DNA of 64,000 nucleotides from Eubacteriales bacterium. Its GTDB lineage: Bacteria > Bacillota > Clostridia > Oscillospirales > CAG-272. Under the pieces are notes generated by a model. It was not told the origin of the DNA. It did no database searches and saw only the letters and a list, made by a program, of their open reading frames with translations. The DNA is taken from the NCBI GenBank assembly GCA_045635225.1, contig JAZRBV010000026.1, positions 71,360 to 135,359 of the forward strand, written 5' to 3'. Below are positions 1-64,000 of this stretch, piece by piece. The number at the start of each line of letters is the position of its first letter. The first letter of the stretch is position 1. Both the position numbers and the translations under genes were made by a program.

Positions 1-2135
1 AGTGCTGATCCCATTCCGTCGAATTTTATATTCAAACCGCAATTCAAAGCTATTTTTATTGCATCAGGCATGCTTGATCCCACGAGATTTGGGACGGTAA
101 CGCGCTCGTTGACGTCATCATTCGTGTAAAGTATCACCTTTGATATGGGATAGGTAAACGTCTCACCCGGTGGCGGTATCTGGGACGTTATCCGATCTCC
201 GTCACCGACTATTTCGCAGTTAATGCCCGAGCTGCGGATAAGCTTCGCCGCGGTATCGGTAGCGAGTCCGACGTAGTTTTCAACCTTAACGTTTACGTCG
301 TCGCCGTCGGATCTGAATTCGAGGTAGGGAAGCACCTTCTCAAGTAACATGGATACGTATGGAGCCGCGACTACACTCCCGTATTTTACGGCAGAGGTTG
401 GCTCGTCTACGACGATGATGGTGGCAATTCCGTGCTCCGCGTCAGCAGAGTAGGCAACCGTGGAACCTATTCTCAGATACGAGTTTCCGTTTTCGTCAAG
501 AACGTCAAACTTCTGTGACGTACCGGTCTTGGCCGCAATGTCATAGCCTGTGACGCCTGCGTTTTTTGCGCCACCGTTTCCGTTAACACCGTCGATGAGC
601 ATCTGCGAGACAAGAGCGGATACCTCCTTGCTGACAACGGTTCTCTTTATTTCTGTCCCGTGCTCGAAGACGGTGTTTCCGCTTGCATCCAGTATTCTAT
701 CGACAACGTACGGAGTTACAAGCTCACCGCCGTTTGCTACCGCAGATATTGCGGTTATCATATTTATGACAGATACCTTGAATCTCTGACCGAAGGATGC
801 GGTTGCAAGCTCAGTTGCCCCCATGCTCCCGGGATCGTGAAAGATGCTTCCCGCCTCGCTTGGGAGATCTATTCCTGTCTTGTCGAGCAGTCCGTACGCC
901 TTTACGTAACTGTAAAAGCTTTCTGCTCCAAGCTTCTCGGATACCGATATCATGCAGGGATTACATGACATCTGCAGACCGTACGCCAGGTTGAATCCCG
1001 CACCGTGACCTCCGGCCTTATGGCACCTTATTTTCCAGCCACCGACCTCGGCGTATCCCTTGCATGAAAACGTGTCGGCGGCGGTAACGACACCCTTGTC
1101 GAGTGCGGCTGATACCGTAACTATCTTGAAAGTCGATCCGGGCTCGTATGTCTCGCTTACCGCCTTGTTGGACCACATGATCTGCATAAGCTCAGTTTTG
1201 AGCTTTCTATATTCCTCGCTTCCCACAGTCAGTCCCGAAGCACGCAATTTTGATTCCGAGACCTCATCTAACGTAAATGGGTCGTTTGGATCAAATGCCG
1301 ATGTTGTCGCCATAGCAAGTATCGCACCGCTATCGGTGTCCATAACGATACCGGTAACGCGATTGTTTACGGCGTGATTTACTCTGATCGTCTCGAGTAT
1401 TGCCTCGAGTTCTGACTGCACGTAGCTGTCGATCGTGGTCACGAGGCTACAGCCGTCCTCGGCAGGGAAGTATGAAGAATATTCGGTGTCGAGTGCATTT
1501 CCGTTCGCGTCCTTTGCGTAGACGTAGTAGCCGTCCTTTCCCGAAAGAGTTTTTTCATAATAGTACTCGAGTCCGTATAATCCTTGATTATCGCTTCCGG
1601 TGAATCCGAGAACGTGAGCTGCCAGTGTTCCTCCGGGATAGTATCTCGAGGTCGACGCCTCGGTGAATACGAGCCTTTCCAGATTGTTTTCTCGTATAAA
1701 CTCCATAACTGCGAGGTATTCATCCTCCTCTACATCGCGCTTCACGGTTACGTCGAGAACGTTTGATCCTTTTATTTTTTGAAGTAGTAGATCACTGTTA
1801 AGAGATAATATTGGTGCGAGTCCGTTTGCGATCATCGCACTGTACTCTATGCCGCTTGCTCGTTCAGCACTTTTGATATCTCGCGTTGAAATGAAAACGC
1901 GCCAGACCGTTTTTGTTGCAGCAAGAACGTTCATGTTGGTGTCGTATATAGCACCCCGCTCGGCCTTCAGAGTCGAGGAGGTCGTGACTTGATCGAACGT
2001 TTTTTCTCTGTAATAGTCGTAGAGTACGAAGTCAAGGTGAAAAATATTGAACGTAAGATATCCCGCAAACACAGCGAATGCCAGAAGTATCGCTATTACA
2101 CGACGCTCGGTAGTCTTTTTCGTATCGTTTCTCAT
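1..2135 (-). CDS. Class B penicillin-binding protein (SpoVD/FtsI-type transpeptidase with PASTA-like tail); 3' end runs off the window
   Basis: Absent from the ORF track because its stop lies beyond position 1. Hand translation of the minus strand from the ATG at 2135-2133 gives MRNDTKKTTERRVIAILLAF... It contains STFK (SxxK), SCN (SxN) and KTGT motifs. It follows mraZ-rsmH as in dcw clusters. Confidence 0.85.
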   Translation of the reverse strand, partial: MRNDTKKTTERRVIAILLAFAVFAGYLTFNIFHLDFVLYDYYREKTFDQVTTSSTLKAERGAIYDTNMNVLAATKTVWRVFISTRDIKSAERASGIEYSAMIANGLAPILSLNSDLLLQKIKGSNVLDVTVKRDVEEDEYLAVMEFIRENNLERLVFTEASTSRYYPGGTLAAHVLGFTGSDNQGLYGLEYYYEKTLSGKDGYYVYAKDANGNALDTEYSSYFPAEDGCSLVTTIDSYVQSELEAILETIRVNHAVNNRVTGIVMDTDSGAILAMATTSAFDPNDPFTLDEVSESKLRASGLTVGSEEYRKLKTELMQIMWSNKAVSETYEPGSTFKIVTVSAALDKGVVTAADTFSCKGYAEVGGWKIRCHKAGGHGAGFNLAYGLQMSCNPCMISVSEKLGAESFYSYVKAYGLLDKTGIDLPSEAGSIFHDPGSMGATELATASFGQRFKVSVINMITAISAVANGGELVTPYVVDRILDASGNTVFEHGTEIKRTVVSKEVSALVSQMLIDGVNGNGGAKNAGVTGYDIAAKTGTSQKFDVLDENGNSYLRIGSTVAYSADAEHGIATIIVVDEPTSAVKYGSVVAAPYVSMLLEKVLPYLEFRSDGDDVNVKVENYVGLATDTAAKLIRSSGINCEIVGDGDRITSQIPPPGETFTYPISKVILYTNDDVNERVTVPNLVGSSMPDAIKIALNCGLNIKFDGMGSA

Positions 2136-2239
2136 TACTGTCTTCCTGAAATAAAAAAATATAGCGACGGCGTGAACCATCGCTATATCTTATTGGGAAA
2201 AGGGGAAAATTATGAGAGAAAAGTTAGCTATTTGACAAA

Positions 2240-2677
2240 TTAATTATAGTAGGGAGCGGTTTCCTCGGCCTCGGTCTCGGTCACGTTTTCTGCAACTACG
2301 CCCTCATCGGAGGGAACAGCACCTGCAAGAACGCTTGCGCCTATTATACTGAAGGTGAGGAGGAAACAGCATGCAACTGCCGCGGAGAGAAAAGCGGATG
2401 CGGAGGTGCGGAAGGGGAATGCGCGCAGAGTTTTATCCTTGACGGGAGGTGCCTTGATGGTGAGCTTGTCGTTTACGTAGGAAACGAGCATAGCCACGGC
2501 ACGTTCGCCGCTGGTTGCGGTGCTTCGCTGTATAACGGGAAGATTAGCATCTTCCTTCTTCTGGTCAGCCTTGAGAAGCATGTATTCACCGAGAGTACAC
2601 TCGTCGGAACCGTTGATAACGGTAAATCTCTGCTTCATATTGTCGTAAAGTTTTTCGTATGTATTCTGGGGTGCCAT
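2240..2677 (-). CDS. Hypothetical single-pass membrane protein in the FtsL slot of the dcw cluster
   Basis: 145-aa ORF between rsmH and the PBP gene. One hydrophobic segment (AFLSAAVACCFLLTFSIIGASVLAG) lies near the C-terminus, followed by an acidic tail. No family recognised. Confidence 0.55.
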   Translation of the reverse strand: MAPQNTYEKLYDNMKQRFTVINGSDECTLGEYMLLKADQKKEDANLPVIQRSTATSGERAVAMLVSYVNDKLTIKAPPVKDKTLRAFPFRTSASAFLSAAVACCFLLTFSIIGASVLAGAVPSDEGVVAENVTETEAEETAPYYN

Positions 2678-2692
2678 TTTGTTCGTCTCCTT

Positions 2693-3637
2693 TTATATTT
2701 TCTCTGCCACACGCAGCTTTGCGCTCCTGGAGCGAGGATTAAACTCAAGCTCCTCTTCGGTAGGCAGTATCGGTTTTTTGTTAATTTCTTTAATTTGGGG
2801 CTTTTTACCGCATATGCAAATAGGGAAGTCCTTCGGACAAGTGCAACCGGTAGTCAGTTTTTTAAAGGTCTGCTTTACGAGTCGGTCCTCAAGCGAATGG
2901 AACGATATTACGGCGATCCTTCCGGTGGGAATGAGTGCCGCAGATGCCGCATCTATCAGCGGTGCGATAGCATCCAGCTCTCCGTTGACCTCGATCCTTA
3001 TAGCCTGGAATGTCCTTTTTGCAGGGTGTGGACCGTCCGCTCTGTTGGATGCCGGGATAGCACTCTTTATGATATCGGATAACTCGTGTGTTGTTTTTAT
3101 AGGGGCATTTGCACGGTGGCGTGCGATATAGGATGCTATCCTAGGCGCGAAGCGCTCCTCGCCATAATCGTATATGATGCGCTTGAGATCAGCCTCCGAA
3201 TAACCGTTTACCACATCGTAAGCGGTGAGTGGAGCATCGACGTCCATTCTCATATCAAGTGGGGCATCGTGCATATAGCTGAATCCGCGTTCCGGCGTAT
3301 CAAACTGATGGGAGCTGCATCCGAGGTCGGCGAGCACACCGCCGAGATTGTCTACCTGCAGGTCGCGCAGGACCGTTGCAAGAGAAGAAAAGTTATCATT
3401 AATAAATATAACGCGATCAAGATAGTCGTGCAAGCGCTCCGTTGCCGCTCGAATAGCGTTTTTGTCTCTGTCGAAGCAGATGAGTCGGGAATTCGGGCCC
3501 ATTCTCTTTGCTATCTCGAGGGAATGACCTCCGCCGCCTGCAGTGCAGTCGACATAGGTGAATCCGTCTCGGATATTCAGCGCCTCGATACATTCGTAGA
3601 GCAGCACCGACGTGTGCGAGAAGTTCGTAGTCGTCAT
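2693..3637 (-). CDS. rsmH: 16S rRNA (cytosine1402-N4)-methyltransferase
   Basis: 314 aa. Starts HTSVLL.E...L, has the SAM-binding motif [10 protein letters not shown], and sits in the mraZ-rsmH position. Confidence 0.95.
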
Positions 3638-3658
3638 AGCTTATCTCCGTGTATTGAA

Positions 3659-4081
3659 TTACAGACCGTATTCCTTGAGCACATCGCGCATCTTCGCAAA
3701 GTCGCGTGTAGCCTCGCGCTCGTTCCAAAGCTCCTCTGCCCATACGCGGATCTGCTTTCCGGCGCCGACAAAAACTACGTTTTTATCGATACCGGCATGC
3801 TTAAGAAGCTTGTCCTCAATGATTATTCTGCCACTGTTGTCGGGGGTACATTTCTGTGCTCCTCCGAGAATGAAATCTTGAATCTCGGCACCGATAGATT
3901 CGGGGAGCTTTTCGATCTTTTCAATGTAAGCATCCCAATCGTCGGCGGTATATATTGAGAGGTAAGTATCGAATTTTCTGGTGATGTAAAACACTTCACC
4001 GAGATCCTCGCGGAACTTTGCAGGCACGAAAACACGTTTTTTAGCATCAAGAGAGTGGCTGTACGAACCAACGAATGACAT
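3659..4081 (-). CDS. mraZ: Transcriptional regulator MraZ
   Basis: MSFVGSYSHSLDAKKRVFVPAKFR... is typical of MraZ, with two DxxxR-type repeats. A GGAGG lies just upstream of the internal ATG at 4081. The track ORF extension to 4195 is judged spurious. Confidence 0.9.
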   Translation of the reverse strand: MSFVGSYSHSLDAKKRVFVPAKFREDLGEVFYITRKFDTYLSIYTADDWDAYIEKIEKLPESIGAEIQDFILGGAQKCTPDNSGRIIIEDKLLKHAGIDKNVVFVGAGKQIRVWAEELWNEREATRDFAKMRDVLKEYGL

Positions 4082-4351
4082 AGTCTTACCTCCTTTACCG
4101 AAATTTTGAGTGCGAAACGGGATTATCACTACACATTTAGGGGAAAATGATACACAAACCCCCACTTCGCCCCACGTGTTTATATTATAATACATAGATT
4201 CTAAAAAATCAATAGGTTTTTCAATTTTTTTTGAAAAAAATGTAAAAAAATTCTTTTGTGAATAAAATAATCAATAAAATATAGGAAAAGCTCTTCCATT
4301 TTCGGGACTTTTATGGTAGAATGTTAAGAGAAAAGTTAAGGCGGAGTGTTT

Positions 4352-4690
4352 ATGTCATTTTTGAAAAAGATATTCGGCGTGGGTAAGAATCCCAACAGCT
4401 ATGCATTCAAGCTTGAGCGGGCGCGTTCTCTCCACGGACAGGCTATAAAATACGTGACCGAGCATAGGAATGATAACGAGGATGTTATCGGCAGAGGCGG
4501 CAGCCTTGCCGTTCACGGTGATACTTTTATAGTTGACTCCTCCGGAGACAGGCTCTTTGTATGCAATATAGCAGACCTTGAGGCATCGACTCTGATGAGC
4601 GGTGACGGCGTCATTATCAAGGGACCTAATCTTCTGGAGGATGGCAAAATGCGAACAATAACCGTACATTTCGTATATTATCGCAAGTAA
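4352..4690 (+). CDS. Hypothetical small protein
   Basis: 112-114 aa ORF (GTG at 4346 or ATG at 4352) preceded by AAGGCGGAG. No family recognised. Confidence 0.5.
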   Translation: MSFLKKIFGVGKNPNSYAFKLERARSLHGQAIKYVTEHRNDNEDVIGRGGSLAVHGDTFIVDSSGDRLFVCNIADLEASTLMSGDGVIIKGPNLLEDGKMRTITVHFVYYRK

Positions 4691-4706
4691 AAACGGAGAT
4701 GCTAAA

Positions 4707-5414
4707 TTGACGAAAATTCATAAATATCATACCACGGCAATTATTCTTGCAGCCGGCTGCAGTACCCGCATGGCAGCGGATATTCCAAAGCAGAATATGC
4801 TTATCAGCGGGATGAGCATGCTGGAAAGATGCGTATCGGTATTCAATAGCAGCACCGACATTGACAGCATCGTTCTGGTGGTGCGTGGCTCCGACGTTGG
4901 TGCTCTGACGGCTCTTGCCACGCAGTACTCTAAAATCGCATCGGTGGTATCGGGCGGTAACAGCCGCGCCGAGTCTGCTGCGATAGGATTCTCCGCGATA
5001 CCGGACGAAACTCGCTTTGTGGCTATTCATGACGCCGCGAGATGTCTCGTGACGGTGGAGATGATATCGGCTGTCGTCTGCGAGGCGTATACGATGGGAG
5101 CCGCAACTGCCGCAACACGGGTAACCGATACGTTGAAGCTTACCGATGAGGACGATGTAATAGTAAAAACGGTCCCGAGAGAGAATATGTATCGCGCCGC
5201 TACTCCGCAGGTATTCTCGCGTGAGATATATTCAAGAGCGCTGGACTCTGCAGAACTGTCGCAGGATATTACCGATGATAATATGCTCGTTGAGAGGATC
5301 GGCGTGCCGATAAGGTGCGTTGATACCGGCGGATATAATTTGAAGGTGACTACCCGTGAGGATCTTCTTCTCGCGGAATTTATACTCAAAAAAAGAGGCG
5401 AATTCTATGAGTGA
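4707..5414 (+). CDS. ispD: 2-C-methyl-D-erythritol 4-phosphate cytidylyltransferase
   Basis: [12 protein letters not shown]...IPKQ N-terminal motif. Overlaps ispF as in many bacteria. TTG start. Confidence 0.9.
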
Positions 5415-5889
5415 ATACAGAATAGGTCACGGCTACGACGTTCACAGATTAGTCGAGGGAAGAAAGCTTATCATTGGCGGTGTTGAGATCGAACACCAAT
5501 TCGGACTTCTCGGTCATTCCGACGCAGACGTTTTGCTTCACGCAATTATGGATGCGATACTTGGTGCTATGGCACTCGGTGATATAGGAAGACATTTTCC
5601 TGACACATCGGATGAATTCCGAGGCATATCAAGTCTCGTACTGCTCGGACGCGTGGCAGATATGATGCACGGACACGGATATGCGGTATCTAATGTTGAT
5701 GCTACCGTCGTTTTACAGAAGCCAAAGCTACTACCGCATATTTCCGCTATGATCTCTAATATCGCAGACGTACTTGGCGTGCCCACCACAGCTATTAACG
5801 TAAAGGCAACGACCGAGGAGCACCTTGGATTTACGGGCAGAGAAGAAGGAATTGCCGCGCACGCAGTCGCTTTGCTCACAAAAAAATAA
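5407..5889 (+). CDS. ispF: 2-C-methyl-D-erythritol 2,4-cyclodiphosphate synthase
   Basis: [12 protein letters not shown]...[12 protein letters not shown] signature. Start taken at the internal ATG (MSEYRIGHG). Confidence 0.93.
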
Positions 5890-6078
5890 GGGGCAACTAT
5901 TTCGTCGCCCCAATCAAAGATAACTATTACCGCGTTGTATTCTCAAACTTCTTTAGCTTTAATGTCGGCGCGGGAGTCGTTATCGGGAATAGCCGCTTTC
6001 GTGGCTCTATATTATTTTATGGGTATTTATAACTTATGTCACATAATTTAGTTTATTAATAGGAAAGGTAATAAAGTT

Positions 6079-6720
6079 ATGGCAAAGATTTCTCCATCGG
6101 TTCTCGCGTGCGATCTTTCAAATCTTGCAGCAGAGGTGTTGGAAATTGAAACAGCAGGCGCAGATATGGTTCATCTCGACGTTATGGACGGAGTTTTCGT
6201 AACGAATATGTCGTTTGGCATGCCCATCATCGAATCTCTCAGAAAGAAGAGCGGCATGGTCTTCGACGTTCATCTTATGATCGTTCATCCGGAAAAGTAC
6301 GCAGAGCGGTTTATCGACGCAGGAGCGGATATTCTCACCTTCCACTACGAGGCGTGTGATAAGCCCGAGGAGCTGCTCGATCTTATCAGATCTCGCGGCG
6401 TACGCTCGGCGATATCCATAAAGCCCGCAACCCCTCCCGAAGCTATTTATCCTCTGCTCGAAAAGTGCGATATGGTCCTCGTAATGACCGTTGAGCCCGG
6501 TTATGGAGGTCAGGCACTTATTCCCGAAACACTCGAGAAGGTGGCAACTCTTAAAGAAGAGATCAAGCGCCGCGGTCTGAATGTTGAGATCGAGGTTGAC
6601 GGTGGCATCAATGCAAAGAACGCGCACACGGCTGTCGCCTCCGGTGCTGATATTTTAGTTGCCGGAAGTGCGGTGTTCAATGCTGCAGACAGACGTGCAG
6701 CGATCGATGCACTTAGATGA
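6079..6720 (+). CDS. rpe: Ribulose-phosphate 3-epimerase
   Basis: KISPSVLACD...HLDVMDGVFV...VDGGI motifs. Confidence 0.93.
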   Translation: MAKISPSVLACDLSNLAAEVLEIETAGADMVHLDVMDGVFVTNMSFGMPIIESLRKKSGMVFDVHLMIVHPEKYAERFIDAGADILTFHYEACDKPEELLDLIRSRGVRSAISIKPATPPEAIYPLLEKCDMVLVMTVEPGYGGQALIPETLEKVATLKEEIKRRGLNVEIEVDGGINAKNAHTAVASGADILVAGSAVFNAADRRAAIDALR

Positions 6721-6782
6721 TGAAAATACATATTTTCTTGTTTTGGTCTAGATAATTTAAGGCAGAATATGTAAAACTAAAC

Positions 6783-6813
6783 AAAAAAGAACTCGCATCT
6801 GCGAGTTCTTTTT
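6783..6813. terminator. Bidirectional rho-independent terminator between rpe and ruvB
   Basis: Stem AAGAACTCGCA / TGCGAGTTCTT, flanked by an A-run and a T-run. Confidence 0.8.
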
Positions 6814-6820
6814 GCTTTTG

Positions 6821-7903
6821 TCAGTTATCGAGATCGAGCGTTTTCTGACCGAATATCTGTGAGCTGACTGTGCCTCCGTTCACAAATGGGATACCGAGGT
6901 GATCGTAGGCAAGCCTTGTTGTGCATCTTCCTCTCGGAGTCCTTGCTAGGAATCCTATCTGCATAAGATACGGCTCGTACACGTCCTCTATCGTGATAGC
7001 CTCCTCGCCGATAGTAGAGGCGAGGGTGTCGAGGCCGACAGGTCCGCCATTGTAGAATTTAATAATAGCCTCAAGCATGCGTCTGTCAATATTATCGAGC
7101 CCGAGCTCGTCTATCTCAAGTGCCTCGAGCGCATATCTCGCTATCTCGGAGGTTATCGTGCCATTTCCCTTAACGAGAGCAAAATCGCGTACTCGCTTGA
7201 GAAGCCTGTTAGCTATACGCGGAGTGCCTCTGGAGCGCGAGGCAATAGCCACCGCGCCGTCGTCGGTGATTGAAATCTCTAGAATACCTGCAGAGCGTTT
7301 TACGATGGTTGCCAGCTCCTCGGGCGTATAGAGCTCAAGCTTCAGCAGAACTCCAAATCTGTCACGAAGAGGTGTTGTGAGCTGTCCTGCGCGAGTCGTG
7401 GCGCCTATCAGAGTGAATTTGGGAATGGGGAGGCGTATTGAGCGCGCACTGGGACCTTTACCGATTATGATATCCAGTGCATAATCCTCCATAGCAGGGT
7501 AGAGGATCTCCTCGACCGCCCGCGAGAGTCTGTGTATTTCGTCGATAAAGAGAACGTCGCCGTCGGCGAGATTCGTGAGTATCGCGGCAAGGTCACCCTG
7601 CTTCTCGATAGCAGGACCGGACGTTGTTCGTATGTTGACTCCCATCTCGTTTGCAATGATCGACGAGAGCGTAGTTTTTCCGAGGCCGGGAGGACCGTAT
7701 AGGAGTACGTGATCGAGTGCTTCGCCGCGCAGCTTTGCGCTCTCTATGTAAACCTTTAGATTAGATTTTGCTTTTTCTTGGCCGACGTATTCAGCCAGGG
7801 TCTTCGGGCGCAGGCAATTTTCTACGTCAGCGTCCTGTCCCGCATCGTATTCGTTTGAAACGATTCGATTTTCAAAGTCGAATTCGTTGACTTCTTCCAT
7901 CAT
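6821..7903 (-). CDS. ruvB: Holliday junction branch migration helicase RuvB
   Basis: LRP..L.EYVGQ..., Walker [10 protein letters not shown], and FIDEIHRL. Confidence 0.96.
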
Positions 7904-7939
7904 ATTGATAGATATCCTTTCGGTGGAGAGTAGTGATCA

Positions 7940-8551
7940 TCAGCGGGAGAGCTTTTTCAAAGCCAGTCTGATTATCTCGCCGACGTCCGTCTTCGGGTCG
8001 ATACCCTTGATTGCGCCGATTATGCTGTTTTTATCGTATCCCAGCACCATAAGAGCCTCGCTCGCTTCGGAAATATTGCCGGAGGAAACGATAGAGACGG
8101 GGGGCGTGTCAAGTTTTCCGCCTCCGGGATTGACGCCCATCATATCCTTCGATACCTTATCCTTAAGGTCGAGAACGATCCTTGCGGCGGTTTTTGCACC
8201 TATACCGGGGGCCTTGGAAATAGCCTTGGCATCCTCAGTGCATATCGCGAGCGCGAGTCTGTCGGGTGTCATCGTGGAGAGTATGCTGATCGCCGCCTTT
8301 GGTCCGACACCGCTGACGCTCGTGAGCTGATTGAAGCATTCGCGCTCCTCGCCCGATCCAAAGCCGAACATCTCTATTCCGTCCTCGCGCACAGCGAGAT
8401 GGGTAAATAGCTTTACCTTTTCACCAAGCTTGTTGGCGAGAGAGGCAGAGGTGGTCGCACTGACCGTTAGCTTATATCCGACGCCACCGCAATCTACGAC
8501 GCATATGCTTCCGTCGCGATGTGCAAGCGTTCCGTTAACGTAGTAGTACAT
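7940..8551 (-). CDS. ruvA: Holliday junction DNA-binding protein RuvA
   Basis: MYYYVNGTL...VDCGGVGYKL... and an HhH region (LTSVSGVGPKAA, APGIGAKTAARI). Lies upstream of ruvB. Confidence 0.93.
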   Translation of the reverse strand: MYYYVNGTLAHRDGSICVVDCGGVGYKLTVSATTSASLANKLGEKVKLFTHLAVREDGIEMFGFGSGEERECFNQLTSVSGVGPKAAISILSTMTPDRLALAICTEDAKAISKAPGIGAKTAARIVLDLKDKVSKDMMGVNPGGGKLDTPPVSIVSSGNISEASEALMVLGYDKNSIIGAIKGIDPKTDVGEIIRLALKKLSR

Positions 8552-8553
8552 AG

Positions 8554-8760
8554 TTATACCTGATCACCGCTGTCGTGCGGCAAAACCTTTTTGATTGATT
8601 TTTCTACAGTCACACGTGGGAGAGTAAGATCTCTTCCGCAACCCGTGCAGACTATTCTGACGTCACTGCCGACTCTCGCAACAGAGAAAATATCGGCGCC
8701 GCATGGGTGTTTTTTCTTCATCGCCAGCCTGTCACCTACTGTGAACCTGATTATCTGCAT
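8554..8760 (-). CDS. DUF951-family small protein
   Basis: MQIIRFTVGDRLAMKKKHPCG...CTGCG resembles the DUF951 family. Start moved to the internal ATG so it no longer overlaps the upstream gene. Confidence 0.6.
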   Translation of the reverse strand: MQIIRFTVGDRLAMKKKHPCGADIFSVARVGSDVRIVCTGCGRDLTLPRVTVEKSIKKVLPHDSGDQV

Positions 8761-8773
8761 ACGGTCACCCCGA

Positions 8774-9244
8774 TTATTCGTAACGCTTAGTGTACTTTTT
8801 CGGAGCTTCTTCCGTTGAACGGTCATCTGACGTTCTCTTTTCGGCTCGCTTATCCAACGCCTTATCAGTCTTTCGTATGATCTTTTTGGCAAGGAAGGTA
8901 ATTAAAGCGATGACTGTGTAGAGAAAGGCGAAGATGACGATCGCCGCAAAATAAGAACCCTGCGTATCATCGGTTATCCTACCCGAGCCGATGAAGACCG
9001 TACAGAATGCGAGCATAAGCGCGGAAAAATGAACACAGATGCGTAACCACATTGCGATCTTGTCGTACGAGAGCACTAAATTTGCAACTGATATAACGAT
9101 TCCGAAGAGTAGTATGATAGCAAACGAGCCGAGCCCGATGCCGTTATCCTCAATTCCGACGAATGCCCCGAGCAAGTAAACGAGCAGTAGCATAAGTACG
9201 GCGTAGCCGCAGGCTCTCTCAAGGAGCTTTTCAAGTCTTTTCAT
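8774..9244 (-). CDS. Hypothetical multi-pass membrane protein
   Basis: 156 aa with about 4 hydrophobic segments and a basic C-terminal tail. No family recognised. Confidence 0.55.
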   Translation of the reverse strand: MKRLEKLLERACGYAVLMLLLVYLLGAFVGIEDNGIGLGSFAIILLFGIVISVANLVLSYDKIAMWLRICVHFSALMLAFCTVFIGSGRITDDTQGSYFAAIVIFAFLYTVIALITFLAKKIIRKTDKALDKRAEKRTSDDRSTEEAPKKYTKRYE

Positions 9245-9417
9245 ATTTTATCCTGCAATTCGAGTAAATAAATAGGTCGTTAATCGATCCTTTCAAATTA
9301 TTTTACCATATCCCAACGGATTTTGCAAGCACAAAAGAGAAAAAGTAAGAAAAAAGAGTAAAAACAGTTGGCGAATAACAAAAAACAATATCCTTGTAGA
9401 TAAACTTCAAAATCCGG

Positions 9418-9446
9418 TTGACTTTTTTAAAATAGAATAGTATAAT
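9418..9446 (+). promoter_or_regulatory. Sigma-A type promoter upstream of nusB
   Basis: TTGACT, a 17-nt spacer, then TATAAT. Confidence 0.65.
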
Positions 9447-9479
9447 TATAAAGAATAACATTTTTGTGAGGTTTTTCAT

Positions 9480-9884
9480 ATGCAGAGAAAAGCAGCCAGA
9501 GAAAATACTTTCATGCTAATATTCGAGCAGGTCTGCAAAAACGATGAGACCGCTGAGGAAATTTTCGAGAAAGCGACCGCTGTTCGCGGTCTTGAATACG
9601 ATGATTATGTAAAGCGCGTCTTTTTCGGTACCAACGAGAATGCTCAAATCATAGAGGAGACTATTGCAAAGCATAGTGTTGGTTGGAAAAAGGAGAGAAT
9701 ATCCCCCGTATCTATGTCCATACTGCGACTTGCAATATACGAGATGCTCTTTATTGACGATATTCCCGACAGAGTCTCTATCAACGAGGCAGTCGAGCTA
9801 TCGAAGAAGTACGATGACGAGAAGTCCTACGCATTCGTCAACGGCGTTCTCAACGCCGTTCGCGCAGAGCTTGCCGCAAAGTGA
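9480..9884 (+). CDS. nusB: Transcription antitermination factor NusB
   Basis: 134 aa. AREN.F..LF... and ...AINEAVELSKKY...FVNGVL are typical of NusB. Confidence 0.9.
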   Translation: MQRKAARENTFMLIFEQVCKNDETAEEIFEKATAVRGLEYDDYVKRVFFGTNENAQIIEETIAKHSVGWKKERISPVSMSILRLAIYEMLFIDDIPDRVSINEAVELSKKYDDEKSYAFVNGVLNAVRAELAAK

Positions 9885-10834
9885 TGAAGAAGGCGTTTTT
9901 AGGTCTCGATACGAGCAACTATACTACCTCGCTCGCTCTTATCGGTGAGGGCGGTGAGCTGATAGCAAACCTTAAGCGACCGCTGAAGGTCAAGACCGGA
10001 GAGAGAGGTCTGCGTCAATCCGATGCGCTTTTTTCGCACACGGTAAACCTTCCCGACATAATGAACGAGGCGCGGGCGTATTTTGAAGAATACGAGCCTG
10101 TTGCCGTAGGTGTCAGCACTCGCCCTCGCAATGTTGAGGGATCGTATATGCCGTGCTTTCTTGCCGGTATCGCATCCGCTGAGACAGTCTCTGCGGCTAT
10201 GCGTATACCGCTATACCGATTTTCGCATCAGTGCGGTCACATTATGGCGGCACTGTATTCATCGGGAAGAGAGGATCTTCTCGACGGTGAGTTCGCGGCG
10301 TTTCACGTCTCCGGCGGCACTACAGAGCTGCTTCGCGTACGTCCGGAGCACTGTGCATTCCACGCTGAGCTGATAGGCGGCACCGCCGATCTTAACGCGG
10401 GGCAGGTCATCGATAGAGTCGGAGTATATATGGGTCTTGATTTTCCTGCCGGACGTGCGCTCGAGGAACTCGCTTTGAACAACACGATGCCGATACCTAA
10501 GAAAAAGATATCGGTGAGCGGAATGACCGCCAACCTTTCCGGTCTTGAGAATATGGCGACCGCGTTGCTTCGTGAGACCGACTCGCGAGAGCTTGTAGCG
10601 GCGTTCGTCCTTGATTACGTCGCAAGGTCGCTTGATGCTATGTCACGGGCGTATGAGGAAAAATTCGGTGCGACCGAGTTCGTGTATGCCGGCGGTGTGA
10701 TGTGTAATTCCATAATTAAAGAGATGCTCTCCCGGGGGCGCCGCGCTTCGTTTGCAGAGCCGGAGATGTCTGCTGATAACGCGGTCGGAATCGCTTGCCT
10801 CGCTCGAAGAGCATATTATTCGGAGAGATCCTGA
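9881..10834 (+). CDS. Kae1/TsaD-family (peptidase M22, ASKHA fold) protein
   Basis: FLGLDTSNYTTS, an HxxxH metal motif (HQCGH), VSGGTTELL and GGVMCN. Resembles TsaD paralogs of Clostridia. Confidence 0.7.
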   Translation: MMKKAFLGLDTSNYTTSLALIGEGGELIANLKRPLKVKTGERGLRQSDALFSHTVNLPDIMNEARAYFEEYEPVAVGVSTRPRNVEGSYMPCFLAGIASAETVSAAMRIPLYRFSHQCGHIMAALYSSGREDLLDGEFAAFHVSGGTTELLRVRPEHCAFHAELIGGTADLNAGQVIDRVGVYMGLDFPAGRALEELALNNTMPIPKKKISVSGMTANLSGLENMATALLRETDSRELVAAFVLDYVARSLDAMSRAYEEKFGATEFVYAGGVMCNSIIKEMLSRGRRASFAEPEMSADNAVGIACLARRAYYSERS

Positions 10835-12072
10835 TGGATATAAATTCCTTGCGTGAGCGTGATAATATTACCGCTTTCACGGTCACAGAGCTTAACCAAT
10901 ACGTAAAAAACTTAATAGATGGCAACAGAACGTTGTCTGCCGTAACGGTGAAGGGCGAGATATCCAACTTCACAAGCCATCGCTCAGGGCATCTGTATTT
11001 TTCTCTTAAGGATGCCGAGGGGCAGATACGATGTGTGATGTTCCGTTCTTCCGCCGCGAGGCTGAAATTTATGCCGGAGTCCGGTATGAAGGTCATACTT
11101 CACGGTCAGCTTACGGTTTACACGCGCGACGGTTCGTATCAGCTATATGCATCGTCGATGCAACCCGACGGTCTCGGTGCGCTCTACCTTGCTTATGAGC
11201 AGATGAAGGCGAGACTTACCGAGGAGGGACTCTTTGACGAGGCTTATAAAAAGCCGATACCCGCGTTTCCGCGCAGTATAGGTGTTATCACGTCGCCTAC
11301 CGGTGCAGCTGTGCGAGATATACTCAACGTCAGCGGAAGACGCTATCCGCTTGCCAACGTGTATATTTATCCCGCGCTTGTTCAGGGCGAGGGAGCAGAG
11401 CGCACGCTGATCGACGGTGTAGATTATTTTGACAGATCAGGTCTCGTCGACGTTGTGATCATAGGGCGAGGGGGCGGATCTATTGAGGATCTGTGGGCGT
11501 TCAACAGTGAACAGCTTGCCAGACGCATTTTCTCAGCAACCGTACCGATAATTTCCGCAGTTGGTCACGAGACAGATTTCACTATATGCGATTTCGTATC
11601 CGACCTGCGTGCGCCTACGCCCTCTGCCGCTGCAGAGCTGGCGCTCCCGGATGTCGGGGATATTATGCTGAGAATAGACGGATTTTACGATAGATGTGAG
11701 CGTGCACTCGAGAGGCGTGCCGAGCGCGCGAGGGAACGCTTTGAGCGACTTGGCGTGGACGGTCTTTGTGACGTTGTCAACAACTTGGTTGCAAAAAAAC
11801 GTGACGAGGCTACGACACTCTACAATACAGCGGAAGCGATCGTAAGCCAAAAAATCGCAGATGGACGTAACTGCCTCGCTTTAAATGCCGAAAAAGCGAA
11901 TGCGATGAATCCTATGTCGGTTTTGACACGCGGTTATTCAATTGCAGAGGGCTCTTGCGGTGTCATTACCTCAACAAACGACGTTTCGCGGGACGAGTGC
12001 ATAAGAGTGCGTCTTTCCGACGGCTCAATTTTTGCGACAGTAACCGAGGTGCGGGATACGGATAAGACCTGA
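10834..12072 (+). CDS. xseA: Exodeoxyribonuclease VII large subunit
   Basis: An OB-fold N-terminus (TVTELNQYVKNLI...VKGEISNF..H.SGHLYFSLKD) and ...GRGGGSIEDLW.FN. Followed by xseB. Confidence 0.93.
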   Translation: MDINSLRERDNITAFTVTELNQYVKNLIDGNRTLSAVTVKGEISNFTSHRSGHLYFSLKDAEGQIRCVMFRSSAARLKFMPESGMKVILHGQLTVYTRDGSYQLYASSMQPDGLGALYLAYEQMKARLTEEGLFDEAYKKPIPAFPRSIGVITSPTGAAVRDILNVSGRRYPLANVYIYPALVQGEGAERTLIDGVDYFDRSGLVDVVIIGRGGGSIEDLWAFNSEQLARRIFSATVPIISAVGHETDFTICDFVSDLRAPTPSAAAELALPDVGDIMLRIDGFYDRCERALERRAERARERFERLGVDGLCDVVNNLVAKKRDEATTLYNTAEAIVSQKIADGRNCLALNAEKANAMNPMSVLTRGYSIAEGSCGVITSTNDVSRDECIRVRLSDGSIFATVTEVRDTDKT

Positions 12073-12105
12073 TCTCTCACCGAAACACTTTTTTCGGAGA
12101 TAATT

Positions 12106-12342
12106 ATGAAGAAAAATATAACCTTTGAAGAAGCTATGACAAAGCTTGAGGATAGTGTCCACAAGCTTGAGAGTGGAAATATGTCTCTCGACGAGTCGCT
12201 CGCCGCATTCGAGGAGGCGGTTGCGCTTGTCAGGATCTGCAACGAGAAGCTTGAGTCGGCAGAGCGCCGGGTTCGTATACTCGTTGATAATGCGGGTGAG
12301 ATAACCGACCGCGCGTTTGACGGAGCGGACGATGAGGCTTGA
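12106..12342 (+). CDS. xseB: Exodeoxyribonuclease VII small subunit
   Basis: 78 aa. FEEAMTKLE..V.KLESG..SLDESL..FEEG-like sequence. Confidence 0.9.
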   Translation: MKKNITFEEAMTKLEDSVHKLESGNMSLDESLAAFEEAVALVRICNEKLESAERRVRILVDNAGEITDRAFDGADDEA

Positions 12343-13069
12343 TCTTTATCTTGTCGAATCGGCGCTTGCCGACAGCAGAACTGTCGCAAAGCGACTGATA
12401 GAGTCCGGTGCGGTCACTGTTGACGGAAAAGCCATGAAGAAGCCCTCATATGACGTAGTGGGTAGCGAAGACGTGTCCGTAGATACGAGCGGTATCAGGT
12501 TCGTCAGTCGCGGTGGCTTTAAGCTTGAAGGCGCTCTTGATAACTTTTCGGTTTCGGTGACGGGTCGCACAGCTCTTGATGTAGGCGCATCAAGCGGAGG
12601 CTTTACCGACTGCTTGCTTCAGCGCGGTGTGTCTCACGTTATTGCTGTCGATTCAGGTAGCGGGCAGATGGCTGAATTACTTCGACGTGATCCAAGGGTT
12701 ACCGTCGTCGAAAATTACAATGCGCGTTATATGTCTCCGTCGGATTTTGCCGTCACGCCGGATCTTGCCGTTATGGATGTATCCTTTATTTCGGCTAAGC
12801 TGATCATTCCTGCGGTATATTCCGTCCTCAATGACGGTTCAGACTTTATCTGTCTTATAAAGCCTCAATTTGAGGTTGGTAGATCCGGTCTGGGTAAGGG
12901 CGGTATTGTCAAGGATAAAAAGCTTCGTTCGGAAGCAGTGAACGGTGTGATAGATTTTGCCGTTGCTTGCGGATTTAAGCTTTTAGGGCTCATAGAATCA
13001 CCGATACTCGGAGGTGACGGCAACACGGAGTATCTTGCGCATTTCAAAAAAGGAGGCGGTCCTCTATGA
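12332..13069 (+). CDS. tlyA: TlyA-family rRNA 2'-O-ribose methyltransferase (S4 + FtsJ domains)
   Basis: MRLDLYLV......R..AK.LI..G.V.VDGK, then LDVGASSGGFTD. Confidence 0.88.
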   Translation: MRLDLYLVESALADSRTVAKRLIESGAVTVDGKAMKKPSYDVVGSEDVSVDTSGIRFVSRGGFKLEGALDNFSVSVTGRTALDVGASSGGFTDCLLQRGVSHVIAVDSGSGQMAELLRRDPRVTVVENYNARYMSPSDFAVTPDLAVMDVSFISAKLIIPAVYSVLNDGSDFICLIKPQFEVGRSGLGKGGIVKDKKLRSEAVNGVIDFAVACGFKLLGLIESPILGGDGNTEYLAHFKKGGGPL

Positions 13070-13920
13070 AAAAAGCAATAATAGTACCCAATAGAACGAA
13101 GGATCGTGATCTTGCAGTCACCTCTGAGGTGATCGCGGAGCTTACCCGTCTCGGTATCTATTCATATATTAATAGTGAGCATTCATCATTCAATATCGAC
13201 GGTGCATGTTTTTACGATAATCCTCCGACCGATGCCGATATTATGATCGTCGTCGGCGGAGACGGATCGATAATTGATGCATCCGCACTTGCGCTCTCGC
13301 TCGGATTGCCGATCCTGGGTGTAAATCTGGGCAGAGTAGGCTATCTAAGTGAGATAGAGCCTGCGAATCTCAGCCGTCTTTCCGCACTGATACACGGCGG
13401 ATATACGGTAGAGGAGCGTATGCTTATAAAGTGTGCTAAATTCAGCTCTGACGGCACACTCGTTTCGGAGTCGAACCCCGCGGTAAACGATATCGTCGTA
13501 TCGCATAAGGAATACTTCGGTATAGGTGAGATGCGCGTTTCCGATTCTCACGGCGATTCGGTTAAATATCGCGCAGACGGTGTTATAGCCTCTACACCAA
13601 CCGGATCGACGGCGTATTCGCTCTCGGCGGGCGGTCCGATAGTTGCTCATCATCTCGAGGCTATTACCGTAACGCCGGTGTGTCCTCATTCATTCTTCAA
13701 CCGTGCGATCGTTTTTGGCGCCGACGAGCGCATCACGGTCACGAACGTTGCCGCCGCGCTGAATATCAGCGTTGACGGAAGGTATTTCGACACTTTGGAA
13801 TCGGGTGAGTTCATACGGGTATCGTGCTGCGACGAACGACTTCGCATTATCACGTTTACCGAAAATAATATGTTCTCAACGCTTTCCGTTAAGATCAAGA
13901 CTTTGGAGGACACTCTGTAA
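13066..13920 (+). CDS. nadK: NAD kinase
   Basis: GGDGS motif, NLGRVGYL, and the conserved ...STPTGSTAYSLSAGGP. Confidence 0.93.
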   Translation: MKKAIIVPNRTKDRDLAVTSEVIAELTRLGIYSYINSEHSSFNIDGACFYDNPPTDADIMIVVGGDGSIIDASALALSLGLPILGVNLGRVGYLSEIEPANLSRLSALIHGGYTVEERMLIKCAKFSSDGTLVSESNPAVNDIVVSHKEYFGIGEMRVSDSHGDSVKYRADGVIASTPTGSTAYSLSAGGPIVAHHLEAITVTPVCPHSFFNRAIVFGADERITVTNVAAALNISVDGRYFDTLESGEFIRVSCCDERLRIITFTENNMFSTLSVKIKTLEDTL

Positions 13921-13946
13921 TACTGTGACCTCGGAAAGGAAATAAT

Positions 13947-14405
13947 ATGAAAAACGCACGACAGCAGAAAATATTAGAGCTCATAGAAAAGTACGAGATA
14001 GACACTCAGGAGACGCTGATAAAGCGACTTGCTGAGGTAGGATATAATGTAACGCAGACTACGGCTTCGCGCGATATAAAGCAGCTTAATCTTGTGAAGG
14101 GTGTAACGGAGGTCGGCACGTATAAATATGTCGCTCCCGAGGCGAGACAAGGAGACCTGCGCGTTCCCGTTCTCAATTCTGCTATTACCGATGCGGTTAC
14201 CAAAATAGACACCGCATGCAATATAATAGTTGTTAAGACCTTTTCAGGTATGGCCAACGCTATTGCCGTATGCATAGATTCTCTTCATCACGAGAATATC
14301 GTAGGCAGTGTTGCGGGCGACGATACCGTTTTGCTCGTCTTGAAGAGCAACGAGCTGGCAGATCAGCTTGCAGAGGAGCTAAAGGCAGCGTTTGGAAAAA
14401 AATAA
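13947..14405 (+). CDS. argR: Arginine repressor
   Basis: RQQKILELI....I.TQE.L...L...G..VTQ.T.SRDIK.L, plus a C-terminal GT.AGDDT-like motif (VAGDDTVL). Confidence 0.92.
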   Translation: MKNARQQKILELIEKYEIDTQETLIKRLAEVGYNVTQTTASRDIKQLNLVKGVTEVGTYKYVAPEARQGDLRVPVLNSAITDAVTKIDTACNIIVVKTFSGMANAIAVCIDSLHHENIVGSVAGDDTVLLVLKSNELADQLAEELKAAFGKK

Positions 14406-14420
14406 TTTCGGGAGAATACT

Positions 14421-16115
14421 ATGTTACTCTCATTACATATCGAAAATATTGCGGTAATCAAATGCGTGGATTTTGATTTCCGCCCAGGTTTTATGGTGCT
14501 TACCGGTGAGACGGGTGCCGGAAAATCTATAGTGATCGACAGTATAAATCTGCTTCTCGGTGCTAAGTCTGAGCGCGAGCTCATACGCACCGGTGCCCCA
14601 TCCGCTATGGTTAGCGGACTTTTTGGCGATCTCTCCGACGGTATCACTGCAAGACTTTCAGACATTGGTATCGATATCGGCGAGGACGGCACAATTCTCG
14701 TTCAGCGCATATTGACATCTGACGGTCGCTCAAAAATTAACGTAAACGGCAGAACGGTGAGTCTCGCACTGCTCAAGAGCATTACGCCTCTTTTGGTAAA
14801 TATCCACGGTCAGAGCGACACCGCGTCGCTTATGGATTCGAAAAATCATCTTGAGCTTCTCGATACCTATGCTAAAAACGGAGATATTCTCTCAGAATAC
14901 TCCTCAGCGTACGCAGAACTTGAAGCTATAAGGCGCGAGATATCGGATATCACAGCAAAGGCGCGTGAGAGCGCCAGACTTAAGGAGATACTCGAATATC
15001 AGATAGCAGACATCGACTCGCTTTCTCTTCGCGACGGTGAAGAGGATGAGCTTATCGAGAAAAAGGTTAAGATCAAAAACAGCGAGAAGATCACTCGCAA
15101 CTCCGAGTTCGTCTTCAAGGCTCTTAAGGGAAGTGAGAAGGGAAGCGTTTCGTATCTTCTTGACCGCAGCGTGACCGCTCTATCTCAGCTTGCTGATGTT
15201 GTTCCAAATTACAGAGAGTATTCCGAGCGCCTTCGCGACGTACTTTATCAGGTCGATGATATAGCCGAGGAGGTCTACGCAGTTCTTGGTGATTCGGAGG
15301 GGGATCCCGAGGACGCTCTGAACAAAATCGAAGCACGCCTCGATAAGATATCGAAGCTTAAGAGGAAATACGGACTTACCGTATCCGCGGTGCTTGCTTT
15401 CCGCGATAAGGCGGTGGCGGATCTTGAGACTCTCGAGAATTCCGATGCACTTCTGAAGTCTCTTGTCAATAAAGAGCGTGCCGCTTATAAACGGGCTCTG
15501 TCACTGGCGGATAAGCTTCACGATTCGAGAGCTATGGCATCGAAGGGGCTTGAAGGCGCGGTGAAAGAAACACTTGAATTTCTCGATATGCCGAAGGTCG
15601 TCTTCTTCGTATCGATGCGTGAGCAATATTCGGGCGAGGATAAGGTTCTTACACCGTATGGCTCTGATACTGTGGAGTTTTATATAAGCGCAAACAGAGG
15701 CTCTGACGCCCAGCCTCTGTCAAAGATTGCCTCGGGCGGCGAGCTTTCGAGAATAATGCTTGCACTAAAGAGCGTTATTGCCGACAAGGACGGTATTCCA
15801 ACCATCATATACGACGAGATCGATGCGGGAGTATCCGGTAAGACTGCACGCAAGATCGGTATAAAAATGCTTGATCTCTCAAAAAGTGCTCAACTTTTCT
15901 GCGTCACCCACAGTGCGCAGATTGCATCTCTTGCGGATCTGCATTTTCTTATCAGTAAATCGGATATCAACGGTGCTACCGAGACCGGTGTGCGCGAGCT
16001 TGATATGGACGGCAGAGTGGCTGAGCTCTCGAGAATACTCGGAGGTATAGATATAACCGAGTCTCAACGCGCTGCGGCTATTGACATGCTGAGCGACAGA
16101 GAAAAATTTATTTAA
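14421..16115 (+). CDS. recN: DNA repair protein RecN
   Basis: MLLSLHIENIAVI...LTGETGAGKSI and C-terminal SGGELSRI...IYDEIDAGVSG. Confidence 0.95.
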   Translation: MLLSLHIENIAVIKCVDFDFRPGFMVLTGETGAGKSIVIDSINLLLGAKSERELIRTGAPSAMVSGLFGDLSDGITARLSDIGIDIGEDGTILVQRILTSDGRSKINVNGRTVSLALLKSITPLLVNIHGQSDTASLMDSKNHLELLDTYAKNGDILSEYSSAYAELEAIRREISDITAKARESARLKEILEYQIADIDSLSLRDGEEDELIEKKVKIKNSEKITRNSEFVFKALKGSEKGSVSYLLDRSVTALSQLADVVPNYREYSERLRDVLYQVDDIAEEVYAVLGDSEGDPEDALNKIEARLDKISKLKRKYGLTVSAVLAFRDKAVADLETLENSDALLKSLVNKERAAYKRALSLADKLHDSRAMASKGLEGAVKETLEFLDMPKVVFFVSMREQYSGEDKVLTPYGSDTVEFYISANRGSDAQPLSKIASGGELSRIMLALKSVIADKDGIPTIIYDEIDAGVSGKTARKIGIKMLDLSKSAQLFCVTHSAQIASLADLHFLISKSDINGATETGVRELDMDGRVAELSRILGGIDITESQRAAAIDMLSDREKFI

Positions 16116-16125
16116 GCGAGGTTTC

Positions 16126-17040
16126 ATGCTTGAGTTAATTTCGGATTACCTCAAAATGCATGACGTTGAATGTTATTTTAATTTCGATCTCTCGGCCATC
16201 TCCACTGTGAGAATAGGCGGTGTGGCTCGTGCGGTTGCGTATCCCGATACGGTAGATAAACTTATAAAAACTGTGGATTTATGCAACAAATATAAAATTC
16301 GCTTTAAAATTCTGGGCAGAATGTCTAATGTTCTTTTTTGTAATAAAATCTACGCCGGTATTATAATCAAGACTGATAGGCTATCTAGGTTTTCTGTTTG
16401 CGGCAACCGTGTTAACGCTTTGGCAGGTTGCTCATTGCCTGCGCTCTCACGCAGCGCATTGATAGCATCGCTTTCGGGGCTCGAGGAGCTATCCGGTATT
16501 CCTTCCTCGCTCGGCGGAGCTGTGCACGGCAACGCGGGCGCATTTTCAAGGAGTATCTCCGAACTTATCGAGAGTGTAAGATTGCTTGATACAAGAACAC
16601 TTGAAGATATTGAGGTTGATTGTGCTGAACTGAATTTTGATTACCGAAGCTCTATTTTGAAGCGAATGCCCGAGTTGGTGGTGACAGAGGTGCGACTTTT
16701 GCTTATACCGTCGGACAGCGATAAGATGCGTTCACGCATCGACGAGGTCAGACGTATCAGAAATGCGACGCAACCGACCGATAAACCGTCCTTAGGTTCT
16801 GTGTTTAAACGTTACGGAAGCGTGAGTGCGGGCGAACTGATCGATAAAGCAGGACTTAAAGGATTGCGTATCGGCGGTGCGGAGATTTCCTCAAAGCACG
16901 CGGGATTTATCATCAACGCGGGGGGTGCTGATGCTGATGATTATATCGCCGTGATGAATAAAGCGCGAGAGGCGGTCAGAGAACGTTTTTCGGTTTTGCT
17001 TGAGCCGGAGATAGAAACTGTAAATTTTACGGAGGATTGA
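16126..17040 (+). CDS. murB: UDP-N-acetylenolpyruvoylglucosamine reductase
   Basis: FAD-binding N-terminus (..RIGG.A...)...ILG.MSNVL and C-terminal GS.FKR...AG.LI...GLKG.RIGGA. Confidence 0.9.
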   Translation: MLELISDYLKMHDVECYFNFDLSAISTVRIGGVARAVAYPDTVDKLIKTVDLCNKYKIRFKILGRMSNVLFCNKIYAGIIIKTDRLSRFSVCGNRVNALAGCSLPALSRSALIASLSGLEELSGIPSSLGGAVHGNAGAFSRSISELIESVRLLDTRTLEDIEVDCAELNFDYRSSILKRMPELVVTEVRLLLIPSDSDKMRSRIDEVRRIRNATQPTDKPSLGSVFKRYGSVSAGELIDKAGLKGLRIGGAEISSKHAGFIINAGGADADDYIAVMNKAREAVRERFSVLLEPEIETVNFTED

Positions 17041-17041
17041 A

Positions 17042-17920
17042 ATGTCTTTTGCATCTGAGCAGAAGGATTCCATCATAAATCATACTTACAAATCTGCCTG
17101 CTGCAGGCGCGCGTTGCTGAGCGGCGCACTGTTTGCGAAGGGCGGCATTGACGGTGAGATACGCCTGACCGCGCCAAAACAGAATATAGCTGAGTTTTTG
17201 TATCGGCTTATACTCGAGACCTACGGTCAGGACGCAGATATCTTTACCGAGGATACGGGCGGCAGAAAGCTTAACGTTAGTTTTAATTCAAAATCTGCCG
17301 CGAATTATATTCGAAATATCGATAAAGGTGCGGAATTTTTCAGCGAAAAATGTGATACGTGCCTCTCTTCGTTTCTGCGAGGAGTCTTCCTCGTTGCCGG
17401 CAGAGCTTCTGATCCCACAAAGCAATATTTGCTTGAATTTTCGGTTGGTGAGAGAACCGAGGCGTTTTCCTGCTTTTTGTCGGGTCTCGGCCTTTCTCCG
17501 CACATTACAGATCGCTCCGGTGAAAGAATAATATATTTTAAGAACAGCAATGATATCGAGGATTTTTACGGCCACGCAGGTCTTAACTCGGCGCTGTTTA
17601 CAGTCCTCGATGCAAAAGCCGAGGGCGAGCTTCGCAAGAGTGCTATGAGGCTTGCAAACTGTGAAACCAACAATATCGTCAAAGCAGTTGCGGCGGCACA
17701 GCGTCAGCTCGAGGTTATAGAGGCGCTTGACCGTGCAGATCTTCTCTCGCTTTTGCCTGAGGAACTCGAGACGACGGCGAGGCTGCGTATGCAATATGCA
17801 GATTACAGTCTTGCTCAACTGGCACAGGTCTCGGTGCCACCTATATCCAAGCCCGGACTTTCACACCGACTCAAAAAAATAATTGAGATCGGTGAGCAAA
17901 TACTTGAAAATAAAAAGTGA
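17042..17920 (+). CDS. whiA: DNA-binding sporulation/cell-division regulator WhiA
   Basis: MSFASEQKDSII......CCRRALLSG, a LAGLIDADG-like middle region, and a C-terminal HTH (LSHRLKKI). Confidence 0.9.
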   Translation: MSFASEQKDSIINHTYKSACCRRALLSGALFAKGGIDGEIRLTAPKQNIAEFLYRLILETYGQDADIFTEDTGGRKLNVSFNSKSAANYIRNIDKGAEFFSEKCDTCLSSFLRGVFLVAGRASDPTKQYLLEFSVGERTEAFSCFLSGLGLSPHITDRSGERIIYFKNSNDIEDFYGHAGLNSALFTVLDAKAEGELRKSAMRLANCETNNIVKAVAAAQRQLEVIEALDRADLLSLLPEELETTARLRMQYADYSLAQLAQVSVPPISKPGLSHRLKKIIEIGEQILENKK

Positions 17921-17931
17921 GGAGAGCTGCG

Positions 17932-20900
17932 ATGGGTGATTTCGTTCATCTTCATCTTCATACGGAATACAGTCTGCTGGACGGCGCGACAAAGATAGCC
18001 ACCATCGCAGATAAAGCGATCGCCGAGGGGCAGGATGCTGTAGCTATCACTGACCATGGAGTTATGTACGGTGCGGTAGAGTTTTACAACTCTCTAAAAA
18101 GCAAGGGTGTTAAGCCGATCATCGGTTGTGAGGTTTACGTCTCTGCGCGAGGCCGCCATCTGAAGGAGGGAAAGCTTGATAATTCCGGCCACCACTTGAT
18201 CCTTCTTTGTAAAAATGAGATAGGCTACAAAAATCTTTGCTATATGGTCTCGATGAGCTTTATTGACGGCTTTTATTCCAAGCCGCGTGTAGATATGGAT
18301 CTCATACGTGAGCATCACGAGGGGCTTATAGCGCTTTCCGCCTGCGTAGCGGGAAAAATACCGCAACTGATCCTTGCCGGAAGCATGCAAGAGGCGGAGA
18401 ATTATGCTCTTGAGATGAAAACTCTCTTCGGCGACGATTTTTATCTTGAGATACAGAACCACGGACTTGACGACGAACGCAGGATAGCCTACGGTATACG
18501 TATCTTAAGCGAAAAGCTGGGTATACCCATGGTAGCGACCAACGATGTTCACTATCTCGAACGCCGCGATGCCGATACTCAGGCGACGCTGATGTGTATT
18601 CAAATGAATACAAGCATCGGTGAGGGCAGACCTCTCGGCTTTGAGACAGACGAGTTTTACTTCAAGAGCACCGCAGAAATGAAAGTCCTTTTTGCTTCAT
18701 TCAAGGGTGCGATAGAAAATACCGTCAAGATTGCAGAGAAATGTAATTTTGATTTTGAATTTGATAAGCTTCATCTTCCCGATTTCGTTTCCGAGGACGG
18801 CCTCTCGCATAAGGACAAGCTACGCAGCGATGCCTATCTCGGCTTCGACCGACTTGTTTCGGAGGGAAGGATCACGTTTGATAAAGCACCGAGGGAGGCG
18901 TACTGTGAGCGTATAGAGTACGAGCTTTCGGTCATAGATAAAATGGGCTTCAACGCTTACTATCTCATAGTCAGCGATTTCGTCGCGTTTGCCAAGCGCA
19001 GCGATATACCTGTCGGTCCGGGCAGAGGCTCGGGTGCGGGAAGCCTTGTTGCCTTTCTCGTCGGTATCACCGACGTTGATCCCATTGCATTCAATCTTCT
19101 TTTTGAGAGATTTCTCAATCCTGAGAGAGTCTCAATGCCCGATTTTGATATTGACTTCTGCTATAACAGGCGTGAGGAGGTAATTGATTACGTTAAGCGC
19201 CGCTACGGAGATGATAAGGTTGCGCAGATCGTTACCTTTGGTACGCTTGCACCGCGCGCCGCTGTACGTGATGTCGGAAGAGCTCTCGATATGCCATACA
19301 GCAGAGTTGATACAGTCGCTAAGCTGATCTCGCACGAATTTGCAACGCTTGAGGCTGCGATTGCTACGACTGAGTTGAAGGAGCTGTACCAAAAGGACGA
19401 GGACATCAGACGCCTCGTCGATGTCAGTATGCAGCTAGAGGGTATGCCGCGTCATGCATCTACGCATGCGGCCGGCGTGGTGATCACGGAACGACCGACC
19501 TACGAATACGTTCCGCTATCCGGTAGCGGTACCGGTATTGTAACACAGTTCGATATGAATACCGATGCAGCACTCGGACTCGTTAAGTTCGATTTCCTAG
19601 GTCTCAGGTATCTTACGGTAATACATGATGCCGAGCTCGCTATCCGCGAGCGGGTAGTGGATTTCGATATTCGACGCGTACCGCTTGACGATTCCGAAAC
19701 TTTAAAGCTTCTGTGTGACGCTCGTACCGACGGAGTTTTCCAGCTCGAGTCCGGCGGAATGAAGCAGGTGCTGACAAAGCTTGCGCCCGGATGCCTTGAG
19801 GATATCATAGCCTGCATCGCCTTATACCGACCGGGACCTATGGATTCGATAGACACCTTTATTGCCCGTAAGCATGGTAAGCTTGACGTTGAATACCGCG
19901 TTCCGGAGCTTGCTGATATTCTTGACGTCACCTACGGATGTATAGTTTACCAGGAGCAGGTAATGCAGATATGCAGAAGCCTCGCCGGGTATTCTTATGC
20001 AAAAGCCGACAACGTACGCCGTGCTATGTCGAAGAAAAAGACTGAGGCGATGAACGCCGAGCGCGACGATTTCATCAACGGCTGTGCTGCACACGGCGTG
20101 AAACGCGAGGATGCTGAGGCGATATTCGCGGATATGGTAGGCTTTGCTAAATATGCCTTTAACAAAAGCCACGCTACGGCTTACGGTATTCTCTCGTATA
20201 GGACGGCATATCTTAAGGCACATTATCCGGCGGAGTATTTCTCGGCACTTCTTACCAGCGTGCTCGACAGCACCACGAAGGTGAGAGAGTATATCGCCGA
20301 TGCGCAACGATTTGGCGTTTCGGTCCTTTCTCCTGATATCAATACGAGCCGCGAGAGCTTCACTGTAAGCGGTGGAAATATAAGATTTGGTCTTTTGGCT
20401 ATAAAAAACGTAGGCAGAATATTTGCCGAAGCACTTATTACCGAAAGACAAAAGTCGCGATTTCTGTCGTTCGACGACTTCGTCACGCGTATGATGAATT
20501 CGGATATCAACAAGCGCACCGTAGAGAGTATGATTAAATGCGGTGTCTTCGATAGCCTGGGTGTGACGCGGAGTGCATTGATGTCATGCTATGAGGGCAT
20601 TATAGATTCAGAGCATGACAAGCTACGTAATAATATAAGCGGTCAGATGGATCTGTTTTCTACCGCGGCATCAGGAACTGCAACATCGTATGCATATCCG
20701 GTTATGGAGGAGTATCCTCTTAAGGAGCTTCTGCTTTTGGAAAAGGAGAGCTCCGGAATGTATTTTTCCGGTCACATGATCGACAGCTACTCGTCTCACG
20801 TAGCAGATATATCCCCTGTGAAGATATCCGATATTCTGGATGAGTATAAGGATGACGTGCCGGAAGGCGATCGTAGGTTTAAGGAGCGCGTGCAGGTTTC

Positions 20901-21405
20901 AATCGTGGGAATAGTATCCGCAAGAAAAACCAAGGTTAATAAAAACGGCGACACTATGGCGTTTATGACTGTGGAGGACAGATACGGTGAAATCGAGGTG
21001 GTGGTTTTTGCAAAGCAATATAAGAGCTTCTCGGATTGTACGCTTCCCGAATGCCCCGTACACGTCACTGGTACGATATCTGTAGAGGATACAGACGTTC
21101 CTAAGATACTGCTTTCGTCTGCAGAAATACTTGTGTCTAATTCTGATTATTCGATACAAAATTCAAAGCAGAATGTAGCCGCTGCAGAAAAACGCATCTA
21201 CATCAAGGTACCCTCCCTTGCTGACAACAGGATCAATAGCATCTACCGTATATCGACGCTCAATTCCGGAAACGCGCGTGTCGTGCTCTACGACAGCAGC
21301 ACGGGTAAGTACTCGGCTATGCGTGACGTTTCGGTTGATCCGTCGGATAGGGTCATGACAAGGCTTGGCGGAATATTCTCCTCGGAGAACGTTATCCTCA
21401 AATAG
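17932..21405 (+). CDS. dnaE: DNA polymerase III alpha subunit (DnaE type, N-terminal PHP domain)
   Basis: FVHLHLHTEYSLLDGA..., GRGSGAGSLVA, PDFDIDF, and an OB fold near the C-terminus. ATG at 17932 is preceded by GAGGAG. Confidence 0.96.
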   Translation: MGDFVHLHLHTEYSLLDGATKIATIADKAIAEGQDAVAITDHGVMYGAVEFYNSLKSKGVKPIIGCEVYVSARGRHLKEGKLDNSGHHLILLCKNEIGYKNLCYMVSMSFIDGFYSKPRVDMDLIREHHEGLIALSACVAGKIPQLILAGSMQEAENYALEMKTLFGDDFYLEIQNHGLDDERRIAYGIRILSEKLGIPMVATNDVHYLERRDADTQATLMCIQMNTSIGEGRPLGFETDEFYFKSTAEMKVLFASFKGAIENTVKIAEKCNFDFEFDKLHLPDFVSEDGLSHKDKLRSDAYLGFDRLVSEGRITFDKAPREAYCERIEYELSVIDKMGFNAYYLIVSDFVAFAKRSDIPVGPGRGSGAGSLVAFLVGITDVDPIAFNLLFERFLNPERVSMPDFDIDFCYNRREEVIDYVKRRYGDDKVAQIVTFGTLAPRAAVRDVGRALDMPYSRVDTVAKLISHEFATLEAAIATTELKELYQKDEDIRRLVDVSMQLEGMPRHASTHAAGVVITERPTYEYVPLSGSGTGIVTQFDMNTDAALGLVKFDFLGLRYLTVIHDAELAIRERVVDFDIRRVPLDDSETLKLLCDARTDGVFQLESGGMKQVLTKLAPGCLEDIIACIALYRPGPMDSIDTFIARKHGKLDVEYRVPELADILDVTYGCIVYQEQVMQICRSLAGYSYAKADNVRRAMSKKKTEAMNAERDDFINGCAAHGVKREDAEAIFADMVGFAKYAFNKSHATAYGILSYRTAYLKAHYPAEYFSALLTSVLDSTTKVREYIADAQRFGVSVLSPDINTSRESFTVSGGNIRFGLLAIKNVGRIFAEALITERQKSRFLSFDDFVTRMMNSDINKRTVESMIKCGVFDSLGVTRSALMSCYEGIIDSEHDKLRNNISGQMDLFSTAASGTATSYAYPVMEEYPLKELLLLEKESSGMYFSGHMIDSYSSHVADISPVKISDILDEYKDDVPEGDRRFKERVQVSIVGIVSARKTKVNKNGDTMAFMTVEDRYGEIEVVVFAKQYKSFSDCTLPECPVHVTGTISVEDTDVPKILLSSAEILVSNSDYSIQNSKQNVAAAEKRIYIKVPSLADNRINSIYRISTLNSGNARVVLYDSSTGKYSAMRDVSVDPSDRVMTRLGGIFSSENVILK

Positions 21406-21484
21406 TCTGCAATGCGTTATTTATTCACCGTACTGCGGTGATCAGATAAATTAAAAAACATACAAAAAGAAAGGGAACAATCTT

Positions 21485-22174
21485 ATGTTACTTAAAATCA
21501 TTCTTGAAGTTTTACTTTGCGCCATCGTGGTGGTCGGTGCAGTGCTCGGCGTTAAGCGCGGATTTGTCAGCATCGCGGCAAAACCCGTCAAGATCATTGC
21601 GGCTATCGCTATCGCAGTCTCTCTCTACGGAACTATCTCTACTGCGATCGTTTTTCCTCTTATTGAGGCTCCCGTTACTAGCTATATCTCCGAGTTTCTC
21701 TATGAAAACTGTGCTTCTATAACGGCAGAGAACGTTACCGAAGAGCTTCCCACTCTCCTTAAGATGGCAGCGGGTCTTGCAAACGTTGACGTTGAGACGG
21801 TTGCTAACAATGCAGGTTCCGCAGTTCTCGATGCAATTGTAGAGCATCTCACGGCACCTGTACTTAACGTTATCTCAGGTCTTATATCTTTTGTTCTTGT
21901 TTACTTCGTTGCAAGCATCGCTCTTTCCATCGCTCTCTGGTTCCTTAACTTACTTTTCAAGGATGGCGTTCTCGGTGCACTCAACAAGCTTCTCGGCTTC
22001 GTATTCGGTACCTCTCTCTTCCTCATCATCTCGTGGGGTCTTGCGGTAGTTATCGATATCGTGTTCCATCTCCCCGCTTTTGAGTCTAATGAGATGATCT
22101 CCACGTTTGAGGGAGGTTGGATCTACAGATTCTTCAACACCTACAATCCCATCGAGCTTCTGCTCAGCTTCTAA
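21485..22174 (+). CDS. CvpA-family membrane protein
   Basis: 229 aa, multi-pass. The N-terminus (...GAVLGVKRGFV...) is typical of the colicin V production protein family. Confidence 0.65.
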   Translation: MLLKIILEVLLCAIVVVGAVLGVKRGFVSIAAKPVKIIAAIAIAVSLYGTISTAIVFPLIEAPVTSYISEFLYENCASITAENVTEELPTLLKMAAGLANVDVETVANNAGSAVLDAIVEHLTAPVLNVISGLISFVLVYFVASIALSIALWFLNLLFKDGVLGALNKLLGFVFGTSLFLIISWGLAVVIDIVFHLPAFESNEMISTFEGGWIYRFFNTYNPIELLLSF

Positions 22175-22219
22175 TAGCTACATTTATATTTATAATAGCA
22201 ATTTTCAAGGAATTTTTAA

Positions 22220-24508
22220 ATGAAACTTCAGATTTGCGCTAAATGCAAAAAAAGGCCGGCGGTTGTCTTTATCACAAAGCTTGAGAACGGTAACTCGGTT
22301 AACGAGGGACTGTGCCTTCCTTGTGCTTCCGAGCTCGGAATTCATCCGGTAAACGATATGCTTCGGAAAATGGGTATTGACGACGAGGCAATACAGAATA
22401 TGTCCGCTGAGATCGACGGTCTTATGGAATCGGGCCTCGTCGAAAGTGACGATGCCGAGAGCGGCAAGGTTCCTACCTTGAATCTCGGAGAGATCTTCGG
22501 TATGCAGTCGCGTCCTCAGCCAAAAGGGGAGGGGAAGAAAACGTCCTCAGATCCTTCTAAAAAGGATGCGGTGGCAAAGAAACTTCTCAGCACCTATTGC
22601 ACTAATCTCAACGAGAAGGCTGCGAGCGGTAATATCGACCGTATCGTAGGCCGCGATCGTGAGATCGACCGTATCATTCAGATACTCTGCCGTAGGCAAA
22701 AGAATAATCCCTGCCTTATCGGTGAGCCCGGCGTAGGTAAAACCGCCATCGTCGAGGAACTCGCCGTCCGTATAGTAGAGAATCGTGTCCCGGAGGTGCT
22801 CGCGGGGTTCGAGATATGGATGCTCGATCTCACGGCTCTCGTTGCGGGTACCCAGTTCAGAGGTCAGTTTGAATCGCGCATTCTCGGTCTCCTCAAGGAG
22901 ATCAAGGCACTTGGAAATATCATACTTATGATAGACGAGGTGCATAATATTGCGGGTGCTGGTGAGACCTCTGACGGCAGTATGAGCGCCGCCAATCTAC
23001 TCAAGCCCGCACTTTCGAGAGGCGAAATACGCGTCATAGGTGCTACCACTCTTAAAGAATACAGAAAATGTATAGAGAAGGATTCGGCGCTTGAACGCAG
23101 ATTTCAGCCTGTGAAGGTCGAGGAGCCCTCGGTCGATGATACCGTTGATATCATTCGGGGTATAAAGAAGTACTACGAGGGATTCCACGGCGTCGAAATA
23201 TCCGATGAGGTCGCTCGTTTTGCCGCGACTCTCTCCGAGCGATATATTACCGACCGTTTTCTGCCGGATAAGGCTATTGATCTTATAGACGAAGCCGCGG
23301 CAAGAGCAGCACTCTCCTGTCATGAACTCAACGAATTCAAGAAAAATGAAAAGAAGCTTGCCGATATCGACACAAGAAGTGCCGCTCTGCAGGCGAAAAC
23401 CGAGACTCCCGAGGGACAGACGGAGGAAAATTACAAGCTTATCGCCGACCTTAAGGTGGAGAAGCTTCGACTCGAGGAGCGTCAGGAGGAGATCCAGCCT
23501 ACCGTGAGGTCTCTTCGTGTTACAACGCAGGATCTGCTCAAGGTTATCGAAATCTGGACGGGTATTCCGGCGGCAGAGCTCAGCGTCGGAGAGATAGGTG
23601 AGCTCAACGGTCTGCACGAGAGAATATCCCGTGAGATAATAGGACAGGACGAGGCGGTCAATGCCGTTGTCCGTGCTATTAAGCGTAAGCGCGCAGGTGT
23701 CTCTTACAGACAGAACCCTGTTTCTATGATATTTGCAGGTCCTACCGGTGTCGGTAAGACCGAGCTTGTCAAGGTGCTTGCCAGGGATCTGTTTAAGCAG
23801 CCGGAGTCTCTTATCAGGCTCGATATGTCGGAATTTATGGAAAAGCACTCGGTATCACGTATCGTAGGAGCTCCTCCCGGATACGTCGGATACGACGAGG
23901 CGGGTCAGCTGACCGAGAAGATAAGACGCAGACCTTATTCCGTCATACTCTTTGACGAGATAGAAAAGGCGCACCCCGATGTATTGAATATACTTCTACA
24001 GGTCCTCGATGACGGTAAGATAACCGACGCGCAGGGCAGAGAGGTAAATTTTGAAAACACGGTCATCATTATGACCACGAACGCAGGAAGCAACACATCC
24101 TCATCAATCTCGGGCTTTGCTGAGAGACGTGAGCTCGTTGCCAAGGAAAAAACCGAACGTGCACTGTCCGATTTTCTCCGTCCGGAGTTCATTAACCGTA
24201 TCGATGAGATCATCACCTTCCGCCATCTTGATAAGAATGATTTCGGTCGCATCGCCGACATTATGCTGCATAAGCTTAGAGATCATCTGATGGATAGCGG
24301 TATTAAGCTATTCTACGACGACTCGGTAATTGCTTTCATCGCCGAGAATTCCTACTCCGAGAAGTACGGAGCCAGAAATATGCGTCGCTTTATAGAGACA
24401 CACGTTGAGGATAAGCTTGCGGAATTGATCATAGGCGGATACGAAAGTGAAATTAGCGGTATTTCTCTTACTGTAAAAAATGATGAAATATCGGTCGACT
24501 CAATCTGA
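22220..24508 (+). CDS. Clp/Hsp100-family AAA+ ATPase with two nucleotide-binding domains and an N-terminal CxxC...CxxC zinc-ribbon-like segment
   Basis: Walker A motifs GEPGVGKTA and GPTGVGKTE, an RFQPV sensor region, and GARNMRR. The N-terminus CAKCKK...CLPCA takes the place of a Clp_N repeat. Confidence 0.88.
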   Translation: MKLQICAKCKKRPAVVFITKLENGNSVNEGLCLPCASELGIHPVNDMLRKMGIDDEAIQNMSAEIDGLMESGLVESDDAESGKVPTLNLGEIFGMQSRPQPKGEGKKTSSDPSKKDAVAKKLLSTYCTNLNEKAASGNIDRIVGRDREIDRIIQILCRRQKNNPCLIGEPGVGKTAIVEELAVRIVENRVPEVLAGFEIWMLDLTALVAGTQFRGQFESRILGLLKEIKALGNIILMIDEVHNIAGAGETSDGSMSAANLLKPALSRGEIRVIGATTLKEYRKCIEKDSALERRFQPVKVEEPSVDDTVDIIRGIKKYYEGFHGVEISDEVARFAATLSERYITDRFLPDKAIDLIDEAAARAALSCHELNEFKKNEKKLADIDTRSAALQAKTETPEGQTEENYKLIADLKVEKLRLEERQEEIQPTVRSLRVTTQDLLKVIEIWTGIPAAELSVGEIGELNGLHERISREIIGQDEAVNAVVRAIKRKRAGVSYRQNPVSMIFAGPTGVGKTELVKVLARDLFKQPESLIRLDMSEFMEKHSVSRIVGAPPGYVGYDEAGQLTEKIRRRPYSVILFDEIEKAHPDVLNILLQVLDDGKITDAQGREVNFENTVIIMTTNAGSNTSSSISGFAERRELVAKEKTERALSDFLRPEFINRIDEIITFRHLDKNDFGRIADIMLHKLRDHLMDSGIKLFYDDSVIAFIAENSYSEKYGARNMRRFIETHVEDKLAELIIGGYESEISGISLTVKNDEISVDSI

Positions 24509-24531
24509 TATAGCATAAAGGAGATATAAAA

Positions 24532-25356
24532 ATGGCAGAATGTACACATGATTGCTCGACCTGTTCGCAGAAGTGCTCAAAGGAATCGCTTCTCGCACCT
24601 GCAAACAAGGCAAGCAACGTAAAGCACGTTATCGGTGTCGTGAGCGGTAAGGGCGGAGTAGGTAAGTCCCTCGTAACCTCTATGCTCGCGGTAACCATGC
24701 AGAGACGCGGATATAAGACCGCGATACTCGACGCGGATATTACAGGTCCCTCTATTCCTAAGTCCTTCGGTCTTCATACCGGTTGTATCGAGGGCAGTGA
24801 CCTCGGTATGTTCCCCGCGTTGACCAAGACCGGCATCGAGGTTATGAGTGTTAACCTTCTAGTCGAGGAGGAGAATAAGCCTGTAGTCTGGCGCGGACCC
24901 GTTATCGCGGGAACCGTAAAGCAGTTTTGGACCGACGTAGTTTGGAACGAGGTGGACTATATGTTCGTCGATATGCCTCCCGGAACCGGAGACGTTCCGC
25001 TCACCGTATTCCAGAGCCTTCCTCTTGACGGAATCATCATCATCAGTAGTCCTCAGGAGCTCGTTTCTCTCATAGTTGAGAAGGCGGTCAATATGGCTAA
25101 GATGATGGATATCAACGTTCTCGGTCTTGTCGAGAATTACAGCTATATCGTATGCCCTGATTGCGGTAAGGTGATTCGCCCATACGGTGAGAGTGGTATA
25201 GACGCACTTGCGTCGGGATATGGCACCGAGGTTCTCGCGAAGCTTCCTATTGATCCGGAGCTTGCTTCCCTTTGTGATAAGGGCGTTATCGAGCTCTTCG
25301 AGGGCGATTATCTCGAGAGAGCCGCAGATGTTCTTGAAAAGAAAATGAATAAGTAA
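24532..25356 (+). CDS. Mrp/ApbC/NBP35-family iron-sulfur cluster carrier ATPase
   Basis: Deviant Walker A (SGKGGVGKS), a CPDCG CxxC motif, and a Cys-rich N-terminus. Confidence 0.85.
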   Translation: MAECTHDCSTCSQKCSKESLLAPANKASNVKHVIGVVSGKGGVGKSLVTSMLAVTMQRRGYKTAILDADITGPSIPKSFGLHTGCIEGSDLGMFPALTKTGIEVMSVNLLVEEENKPVVWRGPVIAGTVKQFWTDVVWNEVDYMFVDMPPGTGDVPLTVFQSLPLDGIIIISSPQELVSLIVEKAVNMAKMMDINVLGLVENYSYIVCPDCGKVIRPYGESGIDALASGYGTEVLAKLPIDPELASLCDKGVIELFEGDYLERAADVLEKKMNK

Positions 25357-25475
25357 TACCGACAGGCAGACCTTGCGATAGAAATTGCGTGAGGTCTGCT
25401 TTATTTTTGACACGGGTACCGTTTGTGACATTTTACGCGCTACGGCTATGCTAGAATATACGTAACGGAGGTGAT

Positions 25476-26348
25476 GTGTTGCAGACGCTATATATTGACG
25501 TATATTTTTTAATAAATCTGACTGTTGATCTGTTGGCAATATATTTTGCGCTGATGCTGTCCGGCGTCCGTTCCACACGCTCGAGACTGACGGGAGCGGC
25601 GTTTGCGGGAGCACTTTCCGCTGTTCTCGCTATATTAATTGCAGAAAACGCGCTTATGAAGCTCGTTTTCGCTATGCTCGGGCTTACCGTGATAGGATAT
25701 ATCGCCCCGATGCATGCAACGCCTCGCAGAAGGATACGCTTTGTTTTTTCCTTTATAATATTCTCTGCGCTTCTCGGCGCAGCGGTGACTTTCTTATGGG
25801 ATCTTTTTGATAGTGTTATAGACGATTCGCTACTCGCCACATCTCACGGGGCGGTTAACAGGCGCTTTTTACTTTTCGCACTTGCGATATTAGTTTCGAT
25901 TGGAGTATTTAAAATGATAATTTCCTTTTTTACGGATAGTATAGGTGCCGGCAAGGTGACACTCGAGCTGTCGCTTATGGATAAGCACGTCACCCTTGAC
26001 GCGTTGATAGATAGTGGCAACCTGGCCGTCGATCCGATGGATATGCTACCCGTGCTTATTCTAAAACCGCGCGCCGCTGAGGGATTGCTACCGCATTATG
26101 TCGTCGATCTCTGCGACCCTGACCTATTGCCTCGCGATATGCGCAAAAGAATACGGCTCATACCCATTTCGCGCGACGGTAAAACACATGTGCTGACAGG
26201 TGTGAAAATAGATAGCGTCAGAGCCGTTAGCGGAGGCGTATATGAGGATGTTGCGGTTACGGTGGCAATTGATAAAGAGGGAGGTGACTTCGGCGGCTAC
26301 GAGGCGTTGATGCCTTCTGCTGCGCTGTGTCATGTTGGGAAAAATTAA
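25476..26348 (+). CDS. spoIIGA: Sigma-E processing aspartic protease SpoIIGA
   Basis: Five N-terminal TM segments, a DSGN catalytic motif (LIDSGNLAVDP), and position immediately upstream of and overlapping sigE. Confidence 0.9.
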   Translation: MLQTLYIDVYFLINLTVDLLAIYFALMLSGVRSTRSRLTGAAFAGALSAVLAILIAENALMKLVFAMLGLTVIGYIAPMHATPRRRIRFVFSFIIFSALLGAAVTFLWDLFDSVIDDSLLATSHGAVNRRFLLFALAILVSIGVFKMIISFFTDSIGAGKVTLELSLMDKHVTLDALIDSGNLAVDPMDMLPVLILKPRAAEGLLPHYVVDLCDPDLLPRDMRKRIRLIPISRDGKTHVLTGVKIDSVRAVSGGVYEDVAVTVAIDKEGGDFGGYEALMPSAALCHVGKN

Positions 26349-27042
26349 TGGTCTGTATGAAAGGATGAGACTTTGGATATACTCAAAGCTTTTTCCGAAT
26401 AAGGTCTACTATATAAACGGCACGGATGCATTACCTCCGCCACTCGCTCAGGATGTGGAGGACGAGATGATATCCAACATTTCCGAGCCGTATGCCAAGG
26501 ATATGTTGATAGAGCATAACCTTCGCCTCGTCGCATATATAGCAAAGAGGTTTGAAAATACCGGTGCAAACATAGAGGAATTGATCTCGATCGGTACTGT
26601 AGGACTTATGAAAGCTGTCTCCACGTTTAATAAGGACAAAAATATTAAGCTCGCGACTTACGCATCGCGCTGTATCGAAAATGAGATACTTATGTATATC
26701 AGAAAAACTGCGAGTCAAAAGCGTGAGATATCTATAGACGAGCCACTGAAGGTGGATTGGGACGGAAACGAGTTGCTGCTCTCGGATATTCTCGGAAGCG
26801 AGGCGGATACCGTTTCAAAGAGCATGGAGGATGATGAGGAGCGCAGGATACTGCGTGAGGCGGTTGCAACTCTTTCACCACGAGAGCAGGTGATCATAGA
26901 TATGCGATTCGGTCTTTCCGGCTCGCGGGAGCTTACCCAAAAGGAGGTCGCGGACTCTCTAGGTATCTCGCAGAGCTATATTTCGCGCCTTGAAAAGAAG
27001 ATTATGACCTATTTACGCAAAAAAATAGAAGAAAAAATATAA
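26332..27042 (+). CDS. sigE: Sporulation sigma factor E (pro-sigma-E)
   Basis: YYINGTDALPPPL...IEHNLRLVAYIAKRFENTG...LISIGTVGLMKAV..F...K.IKLATYASRCIENEILMY closely parallels Bacillus SigE. Confidence 0.93.
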   Translation: MLGKINGLYERMRLWIYSKLFPNKVYYINGTDALPPPLAQDVEDEMISNISEPYAKDMLIEHNLRLVAYIAKRFENTGANIEELISIGTVGLMKAVSTFNKDKNIKLATYASRCIENEILMYIRKTASQKREISIDEPLKVDWDGNELLLSDILGSEADTVSKSMEDDEERRILREAVATLSPREQVIIDMRFGLSGSRELTQKEVADSLGISQSYISRLEKKIMTYLRKKIEEKI

Positions 27043-27060
27043 ATTTTTATAAAAAAGGTA

Positions 27061-27089
27061 TTGCAAAACTGAAAATTATATGTTATAAT
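27061..27089 (+). promoter_or_regulatory. Sigma-A type promoter upstream of rpmE
   Basis: TTGCAA, a 17-nt spacer, then TATAAT, with TG upstream of the -10. Confidence 0.6.
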
Positions 27090-27129
27090 AGGGCGTAATA
27101 AAAATGATTAAATGTTAAGAGGTGTTAAA

Positions 27130-27339
27130 ATGAAGGCAGGATTACATCCCGAATACAAGGTTGCTACCATCAAGTGTGCTTGTGGCGAGACTGTCGAGAC
27201 TCACTCCGTTAAGGGTGATCTCAACGTTGAAATCTGCTCCAAGTGCCATCCTTTCTATACAGGTAAGCAGAAGTTTGTTGACGCTGGCGGACGTCTTGAT
27301 AAGTTCAAGAAGCGTCTCGCAATGGTTAACAACAAGTAA
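27130..27339 (+). CDS. rpmE: 50S ribosomal protein L31
   Basis: [10 protein letters not shown]....C.CG......S......[25 protein letters not shown]. Confidence 0.95.
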
Positions 27340-27351
27340 TCATTGTATCAT

Positions 27352-27392
27352 AAAAGAGCGTCGGATTTTATCCCTCGCTCTTTTATTCTTTT
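27352..27392 (+). terminator. Rho-independent terminator after rpmE
   Basis: Stem AAAAGAGCG / CGCTCTTTT followed by a T-rich run. Confidence 0.7.
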
Positions 27393-27419
27393 ATATTGAA
27401 ATTGAAGGAAGGTTCGATT

Positions 27420-28679
27420 ATGGAAAGCGATACTGTACAGAGTCTTGCCATACTCGTTGGAATTGCCGAGCGTGGATCCGAGGTCGAGGAATGCGAGCGC
27501 TCGCTCGACGAGCTGGCGCGTTTGCTTGATACGGCGGGCGGATCAGAGTATGCGAGAATAATACAGGTGAAGGAATCCTTCGATCCCAGGACCTGCATTG
27601 GTAGTGGTAAGGTAAAGGAGATATCCGAGCTTTGCCGTGACGGTGGAATAGAGCTCGTTATATTCGATTTTGAGTTGACTCCTGCTCAGATTCGTAACCT
27701 CGAGGGAGATATTGGGGGCGAGGTCAGCGTCCTCGACCGCAGCATGCTGATACTTGATATATTTGCGTTGCATGCGGTTAGCGGCGAGGGCAAGCTACAG
27801 GTAGAGCTTGCCCAGCTTAAGTATTCCGCACCTCGACTTATGGGAAAGGGAAAGGATCTCTCCCGTCTCGGCGGCGGTATAGGCACGCGCGGACCCGGAG
27901 AATCCAAGCTCGAGAGCGACCGTCGACACCTGAAGGAGAAGGTCGTAGCTCTTGAGCGAAGACTTGCAGAGCTTGAGCACAACCGTTCTGTTATGCGCTC
28001 TCAAAGAGACAAGAGCGGATTGCCGAAGATAGCTATCGTAGGATATACTAACGCGGGAAAATCAACGCTCTTAAATTATTTGACCGGTGCCGGCGTGCTA
28101 TCCGAGGACAAGCTTTTTGCTACACTTGATCCCACGACGAGAAAGCTGGAGCTTCCATCCGGTGAGATGGTGCTTCTCACCGATACCGTAGGATTTATCA
28201 GAAAGCTGCCGCACCATCTGGTCAATGCATTTAAATCGACTCTCGACGAGGTAGTATACGCAGATATGCTCTTGATCGTGTCCGATATCACCGACCCGGA
28301 GGTGCCGGAGCACCTCGAGGTCACAAAACAGGTCATCGAGGAGCTCGGTGCTTCCGGTAAACCCGTGATCTACGTCTACAATAAATGCGATAGGGCAGAG
28401 GAGCATCTCGACGTAGGCGACAGCGATGATACGGTCATCGTTTCCGGTCTCACCGGTGAGGGAGTAGACAGACTGCTTGCACTCATTGAAAAATATATCC
28501 ATTCTTTCAAGAAAAAATACACGCTTCTTATCCCTTATTCCGCTCAGTCGACTGTCAGCACTCTATATAACGTATATAGCGTACAGAGTGTGGATTACCG
28601 TGACGACGGTATTCTCGTCGAGGTCATACTTGACGAGCGCGGTAGTGGACTGTACGGAAAATACGTGATAGGCTCTTGA
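27420..28679 (+). CDS. hflX: GTPase HflX
   Basis: HflX N-domain, then a G-domain (GYTNAGKST, DTVGF, NKCD). ATG at 27420 follows GAAGGAAGG. Confidence 0.92.
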   Translation: MESDTVQSLAILVGIAERGSEVEECERSLDELARLLDTAGGSEYARIIQVKESFDPRTCIGSGKVKEISELCRDGGIELVIFDFELTPAQIRNLEGDIGGEVSVLDRSMLILDIFALHAVSGEGKLQVELAQLKYSAPRLMGKGKDLSRLGGGIGTRGPGESKLESDRRHLKEKVVALERRLAELEHNRSVMRSQRDKSGLPKIAIVGYTNAGKSTLLNYLTGAGVLSEDKLFATLDPTTRKLELPSGEMVLLTDTVGFIRKLPHHLVNAFKSTLDEVVYADMLLIVSDITDPEVPEHLEVTKQVIEELGASGKPVIYVYNKCDRAEEHLDVGDSDDTVIVSGLTGEGVDRLLALIEKYIHSFKKKYTLLIPYSAQSTVSTLYNVYSVQSVDYRDDGILVEVILDERGSGLYGKYVIGS

Positions 28680-28684
28680 GGTGA

Positions 28685-29305
28685 ATGATGGAAAGCTATA
28701 TCACCATTAAACAATATGGTACTCACGAATACGAGGACAGGAAATCGGTTTTTATAGGCGAGGCTATGCCGGTTTCAACAGAGCAGGATGCGCTTCGCTT
28801 TATAGAATCCGTTAAGAAACGTTATCCCGATGCGCGTCATCACGTATACGCATATGTTTTGCGCGATAACTCAATTATGCGTTTCAGTGATGACCATGAG
28901 CCTCAGGGCACAGCGGGTATGCCGGTGCTTGACGCAATACGCAAGCGAGGCTGTACCGATGCGGTCATCGTGGTGACGAGATATTTTGGCGGTACTCTTC
29001 TCGGTACAGGAGGTCTTGTTCGTGCATACGGCGCGGCGGCGGTAGGTGCGCTTGAGGCAGGCGAGATCATCAGATACGATATCTATACAGAGCTGGCTAT
29101 TACGGTCAGCTATTCGGATCACGGCAGAATAATGACTGCGCTCGAGGAATGCGGATTCAGATTATCCGATACAGAGTATTCCGCCGACGTGGTAATGCTC
29201 GGAAAACTGCCGAAAACCGATTATAAAAGACTCGAGGATAAGCTCACCGAGCTCACATCCGGAAGAGTAAAAATTGAAATTTTGGGTGAAAAATTCGATT
29301 TTTGA
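28685..29305 (+). CDS. YigZ/IMPACT-family protein (UPF0029)
   Basis: ...YEDRKSVFIGEA.PV......FI...KK.Y.DARHHVYAY........FSDD.EP.GTAG.P.L is typical of YigZ. Confidence 0.8.
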   Translation: MMESYITIKQYGTHEYEDRKSVFIGEAMPVSTEQDALRFIESVKKRYPDARHHVYAYVLRDNSIMRFSDDHEPQGTAGMPVLDAIRKRGCTDAVIVVTRYFGGTLLGTGGLVRAYGAAAVGALEAGEIIRYDIYTELAITVSYSDHGRIMTALEECGFRLSDTEYSADVVMLGKLPKTDYKRLEDKLTELTSGRVKIEILGEKFDF

Positions 29306-29383
29306 CAATTTTTTCGCAGATCGAAAGTGTTTTTGCACTTTTATCCGTATATTATAGCGACAAACGGTTAAGGAGGAGGTAAT

Positions 29384-31153
29384 ATGATATCGAGAGAAAC
29401 AATCGAGCAGGTAATTATGCGTAATGACATAGAGACTGTTGTCGGTGCATACGTAACGCTTAAGCGCGCCGGCTCGAATCTCAAGGGACTCTGTCCATTC
29501 CATAGCGAGAAATCTCCGTCGTTTACCGTTTATCCGAATGATAACAGCTTTTACTGCTTCGGATGCGGAGCAGGCGGTGATGTTATCACGTTTATTAAGA
29601 AAAAAGAAAATCTCGATTATCCCGATGCCGTCGAATTTCTCGCCGACAGAGCGGGTATAACTATTGTCAGAGACGAGACGAGAAACGGGTATCGCAGTGA
29701 GCCGAAATTTGATAGGGCGAGAATGTTTAAAATGAACGCTGACGCTGCTAAGTACTTCCACAGATGCTTGTTTGCCGACACTCCCGACTCGCGCGCTGCA
29801 CTCGCATACTTCACCGAGTCACGTGGACTCTCGCACAGTGTTATCAAGCATTTCGGTCTTGGATTTGCACCTAACAGCTTTGACCAATTCTCCGGATATA
29901 TGCGCTCGCTTGGTTATAGCTATGACGAGCTCGTTGCAGGCTTTCTCTGCGGAAAAAGCGATAGAGGAACTTACTACGATGCCTTCAGAAACCGCGTTAT
30001 GTTCCCGATCATTGATGTTTCGGGTAACGTTATTGCCTTCGGCGGCAGAGTAATGGACGACTCGAAGCCTAAATACAAGAATTCTTCGGATACCCCGGTG
30101 TTTAAAAAATCACGTAATCTCTTTGCACTGAATTTCGCCCGTACTGCATGCGCGGAGACGCTTATTCTGTGTGAGGGATATATGGATGTTATCGCCATGC
30201 ATGCGGCGGGCTTCACCAACGCTGTTGCCACGCTTGGTACCGCAATCACCTCCGAGCAAGCTCGTATGATGAGTCGATATACGAAGAAGGTAGTTATTTC
30301 ATATGACGCCGACGAGGCAGGGCAGAAGGCGGCAGCACGCGCGATATCGATGCTAACCGAGGTCGGTCTCGACGTGACGATACTGAAGGTACCGGGAGCA
30401 AAAGACCCTGATGAGTATATCAAAACCTACGGTGCGGACAAGTTCAGAGACCTTTTGAACAACTCTAAAACGCGGTTTGAATATAATCTCGATAACGTGC
30501 TTTCCAAGTACGATATAAATCTCCCACAGGACAAGATTAAGGCTCTTGGAGAGATAGAAAAAATTATTTCCGCTATTTATTCCTCGGCAGAACGTGATAT
30601 TTACTCGAGAATAGTTGCACAGAAGTTTGAGGTTAATCAAGCCAGCATCAAGTCTGACGTTGATAAGATGATAGCTAAAGCAGCGACTGCAAGGAAAAAA
30701 GATTTTACAAATAAGGTAAAGCAGGATGCTATCGGTTACTCCGACCGTGTCAATCCCGATTTTATCAAAGCGCCGGCCGCAGCTAAAAACGAGGAGAGTG
30801 TGCTCGGACTCCTTCTACTTTATCCGGAGCACAGAAAGCAGGTGTTCGAGGGTGGACTCCTCGATCCCGACGATTTCATCACCGATTTGAATAAGCGCGT
30901 CTTTGAATATTTGAAAAAATCCTACACAGAGTCCGATGACACTCACACCGATATCAATGAGTGCTTCACGGAGGACGAGGTGGGAAGGATAACAAAAATG
31001 AAAATATCGAGAATGCAGCTTACGGATAACGGAAATGACGTTTTACTCGCCGTTATATCGTCATTGCAAAATTCCGTAAGAAAAAAGACGGCAGAAAAGA
31101 CCAATACGTATGAAGGACTTAACGCGCTCCTTTCCCGGAAGCGTAGCAATTAA
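29384..31153 (+). CDS. dnaG: DNA primase
   Basis: Zinc-ribbon (CPFHSEKSPSF.V......YCFGCGAGGDVI.F), a TOPRIM region (EGYMDVIA), and position upstream of rpoD. Confidence 0.95.
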   Translation: MISRETIEQVIMRNDIETVVGAYVTLKRAGSNLKGLCPFHSEKSPSFTVYPNDNSFYCFGCGAGGDVITFIKKKENLDYPDAVEFLADRAGITIVRDETRNGYRSEPKFDRARMFKMNADAAKYFHRCLFADTPDSRAALAYFTESRGLSHSVIKHFGLGFAPNSFDQFSGYMRSLGYSYDELVAGFLCGKSDRGTYYDAFRNRVMFPIIDVSGNVIAFGGRVMDDSKPKYKNSSDTPVFKKSRNLFALNFARTACAETLILCEGYMDVIAMHAAGFTNAVATLGTAITSEQARMMSRYTKKVVISYDADEAGQKAAARAISMLTEVGLDVTILKVPGAKDPDEYIKTYGADKFRDLLNNSKTRFEYNLDNVLSKYDINLPQDKIKALGEIEKIISAIYSSAERDIYSRIVAQKFEVNQASIKSDVDKMIAKAATARKKDFTNKVKQDAIGYSDRVNPDFIKAPAAAKNEESVLGLLLLYPEHRKQVFEGGLLDPDDFITDLNKRVFEYLKKSYTESDDTHTDINECFTEDEVGRITKMKISRMQLTDNGNDVLLAVISSLQNSVRKKTAEKTNTYEGLNALLSRKRSN

Positions 31154-31181
31154 GAACTAAAAAAAGGAAGGTTTGTTGAAA

Positions 31182-32246
31182 ATGAGCAGAGAAAAGATCG
31201 ATGTGAACGATTTTATTGATTCAAAGAGCGACGTTATAGGTGGCTCCGATATAATGAAGGCACTTGAGGATATTGACTACGATATATCCCAGACCGATAT
31301 TGATTCCGCAAGTCCCGACGAGCTTGATAACGAGGAATTCAAGGAGATAGAGCAGGATGCTCAGGCGTTTGATGCTACCGAGAGTATGGACAGATTCTTC
31401 TCTCAGGAGGGTGTGGCGATCGATGACCCTGTCAGAATGTATCTCAAGGAGATCGGTAAAATACCGCTTCTCACTCCGGAGCGCGAAACTTATCTTGCGG
31501 AGCAGATAACTATCGGTAATAAGGCGGCAAAGGACGAGCTTATTGAGGCTAACCTCCGTCTCGTTGTAAGTATTGCAAAGCGCCACGTAGGTAAGGGAAT
31601 GTACTTCCTCGATCTTATTCAGGAGGGCAATCTCGGTCTTATCAAGGCGGTAGAAAAGTTTGATTACAGCAAGGGTTACAAGTTCTCCACATACGCTACG
31701 TGGTGGATCCGTCAGGCAATTACACGTGCAATAGCAGATCAAGCGAGAACCATCAGAATCCCTGTTCACATGGTAGAGACTATACACAAGGTATCGAGAA
31801 CTGCACGCCAGCTGCTCCAGGAGTTTGGCAGAGAGCCTACGACCGACGAGATAGCTGAGGCACTCGGTATGACCGCTGATAAGGTTCGCGAGATCATGAA
31901 GATCGCTCAGGACCCGGTATCGCTCGAGACTCCTATTGGTGAGGAGGAAGATAGCCATCTTGGTGACTTCGTAGAGGATAACGATTCCCCTGCGCCTTCC
32001 GACAGTGCTTCTTATTCGCTTCTGCGTGAGCAGCTCTGCAACATTCTTCATACCCTTACTCCTCGTGAGGAACAGGTAATCAAGCTTCGCTTCGGTCTTG
32101 AGGACGGCAGACCCAGAACTCTTGAGGAGGTGGGTAAAAAGTTTGAGATCACACGTGAGCGTATCAGACAGATAGAAGCGAAGGCTCTCCGTAAGCTTCG
32201 TCACCCCTCTCGTTCCAAGACGCTCAAAGACTACCTTTCCAACTGA
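31182..32246 (+). CDS. rpoD: Primary RNA polymerase sigma factor (sigma-A/RpoD)
   Basis: [55 protein letters not shown] and [30 protein letters not shown]. Confidence 0.97.
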
Positions 32247-32400
32247 TAACGCCGTTATTATGTACAAAAATCAAAGATGAATTTTGTGGAAAATGCACTA
32301 TATATTTTAACAAATTTTATATTTTGAAATTTTCGCTTGACTTTTTTTATTTAATATAGTAAACTATTATAGTAATATTTAGTTGGAGGGTCTCCTTAAA

Positions 32401-33510
32401 ATGAGAACTAAGAAAATTTTGATGCTCGCGCTTTGCGCTATGCTTTCGTTGCTCGTGCTTGCCGGTTGCGCTGACGATCCGATCGGAAGTTATAAGTACG
32501 ATTGGACGCCGACTGTTGTTGAGAAGCTTGAGTTTGACTTCTACATAGTTACGGGTGATGCTACCACCGATAACGCAAAGACGACTGTTAAAGATAAGAT
32601 CAATCAGTACCTCGAGGATAAGTACAACACCAAACTCAACATTCACTATGTGAGTGCGGCTGATTATGAAAACGAGATCAAGACTCTCGTTGGTGACGGC
32701 ACTGAGAAGAAATCCGGCATTGTCCTCGTCAACAGCACCGCTATGATGGATTATCTCATCGAGCGTGGCGCACTTCTTAACGTGATCAACGCCCTTGATA
32801 CCAAGGCTTACGGTAAGCTTAACACTCAGATCACTCCTACGCTCCTTGAGGCGGCGAAGGAGACCGATGCTGACGGAAATACCGCTATGTATTGCATTCC
32901 CAACAACCACGTCGTTGGAACCTATGAGTACATAGTGATCGATAAGGCAGTCGCTCGCGCTCTCAATTATAATGATACCGAGCTCAAGGCTATGACGACC
33001 TACGAGTCTACAGCACAGCTTAGAGCTGACGTTACCACTTATGCTGATAAGCTTGGTAATGTTACCGTAAACGACGTCGTACGCGTTGTTCCTAATGCCG
33101 ATTATGCGGATCGCTTTGAGTTCAAATACGAGGACGGATATATTTGCAACGTATCCAAATCTCCTGTAGTAACGAGAGACGACGCATATTCGTCTGCTTT
33201 TGCAATACTCGCAGGTACCGAGAAGTACGATCGTGCGATGCAGATCATCTACGCTATCAATACCGACGTTGCCCTCAGAAATTACCTTCAGTACGGTGTA
33301 GAGTACACCAACTATACCGTTGATGCAAACGGTGTTGCTCATCCCGAGACCAACGGCATCAGCGTATATCAGATGAATCTTCTTTATACCGGAGATATTT
33401 TCCAGGCGCACTACTGCGATACCGATGGTTGGTTCGAATGGACCGCTGACGATGCTATCTACGGCGCTCTTCAGAACAAGGATGCTTCATTTGTGAAAGA
33501 AGCAGAATAA
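32401..33510 (+). CDS. Putative lipoprotein (solute-binding-protein-like)
   Basis: The signal peptide ends in a lipobox (LLVLAGC). RBS GGAGGG before the ATG at 32401. No confident family, and no adjacent permease. Confidence 0.6.
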   Translation: MRTKKILMLALCAMLSLLVLAGCADDPIGSYKYDWTPTVVEKLEFDFYIVTGDATTDNAKTTVKDKINQYLEDKYNTKLNIHYVSAADYENEIKTLVGDGTEKKSGIVLVNSTAMMDYLIERGALLNVINALDTKAYGKLNTQITPTLLEAAKETDADGNTAMYCIPNNHVVGTYEYIVIDKAVARALNYNDTELKAMTTYESTAQLRADVTTYADKLGNVTVNDVVRVVPNADYADRFEFKYEDGYICNVSKSPVVTRDDAYSSAFAILAGTEKYDRAMQIIYAINTDVALRNYLQYGVEYTNYTVDANGVAHPETNGISVYQMNLLYTGDIFQAHYCDTDGWFEWTADDAIYGALQNKDASFVKEAE

Positions 33511-33612
33511 TACCCCCAGCTTGGAGTGCCGTTACAGCGGCACTCCGCTTGCGTATTAGGCACATTATCCCGTGATCGGTCACATAAAAAACATGTGAGG
33601 TTCTATTTGTAT

Positions 33613-34623
33613 ATGAACAATAAAAATGAAGAAATAACCATAAAAAAAATAGCAGAAATATTTCTGCCGCTATGGTGGCTTGTTGTCTCCGTTGCGCTCA
33701 TCTGTGCAATAGTGCTCGGTGGAGCTTCTCATTTCCTTACCAAGGATACTTATACCGCTAAGAGTAAGTATATGGTTGTTAAGATCCCATCTACCAGCAC
33801 CAGCACGGTCGTAGGTCTCAACTCTCAGGAGATCATGGCGATGCAGAGCATGATCGCCAACGCTAAAGAGATAATCAGCACACCCGACTTTTGCGACGCG
33901 GTACTTGATTTGCTCGATGACGCGCAGATCGTCGATCTTACCGTGAAGCATGAAGCAGAGATTGACGACCTGCAGGATCTGATCGATGAGAAAAATACCG
34001 AGATCGATTCTCTCACTTCGAAATTCATAACTAAGGTTGAATCGTTGCAATCTGCGGGTGCTGATGTTTCGTCGGTTGTCGCCGATTATAACGATCGCTA
34101 TGCGGTACTTATCGCTGAACGTGACGCGATTGATGCTGATATTCAACAGCTAAAGAGCGATTACGATGCTAAGGTGGCAGAGTTCAACGACAAACCCGAG
34201 GACTACGTACCTTACAGCTCCTACGTCACCTCCAAGATGCTGATGAATATGATCTCCATAACTCTCAGTAATTCCGAGACTACCTGTTATTATCTTTCCG
34301 TAACTACCGACGACCCTGTGCTTTCCCGCGATATAGCGCTCGTTGCCGGCACCGTTCTCACCGAAAAATTTGTGGGAACCGGATACGCTGTTAAGATAGA
34401 CAGGCTCCAGACGCCTCTCGCTCCCACTTCCACTGATAGCAAAAACGAGATCCGAAACGCGCTCATAGGATTTGCGCTCGGCGCATTTGCAACGCTCCTC
34501 GTTATCTTTGTTCACAACAGATTTGACGTAGTTATCCGTAACAGGGAAAAGCTTGAGGATAACTTTGATTATCCTATCCTTGCAGTTATACCGAGGCTGG
34601 AAAATACGTCGCATAAGTCCTGA
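33613..34623 (+). CDS. Wzz/CpsC/TkmA-like chain-length-determinant family transmembrane modulator
   Basis: N-terminal TM (LPLWWLVVSVALICAIVLGG), a large extracytoplasmic region with coiled-coil-like repeats, and a second C-terminal TM. Immediately precedes the BY-kinase gene. Confidence 0.75.
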   Translation: MNNKNEEITIKKIAEIFLPLWWLVVSVALICAIVLGGASHFLTKDTYTAKSKYMVVKIPSTSTSTVVGLNSQEIMAMQSMIANAKEIISTPDFCDAVLDLLDDAQIVDLTVKHEAEIDDLQDLIDEKNTEIDSLTSKFITKVESLQSAGADVSSVVADYNDRYAVLIAERDAIDADIQQLKSDYDAKVAEFNDKPEDYVPYSSYVTSKMLMNMISITLSNSETTCYYLSVTTDDPVLSRDIALVAGTVLTEKFVGTGYAVKIDRLQTPLAPTSTDSKNEIRNALIGFALGAFATLLVIFVHNRFDVVIRNREKLEDNFDYPILAVIPRLENTSHKS

Positions 34624-34636
34624 TGAGGTACACATA

Positions 34637-35368
34637 ATGAAACTTTTTAATAAATTGTCACAAATAAAAAATAATTCCTTGCCTGATGTCGGACTTATAA
34701 CCACTAATACACCGTTTGCCATTAGGGAGGCATACAAAACTCTTTATACCAATCTTCTATACCTTAACATTTCTGATAAATGTAAAAAGATCGCCGTAAC
34801 CAGCGCTGTTCCTTCTGAGGGCAAATCCACGCTTTCCGCCAATCTTGCTTGCTCTGTCGCGCAGAATTCCGATAATAAGAAGGTGCTTCTTATCGATATC
34901 GATATGCGTGCTCCGAAGGCTAACAAGCTTTTTGGTATCCAGGGCAGACCTCACGGTCTCAGTGAGTATCTTGCGGGTATAGACGATCAGCCTAACATTA
35001 TTTATCTTCAGGATTCGAAGATATCGATCCTTTGCTCGGGTGCCTGCAACGTAAATCCCACCAAGCTCATAGCATCGGATAAAATGGCTGCGCTTGTATC
35101 AAAGCTTGACGCGGAATACGATTATATCATTTTCGACACTCCTCCCGTTAATATCGTCACCGACTCGCTCCTTATCAGCGATTACGTGAACGGTTATATA
35201 ATTTCTACACTTGCAGGCCATTCCGATTCGAAAAGCATTGAGCAGTGTGTGGAATCCATCAACCGTGTTGGTGGCGAGATATACGGCTTTGTTCTCAGCG
35301 CATTGAAGATGAAGATAATGGCGGGAAGATACGGCAAATATTCTAAATACTCTAAGTATTTACAGTAA
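34637..35368 (+). CDS. BY-kinase (CpsD/PtkA-type protein-tyrosine kinase)
   Basis: Walker A (VPSEGKST), Walker A' and B (LIDIDMR, IIFDTPP), and a C-terminal tyrosine cluster (YGKYSKYSKY). Confidence 0.88.
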   Translation: MKLFNKLSQIKNNSLPDVGLITTNTPFAIREAYKTLYTNLLYLNISDKCKKIAVTSAVPSEGKSTLSANLACSVAQNSDNKKVLLIDIDMRAPKANKLFGIQGRPHGLSEYLAGIDDQPNIIYLQDSKISILCSGACNVNPTKLIASDKMAALVSKLDAEYDYIIFDTPPVNIVTDSLLISDYVNGYIISTLAGHSDSKSIEQCVESINRVGGEIYGFVLSALKMKIMAGRYGKYSKYSKYLQ

Positions 35369-35384
35369 ATAAGCATTGACCTAT

Positions 35385-36104
35385 ATGAGCACTAACGTTG
35401 ACATAGTTGACTTTCACGCACATGTATTGCCGGGCGCAGACCACGGATCTTTTTCGGTCGATATGTCGCGCTTTCAGCTTTCCTCGGCGTTCTCTCACGG
35501 AGTGAAGAGAATTATAGCTACACCGCATTTTTATCCCAACGAGCATTCTGTTTCATCATTCCTGAGATCCAGAAATGCGGCGTATGAGAGACTGATATCG
35601 CGTGTCGGTATTGATATTCCCGAGATCAGACTCGGCGCAGAGGTCATGATCTGCAACGGCCTAGAGAATATGCCCGATCTTGATAAGCTGTATATACACG
35701 GTACCTCATCGGTGCTGCTCGAGCTACCATTCACCGATTTTCAGTTCGAATACGTTGATACCGTCTACGCACTTGTATCGCGCGGTGTTGATGTTATCAT
35801 GGCGCATGCCGACAGATATCCCGTTGAACATATTGTTCGTATGCTGGAGGTTGGTGCAAGGCTGCAGCTTAATGTTGATTCACTATCAAAACTTTTTGTC
35901 AAAAAGCATCTGTACGGTTGGATAGAGCATGGATGCGTAGTTGCGATAGGTAGCGATATTCATAAGCGCGATGGCAGAATATATTCAAAATTTGAAAGAA
36001 TAGCAAATAAGCTGGATAAGATTAATTGCATTATACGCTCGGAGTCTGATAAAATATGGAATGCGTCGCTACCGTATTCATTATCGGAAGCACCGCTTGT
36101 ATAG
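35385..36104 (+). CDS. PHP-family protein-tyrosine phosphatase (CpsB/PtpZ-like)
   Basis: DFHAHVLPG.DHG, ...ATPH..., and ...AHADRY are metal-binding motifs of CpsB/YwqE. Confidence 0.85.
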   Translation: MSTNVDIVDFHAHVLPGADHGSFSVDMSRFQLSSAFSHGVKRIIATPHFYPNEHSVSSFLRSRNAAYERLISRVGIDIPEIRLGAEVMICNGLENMPDLDKLYIHGTSSVLLELPFTDFQFEYVDTVYALVSRGVDVIMAHADRYPVEHIVRMLEVGARLQLNVDSLSKLFVKKHLYGWIEHGCVVAIGSDIHKRDGRIYSKFERIANKLDKINCIIRSESDKIWNASLPYSLSEAPLV

Positions 36105-36125
36105 CGAGAAATAAGGAGATCATTA

Positions 36126-37082
36126 ATGTCAAATAAAAAGTACTACGCCGGTATCGATCTTGGTGGCACTTTTATTAAGTGTGGAATTCTCTCCGAGTCC
36201 GGTGAGATATTGATAAAGGATCAGATACCTACCGGTAAGGACAGGCCTTACGGTCTCATAGCACGTGATATGGCTGACTTTGTTTGCGAGCTTGCGAGCA
36301 GGGTAGGTGTTACCGTTTCGGGTATCGGCATCGGCAGTCCCGGAGCTATCAACAGTGCCACGGGCATTATAGTTTACAGTAATAATATTGCATGGGAAAA
36401 CGTACCCCTCGGCGAAGAGGTTTCAAAGCTCACGGGGCTTCCCGTTAAGGTTGCGAACGATGCAAACGTGGCGGCACTCGGTGAGGGATTCGTCGGAGGT
36501 GGCAGAAAATACAGCTCCTATGTGGTTATCACCCTCGGTACCGGTGTCGGTGGCGGTGTTATTATCGACGGTAAGCTTTTCGAGGGCAATTTCTCAGCGG
36601 GTACAGAGCTTGGTCACATGGTGATAAAGGTAGGCGGTGCATCCTGCTCCTGCGGTAGGCGCGGTTGCTTTGAGGCGTATTCCTCTGCTACCGCACTCAT
36701 CAGACAGACAAAGGCTGCTATGAGGCGTCATCGCGACAGTGTTATGTGGCAACTCGCGCCGTCGCTCGATCTCGTTGATGGCAAGACTGCGTTTGATGCC
36801 GCCGCATCCGGCGATGCTGCCGCTATTGAGGTAGTGAGAAAATATATCGACTATCTGGCAGACGGCGTTACGAACCTTGCTAACATTTTCCGTCCTGAGG
36901 CTATCCTTATTGGCGGAGGCGTTTCTAAGCAGGGCGACTCTCTTATTCTTCCGCTAAAGCACGAGGTAGAGCAGCGTATATACGGTATCAAGGGATATGC
37001 ACCCGTTGAAATAGCGACCGCAACTCTTGGAAATGACGCCGGAATATGCGGTGCAGTTAAGCTGATAATGGATAACGTTTAA
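36126..37082 (+). CDS. glcK: ROK-family glucokinase
   Basis: GIDLGGT.IK, the ROK signature with CxCGxxGC (CSCGRRGCFE), and GNDAG. Confidence 0.88.
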   Translation: MSNKKYYAGIDLGGTFIKCGILSESGEILIKDQIPTGKDRPYGLIARDMADFVCELASRVGVTVSGIGIGSPGAINSATGIIVYSNNIAWENVPLGEEVSKLTGLPVKVANDANVAALGEGFVGGGRKYSSYVVITLGTGVGGGVIIDGKLFEGNFSAGTELGHMVIKVGGASCSCGRRGCFEAYSSATALIRQTKAAMRRHRDSVMWQLAPSLDLVDGKTAFDAAASGDAAAIEVVRKYIDYLADGVTNLANIFRPEAILIGGGVSKQGDSLILPLKHEVEQRIYGIKGYAPVEIATATLGNDAGICGAVKLIMDNV

Positions 37083-37174
37083 GAAAAATTGACGCTTTGA
37101 CTAACTAATTAGCAGTTTTTTTGCAAAACTTATAAAAAAATAGCTTAAAGCTAAAAAAATATTTCATAAACCTA

Positions 37175-37203
37175 TTGATTTTTTGAAAGGTTTGTGATAT
37201 AAT
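37175..37203 (+). promoter_or_regulatory. Sigma-A type promoter upstream of rplS
   Basis: TTGATT, a 17-nt spacer, then TATAAT (TGaTATAAT extended -10). Confidence 0.6.
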
Positions 37204-37209
37204 ACCTAA

Positions 37210-37296
37210 GACTGTGCATATGCCTATGGCATATACGGTAAATAATATCAGGACGGTCCTCTGCGATGCTCTGTATGAACGTCCGAAGTTTTAAGG
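37210..37296 (+). promoter_or_regulatory. Structured 5' leader of rplS (candidate L19 ribosomal-protein leader)
   Basis: Two hand-found hairpins (GCATATGCC/GGCATATAC and GGACG...CGTCC) lie between the promoter and the RBS. Firmicute rplS genes are known to carry an autoregulatory leader. Not checked against a covariance model. Confidence 0.4.
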
Positions 37297-37305
37297 AGGC
37301 CCAAA

Positions 37306-37647
37306 ATGGAGAAGATTCAGGCTTTTGTTAACGAGCAGCTTAAGACCGAAGTTCCTAAGTTCGGTATCGGCGACGGCGTAAAGGTTTACGTTAAGATCGT
37401 CGAGGGTGAGAAGGAGAGAATCCAGATGTTCGAGGGTACCGTTATCGCTAAGCATGGCGGCGGAATCTCCGAGACCTTTACTGTAAGACGCGTTTCTTAC
37501 GGCGTAGGTGTAGAGAAGACCTTCCCCCTTCATTCCCCCAACGTTGACAAGATCGTAGTGTTCCGCGAGGCGAAGGTTCGCCGTGCTAAGCTCTACTACC
37601 TTCGTTCCAAGGTTGGTAAGGCAGCAAAAGTTAAAGAGAAGATCTAA
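37306..37647 (+). CDS. rplS: 50S ribosomal protein L19
   Basis: ...P.F..GD.V.V.V.I.EG.KERIQ.FEG.VIA....G...TFTVR. RBS AAGGAGG. Confidence 0.96.
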
Positions 37648-37657
37648 TTTTGCTATA

Positions 37658-37690
37658 CAAAAAGCAGGGCGCTGTGCGTCCTGCTTTTTG
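37658..37690. terminator. Bidirectional terminator between rplS and the HIT gene
   Basis: AAAAAGCAGGGCG...CGTCCTGCTTTTT. Confidence 0.8.
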
Positions 37691-37723
37691 TAGTATTAAA
37701 GCTATGTGATGAGAAAACGAGGT

Positions 37724-38062
37724 TTAGCCCATCGTCTCCGTAAGCTTCTTTCCGCCAAGAATGTGGAAGTGAAGGTGCTTTACGGACTGGCAGCCATCAT
37801 CTCCGACATTGGTAATGATGCGGTATCCGTTCGCAAGTCCGAGTGTTTTTGCAATTGTCGGTATTGCAGAAAATATCCTCGCAACAACCTCAGCACTTGC
37901 CTCGGTGATCTCGTCGGCAGATGCGATGTGTAGCTTGGGTACGACGAGACAGTGTACCGGTGCCTGGGGAGCTATATCGAGAAAAGCGTAGCACGCATCG
38001 TCCTCGTACACCTTATTGGAGGGAATATCACCCTTGATAATAGCACAGAATAAGCAATCCAT
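37724..38062 (-). CDS. HIT-family (histidine triad) nucleotide hydrolase
   Basis: MDCLFCAIIKG.IPS, and HLHFHILGG (HxHxHxx). Confidence 0.92.
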   Translation of the reverse strand: MDCLFCAIIKGDIPSNKVYEDDACYAFLDIAPQAPVHCLVVPKLHIASADEITEASAEVVARIFSAIPTIAKTLGLANGYRIITNVGDDGCQSVKHLHFHILGGKKLTETMG

Positions 38063-38196
38063 TTTATAAACCTCTTTTTTATTTTATTCTAGCATAAACC
38101 AAGCGAAAAATCAATAGTAAACCTACAATAATATATCGCTCTTGACTTTTCACAAAAATATTATATAATATATATAGTACTTATTTGAGAGGTAAT

Positions 38197-39324
38197 ATGC
38201 CCTACAAGCATTTTGATTTGCCTACGTACCCCTGTGCGTCGGATATGTGGGATGAGCTATCGCGTGAGAGGCGTCCTATCGTCGTTTACGGTATGGGCAA
38301 CGGAGCCGATAAGCTCTTACGAAGATTTCAAAAATATAATATAACCGTATCCGACTTTTTTGCGTCGGACGGATTCGTGCGCGGTCACAGCTTTCACGGC
38401 ATGCGTGTAAAGTCCTTTAGTGAGATACGCGAGGAGTATCCCGAGTTCGTCATAGTCCTATCCTTTGCTTCAAATAGAATAGAGGTGATAGATATGCTCG
38501 AGGATATCGACGCACACTACGATATGTACGTTCCCGATATGCCCGTGGCTGACGAGTGCGAGTATTTTGATCGCGAGTTTTATAACGCCAATTACGACGC
38601 AATTCTTCGTGCCTATAATTCTCTCACTGACGATCATTCACGTGATATTTTTTCATCTGTTATCAACTATAAACTGAGCGGTAGACTTTCATATCTTAGT
38701 TCATGCTGGTCCTTCAAGGATGAGGAATACGCCCTTCTACGGCATCGGGATATTGAATACGCAGTGGATGCGGGAGCCTATAACGGCGATACCGCTCGAG
38801 AGATGAAAGCACGATTCCCACGTCTTAAATCAATCTATGCTATTGAACCGGATGCGAAGAATTTTAAAAAACTCAGTAAATATTGCGAGGCAGAAACCGA
38901 AATTAATCTTGTACCGTTTAATGCGGCGGCGTGGCGTGAGAACACGCGCGGTGAATTTTCTGTGAGCGGAAACCGCAATTCGTCTGTCAATTCCACCGCA
39001 TCCTTTGAGCATGTCAGCAACACGGTGGATTTGATGCGCATTGATTCGCTACCGTTAGAACGTGTGGATTACGTTAAGTATGATGTTGAGGGGGCGGAGT
39101 ATGAGGCGCTTGTCGGCACGCATGCGTTTATCGCTAGAGATATGCCGGATATGCTTGTCTCGCTTTATCATAGAAGCAGGGATATATTCTCGCTCGTCAA
39201 TTATCTTCACAGTGAATATCCAGATTACTCGATGTATCTTCGCAGGACGAGATGTATTCCTGCATGGGAGATCGACCTAATACTAACCGATGAAAAGGAA
39301 TTTAAAAATGATAACCGGACCTGA
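38197..39324 (+). CDS. FkbM-family SAM-dependent methyltransferase with an N-terminal extension
   Basis: DAGAYNGDT...EP......L, and ...D.VKYDVEGAE..L..G, are typical of FkbM. The 3' end overlaps the start of the U32 gene. Confidence 0.75.
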   Translation: MPYKHFDLPTYPCASDMWDELSRERRPIVVYGMGNGADKLLRRFQKYNITVSDFFASDGFVRGHSFHGMRVKSFSEIREEYPEFVIVLSFASNRIEVIDMLEDIDAHYDMYVPDMPVADECEYFDREFYNANYDAILRAYNSLTDDHSRDIFSSVINYKLSGRLSYLSSCWSFKDEEYALLRHRDIEYAVDAGAYNGDTAREMKARFPRLKSIYAIEPDAKNFKKLSKYCEAETEINLVPFNAAAWRENTRGEFSVSGNRNSSVNSTASFEHVSNTVDLMRIDSLPLERVDYVKYDVEGAEYEALVGTHAFIARDMPDMLVSLYHRSRDIFSLVNYLHSEYPDYSMYLRRTRCIPAWEIDLILTDEKEFKNDNRT

Positions 39325-40540
39325 GCTTCTTTCACCTGCAGGTAATTTTGAGAAGATGAAGTCTGCGATCCTATACGGTGCAGACGCTGTATATCTCGCA
39401 GGACACGTCTTCGGTATGCGTGCGGCTGCTGATAATTTCTCCATCGATGAGCTTCGCGATGCAGTAGAATATGCTCACGAGAGAGGTGTTAGGGTGTATC
39501 TCACACTGAACACTATGCCTCGTGAATATGAATATCCCGCGCTTCGCGAATATCTTACAAGTCTTGCGAATATAAATATTGATGCTATGATAATAGCCGA
39601 TATCGGCGTGCTTGCTCTCGTGCGTGAGATGCTCCCAAAAATGGAGATACACGTCTCAACACAGGCAAATGCGACGAGCGCTGCCGCATGCATCGGATGG
39701 TATAACCTCGGTGCTAAAAGAGTGGTCTTGGCGCGCGAGCTTACACTTGATGAAATACGTGCGATACGTCTCGGTGTCCCTGACGATCTTGAACTCGAGT
39801 GCTTTATCCACGGATCTATGTGTATTTCTTATAGCGGCAGATGCTTGCTTTCCGGACATATGATCGGTAGAGATGCCAATCGCGGTATGTGCGCACAGCC
39901 TTGCAGATGGAATTATACTATAAAAGGGTACGAGATCACAGAGGAGAAACGCCCCGACTGCACGATGCCTATCGAAGAGATAAACGGTGAGACCTTCATT
40001 ATGGCGAGCCGTGATACTTGTACGATAGACCATATCCCCGAGCTTATAGAGGCGGGTATAAACTCCTTCAAGATAGAGGGAAGAATGAAATCGGCGTACT
40101 ATACCGCAGTCGTAACGAATACATACCGTATGGCTATCGATTCATATCTTTCCGGTAAATACGAATACGACCCGAGATGGTACACCGAGCTTGAATCGGT
40201 CAGCCACCGCGAGTATGCGACGGGATACTATTTCGACGACCCGAGAGGTGAGGCTAACCTTTCCTCGAACAACGGTTATATAAAGGATAAGGCGTATCTT
40301 GCTATCGCAACGGGATATGATGAGAATACGGGACTCGCCGCATTCACTCAGCGTAACAAGATGTGTCTTGGCGATGAAATAGAGCTTTTGACACCCGGTA
40401 GGATAGGTGAGCCGCTCACCGTCACTGAGCTCTTTGACGAAAACGGACAGCCGATCGACTCGACCCCGCACCCATATATGAATTTCTTTATGCGAACTTC
40501 AATACCTGTACACGCAGGTGATATCATCCGCGCGAAATAA
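39308..40540 (+). CDS. Peptidase U32-family protein (RlhA/TrhP-like RNA hydroxylation family)
   Basis: PELLSPAG, GADAVY, and the E.F.HGSMC.SYSGRC U32 signature region. Confidence 0.88.
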   Translation: MITGPELLSPAGNFEKMKSAILYGADAVYLAGHVFGMRAAADNFSIDELRDAVEYAHERGVRVYLTLNTMPREYEYPALREYLTSLANINIDAMIIADIGVLALVREMLPKMEIHVSTQANATSAAACIGWYNLGAKRVVLARELTLDEIRAIRLGVPDDLELECFIHGSMCISYSGRCLLSGHMIGRDANRGMCAQPCRWNYTIKGYEITEEKRPDCTMPIEEINGETFIMASRDTCTIDHIPELIEAGINSFKIEGRMKSAYYTAVVTNTYRMAIDSYLSGKYEYDPRWYTELESVSHREYATGYYFDDPRGEANLSSNNGYIKDKAYLAIATGYDENTGLAAFTQRNKMCLGDEIELLTPGRIGEPLTVTELFDENGQPIDSTPHPYMNFFMRTSIPVHAGDIIRAK

Positions 40541-40555
40541 AATTCGGAGGTTTTT

Positions 40556-41392
40556 ATGCTTATACTTGAAGTAATTAAGGCGATAGTTCTTGGTATAATT
40601 GAGGGAATCACCGAGTGGCTGCCAATTAGCTCGACGGGACATATGATCCTTATCGATGAGCTAATGACTCTAAATGTATCCGAGGAGTTCAAGGAGCTCT
40701 TCTTCGTTGTTGTACAGCTTGGTGCTATTTGTGCAGTCCCGGTATTCTTTAGTCATAGGTTATGGCCGTTTTGCGGTACTAAATCTGCGGCAGAACGAAA
40801 TGAGACGATCGCGTTATGGTTTAAGATCATTGTCGGAGCGATACCTGCCGCTATATTTGGAGTCCTCCTTGACGATCTGCTCGACGAGTATCTTTACAAT
40901 TATATTACTGTCGCAATCACTCTTATAGTCTACGGTATCGCGTTTATTATCGTTGAAAAATTTAAGAAGAACTCTTCCTTCAGAGTAGAGCATGTAACGG
41001 ACCTTTCTTATACCGATGCGCTAAAGATCGGTGCGTTTCAGGTGCTCTCGCTTATCCCGGGCACGTCGCGTTCGGGCTCTACTATCCTTGGCGGTATGCT
41101 CTCCGGAGTATCTAGGACCGCAAGCGCGGAATTCTCATTCTTTATGGCAATTCCTATCATGCTCGGTGCATCGGGACTAAAGGTGCTAAAGTTTATTCTT
41201 GACGGATATAAGGCGACGAGCGATGAGATAATGCTTCTTGGGGTCGGTATATTGGTTTCATTCATCGTTTCTCTTGCGGCAATAAAATTCCTTATGAACT
41301 TCGTGAAAAGACATAGCTTCAAGGTCTTCGGCATTTACCGAATAGTGCTTGGCATTGTAGTTCTGCTTTATTTTATTATCCGTAATATATAA
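40556..41392 (+). CDS. uppP: Undecaprenyl-diphosphate phosphatase
   Basis: EGITEWLPISSTGH and PGTSRSG.TI motifs. Confidence 0.94.
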   Translation: MLILEVIKAIVLGIIEGITEWLPISSTGHMILIDELMTLNVSEEFKELFFVVVQLGAICAVPVFFSHRLWPFCGTKSAAERNETIALWFKIIVGAIPAAIFGVLLDDLLDEYLYNYITVAITLIVYGIAFIIVEKFKKNSSFRVEHVTDLSYTDALKIGAFQVLSLIPGTSRSGSTILGGMLSGVSRTASAEFSFFMAIPIMLGASGLKVLKFILDGYKATSDEIMLLGVGILVSFIVSLAAIKFLMNFVKRHSFKVFGIYRIVLGIVVLLYFIIRNI

Positions 41393-41393
41393 C

Positions 41394-41430
41394 AAAAAGC
41401 TCGGTATGCATAAGTATACCGAGCTTTTTG
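41394..41430. terminator. Bidirectional terminator between uppP and xpt
   Basis: AAAAAGCTCGGTAT...ATACCGAGCTTTTT. Confidence 0.85.
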
Positions 41431-41440
41431 TTATCTTGTT

Positions 41441-42025
41441 TTAATCCTGAACGAAAACTATACCGTTCTCGTCCATGCGTTCGATCCTTGCGAGAGATTC
41501 TATTCTGTATCCGAGCGCTCTTATATCCTTGCCGCCGTTCTGGTATGCTTTCTCGATTGCAACACCCGCACCTACGACGGTAGCGCCGCCCATTTCAGCT
41601 AGATTGATCAGCACCTTCAGCGCGCTTCCGTGAGCTAGGAAATCGTCGATCAGTAGTATCCTGTCATCCGGAGATATGAGCTCCTTTGAGATGAGCACCT
41701 CGTATGACTGACCGTGAGTGTAAGAAACTACCTTAGTAGAATATGCGTCCTTGTTATGATTTGCGCCTCTGGTTTTCTTTGCGTAAACGACCGGTACGTC
41801 GAAATACTGAGCGGTGAGGCAGGCAATTCCTATTCCTGACGACTCTATTGTGAGTATCTTCGTGACTCCCTCGTCCTTGAAGAGCTCGTACCACGCCTTT
41901 CCGCACTCGGAAACGAGCTTTACGTCTATCTGGTGATTGAGGAAGGTATCTACCTTGAGCACACTCCCGGCAATTACGCGACCCTCGCTTTTGATCTTTT
42001 CCTCTAAAAATTTCATTTTTGTCAC
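41441..42025 (-). CDS. xpt: Xanthine phosphoribosyltransferase
   Basis: LEEKI..EG.V....LKVD.FLNHQ.D, and the PRPP motif LLIDDFLA.G. Confidence 0.92.
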   Translation of the reverse strand: MTKMKFLEEKIKSEGRVIAGSVLKVDTFLNHQIDVKLVSECGKAWYELFKDEGVTKILTIESSGIGIACLTAQYFDVPVVYAKKTRGANHNKDAYSTKVVSYTHGQSYEVLISKELISPDDRILLIDDFLAHGSALKVLINLAEMGGATVVGAGVAIEKAYQNGGKDIRALGYRIESLARIERMDENGIVFVQD

Positions 42026-42029
42026 CGCC

Positions 42030-42710
42030 TTAGTTATAGTCGTTAATTTTGTCCCACTCGATCGGAGTCAGTCCGTGAGAGGAAAGAAACGTATTGGTAT
42101 CAATAAAGTGGTTGCAACCGAAAAATCCGGCGTAAGCTGATAGCGGACTGGGATGAGGAGATTCGAGTACGAGGTGCTTATGGTTTGCGATAAGCTGTTT
42201 TTTCGATCTTGCGTTACCGCCCCAAAGTATGAATACGATCGGCTCGTCCTTTTCGTTGAGCTTTTCTATGATCCTATCAGTAAGTATCTCCCAACCGTGT
42301 CCTTTGTGGCTTTGAGGTTGTCCCTCACGAACCGTTAGCGTTGTGTTGAGAAGCAATACGCCCTGCTTGGCCCAGCCTATAAGCTCTCCGGACGCCGGCT
42401 CGGGTATACCAAGCTCTGTTTGTAGCTCTTTGAATATGTTCTTCAGCGAAGGAGGAAATTTTACACCGGCCTTTACGGAAAAACAGAGACCGTGAGCCTG
42501 TCCATAGCCGTGGTAGGGATCCTGACCGAGAATGACGACGCGCGTATTCTTGTATGTGGTGTAACGCAGTGCGTTGAATATATCATTCATCGGTGGATAT
42601 ATTTTGCGGGAAAAATATTCAGATTTAAGAAATTCTCTCAGCTCCAGATAATAGTCTGAGGTGAATTCATCTGAGAGAACTGAATCCCAATCGTTATTTA
42701 AAAGAACCAT
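42030..42710 (-). CDS. ung: Uracil-DNA glycosylase (family 1)
   Basis: GQDPYHG.GQAHGL.FSV and HPSPLSA motifs. Confidence 0.95.
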   Translation of the reverse strand: MVLLNNDWDSVLSDEFTSDYYLELREFLKSEYFSRKIYPPMNDIFNALRYTTYKNTRVVILGQDPYHGYGQAHGLCFSVKAGVKFPPSLKNIFKELQTELGIPEPASGELIGWAKQGVLLLNTTLTVREGQPQSHKGHGWEILTDRIIEKLNEKDEPIVFILWGGNARSKKQLIANHKHLVLESPHPSPLSAYAGFFGCNHFIDTNTFLSSHGLTPIEWDKINDYN

Positions 42711-42797
42711 ACGCTTAACCTCTTTTCCTTATTATTTTATCATAATAAGCAGAGAAATGCAACATAGTGTAAAATCTTTTTTTAACTTTTAGCAAAT

Positions 42798-43640
42798 TTA
42801 AGGTCTGCAGCGATATTCATTCGGAGAAACACCCATACGTTTGCTGAAAATGCGACTGAAAAAGTGAGGATCGGCATATCCGACTGCCATGCCTATCTCT
42901 TTGACCGATAGGTCTGTCGAGCGCAGAAGCTCAGCGGCAGACGTGATGCGAAGCTCGGTTATATAAGAATATGGCGACGTCGACGTTACCGAGCGGAACA
43001 CGGCGTTGTATCTCGACTCGCTGAGATTTTCCATTTTTGCGAGCTCTGCGATCCGTATATCCGAGCTGTAATTTGCATTGATATACGTGAGAGAGCGTGT
43101 CAGTTTCTGCTCAGCCGGTGCCCGCATCTGCTTAGCCAGAGATAGTAGCAGTCTTGCGAGATGCAGTGATAACTCCGCCTCTTTAAAATCCTCGGGGCCG
43201 CGTGCGACGTCGAGCATATTGAGAAATTTCAGCCGGATACCGTGATCGTCCCTGATGCGGTTTATGTCGGGATAGCAATGGATGCCGTATTCCGCGAGAG
43301 TATTCTCGACCGACGAGCCGGTGAAGTGCACCCATAAATAATCTATCGTTTTGCCCGCCTCGTGCGAGTACTTGTATTTCGTTCCCGGAGGGAATATAAT
43401 GAAGCTTCCGGCAGTACACGTCATACTGCCATCGGATAATCCGACGTGTAGCTCACCCGAGTGCACGAAGAGCAGATAATAGTCGGATCGTCCAACTTGA
43501 TTATGAGTATTGAAGCGAGCATCCGTCACAAAATTTCCCATACAGTTAAGCAAAAACGGACGGACGTACGACTCGCGCGAACAAGCATTTAAGGCATAGT
43601 GTGAATCATCCTTGAACGCGTAGTAGGAATTTATACGCAT
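42798..43640 (-). CDS. AraC-family transcriptional regulator (cupin N-domain + HTH_18)
   Basis: The C-terminus (...GY.DP.FFSR.F.K..G.SP.EYR) is typical of AraC/XylS. Confidence 0.88.
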   Translation of the reverse strand: MRINSYYAFKDDSHYALNACSRESYVRPFLLNCMGNFVTDARFNTHNQVGRSDYYLLFVHSGELHVGLSDGSMTCTAGSFIIFPPGTKYKYSHEAGKTIDYLWVHFTGSSVENTLAEYGIHCYPDINRIRDDHGIRLKFLNMLDVARGPEDFKEAELSLHLARLLLSLAKQMRAPAEQKLTRSLTYINANYSSDIRIAELAKMENLSESRYNAVFRSVTSTSPYSYITELRITSAAELLRSTDLSVKEIGMAVGYADPHFFSRIFSKRMGVSPNEYRCRP

Positions 43641-43712
43641 ATTCGACCTCCGACAGTTGTAAAGTCCACTAATATTCTATCACAAATTTTCGCTGTTGTC
43701 AATCCGCGTAAA

Positions 43713-43742
43713 CAAAAAGGCAAGCAGTTGTTACTGCTTGCC
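43713..43742 (-). terminator. Rho-independent terminator after the 43750-44280 gene
   Basis: GGCAAGCAG/CTGCTTGCC stem, followed on the minus strand by TTTTTGTTT. Confidence 0.75.
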
Positions 43743-43749
43743 GAGAGTT

Positions 43750-44280
43750 TTAGTCAGATACCTTGATGACCACAGTGTTTTCGTTGTAGTAGCGCAGCAT
43801 TTTGATAGCCGCATTCGTGACCTCACAATAAAATGCGCATCTTTTTCCGTCTGCATTTTCATATAGGCATACGTAGACGTCCTCGCTCAAAGCAGAGGAT
43901 ACGGCACTGTATTCGAGTTCGGGTGCGAAATCCTTTACCTTATGCTCATTATCCTTGAGCGGTGCTATGAGCTTTGCGGTCTTGATCCTGAATTCCGTGA
44001 GGATCCGCGGTTTTGTATTTCCGTATTTTCTCGTAAACGTGAGTGTGCCGGATTCAATAACATATTTGTTGTCGATCTTAACGTATCTCCAGGTGAAGAA
44101 GATAAGCATCCAGACGAATATCGGAACTATGGCACCTAGCGGATATATCTTGCTTGCAAAAATTGCGCTGAATGCTCCTACTGTAAATGCAACGTAGAGC
44201 AGAAGCAGCATATTTCTGCGCACCTTAAGCTTTCCCTCGATCCTTGCTTCCTTGCCGTATTCGTACGAATTGAATTCCAT
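43750..44280 (-). CDS. Hypothetical membrane protein (two TM segments)
   Basis: GGAGG lies 8 nt before the ATG at 44280 (MEFNSYEYGK). No family recognised. Confidence 0.55.
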   Translation of the reverse strand: MEFNSYEYGKEARIEGKLKVRRNMLLLLYVAFTVGAFSAIFASKIYPLGAIVPIFVWMLIFFTWRYVKIDNKYVIESGTLTFTRKYGNTKPRILTEFRIKTAKLIAPLKDNEHKVKDFAPELEYSAVSSALSEDVYVCLYENADGKRCAFYCEVTNAAIKMLRYYNENTVVIKVSD

Positions 44281-44360
44281 AAAGCAATCCTCCAAATCAA
44301 ATTATAATGTTATTATATATTTGAAAAGAAGGTTTGTCAAGGGTAAATTGTAATTTTAAT

Positions 44361-45293
44361 TCAGAATATGCTCTCAATGACACGCTTCGATACCGATGGT
44401 GAATATTTCCATGAATCGATATGGGTAACGGTTTCTGTGTCGATAAAGTAGGGAAGCGGCTCGCGGTAGAGCGGCGCGTCACTCGAATCTATAATTATGA
44501 GCTTGATTTTCATTTTCTCGGGAATAATGCTCTTTATGTATACCGCGGCGGTCTGCCCGACGGTAACGTCGTCCCGATATTCCGCAAGCCCAGCCAGGTT
44601 AGGCTTCAGCTCAACGAATACTCCGTAGCTTTCAACGCTTCTTACTATCCCCCTTACGGTCTCGCCCTCGGAGAAGAGTGCGGCATTCTCCTCCCAACTG
44701 CCGAGCAGCTCACGCTCGGAAACGTAGACACGCCCCTTGTCATCTATTGATTTGACCACCGAATATATCATATCGCCGACGACGAGCCGAGCCGACGGAT
44801 GCGATATCCTTGAGACGGAGATGCAGTCGATCGTCAGTAGCGATGCGATTCCGCAGCCGATATCAACGAATGCGCCGAAATTCTCAAGATGCGTTATCTT
44901 TGCAGGGATTATGTCGCCGGGTATAAGTGTAGATACGTAATAATTCATGCATTGCCGCTGCGCCGACCTACGGGAGAGCAGAACGATGACCTCGCTGCCG
45001 TTTTGCTCAAATCCCGTAACGGTGAAGCACACGACCTTTCCAACTCTTGTGAGAATAGCGATATCCTTCGTCACCTCGCCGTCGCGGGAGAGCTGTACCT
45101 CGTCGCGAGGTATGATGCCGTGTATACCTCCACCGAGCTCGAGGTGAAGGTTAAAATTATGATCGCATAGCGATACGGGCGCCTCCAGAATCAATTGCTT
45201 CTCGAGTGCGTATCCGAGTCCCTCTATAGAGGATGTGTATTCGTGATTTTCCTTGGTGGATATCAACGTGCCCTCGGGCCTGTAAGTGTTCAT
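44361..45293 (-). CDS. S1 RNA-binding domain protein (multiple S1-like repeats)
   Basis: Repeats such as PGDIIPAKITHLENFGAFVDIG and GETVRGIVRSVESYGVFVEL are typical S1 motifs. Confidence 0.75.
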   Translation of the reverse strand: MNTYRPEGTLISTKENHEYTSSIEGLGYALEKQLILEAPVSLCDHNFNLHLELGGGIHGIIPRDEVQLSRDGEVTKDIAILTRVGKVVCFTVTGFEQNGSEVIVLLSRRSAQRQCMNYYVSTLIPGDIIPAKITHLENFGAFVDIGCGIASLLTIDCISVSRISHPSARLVVGDMIYSVVKSIDDKGRVYVSERELLGSWEENAALFSEGETVRGIVRSVESYGVFVELKPNLAGLAEYRDDVTVGQTAAVYIKSIIPEKMKIKLIIIDSSDAPLYREPLPYFIDTETVTHIDSWKYSPSVSKRVIESIF

Positions 45294-45391
45294 TTTTTCT
45301 GCCTTTCCTAACTTCTTTATCTGACGTACGATCTCTATCGGAGCGTGTCGGTCGATTACTAGATATTATGACGTGAGGCAGAAAAATATAA

Positions 45392-45754
45392 CTACTGCTC
45401 TTCTGAATTCTCTGTCAGTCCGAAGCTTATCTCGATCGCGCTGTTGACGCTGAGCATGGTAGCATCGCTTAGGTGACCCATTTTTTCCTTCAGCCTCTTT
45501 TTATCTATCGTGCGAATCTGCTCGAGCAGGATAATACTGTCCTTAGCAAGTCCGGCATCAGAGGAGGGAACGTCTATGTGCGTAGGAAGCTTTGCCTTAC
45601 TTATCTTCGACGTAATGGCTGCCGCTATCACGGTAGGACTGTATTTGTTACCGACGTTATTCTGTACTATAAGAACCGGCCTGAGTCCGCCTTGCTCACT
45701 GCCGATTACTGGACTGAGATCAGCATAATAAATATCACCGCGTTTTATGTTCAT
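45392..45754 (-). CDS. mazF: MazF/PemK-family endoribonuclease toxin (EndoA/NdoA-like)
   Basis: [56 protein letters not shown]...[16 protein letters not shown] aligns nearly residue for residue with B. subtilis EndoA as I recall it. Confidence 0.92.
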
Positions 45755-45925
45755 TTTCTCATCTATTTCCGCACAGGAAATTTTTGTGTCTCCCTTCGTT
45801 TTATATTACTATTCTGTCTTGATTTTAATATTTTAAACATCCGGTAGGATAAATATCTCTACGATATCATTCTATGATAAATTGTCGATATTTGTGTAGC
45901 AGCGGTAGATCTTCAAAATCGCATG

Positions 45926-45954
45926 AAAAATCGCGGCAGAATATCTGCCGCGAT
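45926..45954 (-). terminator. Rho-independent terminator after the DUF378 gene
   Basis: ATCGCGGCAG/CTGCCGCGAT stem with a T-run on the minus strand. Confidence 0.75.
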
Positions 45955-45971
45955 CCAAAGCATTGCTTTGA

Positions 45972-46196
45972 TCAGGCACCCATATGGGTGTGTGCCATCT
46001 CGTCCTCGTTCATGAATAGCAAAGAGATGCACCAAATACCGGCAAGAGCTATAAGAACGTATATTATTCTCGCCACTACGGTACCTGCGCCACCGCAAAT
46101 CCACGCAACAAGGTCGAAGGCGAAGAGACCGACAAGTCCCCAGTTGAGCGCACCGATTATTGTAAGCACGAGCGCTATCTTGTTAACTATCATCAT
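45972..46196 (-). CDS. DUF378-family small membrane protein
   Basis: IALVLTIIGALNWGLVGLF.FDLVA is characteristic of DUF378. The start is uncertain (46196 or 46193). Confidence 0.7.
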   Translation of the reverse strand: MMIVNKIALVLTIIGALNWGLVGLFAFDLVAWICGGAGTVVARIIYVLIALAGIWCISLLFMNEDEMAHTHMGA

Positions 46197-46379
46197 AATT
46201 ATTATGACCTTGCCTTCCTTTGCAGACGATCTGTTTCGAAGTTCTGTACCGTAATGGCGCAAAACTCGATATCCTCGCGGATATTGATCCTGCCTTGAGA
46301 CGGATTATATCCGTCGACCGAACCTTTCGTGCGGTCTGTTATTATTGTGTCACGTATTTTCAAATCTATACAAAATTTT

Positions 46380-47078
46380 TTAATCGTCGAATATTGGACC
46401 GCTGACGTCAAATTTTGAGCGCAGCTTTTCGAGAGCATGCTTTTCTATTCTCGATACGTAGGAGCGCGATATACCAAGGTGAGATGCGACCTCCCGCTGA
46501 GTTTTAGGCTGATAACCGCACAGACCGTACCGTAGCACTATTATATCGCGCTCGCGACTTTCTAGCTCGGTATTGATCAGTCGGGTGAGGTGTTCGGTAT
46601 ATCCTTTGATATCGAGCTCGCCCTCGATATTCTCCTCGGTGCTTATTATGTCAAGATAGGTCAGCGGATTGCCATCCTTATCTATATCAATGGTATCGTT
46701 GATCGAGACCTCCAGTCCGTTTTTCTTTTTACTTCTGAAGAACATAAGTATTTCGTTTTGCACGCATCTCGCACCGTAGGTTGCAAATCGAGTTCCGTAG
46801 CCCGCATTAAAGGTATCAACCGCCTTTATGAGACCGAGACAGCCGATAGACAGAAGCTCGTCTTGATTCTCGTATGAGGCGTAGTACTTCTTTATTATGT
46901 GGGAAACAAGGCGCAGATTGTGTTCAATTATTTTATCGCGCGCCGCTCTACTTCCTTTCTTTTTTTCTTCAAATAGCTCGCTCTCCTCACTTTTTGTGAG
47001 CGGAGGAGGAAAGCTGCCCTGGTCCTCGAGACCGAGTATCAGCGCTACAAATCGCAGCAGAAGCCGGCAGATGTTCAT
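46380..47078 (-). CDS. sigK: Sporulation sigma factor K (pro-sigma-K), uninterrupted
   Basis: Pro-sequence, then ..SFPPPLT..EE, IEHNLRLVSHIIKKY, GCLGLIKAVDTF, ATYGARCVQNEILMF and ISRSYVSRIEK.AL.KL. The start is set at the ATG with GAGG 7 nt upstream. The track ORF extension to 47120 runs into the upstream terminator. Confidence 0.9.
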   Translation of the reverse strand: MNICRLLLRFVALILGLEDQGSFPPPLTKSEESELFEEKKKGSRAARDKIIEHNLRLVSHIIKKYYASYENQDELLSIGCLGLIKAVDTFNAGYGTRFATYGARCVQNEILMFFRSKKKNGLEVSINDTIDIDKDGNPLTYLDIISTEENIEGELDIKGYTEHLTRLINTELESRERDIIVLRYGLCGYQPKTQREVASHLGISRSYVSRIEKHALEKLRSKFDVSGPIFDD

Positions 47079-47107
47079 ATGCATACCTCGTATGTAGGTT
47101 TTCCGCA

Positions 47108-47143
47108 AATAAAAGGGCACGCAAGAACACGTCTTGCGTGCCC
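47108..47143 (-). terminator. Rho-independent terminator after the 47171-47872 gene
   Basis: GGGCACGCAAGA/TCTTGCGTGCCC 12-bp stem with a T-run on the minus strand. Confidence 0.8.
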
Positions 47144-47170
47144 AGACCGATGCGGCTAGGTAATTATATG

Positions 47171-47872
47171 TCAGCGTAGCTTGTATCTTGCAGTGTTTTC
47201 ATCCGAAATTTCCTCGTACTTAACGTGAGGAAAATCAAATTTGTAGCCCTCGCCCGCAACCATACGTATCGCCAGCTCCTCACCCGCACTGCGCAGCTTT
47301 TTGTTTATTATGGAAATATGAGTTCTGACGCTCGATGCCTCGGGTAAGCGAGAGGACTTATAAGCGAATTTTAATAGAGTTTTTACCGGCACAGGGTAAG
47401 GATACGTCGCGATAAGCGTACGAATTATCATTGCTTCGGTTTTGGTGAAGGGAAATGCTCTGTTGAAATATGTTATAAATCTCTTGTAGTAGTTAGCATC
47501 TATTCCCGCATAGCTATATTCACCGATAGGATGTATTCCTCGCTCATCCGCGTATTCGTTCATCCTGTCGGGTAACTCGGCGTTGATGCTCGAATAGTCG
47601 AAAACGCGGTCGAATATCTTATTATTAATAACGTCCTGTGAATCTGTCAGGGCGTATACAGCGATCCCCGGAGTATATGAGCGCAGGCGAGCAACGTAAT
47701 CTATCTTATCGGGAAGCTCATCAGGCTCGAGGATAAGAACGGCGTGATATAGTGTTGTTATTTCGCTCAGCGCCTCCATAGGGGTTGCGTGGTATGAGAG
47801 TACGGACAGAAAATGAAAAATATCGGAAACCGATGCGGCGCTTCGTCGCTTTGATGAAATGATCAGTATCAT
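47171..47872 (-). CDS. OmpR/PhoB-type winged-helix regulator with a degenerate receiver-like N-terminal domain
   Basis: The C-terminus (FTKTEAMIIRTL.....P......L...Y......ASSVRTHISIINKKL......I..V.GEGYKF) matches the Trans_reg_C pattern. The N-terminus (MILIISSK) lacks the acidic DD pair of canonical receivers. Confidence 0.65.
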   Translation of the reverse strand: MILIISSKRRSAASVSDIFHFLSVLSYHATPMEALSEITTLYHAVLILEPDELPDKIDYVARLRSYTPGIAVYALTDSQDVINNKIFDRVFDYSSINAELPDRMNEYADERGIHPIGEYSYAGIDANYYKRFITYFNRAFPFTKTEAMIIRTLIATYPYPVPVKTLLKFAYKSSRLPEASSVRTHISIINKKLRSAGEELAIRMVAGEGYKFDFPHVKYEEISDENTARYKLR

Positions 47873-48023
47873 AGCTGCTCCTTTACAATGCTAATATAAT
47901 TATACAATAAAATATATCGTAGGTCAAGACGGTTAGGCTTGACATAGTAAATAATATTTGATATAATAGGCTTGCTTGTAATATCCGTCGGTACGGCGGC
48001 TGAATAATAAGAGGTGATTATAA

Positions 48024-48740
48024 GTGAAAAACGTATTGATAACCGGCGGCTCGCGCGGAATTGGAAGGGAAATGGTCAGACTGTTTTCCGAAAATGGGTA
48101 TTCTGTAGCATTTACCTATAAGAGCTCGGATGACGCTGCAAGGGAGCTCGCGTTGGAAACCGGCGCAATTGCCATACGTGCCGACTCAGAGGATCCCACG
48201 GATATCGAGCGCGCGTTTAGCATGGCGAGAGATAAGATCGGCTCAATCGATTGTCTTATAAATAATGCTGCGGTCGCGGCTTTTTCTCTCTTTACCGATA
48301 TATCGCTCGATGAATGGCATAGAGTAATAAACATCGATCTTACTGCGGCATTCTTGTATTCGAAACTGGTAATTCCGGATATGATAAACAAAAAACAAGG
48401 CAGAATTATCAACGTTACTTCTATATGGGGGATGGTGGGATCATCCTGCGAGGTGCATTACTCAACCGCAAAGGCGGGACTAATTGGATTTACAAAGGCG
48501 CTTGCAAAGGAGCTTGGACCATCCGGTGTCACCGTAAACGCAATAGCACCGGGCGTTATCGATACAGATATGAACGCATCTTTGTCTGAGGACGTATTGC
48601 TTGGACTCGCCGAGGAAACGCCTCTATCGAGGCTTGGTGCTCCACGCGAGGTTGCTGAGGCGGCACTCTTTTTGGCGAGTGATGCCGCGTCCTTTATAAC
48701 CGGTGACGTTCTGAATGTGAGCGGCGGCTTTGTCGTATAA
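48024..48740 (+). CDS. Short-chain dehydrogenase/reductase (FabG-like 3-oxoacyl-ACP reductase family)
   Basis: TGGSRGIG, NNAA, and the S...Y..AK catalytic triad (YSTAKAG), plus PG.I.TDM. GTG start. Confidence 0.85.
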   Translation: MKNVLITGGSRGIGREMVRLFSENGYSVAFTYKSSDDAARELALETGAIAIRADSEDPTDIERAFSMARDKIGSIDCLINNAAVAAFSLFTDISLDEWHRVINIDLTAAFLYSKLVIPDMINKKQGRIINVTSIWGMVGSSCEVHYSTAKAGLIGFTKALAKELGPSGVTVNAIAPGVIDTDMNASLSEDVLLGLAEETPLSRLGAPREVAEAALFLASDAASFITGDVLNVSGGFVV

Positions 48741-48790
48741 GCTCACAAATCGGCGAAATCGTTAATTATCGGTTAATTTTCAAAAAGGTA

Positions 48791-48819
48791 TTGCTTTTTT
48801 AAAATATATATGATATAAT
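48791..48819 (+). promoter_or_regulatory. Sigma-A promoter of the SRP RNA gene
   Basis: TTGCTT, a 17-nt spacer, then TGaTATAAT (extended -10). Confidence 0.7.
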
Positions 48820-48825
48820 ATTTTG

Positions 48826-49150
48826 GCTATGAAAATAGCATTTCCGTGTGTCGAATGGAGTCATACCAGTCGGGGCAGTAGCGGCGCCTTGTACCTGAAA
48901 TCCGCTATAGCAGGGATTCATTCCTCCCCCGAGGGCTGCTCTTGTGTAGTCTGCACCGTCATTATCTGTGTTGAAGAATGGGTCTTGCGCAACGCGAGGC
49001 TGTGAACCATGTCAGGTGGGGAACCAAGCAGCATTAAGCGGTTTATCGGGTGTGCCGCGAGGTCGCCTGTTCGGAGCAGATGTGGCGGTTACCGTATGTA
49101 AGAGTATTTTCGACGGAGAGGTGTATGGCTCTTTTCGACACACGGAATTT
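48826..49150 (+). ncRNA. ffs: Signal recognition particle RNA, long Bacillus type (scRNA, with Alu domain)
   Basis: GGGGCAGTAGCGGCGCCTTGTACCTGAAATCCGCTATAGCAGGG and GAACCATGTCAGGTGGGGAACCAAGCAGCATTAAGCGG parallel the B. subtilis scRNA Alu and domain IV sequences. A terminal helix pairs CCGTGTGTCGAA (48844-48855) with TTCGACACACGG (49134-49145). It lies immediately upstream of dnaX, as in Bacillus. The ends are approximate. Confidence 0.9.
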
Positions 49151-49151
49151 T

Positions 49152-49198
49152 AGCGCGTATGCGGAGTATGCGAGTATACCGCTACGCGCTTTTCTTTT
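49152..49198 (+). terminator. Rho-independent terminator after SRP RNA
   Basis: AGCGCGTATGCGG...CCGCTACGCGCT stem followed by TTTTCTTTT. Confidence 0.75.
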
Positions 49199-49234
49199 AC
49201 CCGACTCGTATAAGCAAAAAGAGAGGAGATAATC

Positions 49235-50785
49235 ATGTCGGAATATAGAGCACTATACAGAAAGTGGCGTCCGAAGGACTTCGACGACGTCTGCGGTCAG
49301 GATGGCACTACCGATATTCTCAAATATGAGGTCGCAAATAATAAGCTCTCTCACGCATATCTCTTCTGCGGCTCGCGTGGAACGGGTAAGACGAGCTGTG
49401 CAAAAATACTTGCAAAGGCCGTTAACTGTGAGAATCCGAGAAACGGAAATCCCTGTAACGAATGTGAGGCGTGCTGCTCGATTGATGCGGGCATTGCCAC
49501 CGACGTTATTGAGATGGACGCGGCGAGCAATAACGGTATCGGCGATGTCAGAGATATGCAGGATGAGATAGCTTTTACTCCCGCAATTTTGAAGTACCGC
49601 GTTTACATCATCGACGAGGTGCATATGATGTCGACCCAGGCGTTTAACGCACTTTTGAAAACGCTTGAGGAGCCTCCGAGCTACGTTATATTCATACTTG
49701 CTACTACAGAATACAATAAGCTTCCTACTACGATCGTTTCGCGTTGCCAGCGATTTGATTTCAAGCGCATACCCACCGCTACTATTATGCAACGCTTGCT
49801 CACTATGTCGGAGCAGGAGGGAATATCTGTAACCGAGGATGCCGCGCGCGTTATCGCACGTATATCGCGCGGAGGTATGCGTGATGCTATCAGCCTTCTC
49901 GAACTCTGTGCCGGTGCAAACGTTCTTATCGATGATCAGCTCGTCTTTGCAACAGTTGGTAGCGGTAATCGTGAAAGCGCATATAAGATTATAAAAGCTA
50001 TTTCTGCCTCGGATTATACTACGATATACGAGGTTATTGACGACATCGTAATGAAAAGCGGTGACTTGTCCGTCTTTTGGCAGGAGATCATAGATTCCTA
50101 TCGCGATATAATGGTCGTCAAAAACAGTAACAAGGCAAAATCCTATCTTGATCTTACCGACGCCGAGTATCAGATGCTCTCCGAGCTTGCCTCCGGTTTA
50201 ACTATGGCGCGTATTTCCTACCAGGTCGGAATTCTCGAGGGTGCTATGGCAGATATGCTACGTGCCTTTAATTCCAAGCGCAGTATCGCGGAAATCGCGC
50301 TGACGCGTATGTGCGATACCAAGCTGTCCACCTCTACTGCCTCTCTTCTTGCCAGAATAGAGGAGCTGGAGCGCGAGGTTTCGATGATAAAACTCGGCGT
50401 GACACCGACTCCCGTTAACGTACAGCCGTCGGCTGTCGCTGTTGTAAAGTCGGCAGAGTCAAGTGTTACGGCTGACAATGCACCCGTTGCGGCGCCTTCA
50501 CGCGAAATGTCTCTTTACGCCGATTGGGGTGCTGTAATATCACGTATAGGCGAGCTGAAAAAATCGCTTGCCGCAGGAATCGCATCGGCATCTGTGTATA
50601 CTGATGGCGCGAATTATATTATTAAGCTCAACGATTTCTTTGCAAAAAAGCTTTCCGGCAGTGAGACTGATATGAAGATCGTACGAGGCGTAATCGCTGA
50701 GTGCGAGCACATTTCGCCGGACAGTGTTAATATTACGGTACAGTCCGCTACTACTAAGCGTGACGGTGATGATTTTGAATTTTAA
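49235..50785 (+). CDS. dnaX: DNA polymerase III subunit gamma/tau
   Basis: YRKWRP..F.DV.GQ, Walker A GSRGTGKTS, a CxxCxxC zinc module, and IIDEVHM. Confidence 0.95.
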   Translation: MSEYRALYRKWRPKDFDDVCGQDGTTDILKYEVANNKLSHAYLFCGSRGTGKTSCAKILAKAVNCENPRNGNPCNECEACCSIDAGIATDVIEMDAASNNGIGDVRDMQDEIAFTPAILKYRVYIIDEVHMMSTQAFNALLKTLEEPPSYVIFILATTEYNKLPTTIVSRCQRFDFKRIPTATIMQRLLTMSEQEGISVTEDAARVIARISRGGMRDAISLLELCAGANVLIDDQLVFATVGSGNRESAYKIIKAISASDYTTIYEVIDDIVMKSGDLSVFWQEIIDSYRDIMVVKNSNKAKSYLDLTDAEYQMLSELASGLTMARISYQVGILEGAMADMLRAFNSKRSIAEIALTRMCDTKLSTSTASLLARIEELEREVSMIKLGVTPTPVNVQPSAVAVVKSAESSVTADNAPVAAPSREMSLYADWGAVISRIGELKKSLAAGIASASVYTDGANYIIKLNDFFAKKLSGSETDMKIVRGVIAECEHISPDSVNITVQSATTKRDGDDFEF

Positions 50786-50803
50786 ATAATAGGGAGATAA
50801 ATT

Positions 50804-51151
50804 ATGAAAGTCAGATTACCTCAGGGAATGGGCGGTGGTCCCGCCAATATGCAGTCGATGCTCAAGCAGGCACAGAAAATGCAGGAGGATATGGCTACAA
50901 AGCAGGCAGAGCTCGAGGCGTGTGAGTACGATATTTCCGCAGGTGGCGGAGTAGTTAACGTAAAGATCAACGGTAAGAAGGAGATCCTCTCCGTGAAGCT
51001 CGCCGAGGAGATCGTTGACCCGGATGATATTGAGACTCTCGAGGATCTTATCGTTGCCGCTATAAACGAGTCTATCAAGAAGGTAGAAACCGTAAATAGC
51101 GAGGAGATGTCAAAGATCACGGGTGCTATGAATATCCCCGGTATGTTCTGA
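50804..51151 (+). CDS. ybaB: YbaB/EbfC-family nucleoid-associated protein
   Basis: NMQSMLKQAQKMQEDM...GGG.V.V..NG......K...E.VDP.D.E.LEDL. Sits in the dnaX-ybaB-recR synteny. Confidence 0.92.
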   Translation: MKVRLPQGMGGGPANMQSMLKQAQKMQEDMATKQAELEACEYDISAGGGVVNVKINGKKEILSVKLAEEIVDPDDIETLEDLIVAAINESIKKVETVNSEEMSKITGAMNIPGMF

Positions 51152-51155
51152 TATT

Positions 51156-51764
51156 ATGGCGGATTATATTGCACCGATCCAACGTCTCGTGGAGGAGTTT
51201 CGCAAGCTCCCCGGCGTTGGAGCAAAGACCGCTGCGAGATATGCGTTTGCGGTTCTTAATCTATCAGATGATGAGGCGGCGCGCTTTGCCGATGCGATAA
51301 ACGGTATCAAGCGTGACGTGCACAGATGCCCGATCTGCTTCGGACTTTCGCAGGATCCTCTGGCGTGCGACATTTGCTCCTCCGGTACTAGGGACAGATC
51401 TGTCGTGTGCGTCGTCGAGAATGCGAAGGACGTTATGGTTATGGAGAAGGTGCGCGGTTACCGCGGCGTATATCACGTGCTGGGAGGTGCTCTCTCACCG
51501 CTCGATAACGTCACGCCCGACAATCTCACTTTGAAGGAACTGAAGAACAGGGTTGAGGACGGCGATATAGCAGAGATAATTATTGCTACTAACCCGACCC
51601 CCAGCGGCGATACTACTGCGGCGTATATAGCCAGAATTCTCGAGCCGTACGATATACGCATCTCGAGACTTGCATACGGAATACCTGTAGGCGGTGACAT
51701 AGAGTATGCTGACGAGGTGACACTCTACCGTGCCATGGAGGGCAGACGCTACTTCAACGATTAA
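51156..51764 (+). CDS. recR: Recombination protein RecR
   Basis: LPGVGAKTA.R.AF, a C4 zinc finger (CPICFGLS....CDIC), and a Toprim region. Confidence 0.95.
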   Translation: MADYIAPIQRLVEEFRKLPGVGAKTAARYAFAVLNLSDDEAARFADAINGIKRDVHRCPICFGLSQDPLACDICSSGTRDRSVVCVVENAKDVMVMEKVRGYRGVYHVLGGALSPLDNVTPDNLTLKELKNRVEDGDIAEIIIATNPTPSGDTTAAYIARILEPYDIRISRLAYGIPVGGDIEYADEVTLYRAMEGRRYFND

Positions 51765-51777
51765 AATTCAATAGTTT

Positions 51778-51822
51778 AGAGGCTGTCTCAGATGCATTTT
51801 GCATTTGAGCAGCCTCTTTTTT
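51778..51822 (+). terminator. Rho-independent terminator after recR
   Basis: A long hairpin (AGAGGCTG...CAGCCTCT) followed by TTTTTT. Confidence 0.75.
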
Positions 51823-51877
51823 ACATATGCGCTACAGCTATGTCAGCATCGCGGAATGTTGAGGATACCTTATTTTA

Positions 51878-52651
51878 TCATATTGCCATGCACTTATACT
51901 TGAGCCGCAGATTGTCGGCTATCATAGCGATAAATTCAGAATTTGTGGGCTTTCCGCGGCTATTCTGAATGGTGTATCCGAAATAAGAGTTCAGTGTATC
52001 CACATCTCCTCTATCCCATGCTACCTCTATCGCGTGCCTTATAGCTCGTTCAACGCGTGATGTCGTAGTCTGATACTTTTTAGCGACCGCGGGGTAAAGT
52101 ATTTTCGTGACGGAATTGATAATGTCGTTATCCTCTATCGTCATAAGTATCGCCGTTCTCAGATACTGATATCCCTTGATATGTGCGGGCACGCCGATCT
52201 GATGTATGATCTTGGTTACCTGCGCCTCCATAGTAGAGGTCAGGGAATCGTTTCCCGCATCCGATCGTGAGCTTCTCATTTTAATCAACGAGGCTATATG
52301 AGATACGAGAGAGGTGGGGTCAAACGGCTTCAACAGACAAACGTCTGCGCCCGCATCGGAGGCATCCATGAGGACACTCTGCTTATTGACGGGCGAGGTG
52401 ATAATGAATGCGGGCAGGGTGGCATGAGCTATTTTGCGCGCTGCTCGTATTATTCCTATACCGTCAATGCCGGATACCCAAAGATCGAGGATCGCAACAT
52501 CATATACAGTGCTCGACAGTCTCTCAAGAGCGATATCGCCGTTCGTCGCCTCGTCGATGCTTCGATACCCATGCTTATTCAGAGCATCCGTCAGTTTTTT
52601 CCTTTCCTCAGCACTTTCGTTACAGATAAGTATTTTTGCGTTTGTTTCCAT
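51878..52651 (-). CDS. spo0A: Sporulation master response regulator Spo0A
   Basis: Receiver domain, plus the Spo0A-specific C-terminus ([15 protein letters not shown]........[31 protein letters not shown]). Confidence 0.96.
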
Positions 52652-52916
52652 TGCTTTATTCTCCTTGTTGTGATAATTAAATGGTAAATTATGGTAATTT
52701 AGCGAAGCAACATCATTTTACCACAAAATGCGATGGAAAATCAAGAGGTAAATTAGCGAAAAGTTTCACAAAAATTTAATGTCAAATATGGTAAAATTTA
52801 CCAAATCAGAATATACTTTTACAAATTATGACCGACAGCGACAGAACTAGACAAGTACGGCTTTTGCACAAGTAACGTAAATAAGAGGCGGCGTTTTCCA
52901 AAATTACGATTAAATA

Positions 52917-52945
52917 TTGACAATATCCGATTTCGAATGTATAAT
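52917..52945 (+). promoter_or_regulatory. Sigma-A type promoter upstream of the 2-hydroxyacid dehydrogenase gene
   Basis: TTGACA, a 17-nt spacer, then TATAAT. Confidence 0.6.
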
Positions 52946-52973
52946 AGTTACATCAAGATATTGTGAGGTAGTT

Positions 52974-53924
52974 ATGAAAATCAAGGTTTTAGATAGAATT
53001 GCGCTCGGCATGGATACGCCGATCGACGTGCTCAATAGTCTCGGCGAGGTGACCGTATACGATTCCACATCTCCGGACCTTGTTGCAGAGAGATGTAAGG
53101 ACGCCGATGTCGTAGTCCTGAATAAGGTTAAGATAACTGCGGATGTTTTGAGAGCGGCAGAGCATCTTAAGCTTGTTTGCGTATTTGCTACGGGATTTGA
53201 TAATATTGACGTAGCATGTGCCCGCGAGCTCGGTATAGCAGTATGTAATGTCCCCGGTTATTCCTCGGAAAGTGTCGCGCTCTATACTTCGGCGACGCTT
53301 CTCGCATTGACGACGCGCATTTTCGAGCATAACTCATTTGTACGTAGCGGTGAATACACATTATCCGGTTCTCCTAACAGACTTACACCGGTCTTCCACG
53401 AGCTTGGAGGTAAAACGTGGGGTATCGTCGGATATGGCGGAATAGGTAAGGCGGTTGCTAAGATAGCTACGGCTTTTGGAACTCGTGTTATTGTAAACAA
53501 ACGTACCCCTGTTGACGGCGTCAGATGCGTGGATATCGACACGCTCTGCCGAGAGAGTGATATCATAACTCTCCACTGTCCTTTAAACGACGGTACACGT
53601 GGTCTCATCAATGCAGAACGTATCGCTATGATGAAGCCTAACGTTATTATAATAAATGAAGCAAGAGGCGCCGTCATTGATGAACGTGATCTCGCTAGTG
53701 CAGTAAAGGAAGGGCGCATCGGTGCGTTTGGTTGCGACGTTTATAGCATTGAGCCCTTTGGCACAGATCACCCATATTATGAGATAAAGGATATGCCTAA
53801 CGTCCTTCTAACCCCTCATTCTGCGTGGGGCGCATATGAAGCGAGAGAACGGTGCATCAATATAATAGCTGATAATATTAGCGCGTATTATAACGGAAAA
53901 ATTTTAAATCGCGTAGATATTTAA
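52974..53924 (+). CDS. D-isomer-specific 2-hydroxyacid dehydrogenase (glycerate/hydroxypyruvate reductase-like)
   Basis: NAD motif GIVGYGGIGKAVA and catalytic region ...N.ARG..ID...L.......I.GA..DV...EP...........N...TPH.AW. Confidence 0.88.
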   Translation: MKIKVLDRIALGMDTPIDVLNSLGEVTVYDSTSPDLVAERCKDADVVVLNKVKITADVLRAAEHLKLVCVFATGFDNIDVACARELGIAVCNVPGYSSESVALYTSATLLALTTRIFEHNSFVRSGEYTLSGSPNRLTPVFHELGGKTWGIVGYGGIGKAVAKIATAFGTRVIVNKRTPVDGVRCVDIDTLCRESDIITLHCPLNDGTRGLINAERIAMMKPNVIIINEARGAVIDERDLASAVKEGRIGAFGCDVYSIEPFGTDHPYYEIKDMPNVLLTPHSAWGAYEARERCINIIADNISAYYNGKILNRVDI

Positions 53925-53978
53925 AAGCAGAAAAAGGACTGAGTACTCAGTCCTTTTTCTGCTTAAGTTATATCGGCA

Positions 53979-55151
53979 TCAGCCTCTGTCTACGGTGATA
54001 ACGCAGAAGCAATCCGCTCTCTTTTTATTTACGGCATCCGATACCGCATCGACTATTTCACCCTCGGAGATCTTAACGTCGAACGGCACGACTATATCGA
54101 ATATTAGATTGGTGTGTGTATTTCCTACAACGACACGGAAGTCGTGCACGTCATATACGTATCCCAGCTCCTCCATAGTTGATATCAAAAACGTCTTAAG
54201 CTCGTTGCAGGTCTCGTCATCTGTGACTATAGGATCCATATGTATAGTGCAGAGTATGCCAAGCTCGTTTTTGATCTGTCGCTCAACGTTATCTATCATA
54301 TCGTGAAGTTCGTATATATCATCCTTGCCGTCAACCTCTGCGTGCAGTGATGCGATGAAGTTTTTAGGTCCGTAATTATGGACCATCAGATCGTGTATAC
54401 CGATGACAGCAGGGTACTCGGCAACCACTCTCTTGATGGCATCAACGGTTTCCTCGACGGGCGCCTCACCGAGCAGTGCGTTTTTCGTCTCATTCAGTAT
54501 TTTGAGTCCTGCGACGATTATGAGTATCGAGACGGCAACACCTACGATGGCGTCTATCAGATACCATTCAGTGAACTTGATTATTATAGTTGAGACAAGC
54601 ACCGCCGTAGTGGACAGAGTATCAGAGAAGGAATCCATCGCTGCTGCCTTTATGACCGAGGAATCGATCAGCTTTGCGGCGCGTAAATAGAATATGCCGA
54701 GCAGTAGCTTCAATACGATAGAGATCGAGAGAATTATTATCGGCAATAGCGTCAGTGTCTTTGCCTCGGACTCCGTGAGACCCAGTATGAGCTTACCGGA
54801 GCTTGAGAAAAGCTCGAAGCCTACGAGCAATATGATGAAAGATACCACCATAGAGGCGATATATTCCATTCTCGCGTGTCCAAATGGGTGATCCTTATCC
54901 GCGGGCTTTGACGATAGCTTGAAGCTTATGAGTGTTATAAGCGAGGAGCCTGCATCCGATAAATTATTGAAGGCGTCAGCCATGATCGCAACCGAGCTGC
55001 TTAACAGACCCGCGATAAGCTTTATTCCAGCGAGCAAAATGTTGGCGCCGATGCCGATGGCACTCGTTGCGCTTCCGTACGCCTTTCTTTTATCCGCTTC
55101 AACGGAGCGGTTTTTCTTATTGATAAATAAATTAAGAATCTTTTCTGTCAT
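53979..55151 (-). CDS. Cation diffusion facilitator family transporter
   Basis: Six TM segments, AD..HN-like/ADAFNNLSD, and DS.SD motifs, plus a C-terminal cytoplasmic domain. Confidence 0.88.
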   Translation of the reverse strand: MTEKILNLFINKKNRSVEADKRKAYGSATSAIGIGANILLAGIKLIAGLLSSSVAIMADAFNNLSDAGSSLITLISFKLSSKPADKDHPFGHARMEYIASMVVSFIILLVGFELFSSSGKLILGLTESEAKTLTLLPIIILSISIVLKLLLGIFYLRAAKLIDSSVIKAAAMDSFSDTLSTTAVLVSTIIIKFTEWYLIDAIVGVAVSILIIVAGLKILNETKNALLGEAPVEETVDAIKRVVAEYPAVIGIHDLMVHNYGPKNFIASLHAEVDGKDDIYELHDMIDNVERQIKNELGILCTIHMDPIVTDDETCNELKTFLISTMEELGYVYDVHDFRVVVGNTHTNLIFDIVVPFDVKISEGEIVDAVSDAVNKKRADCFCVITVDRG

Positions 55152-55226
55152 TTTACACCTTTACGGTATTTACTTTTTTGTCGTTTTGTGTTAGAATAGT
55201 GTATACATTAAATTCGAGGATCGGTT

Positions 55227-55565
55227 ATGAGATACAGTACGGTAGATTTACAGGTTAAAAAGAATGACGGGGTAGCCCCGGAGATCATGTTTCTGATAGC
55301 TTCGGAGCGAGTGTCAGGCACGGAGCTTTTATGCTTCAACCTTCCGCAGGATGACGATGAGGCGGTTGAGCGCCGTCTTGCAATGCAAGCCATCAGGACT
55401 CTCAAAGAGATGAAGGGAAGAGGGGCGATACAGCTCTACGCGACACGCGACTCGTTTGTCGCCTTGACTACTGAGGCACAGTATCTGATAAATAAATATC
55501 CGGAGCTGTTTGAGGATGTGGATTACGGACAGATGAGCGACCGCGCGCTTTACGTAAAGCTCTGA
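55227..55565 (+). CDS. Hypothetical protein
   Basis: 112-aa ORF with host-like composition. No family recognised. Confidence 0.45.
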   Translation: MRYSTVDLQVKKNDGVAPEIMFLIASERVSGTELLCFNLPQDDDEAVERRLAMQAIRTLKEMKGRGAIQLYATRDSFVALTTEAQYLINKYPELFEDVDYGQMSDRALYVKL

Positions 55566-55625
55566 CGATTTGCATCTAAATATTAATTAAAGGTTGCTAT
55601 TTCGCATAGCAACCTTTATATATTA

Positions 55626-55850
55626 TTACTTCTGAGCTTCCAAATAGCGAACAACGTCTCCAACAGTGTTGAAGTTGTGAAGCTCCTCATCATCAATAAC
55701 AACGTTGAATCTTTCTTCGCAGAGATAAACAAGGTCTGCAAGTTCGAGAGAATTGATACCAAGATCTCCGGCAAGCTCTGCTTCCATCGTAACGTCATCA
55801 GGGTTGACACGAAGCTCTTCGACCAAAAACTTCTTTAAATTTTCAAACAT
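55626..55850 (-). CDS. Acyl carrier protein-like, stand-alone
   Basis: 74 aa. The phosphopantetheine attachment region is DLGINSLELADLV, so the Ser is conserved but reads NSL rather than DSL. Confidence 0.8.
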   Translation of the reverse strand: MFENLKKFLVEELRVNPDDVTMEAELAGDLGINSLELADLVYLCEERFNVVIDDEELHNFNTVGDVVRYLEAQK

Positions 55851-56102
55851 AACTACCCTCCTTTACTTTAAACGAATGTGTAAAACCTTAATTATAATAC
55901 TATATCTTTGCTGTTTTGTCAATACTTTTTTTGAAAAATAAGGCGTATTGATACCTAAAAAAGTGAAAAATGTCGTAAAATAATGAACAAAACAGACTAA
56001 ACGCAACTTAAATTTTGCTATTCATTAAATTTTATGTATAGCCGTTGACATTTATTCCTGACTGTGATATCATAAAAGTGATAAAAATTACAGGAGGTAA
56101 AT

Positions 56103-56531
56103 ATGACTTACGGTTGGATTTGGGTCGCTGTTATCGTTATCGCCATCGTGGTCGAGCTTCTTACCGATCAGCTTGTTTCAATTTGGTTTGTGCCTGCGGG
56201 AATAGTTGCTACAGTGCTTGATTTTTGCGATGTCGGTATCGTTTGGCAAACACTGGTATTTTTTGCCGTTGCAGCCGTTGGTGTTATACTTGCGAAGACT
56301 GTATTCTTCAAGGGTAGAATTGCCGGCAGAGCAAAAACAAATATTGACGCGATAATCGGCGAGAGATGCATCGTTACCGAGCGCATCGACAATTACGCTG
56401 GCTGTGGCCAGGCGAGAGTTAACGGACAGATCTGGTCTGCACGCGGTGCTTACGACGACGATGTTTTTGAGGTCGGCGAAGTACTTAACGTAGTGGCGAT
56501 CGAGGGCGTTAAGCTCATTTGTAAAAAGTAA
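56103..56531 (+). CDS. NfeD-family membrane protein
   Basis: N-terminal TM segments plus a C-terminal OB-like domain (G.A.V.GQIWSAR.......G..V.VV..EG..L.V). Precedes the SPFH gene. Confidence 0.85.
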   Translation: MTYGWIWVAVIVIAIVVELLTDQLVSIWFVPAGIVATVLDFCDVGIVWQTLVFFAVAAVGVILAKTVFFKGRIAGRAKTNIDAIIGERCIVTERIDNYAGCGQARVNGQIWSARGAYDDDVFEVGEVLNVVAIEGVKLICKK

Positions 56532-56566
56532 TCGTATTAATTTTTATAATCAAAGGAGAGAGTATC

Positions 56567-57529
56567 ATGTATCCTATGCAGGCATTACTCGAGCAGTCGT
56601 CGGGGCCCCTCGTCTTCGTGCTCGTTCTTCTTGCTATAATCGTTGGAATTCTAATTTCGAGTATCAAGATCGTTTCGCAGGCGACAGCGCAGGTCATCGA
56701 GCGACTTGGCAGTTACAGTAAGACGTGGTCTACCGGCGTACATTTTCTTATTCCCTTCGTAGAGAAGGTAGCTAAGAAGATAACGCTTATGGAACAGGTT
56801 GTAGATTTCCCGCCTCAGCCCGTTATCACCAAGGATAACGTAAGAATGCAGATAGACACCGTCGTATTTTATCAGATAACTGACTGTAAGCTTTACACTT
56901 ACGGTGTAACCAATCCGCTTATGGCTATTGAGAATCTTACCGCGACAACTCTTCGTAATATTATCGGCGAGCTTGATCTTGATCAGACTCTTACCTCGCG
57001 CGATATCATAAACACAAAGATGCGCGCCATTCTCGACGAAGCTACCGACCCGTGGGGCATTAAGGTGAACAGAGTTGAGCTCAAGAACATCATTCCGCCG
57101 AAGGAAATTCAGGATGCTATGGAGAAGCAGATGAAGGCTGAGCGTGAGCGCCGTGAGCAGATACTTAAGGCTGAGGGTGAGAAGAATTCTACCATCCTTA
57201 TCGCCGAGGGTCAGAAGCAGCAGCTTATTCTTGCGGCTGAGGCAGAGAAGGAGTCGTCCATTCTCCGCGCAGAGGCGGCAAGGATCGCTAAGATTAAGGA
57301 GGCAGAGGGTGAAGCCGATGCTATTCTTAAGATCCAGGAGGCAACAGCTCAGGGTATCAGAATGATAAACGAGGCAAACCCCTCCAATGCGGTCATCACC
57401 ATCAAGAGCCTCGAGGCGTTTGAGAAGGCGGCAGACGGCAAGGCAACCAAGATCATCATTCCCTCGAATATTCAGGGACTTGCAGGTCTTGCCAATGCGA
57501 TCACCGAATCGGTTTCCGCACCGCAGTAA
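56567..57529 (+). CDS. SPFH/Band 7 (stomatin-like) protein
   Basis: VIERLG.Y......G.HF.IPF...........Q.....PQ.VITKDNV....D.VV.YQI, plus a C-terminal coiled-coil rich in EAE/AEG. Confidence 0.92.
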   Translation: MYPMQALLEQSSGPLVFVLVLLAIIVGILISSIKIVSQATAQVIERLGSYSKTWSTGVHFLIPFVEKVAKKITLMEQVVDFPPQPVITKDNVRMQIDTVVFYQITDCKLYTYGVTNPLMAIENLTATTLRNIIGELDLDQTLTSRDIINTKMRAILDEATDPWGIKVNRVELKNIIPPKEIQDAMEKQMKAERERREQILKAEGEKNSTILIAEGQKQQLILAAEAEKESSILRAEAARIAKIKEAEGEADAILKIQEATAQGIRMINEANPSNAVITIKSLEAFEKAADGKATKIIIPSNIQGLAGLANAITESVSAPQ

Positions 57530-57559
57530 TCCGCTCCCGGCGCGAACTAATAAAAAACT

Positions 57560-57588
57560 AAGGCACGGCTCCGCCGTGCCTTTGATTT
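57560..57588 (+). terminator. Rho-independent terminator after nfeD-SPFH
   Basis: AAGGCACGG/CCGTGCCTT stem followed by TTGATTT. Confidence 0.7.
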
Positions 57589-57594
57589 ACACTA

Positions 57595-57846
57595 TTGTAC
57601 GTAGTGTCACTTTACGACAAGGCAAAGACTCTGCCTCTGTCGGATATGTACGGCAAGAATCTGACCTTCAAGATCTGCGGCGTTGACGGTTGCGATTGCG
57701 AGGAAACGCTGAAGCTCATTGCCGAGGGCAAGCTCGATACCGAGCCGCTGATCACGCATACCTATCCGCTTGCGAAGATAGACGAGGCATACGAGCTGTT
57801 TGAAAATAAACGCGACGGAGTTATTAAGGTCGCGGTGGAGTGGTAA
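57595..57846 (+). pseudogene. C-terminal remnant of a zinc-dependent (MDR-family) alcohol/polyol dehydrogenase
   Basis: Only about 80 codons. ...GKNLTFKICGVDGCDCEETLKLIAEGKLDTEPLITHTYPLAKIDEAYELFENKRDGVIKVAVEW is the typical extreme C-terminus of roughly 340-aa MDR dehydrogenases. No N-terminal catalytic or NAD-binding part is present, and the fragment starts right after the upstream terminator. Confidence 0.75.
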
Positions 57847-57919
57847 ATATTATAGCGGCACTGTATTTAATGTCCGCTCTTTTTCATTTTATATATCCAA
57901 AACGGATAGTTTTAAGATG

Positions 57920-57948
57920 TTGACAAAGATACCATAATGTGATATAAT
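57920..57948 (+). promoter_or_regulatory. Consensus sigma-A promoter of the islet operon
   Basis: TTGACA (57920-57925), a 17-nt spacer, then TATAAT (57943-57948) with TGa immediately upstream (extended -10). Confidence 0.7.
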
Positions 57949-57954
57949 GAGCAC

Positions 57955-58140
57955 ACAAGAAGGCGGTATGGGTATTTAAACGGTCGGACATAAAACAAGC
58001 GTATTTGACATTGGCTATGCAAGTGGTCTCTGTCAAATGAGAGTGATTTATGTAACGCATTTTAATTACTTGTGCCCGATAGTAGCGCACGGGATACGTG
58101 GGCTTTGTCGGGCTATACTTATACCTTCTTGTAGAAATTA
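57955..58140 (+). promoter_or_regulatory. Long structured 5' leader (or separate small RNA) upstream of the RNase III-like gene
   Basis: Hand pairing of 57955-57975 (ACAAGAAGGCGGTATGGGTAT) with 58115-58132 (ATACTTATACCTTCTTGT) gives 9 bp, a 3-nt bulge, then 9 bp including two G-U pairs. An internal palindrome TTTGACA (58004-58010) / TGTCAAA (58031-58037) is also present. No convincing ORF. Confidence 0.45.
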
Positions 58141-58162
58141 CTATAAGGAGGTTGTTTTTATT

Positions 58163-59215
58163 ATGAACAACGAAACATTGAAATTCATTCAAGGACAAAT
58201 CGGATATGTATTTAGAAATTCGGATTTGTTGCAGCAGGCATTTGTCAGACGTTCTTATTCAAAAGAGAACGGCGGAGAGGACAACGAGGTCTTAGAGTTT
58301 ATAGGTGATAAAGCTCTTGATTTTATTGTTGTCAAGTTACTCGCAGAGAAATACGGATCATATGCAGAGGACTATGATGATTATAATTCACATGAAGATT
58401 GCAACGAATTTGTTTCTGATTTCAGAGAAGGAAAATTGACTGAAATTAAGAAAAAGCTAGTTTGTCGTGAGATGCTATCAAGTCGAATTAGAATGTTTGG
58501 CTTTCAGTATGAATTGATCATGGGAAAAAGTGATATTGATCAGCAAATCTTAGAGCAAGAGTCAGTACAGGAGGATCTTTTTGAAGCGATTATTGGTGCA
58601 GTAGCACTTGATTCAAAATGGGATTTAAATGTTTTAACAAATGTTTTGGACCTAATGTTAGATCCAAATTTTTATTTAGAAAATGGCTTTGATGAGCAAG
58701 TAAATTACGTGGAATTACTCCAACAATGGTATCAAAAAAAGCATCATAATATTCCGGTGTATTGCTATAGGAAAATTGATTTTCCTACTCCCGGTCTTAC
58801 CTATAACGATTTGGGGAAATATAGATGCCAATTAGGTCTATATCCTTTAGAGGGAGGATTTGAAGCTGTAGGTGAAACAAAAAGCAAATCAAGAATGGTT
58901 GTTGCTGAGCAAGCATACCGATACCTTCAAGAAAACGGTTTGTTGGTCACATGGATAGATGAAATAGGTGAACCTAGTATAGAGAGAGCGATAAATCAAT
59001 TACAGGAACTTTACCAAAAAGGTTATATTGGAGAGCCGTGGTACGATTTCACTGAAACATATGATGAGGATGGGAACCCACTTTGGCACTGTGAATGTCA
59101 TGTAGAGGGTAGTGAGATCTATTTTGAGGATGAGTATACATCTAAAAAATATGGCAAGAAAGCAGTAGCGTATGATATGCTTTGTGATATCCTCGGTTGG
59201 GAGGATGAAAAATGA
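58163..59215 (+). CDS. RNase III-domain protein with an insertion in the nuclease domain and two C-terminal dsRBD-like repeats (350 aa)
   Basis: RBS AAGGAGG at 58145-58151. The RNase III signature NEVLEFIGDKAL and the second catalytic block QEDLFEAIIGAVALDS are both intact. First dsRBD-like repeat: NYVELLQQWYQKK...P.Y...AVGETKSKSRMVVAEQAYRYL. Second: INQLQELYQKGYIGEPWY...TSKKYGKKAVAYDML. Confidence 0.8.
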   Translation: MNNETLKFIQGQIGYVFRNSDLLQQAFVRRSYSKENGGEDNEVLEFIGDKALDFIVVKLLAEKYGSYAEDYDDYNSHEDCNEFVSDFREGKLTEIKKKLVCREMLSSRIRMFGFQYELIMGKSDIDQQILEQESVQEDLFEAIIGAVALDSKWDLNVLTNVLDLMLDPNFYLENGFDEQVNYVELLQQWYQKKHHNIPVYCYRKIDFPTPGLTYNDLGKYRCQLGLYPLEGGFEAVGETKSKSRMVVAEQAYRYLQENGLLVTWIDEIGEPSIERAINQLQELYQKGYIGEPWYDFTETYDEDGNPLWHCECHVEGSEIYFEDEYTSKKYGKKAVAYDMLCDILGWEDEK

Positions 59216-59424
59216 AAACAAGGCTAAAAGAATTGCGAGTAGAAAAAGGATATACTCAACAAGAGGTTGCAAATGCAATTATGTGTGCCGTAAGCACATA
59301 TGCTCATTATGAAAAAGACGAACGCTGGATGGACCAAGATACATTAATCAAACTATCAAAGCTTTTCGGTGTTACTACAGACCACATTTTGTATAACGAC
59401 GTAAAAGGAGTGCTAAATGGTTGA
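59212..59424 (+). CDS. XRE-family helix-turn-helix protein (70 aa)
   Basis: LKELRVEKGYTQQEVANAI.....TYAHYEK......D.LIKLSKLFGVTTDHIL is a classic HTH_3 pattern. ATGA start/stop overlap with the upstream gene. Confidence 0.85.
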   Translation: MKTRLKELRVEKGYTQQEVANAIMCAVSTYAHYEKDERWMDQDTLIKLSKLFGVTTDHILYNDVKGVLNG

Positions 59425-60442
59425 TATTAATGATTATAGAGAAGAAAAATCTTGTGCCTATAAGTATGAAGAATATTTGGTTAGAGATAACGGTGCAGTA
59501 TTAAGGAAATCTCGTCCGGATCAAAGGGCACGAAAACTTGATAACGAGTGGACTTTTGGAAAACCTAACATAAAAAACGGTTATCTTGAAATTGCATCAG
59601 TTCGTGTTCATCGTATTGTGGCTTTGGCATTTCACGGAGAACCGCCAACAAAGGAACATATTGTTGATCATATTGATACTAATAGACAAAACAATAGACC
59701 TACCAATTTAAGGTGGGTAACAAGACTTGAAAATGTTGTGCTCAATGAGGTCACTCGAAAGAGAATTGAATATCGAACAGGCGTAAGTATATACGAATTT
59801 TTGGAGAATCCTGCAAATTATAGAGATGCTTTTGAAGATCCGGATTTTAGTTGGATGCGACGTGTTACCGAAGAAGAAGCTAAAGTCTGTTTAGAGAATG
59901 TAAGAAAATGGAGTAAGGATAGAAACGAATCCTCCTCCAATCAAGGCTCTAAATTAGGGGGATGGGTTTATCGACCGCAATACAATGAAAAGAAAAATAT
60001 TGGGAATTCCAACGTATTTATCCAATCACGCCGTTATGCTCTGGAAGAAAAATTAGATGTCATCGATTCCTTGACGACCATGGCAAAGCAAAAGGATTGG
60101 AAAACGCCTACCAAGTTTGTTTGTTGTCCGGAAAAGGTTGATGGCGATCCGATTTTGTGCTATTTGGAAAATGTCCACGAAGATGCAATTTTTACGGAAA
60201 ATCAGTATGGAGAATCCACCATTGTAAAATACGCTTCTGTCGACAACAAAGCAATTGTTATTATCACGGCTATTCCATCATCAATTAAGCCTTTGGCATT
60301 AGTAAAAGTAACATACGAAAATGGATATTACCTACATACGAGTTTAGGTTCATTCTTTACAGATGAAGGGGCGGAAAAGCAATTTACACTTGCACAGGGC
60401 TTGGAGTGGGCTGGCGGAGATAGCATAGATGATTACTGTTAG
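59417..60442 (+). CDS. HNH_3-type (phage homing-endonuclease-like) nuclease domain protein with an unassigned ~200-aa C-terminal region
   Basis: YLVRDNGAVL (NUMOD4-like), then VHRIVALAFHG.....HIVDHIDTNRQNNRPTNLRWVTRLEN (His-Asn-His core). An 8-nt overlap with the XRE gene. No family recognised for the C-terminal half. Confidence 0.75.
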   Translation: MVDINDYREEKSCAYKYEEYLVRDNGAVLRKSRPDQRARKLDNEWTFGKPNIKNGYLEIASVRVHRIVALAFHGEPPTKEHIVDHIDTNRQNNRPTNLRWVTRLENVVLNEVTRKRIEYRTGVSIYEFLENPANYRDAFEDPDFSWMRRVTEEEAKVCLENVRKWSKDRNESSSNQGSKLGGWVYRPQYNEKKNIGNSNVFIQSRRYALEEKLDVIDSLTTMAKQKDWKTPTKFVCCPEKVDGDPILCYLENVHEDAIFTENQYGESTIVKYASVDNKAIVIITAIPSSIKPLALVKVTYENGYYLHTSLGSFFTDEGAEKQFTLAQGLEWAGGDSIDDYC

Positions 60443-60500
60443 TGTTCCTGAATAAGCCAAAAATCCCCTAAGTGGTCAAACATGTGGTCAAAGGCAAAAA

Positions 60501-60550
60501 ATGGGCTTGATCACCCATCGAAGCAGGGAAAAACAAGCCCATTATTTTTA
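60501..60550 (+). terminator. Possible terminator of the islet operon
   Basis: ATGGGCTTG (60501-60509) pairs with CAAGCCCAT (60534-60542) and is followed by TATTTTTATT. The loop is unusually large at 24 nt. Confidence 0.4.
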
Positions 60551-60592
60551 TTGCGAAAACACGAGATTTCAAGAGATTTAACAATGAAAAAC

Positions 60593-60621
60593 AAAAGCCT
60601 GCGAAACTTCGCAGGCTTTTT
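60593..60621 (-). terminator. Terminator of the tRNA-Arg/tRNA-His operon (bidirectional hairpin)
   Basis: AGCCTGCGAA/TTCGCAGGCT stem with T-runs on both strands. Confidence 0.8.
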
Positions 60622-60625
60622 AATA

Positions 60626-60703
60626 TGGGGTGAAATATGGGATTCGAACCCACGACCTCCAGGGCCACAACCTGGCGCTCTAACCAACTGAGCTAATTCC
60701 ACC
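60626..60703 (-). tRNA. tRNA-His (GUG)
   Basis: A hand-folded cloverleaf with anticodon loop TTGTGGC, encoded G-1 opposite C73, and encoded CCA. Confidence 0.93.
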
Positions 60704-60708
60704 GTCTA

Positions 60709-60785
60709 TGGCGTGCCTTGAGGGACTCGAACCCCCGACCTACTGCTTAGAAGGCAGTTGCTCTATCCAGCTGAGCTAAAGGCAC
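60709..60785 (-). tRNA. tRNA-Arg (UCU)
   Basis: Acceptor GTGCCTT/AAGGCAC, anticodon loop CTTCTAA, TTCGAGT T-loop, and encoded CCA. Confidence 0.93.
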
Positions 60786-60804
60786 ATTCTCAAGACGCTA
60801 ATAT

Positions 60805-60833
60805 ATTATATCAGCATAAATTGAATTTGTCAA
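60805..60833 (-). promoter_or_regulatory. Consensus sigma-A promoter of the tRNA operon
   Basis: On the minus strand: TTGACA, a 17-nt spacer, then TGaTATAAT. Confidence 0.75.
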
Positions 60834-60859
60834 TAGATTTTATGAAGTTTTTTAGAAAA

Positions 60860-60906
60860 AATGAAAAAATAATGGGGAAAAGCGATCGGAAAGAAGTTTT
60901 CCCCAT
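60860..60906 (-). terminator. Rho-independent terminator after the ABC transporter operon
   Basis: ATGGGGAAAA/TTTTCCCCAT stem followed on the minus strand by a T-run. Confidence 0.7.
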
Positions 60907-61487
60907 TATAGTTTTACAGTTAACTCTGCTAACTCGTCAATATCGCGGTGGTTATGCGAGCTGAAGATAATCAGCCTATTTCTTGATAGCTCGCGTAGAA
61001 TGTTATAAAGTCTATCGACAAGAGCCTCGTCTATCTCCTTGGTAGGCTCGTCGAGAATGAGTATCTTTGAATCTTTCATGATTGCTCGCGCAAGATTTGC
61101 ACGTTGCTTCATACCGCCGGATAGCTCGCTCGGTCGAAGCTGTAAATCACTCTCGGTGAACCCAAGCTTAAATAGAACGGCTGACGCGTATATAACGTCG
61201 TCATTTTTAGGATGCTCCATGGCAACGAGTACGTTATCAAGTAAGCTTAAATGGTCAAAAAGTCGGTATTCCTGAAAGGCAAAGGAGCATTTTTTAATGC
61301 CTGCGCCTTGTATCACGCCGTCATAGCTATTGTCAAGTCCTGCGATCATGCGAAGAAGCGTGGTCTTACCAACACCGCTTTTGCCGGTGATAGCAACTAT
61401 GCCGCATTCGGGGAAATCAAAGCTGAATCCGTCAAATAAAACGTTGTTACCAAAGCTTTTTGTCAAGCCTTCTATCTTCAGAGCCAA
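60906..61487 (-). CDS. ABC transporter ATP-binding protein (short, NitT/TauT-like)
   Basis: Walker A GKSGVGKTT, signature LSGGMKQR, and Walker B ILILDEP. Confidence 0.9.
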   Translation of the reverse strand: MALKIEGLTKSFGNNVLFDGFSFDFPECGIVAITGKSGVGKTTLLRMIAGLDNSYDGVIQGAGIKKCSFAFQEYRLFDHLSLLDNVLVAMEHPKNDDVIYASAVLFKLGFTESDLQLRPSELSGGMKQRANLARAIMKDSKILILDEPTKEIDEALVDRLYNILRELSRNRLIIFSSHNHRDIDELAELTVKL

Positions 61488-62242
61488 CTTTTTACCCTCC
61501 TCATCAGTATTTTAGTAGCGAATTCCAGAATGATACTCATGAATATGATAACGATTGTCCACGCAAATACGCGAGGAGTGTCAAAATCGGTTTTCGCGTT
61601 ATTGATCATATATCCTATAGAATTTTTAGTATAAGCTATTATTTCTGCAGCTATCTCCGATTTCCAGGCGAGGCCGACTGCTGTAATAAGAGCGGGGATA
61701 AGATACCTGATGAGAGCAGGGAAAACGAGGAGCTTGAAGCGCTTAAAATATGAAAATCCGAATATATCAGCAACCTCGGCGAGTCCTTTATCGATAGAAG
61801 CATATCCATCCATTAAATTTTGCCATATAAGCGGCATAACCATTAAAAAGGCTACGAACACCGAGAGCGCACTGCCACTCAACATTATCCAAAGAATTAC
61901 GATGAAGGATGCAACAGGAGTAGATCTTATCACCGTGATAGCCGGTGTGAGTATGACCCTCACAGTGTAAAAGCGGTGTGAGAGCATAGCGAGCAGAACT
62001 CCAATCGCAGTGCCGAGCAACAGACCAAGCACGACACGTAAAAGTGTTGATAGCACCGTCAGATAAAATGTCGACTCACCTACGATGGAGCATAGCTCGT
62101 AGAAGGTGTCCGATACTGTCGGCAGTAAAAATGTGCTGTCAACGTACAGTGCGTAGATCTGCCACGCTCCCAGCCAAAATATGACCGGGAGCATGACTGT
62201 AAGAATAGACTTGAAACTAATCTTCATAATAGAATTTTGCAT
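61478..62242 (-). CDS. ABC transporter permease (binding-protein-dependent transport family)
   Basis: Six TM segments and an EAA-like loop (AEVADIFGFSYFKRFKLLVFPAL). Confidence 0.85.
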   Translation of the reverse strand: MQNSIMKISFKSILTVMLPVIFWLGAWQIYALYVDSTFLLPTVSDTFYELCSIVGESTFYLTVLSTLLRVVLGLLLGTAIGVLLAMLSHRFYTVRVILTPAITVIRSTPVASFIVILWIMLSGSALSVFVAFLMVMPLIWQNLMDGYASIDKGLAEVADIFGFSYFKRFKLLVFPALIRYLIPALITAVGLAWKSEIAAEIIAYTKNSIGYMINNAKTDFDTPRVFAWTIVIIFMSIILEFATKILMRRVKSWL

Positions 62243-63200
62243 CAGGTACCTTGAATCCGATGGCAGTGTAGAAAGCCTCGAGAGTCTCTCTCATATCGTC
62301 ACCGTCGATATATCCAATATTCTCACCGAGATTACCAAGTGCCTTTTTTGCAGCAGGTGCGGCATCTAAAATACCACTTTTTACTACTAAATTTGCGGCA
62401 GAATCGATATTGGTGCTTGTGGAAATATACTCGATAGAATCCTCGTACTCATCAAGGAAGCTTTCGATAAGTGCTTTGTTATCTTTTACATAGTCGGCGC
62501 GTGCTACGATACAACCCATAGTCACAGGAGTGTCAAGCACTTCGCTCCATGCCTTACCAAGGTCAAGATCGATAGAATATGCAATATCGGTATTGCCGTT
62601 TTTCTGGATAGTAAGAAGAGAAGACGTTATGATAGGCTCGGGCATGACGGCTATGGGGAGCTTGCCCTCAACGACGAGAGCGCCGATATCCTTGGGCTCG
62701 GGGATGTCCTTACCGTCGAATGTTGTAGAGACGGTTGCATTTACTCCGTGAGCACGAAGCACGTATTCGAGTACAGGCTTGGGAGTGCCGGTGGAGCAGG
62801 TGTATATCGTCTGTCCATTAAGATCGGAAAGTGAGCTCACCGTTGTTGTCTTATCAGTAACCACGTATAGAGAATTGAGACAGTTAACTGCGAGCACTAC
62901 GATACCGCCGTTTTTGTTATAAAAGTTTGCCGCTAGGTTTGTGGGTACGCATGCGACGTCGATCTTCTTGTCAATGAGATCTGTAAGAGCACCTTGCGCG
63001 TTGTTCGCGTAGTTTGCGAAGGTGTACTTATCATTTCCTTCGGTGCCACCGTTATCCTGTATCAGCTTCGCCATTCCCATACCGGTGGGACCTTTGAGAT
63101 ATCCAATGTCGAGAACGTTATCGCGCTCTGCGGGAGTGCACGAGAAGAGTGTAAGTGCAAGCGTAGCAATTAAGATTAAGATTGAAATCGTCTTTTTCAT
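62217..63200 (-). CDS. ABC transporter substrate-binding lipoprotein (NMT1/SsuA-like)
   Basis: Lipobox LTLFSC, and periplasmic-binding-protein-like sequence. Overlaps the permease gene. Confidence 0.8.
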   Translation of the reverse strand: MKKTISILILIATLALTLFSCTPAERDNVLDIGYLKGPTGMGMAKLIQDNGGTEGNDKYTFANYANNAQGALTDLIDKKIDVACVPTNLAANFYNKNGGIVVLAVNCLNSLYVVTDKTTTVSSLSDLNGQTIYTCSTGTPKPVLEYVLRAHGVNATVSTTFDGKDIPEPKDIGALVVEGKLPIAVMPEPIITSSLLTIQKNGNTDIAYSIDLDLGKAWSEVLDTPVTMGCIVARADYVKDNKALIESFLDEYEDSIEYISTSTNIDSAANLVVKSGILDAAPAAKKALGNLGENIGYIDGDDMRETLEAFYTAIGFKVPDAKFYYED

Positions 63201-63871
63201 TTTGTCATTTCCTCCAATTTGTCTTTTTGAATAATCGTGATATATTTGTTTTCTGCCGTAATATATCCGCTTGTTTCTAGATTTTTAAGCGAACGGTAAA
63301 CCGATGTCCGTCCGGCACCGATGGACTCGGAGCAGCGTTTCATATTGAGTGACATAGTGTCACAGTTGAGGCGCTTAGATTCATTTAATAGAAAGGATGA
63401 TAGCTTCGAGTCGACGGTCGATCTCGATACCGTACCTATCCGTCTGTTGAGAAACGATACGCGACGTGCCAAGAATTCGATCACGTTTATAGCAACGCGC
63501 GGCGACGATTCGATCATACGAAGAAGCTCGTCCTTAGGAATGAATAGTATCTCGGAGTTTTTTCTGGCATAGATGCGGGTAGGGAATTGCTCCTCTTGAT
63601 CAAAAACTGCCAGCACACCGAACGAATCGCACTCTCGGAGAGTGTTGAGTATTATCTTTCCGTCCTCGTGGGAGCGTTGAATGACCTCACATTCACCGGA
63701 GATGATGAAGCCGACCTCACATCGGTACTCATCGGGAGAATATATCGTCTCATTTCTCGCATAGCTCCGGATGTCGCAGCTGACACTACACGTCAGACGC
63801 GACAGCTCGTCGTCCTGTATCCCTTTGAACAGAAATATTTTTTTGTAGAAATCTTCTTTACACTTAATAAT
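63197..63871 (-). CDS. Crp/Fnr-family transcriptional regulator; start codon uncertain
   Basis: The track ORF (139 aa, GTG start) is only the C-terminal half. The same frame stays open to 63910 and encodes a cNMP-binding-like N-terminal part (KKIFLFKGIQDDELSRL...FGVLAVF). There is no in-frame ATG/GTG/TTG upstream of 63616. ATT codons at 63871-63866 follow GGTGGTGA. Confidence 0.6.
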   Translation of the reverse strand: MIKCKEDFYKKIFLFKGIQDDELSRLTCSVSCDIRSYARNETIYSPDEYRCEVGFIISGECEVIQRSHEDGKIILNTLRECDSFGVLAVFDQEEQFPTRIYARKNSEILFIPKDELLRMIESSPRVAINVIEFLARRVSFLNRRIGTVSRSTVDSKLSSFLLNESKRLNCDTMSLNMKRCSESIGAGRTSVYRSLKNLETSGYITAENKYITIIQKDKLEEMTK

Positions 63872-64000
63872 ATCACCACCAAACGTGAAAAGTGTTTCAT
63901 CTGGAACATATTATACAACGATATTATGCTTATGTCAATACTTTTCGTGTTAAAATTGATAAAAAAATAACGAAGTTCGATCTCGATATAAAAAAAGTCG

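Follow-up and report, generated by a model that had tools for sequence, protein, structure and literature searches.

A structured leader RNA family with a predicted two-state switch precedes a mobile two-dsRBD RNase III paralog

The RNA upstream of an RNase III paralog gene in a 64,000-nt stretch of clostridial DNA (hereafter the window) is a member of a structured RNA family that is absent from Rfam 15, and this assignment is well supported. The leader is predicted, from steps that can be read in the sequence, to be a conserved cis-acting two-state switch of the paralog operon. It adds to the catalogue of structured RNAs a family with a readable switch mechanism. It also draws attention to a bacterial RNase III, an uncharacterised paralog that has two dsRNA-binding domains (dsRBDs) and moves between genomes in a tightly controlled cassette. 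The hosts of the leader family are gut and rumen Clostridia and Anaeroplasmataceae, and the species-level genomes with the family, from such Clostridia and their relatives, number at least 333. Carriers include Ruminococcus sp. JL13D9 (locus L073) and Pumilibacter intestinalis (L059). The features of the locus are:

57894-57908, no strand assigned: palindrome TATCC-AAAAC-GGATA, candidate operator of the downstream XRE HTH protein
57920-57948, plus strand: sigma-70-type promoter, TTGACA, 17-nt spacer, TGnTATAAT
57955-58162, plus strand: leader RNA of about 208 nt, with a putative sensor domain and expression platform (folding energy, covariance model)
57955-57963, plus strand: P1 5' strand, ACAAGAAGG, perfect complement of 58124-58132
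57964-57975, plus strand: segment X, CGGUAUGGGUAU, with two possible partners, 58067-58073 and 58114-58123
57976-58065, plus strand: P2 long arm, helices P2a to P2d, with many compensatory pairs
58067-58073, plus strand: segment J, UACUUGU, alternative partner of segment X that lengthens the base of P2
58074-58113, plus strand: P3 hairpin, GCCCGA...UCGGGC, with a variable tip (basal helix 91% paired)
58114-58123, plus strand: junction J3/1, UAUACUUAUA (conservation profile of 67 leaders)
58123-58152, plus strand: terminator-like hairpin sequestering the Shine-Dalgarno (SD) sequence, 12-bp stem and 6-nt loop
58153-58162, plus strand: U-tract, UGUUUUUAUU, ending at the start codon
58163-59215, plus strand: RNase III paralog, 350 aa, the putative regulated gene (Pfam Ribonuclease_3, dsrm)
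59212-59424, plus strand: XRE-family HTH protein, 70 aa (Pfam HTH_3)
59417-60442, plus strand: HNH_3 endonuclease-like protein, 341 aa (Pfam HNH_3, PADLOC homing-endonuclease models)

The leader has a minimum free energy (MFE) of -79 kcal/mol (z=-7.4). A covariance model of the family, run on the window, recovered 57955-58134 on the plus strand at 204.7 bits and gave at most 39 bits on the minus strand. Within the family, G-U pairs outnumber A-C pairs by 549 to 69. A minus-strand RNA was rejected on the strength of both the scores (at most 39 against 205 bits) and the large excess of G-U over A-C. The original prediction saw no credible open reading frame between promoter and gene, and this was essentially borne out. 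An in-frame ATG at 58037 would yield a 392-aa reading, but the homologues do not use it. They begin MNNE, and the changes across the region are compensatory in the manner of RNA. A coding leader or a leader peptide was rejected for these reasons.

Comparison of 57880-58200 with the 4227 families of Rfam 15 (cmscan, E<=10) returned only a chance snoRNA match (E=6.3), and no Rfam family matched the leader at gathering or permissive thresholds. Neither full-text literature searches nor papers on ncRNA discovery yielded a description of the RNA or of the protein family. By the covariance model, one plus-strand copy directly precedes the paralog in 96 of the 98 family loci, with no copy elsewhere in the approximately 0.9 Mb searched. 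Metagenome contigs were searched with an RNA sequence pattern, and true leaders made up 4 of 80 among the matches listed. All four had either the paralog or the contig end downstream, and the search is uninformative on exclusivity.

The leader is predicted to fold as a three-way junction of helices P1, P2 and P3. In the family alignment, which was fitted to the covariance model, 89% of cells are paired and both-side changes are present in 56 of 65 pairs. Compensatory cells number 689 compared to 209±15 in shuffled controls, and slid controls are approximately 40% paired. The original prediction had proposed covariation in homologous cassettes as one of its tests, and for the leader as a whole the comparable leaders found in the 96 loci, together with these covarying pairs, answer it in the affirmative. 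Mutual information places 18 of the 20 top pairs within the model or adjoining it, and it contains no off-model Watson-Crick run that would indicate pseudoknots or extra tertiary pairs. P2 is capped by a GNRA tetraloop (GCAA, 58019-58022), which across 67 leaders reads GCAA in 55, GAAA in 9 and GUAA in 3. The basal helix of P3 has both-side changes in 7 of 9 pairs, and J3/1 has the family consensus uaUnnUUAUr. Covarying helices are thus combined with conserved junction and loop bases in an aptamer-like domain of the kind that characterises riboswitches.

P1 closes this domain. Its two strands, 57955-57963 and 58124-58132, form a perfect 9-nt inverted repeat, and both-side changes occur in 9 of 9 pairs across the 67 leaders. 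An alignment-free comparison of cognate with swapped strands gave z=-9.7. The 5' strand of P1 is itself Shine-Dalgarno-like and would act as an anti-anti-SD. The ends of the leader were originally proposed to pair into a long helix of two 9-bp halves separated by a bulge. The full duplex of 21 by 18 nt, computed as 7 bp, a 3-nt bulge and 11 bp, has an energy of -17.9 kcal/mol (z=-4.5 against shuffles, 0 of 2000 equally good), and only 0.24% of 18-nt windows across the 64 kb pair equally well. The lower 9 bp of the proposal are exact and covarying, but its upper half, 57967-57975 with 58115-58123, is doubtful in the clade of the window, where only 69.6% of cells are paired.

Segment X, which supplies the 5' strand of this upper half, has segment J as a rival partner. 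Four X-J pairs show 5 to 10 both-side changes among 22 clade members, and the pairs 16-117, 17-116 and 18-115 are among those with the highest mutual information. The swap test gave z=-8.0 for X with 58067-58073 versus z=-3.6 for X with 58114-58123. For the Lachnospiraceae-type relatives the extended P1 of approximately 13 bp is the supported form. The stacked helices amount to approximately 20 to 21 bp in total, as P1, J and P2a (9+7+5 bp) or, in the other clade, as P1 and P2a (13+7 bp). The candidate RNase III substrate is either the bulged duplex of 7+11 bp, whose upper half has the rival partner, or the stack of about 21 bp.

Downstream of the junction, the Shine-Dalgarno sequence AAGGAGG (58145-58151) lies within a hairpin whose 5' half, 58124-58132, doubles as the 3' strand of P1 and as the anti-SD. 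Because both structures use 58124-58132, P1 and the Shine-Dalgarno hairpin are mutually exclusive. This explains how the long helix fared upon folding. The global MFE fold lacks it, since the Shine-Dalgarno hairpin occupies its 3' strand, and it forms once the 3' half of the hairpin is absent or blocked. In a structure-blind alignment the hairpin is 91.7% paired, with 42 compensatory cells compared to 17.3±3.0 in shuffles. Of 62 leaders, 45 have a paired Shine-Dalgarno sequence in their MFE fold, and 61 form P1 when the Shine-Dalgarno strand is made unavailable. The OFF state, with the hairpin formed, is favoured over the ON state by 4.6±3.2 kcal/mol. A run of at least five U residues is present in 50 of 62 leaders versus 2 of 42 spacers between Shine-Dalgarno and start codon of the other ORFs of the window, and the U fraction is 0.75 compared to 0.31. 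In two leaders (L015 and L017) the terminator is followed by a separate second anti-SD/SD hairpin.

Mutually exclusive states with a small energy gap imply the design of an ON switch, and the alternative structures constitute an expression platform that would bear on both termination and ribosome access. The regulatory role originally suggested for the leader is strongly supported by its retention with the gene, its covariation and the competing terminator/SD hairpin; the hairpin itself and the three-way junction had been missed. From the strong promoter, transcription is predicted to start at the first base of P1. The nascent RNA would then fold into the three-way junction of P1, the GNRA-capped P2 arm and P3, with the anti-SD held inside the 3' strand of P1. 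In the OFF state the anti-SD strand would leave P1 and pair with the Shine-Dalgarno strand, creating the hairpin followed by the U-run. Termination is predicted just 5' of the ATG, and the ribosome site would be hidden in any read-through RNA. In the ON state P1 would be kept, the terminator blocked and the ribosome site free.

What moves the leader between these states is a matter of competing interpretations. ON-type riboswitches, for example the adenine-responsive purine riboswitch, have a P1 stem that gates an intrinsic terminator. The leader may be an orphan riboswitch whose three-way junction binds, as an aptamer, a small molecule, an ion or a nucleotide signal. The ligand would lock P1, keep the terminator/SD hairpin from forming and turn the operon ON. 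We regard this as rather unlikely. The ON architecture is the same in that P1 closes a conserved multi-helix junction domain, shares its 3' strand with the terminator and is followed by a U-run directly after the hairpin. However, P1 is much longer here (9-13 bp or more) than the usual ligand-gated P1 stems, and the hairpin also contains the Shine-Dalgarno sequence. The two states are nearly isoenergetic, the junction and loop bases are highly conserved, and the GNRA tetraloop is of the tertiary-docking kind, all of which would suit an aptamer, but no known riboswitch class matches. The leader serves one gene family only and there are no other regulated genes that hint at a ligand. Riboswitch candidates restricted to a single gene family do exist, such as yjdF (PMC4793209), whereas one copy per locus, always 5' of a gene for an RNA-binding nuclease, is the pattern typical of protein-mediated autoregulation. 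Were the signal a small molecule or an infection, the leader would represent a riboswitch class not described before, or else a nuclease system gated by RNA.

The encoded protein consists of a catalytic domain and two dsRBDs. The canonical bacterial RNase III is approximately 220 aa in length with a single dsRBD (PMC3867540). The paralog departs from this layout in length and in dsRBD number, and its TIGR02191 score of 125.2 bits is under the cutoff of 166.25. No canonical rnc was found within the window by tblastn, and the assembly index has no entry with the exact protein sequence of the paralog. The catalytic acidic residues of the RNase III signature, E45, D49, D138 and E141, do not vary among 19 diverse homologues. 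An AlphaFold2 model (pLDDT 90.4) contains two alpha-beta-beta-beta-alpha modules, and the best Foldseek matches are the RNase III of E. coli and of Aquifex. We considered whether the helix NQLQEL of the second dsRBD reads the GNRA loop. This was rejected, as helix and loop do not co-vary. The Lachnospiraceae-type proteins fall outside the NQLQEL search pattern yet the loop is kept, and in L051 and L080 the motif is kept and the loop is absent.

The reading that we prefer, and to which we assign slightly less than an even chance, is that the leader serves autoregulation, as a switch that the encoded RNase III with its two dsRBDs cleaves. The encoded protein is the proposed effector because the leader is single-copy and exclusively associated with a catalytically intact two-dsRBD RNase III, and because the stacked helices, at 20 to 21 bp, would be of RNase III substrate size. 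There is also a precedent. E. coli RNase III cuts an irregular hairpin in the 5' UTR of its own mRNA (rncO) and thereby controls its own expression (PMC3867540). In the case of the leader, the encoded RNase III would bind and cut the coaxial P1/P2 stack of about 20 bp. The cut would detach the protective 5' strand, allowing the anti-SD to retake the Shine-Dalgarno sequence and exposing a 5'-monophosphate end. The outcome would be negative feedback, as for E. coli rnc.

The two systems share a structured 5' UTR before an RNase III-family gene. The leader has a candidate helix whose length would roughly suit a substrate, and for it, too, negative feedback through self-cleavage is plausible. They differ in that no sequence or structural homology between them was detected. 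Rather than an irregular hairpin, the leader has a three-way junction, a GNRA-capped arm and a built-in alternative that terminates transcription or sequesters the Shine-Dalgarno sequence, and the putative cleaving enzyme is a paralog that has two dsRBDs and is carried on a mobile cassette. The leader likewise resembles the autoregulatory leaders of other genes for RNA-binding proteins in being an exclusive, single-copy structured leader, with substrate mimicry as the expected logic. In those leaders, however, binding mostly favours the OFF state, whereas here the folded domain is the ON state. A dsRNA-binding protein that merely bound the domain would, by this geometry, raise expression. Negative feedback thus requires cleavage, which we assume, or else some other effector must be invoked. 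Several observations count against self-cleavage. The junction and GNRA loop exceed what a plain substrate needs and resemble a ligand aptamer, co-variation is absent between the loop and the invariant second-dsRBD helix, and exclusivity to one gene family is seen for riboswitch candidates such as yjdF as well (PMC4793209). If the enzyme does control itself, the leader would be a mimic of its natural substrate and thus a route to its specificity.

A duplex of this length is also a generic target of RNase III (PMC3867540). The leader could instead be a processing or stability element acted on only by the host (RNase III, RNase J or Y, the ribosome), whose helix guards the 5' end or the half-life without any sensing. 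P1 at the predicted first transcribed base would indeed bury the 5' triphosphate. A passive stabiliser would nevertheless have no need of an alternative hairpin that is conserved, covaries and is followed by a U-run, nor of a junction domain of 140 nt whose loop and junction bases are invariant. We consider this explanation very unlikely.

The paralog belongs to a small mobile cassette with an HTH gene, a palindrome and sometimes an HNH gene. The start of the HTH gene overlaps the stop of the RNase gene, and an HTH gene is present at the equivalent position in 34 of 80 genome loci. The HNH gene is accessory, being found at the equivalent position in 6 of the 80, and is also present in L210, L214, L216, L217 and L218. 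No neighbours of the paralog loci are conserved beyond these two genes. Some loci are located beside defence genes, including HipA, AIPR and DrmE, BREX, or an MmeI-like methylase with a recombinase, and several cassettes lie amid housekeeping genes. A phage origin was rejected: 50,697 phage records contained no close homologue, and IMG/VR yielded only 8 loci. Insertion linked to tRNA genes was likewise rejected, as a tRNA gene is nearby in only 6 of 60 loci. The HTH protein has a weak match to the PADLOC model 'Control_protein'.

The organisation of the cassette bears on a possible role of the leader as an abundant RNA partner of the paralog. Under this scenario termination at the U-run would yield a stable RNA some 200 nt long, to be bound by the paralog as a pseudo-substrate decoy or antitoxin. 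Rare read-through would make the enzyme, and a toxic or defensive nuclease would be unleashed if the RNA were lost, as in type III toxin-antitoxin systems. In those systems a promoter, an RNA, a palindromic terminator and an endoribonuclease gene follow one another, and the antitoxin RNA is a tandem array of direct repeats (PMC3401426). The cassette has the same order of promoter, structured RNA, terminator and endoribonuclease gene, and with ToxIN, CptIN and TenpIN it shares mobility and sometimes a defence-island context. The leader, in contrast, lacks both tandem repeats (TRF, score >=30) and direct repeats. The nuclease has the RNase III fold, falls outside the ToxN, CptN and TenpN families and gave no match among the PADLOC models. 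Conserved near-consensus promoters coupled to a terminator would make the leader abundant, and some RNAs are bound by RNase III yet left uncut (PMC3867540). The terminator of the leader, however, overlaps the ribosome site and competes with the 5' helix, and the conserved sequestration of the Shine-Dalgarno sequence by a hairpin competing with P1 indicates at least a role in cis. The adjoining defence genes of some loci are offset by the cassettes amid housekeeping genes. We judge an RNA partner to be decidedly unlikely.

A broader interpretation treats the whole cassette as an RNA-gated nuclease module of a new kind, carried on a mobile element, in which the RNA of about 200 nt, as a riboswitch for stress or infection or as an antitoxin-like pseudo-substrate, restrains a two-dsRBD RNase III effector until triggered. 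This is also unlikely in our estimation. If true, it would be a toxin or defence system built on RNase III and controlled by an RNA, the first of its kind.

Transcription of the cassette may have a control of its own. The consensus promoter of the original prediction is confirmed as a 12/12 match with a 17-nt spacer (-35 TTGACA at 57920-57925, TG at 57940-57941, -10 TATAAT at 57943-57948), and the 208-nt leader before the ATG at 58163 also stands, with a predicted start near 57955. A promoter match of at least 10/12 with a 17-nt spacer is found in 46 of 67 leaders, and the -10 box ends most often 6 nt 5' of the first base of P1. Restriction-modification controller (C) proteins with their C-boxes and XRE repressor-operator pairs provide a comparison for the HTH protein and the palindrome. 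Here too a 70-aa XRE HTH protein is co-transcribed with nucleases and co-occurs with a palindrome at a fixed distance, but the cassette has no methylase partner and the operator is a predicted one. The likeness applies to the HTH-carrying clade and concerns the promoter, not the RNA. In the clade of the window, the co-transcribed HTH protein would, by acting at the palindrome, supplement the self-cleaved switch that we prefer with a further loop at the level of transcription.

The palindrome is a candidate operator of the co-transcribed HTH protein. It lies 11 nt 5' of the -35 box, and among the relatives the motif YCCRAAANGGR occupies an equal distance, with spacings of 10-11 nt overall. As for XRE operators in general, a small HTH gene in the operon and a palindrome at a fixed position are jointly present or absent: both occur in 32 loci, neither in 42, and 4 are discordant.

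The RNase III paralog gene (58163-59215) is preceded by a predicted leader RNA of approximately 208 nt (57955-58162, + strand). Sequence and comparison with relatives establish a strong promoter, a conserved folded domain, and two mutually exclusive helices that would decide between termination with masking of the Shine-Dalgarno (SD) sequence and expression. The elements of the region are as follows.

57894-57908: palindrome TATCCAAAACGGATA, 11 nt upstream of the -35 box (10-11 nt across relatives)
57920-57948, + strand: promoter, TTGACA (57920-57925), 17-nt spacer with TG (57940-57941), TATAAT (57943-57948); 12/12 consensus match
57955-57963 with 58124-58132, + strand: helix P1, a perfect 9-nt inverted repeat
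57976-58065, + strand: helix P2, a long segmented arm with a tetraloop tip (comparative model)
58074-58113, + strand: hairpin P3 (comparative model)
58123-58152, + strand: SD hairpin of 12 bp, followed by UGUUUUUAUU and the ATG; present in the global minimum free energy (MFE) fold and terminator-like in a consensus scan

The consensus promoter is as the original prediction described. It puts the predicted transcription start at about 57955, and the ATG (58163) lies 208 nt further on. It is kept in relatives, with at least 10/12 matches and a 17-nt spacer in 46 of 67 leaders. The end of the -10 box is most often 6 nt from the first base of P1 in these 67 leaders, and this conserved spacing suggests that P1 begins at, or no more than 1-2 bases from, the predicted 5' end of the transcript. 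Another 12/12 consensus promoter with TG (60805-60833) drives two tRNA genes just past the cassette (60629-60785, - strand; Rfam 70.7 and 68.8 bits), and a strong hairpin of terminator type (60593-60620) comes after them.

Relatives of the RNase III paralog number more than 2000 in databases, and family members occur in at least 333 species-representative genomes. The hosts are nearly all gut or rumen Clostridia (Oscillospiraceae, Lachnospiraceae, Christensenellaceae and others) together with Anaeroplasmataceae. Conservation is visible in the upstream 200 nt even at 44-50% protein identity. Homologous loci carry a comparable leader: a covariance model built from 22 close relatives gives a single + strand match directly upstream of the paralog gene at 96 of the 98 family loci. 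In one of the misses (L028) the contig ends inside the leader; the other (L085) has a divergent leader, in which a U-run, an SD hairpin and a P1-like pairing can still be recognised. The search covered approximately 0.9 Mb, in which the remainder of the 64-kb window was included, and the model found no further copies there. The leader RNA is assigned to the + strand because no minus-strand echo exceeds 39 bits whereas the window leader reaches 205, and because G-U pairs far outnumber A-C pairs in the leaders (549 versus 69). No Rfam 15 family matches the leader, even at E<=10, and full-text literature searches found no description of it. An in-frame ATG at 58037 runs through the leader (58037-58162) into the RNase gene to give a 392-aa reading. 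Spurious N-terminal extensions of this kind occur in two database proteins (P0113, P0118), so gene callers can swallow the leader RNA.

The predicted fold of the leader is a three-way junction of P1, P2 and P3. The folding energy of 57955-58165 is -79 kcal/mol, versus -48.2±4.2 for dinucleotide shuffles (z=-7.4). Across 67 distinct leaders, in an alignment fitted to the covariance model, standard pairing is found in 89% of cells (slid controls, ~40%), both sides change at 56 of 65 pairs, and there are 689 compensatory cells versus 209±15 in shuffles. Because this alignment was model-fitted, two independent checks of the fold are important. With a plain MAFFT alignment as input, RNAalifold again predicted the SD hairpin, P3 and the P2 arm, and many of the pairs were compensatory. 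By mutual information, 18 of the top 20 column pairs belong to the model or lie directly beside one of its pairs. The P2 tetraloop is GCAA in 55, GAAA in 9 and GUAA in 3 of the 67 leaders, which is the GNRA signature. Invariant bases are located in loops and junctions (UAAA, caU, AUGcAAGUg, AA, UUU, and uaUnnUUAUrCC in the J3/1 stretch). In the window's clade the sequence of P3 is nearly invariant and holds three GGG(C/A) blocks and one GCCCG. Alternative P3 conformers are possible since each block could pair with the single GCCCG. In Lachnospiraceae-type leaders the conservation of P3 is limited to the base of the hairpin.

The 3' strand of P1 carries the anti-SD and doubles as the 5' half of the hairpin that masks the SD. 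P1 and the SD hairpin are mutually exclusive because 58124-58132 is common to both. Covariation indicates that both are under selection. In P1, changes on both sides are seen at 9/9 pairs, and strands pair better with their own partner than with those of other leaders (-14.5 versus -11.0 kcal/mol, z=-9.7). For the SD hairpin, a structure-blind alignment gives 91.7% pairing and 42 compensatory cells, where shuffles give 17.3±3.0. The OFF state (SD hairpin formed, followed by the U-run) is preferred over the ON state (P1 formed, ribosome site free) by just 4.6±3.2 kcal/mol, and P1 forms in 61 of 62 leaders once the hairpin's 3' half is deleted or barred from pairing.

The U-run after the SD hairpin is not ordinary spacer composition. 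Runs of five or more U occur in 50 of 62 leaders versus 2 of 42 other SD-to-start spacers in the window; the U fraction is 0.75 versus 0.31, and the spacers average 9.4 nt versus 7.4 nt. Two relatives (L015, 3776-4003; L017, 681-908) have a terminator hairpin with a U-run and then a separate second anti-SD/SD hairpin before the ATG, as if transcriptional and translational controls were separated. These split hairpins argue that termination and ribosome-site masking are both used. An abundant terminated RNA could also serve as a decoy or antitoxin, as the layout is like that of type III toxin-antitoxin systems (PMC3401426), but this is improbable: no tandem repeats, which define those systems, were found in the leader.

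The end-to-end helix of the original prediction stands in its lower 9 bp, which are P1. The duplex of 21 nt with 18 nt is energetically strong (-17.9 kcal/mol; 7 and 11 bp separated by a 3-nt bulge; z=-4.5; 0/2000 shuffles as good), but the global MFE fold lacks it, its 3' strand being taken by the SD strand. The case is less certain for the upper 9 bp (57967-57975 with 58115-58123), where only 69.6% of cells are paired in the window's clade. There, an alternative pairing of 57968-57974 with 58067-58073 is ~90% paired, with 5-10 double changes at four pairs. In alignment-free tests of cognate specificity in this clade, the internal partner scores z=-8.0 and the originally predicted one z=-3.6. 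Since both partners show specificity, segment 57967-57975 may alternate between the two. Lachnospiraceae-type leaders show specificity for the originally predicted type of pairing only (z=-3.5), and their P1 runs unbroken for 13 bp, AAAAGGCAUAAUA/UAUUAUGCCUUUU.

As to what tips the switch, we tentatively infer that the encoded RNase III paralog acts on its own leader, a reading to which we give somewhat less than an even chance. It is favoured because the leader occurs once per locus and, in the sequence searched, only alongside this RNA-binding nuclease, because the stacked P1 and P2 helices total ~20-21 bp, and because E. coli RNase III cleaves a hairpin in the 5' UTR of its own mRNA (PMC3867540). 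Binding alone would activate since the folded domain is the ON form, and negative feedback would thus need cleavage. Cleavage by the paralog would release the anti-SD, which could then pair with the SD again, and would expose a 5' monophosphate. The junction, the GNRA loop and the ON platform fit well with an orphan riboswitch, and candidates tied to a single gene are known, such as yjdF (PMC4793209); this is a less probable explanation. That the leader is a passive stability element is very unlikely.

The paralog that would act in the own-enzyme reading is longer than canonical bacterial RNase III (350 versus ~220 aa) and has two dsRNA-binding domains in place of one (PMC3867540). Its four catalytic acidic residues are all invariant. 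The confident AlphaFold2 model (pLDDT 90.4) has a catalytic domain and two dsRNA-binding modules, and its closest structural matches are the E. coli and Aquifex RNase III. The NCBIfam equivalog score is 125 bits, under the 166-bit cutoff, and no PADLOC model matches the protein. No canonical rnc gene was found within the 64-kb window, and phage databases gave no close relative.

An XRE HTH gene (60-70 aa) overlaps the RNase stop codon at 34 of 80 genome loci, and an HNH_3 gene is a recurrent neighbour in a subset; no other recurrent neighbours were found among the loci compared. The palindrome (57894-57908) is a likely operator, since relatives have it only where the HTH gene comes after the RNase gene: palindrome and HTH gene are both present at 32 loci and both absent at 42, with 4 discordant. 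Together they look like an operator and its regulator, and recall restriction-modification controller proteins. The palindrome arms vary symmetrically between loci. In the window the HNH_3 gene (59417-60442, 341 aa) overlaps the end of the HTH gene (59212-59424). Its product matches homing-endonuclease models, with the domain at residues 63-107 followed by a 230-aa C-terminal part without assignment, and it may mobilise the cassette.

Flanks differ locus by locus. Some cassettes lie among housekeeping genes, between ychF and comEC, between GDPD and polA, or between the sigA-trmK-NIF3 cluster and dapB (with one unannotated gene intervening); others lie beside HipA, AIPR and DrmE, beside BREX, or beside an MmeI-like methylase and recombinase. 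The picture is of a small, horizontally mobile and tightly controlled nuclease cassette. At one locus in a mobile-element context (L220, with a serine recombinase and MmeI-like methylase) an RNase_T-like (DEDD) exonuclease gene (9103-9762, weak Pfam) directly follows the paralog and replaces the HTH gene; the leader keeps the P2 arm and SD masking without the U-run. In the window an 83-aa ORF (57595-57846) that abuts the cassette has a weak Pfam match limited to the C-terminal end of a zinc-type alcohol dehydrogenase, and at two other loci (L212, L213) a 61-aa peptide deformylase fragment lies just upstream. Gene remnants adjoining these cassettes suggest insertion or rearrangement.
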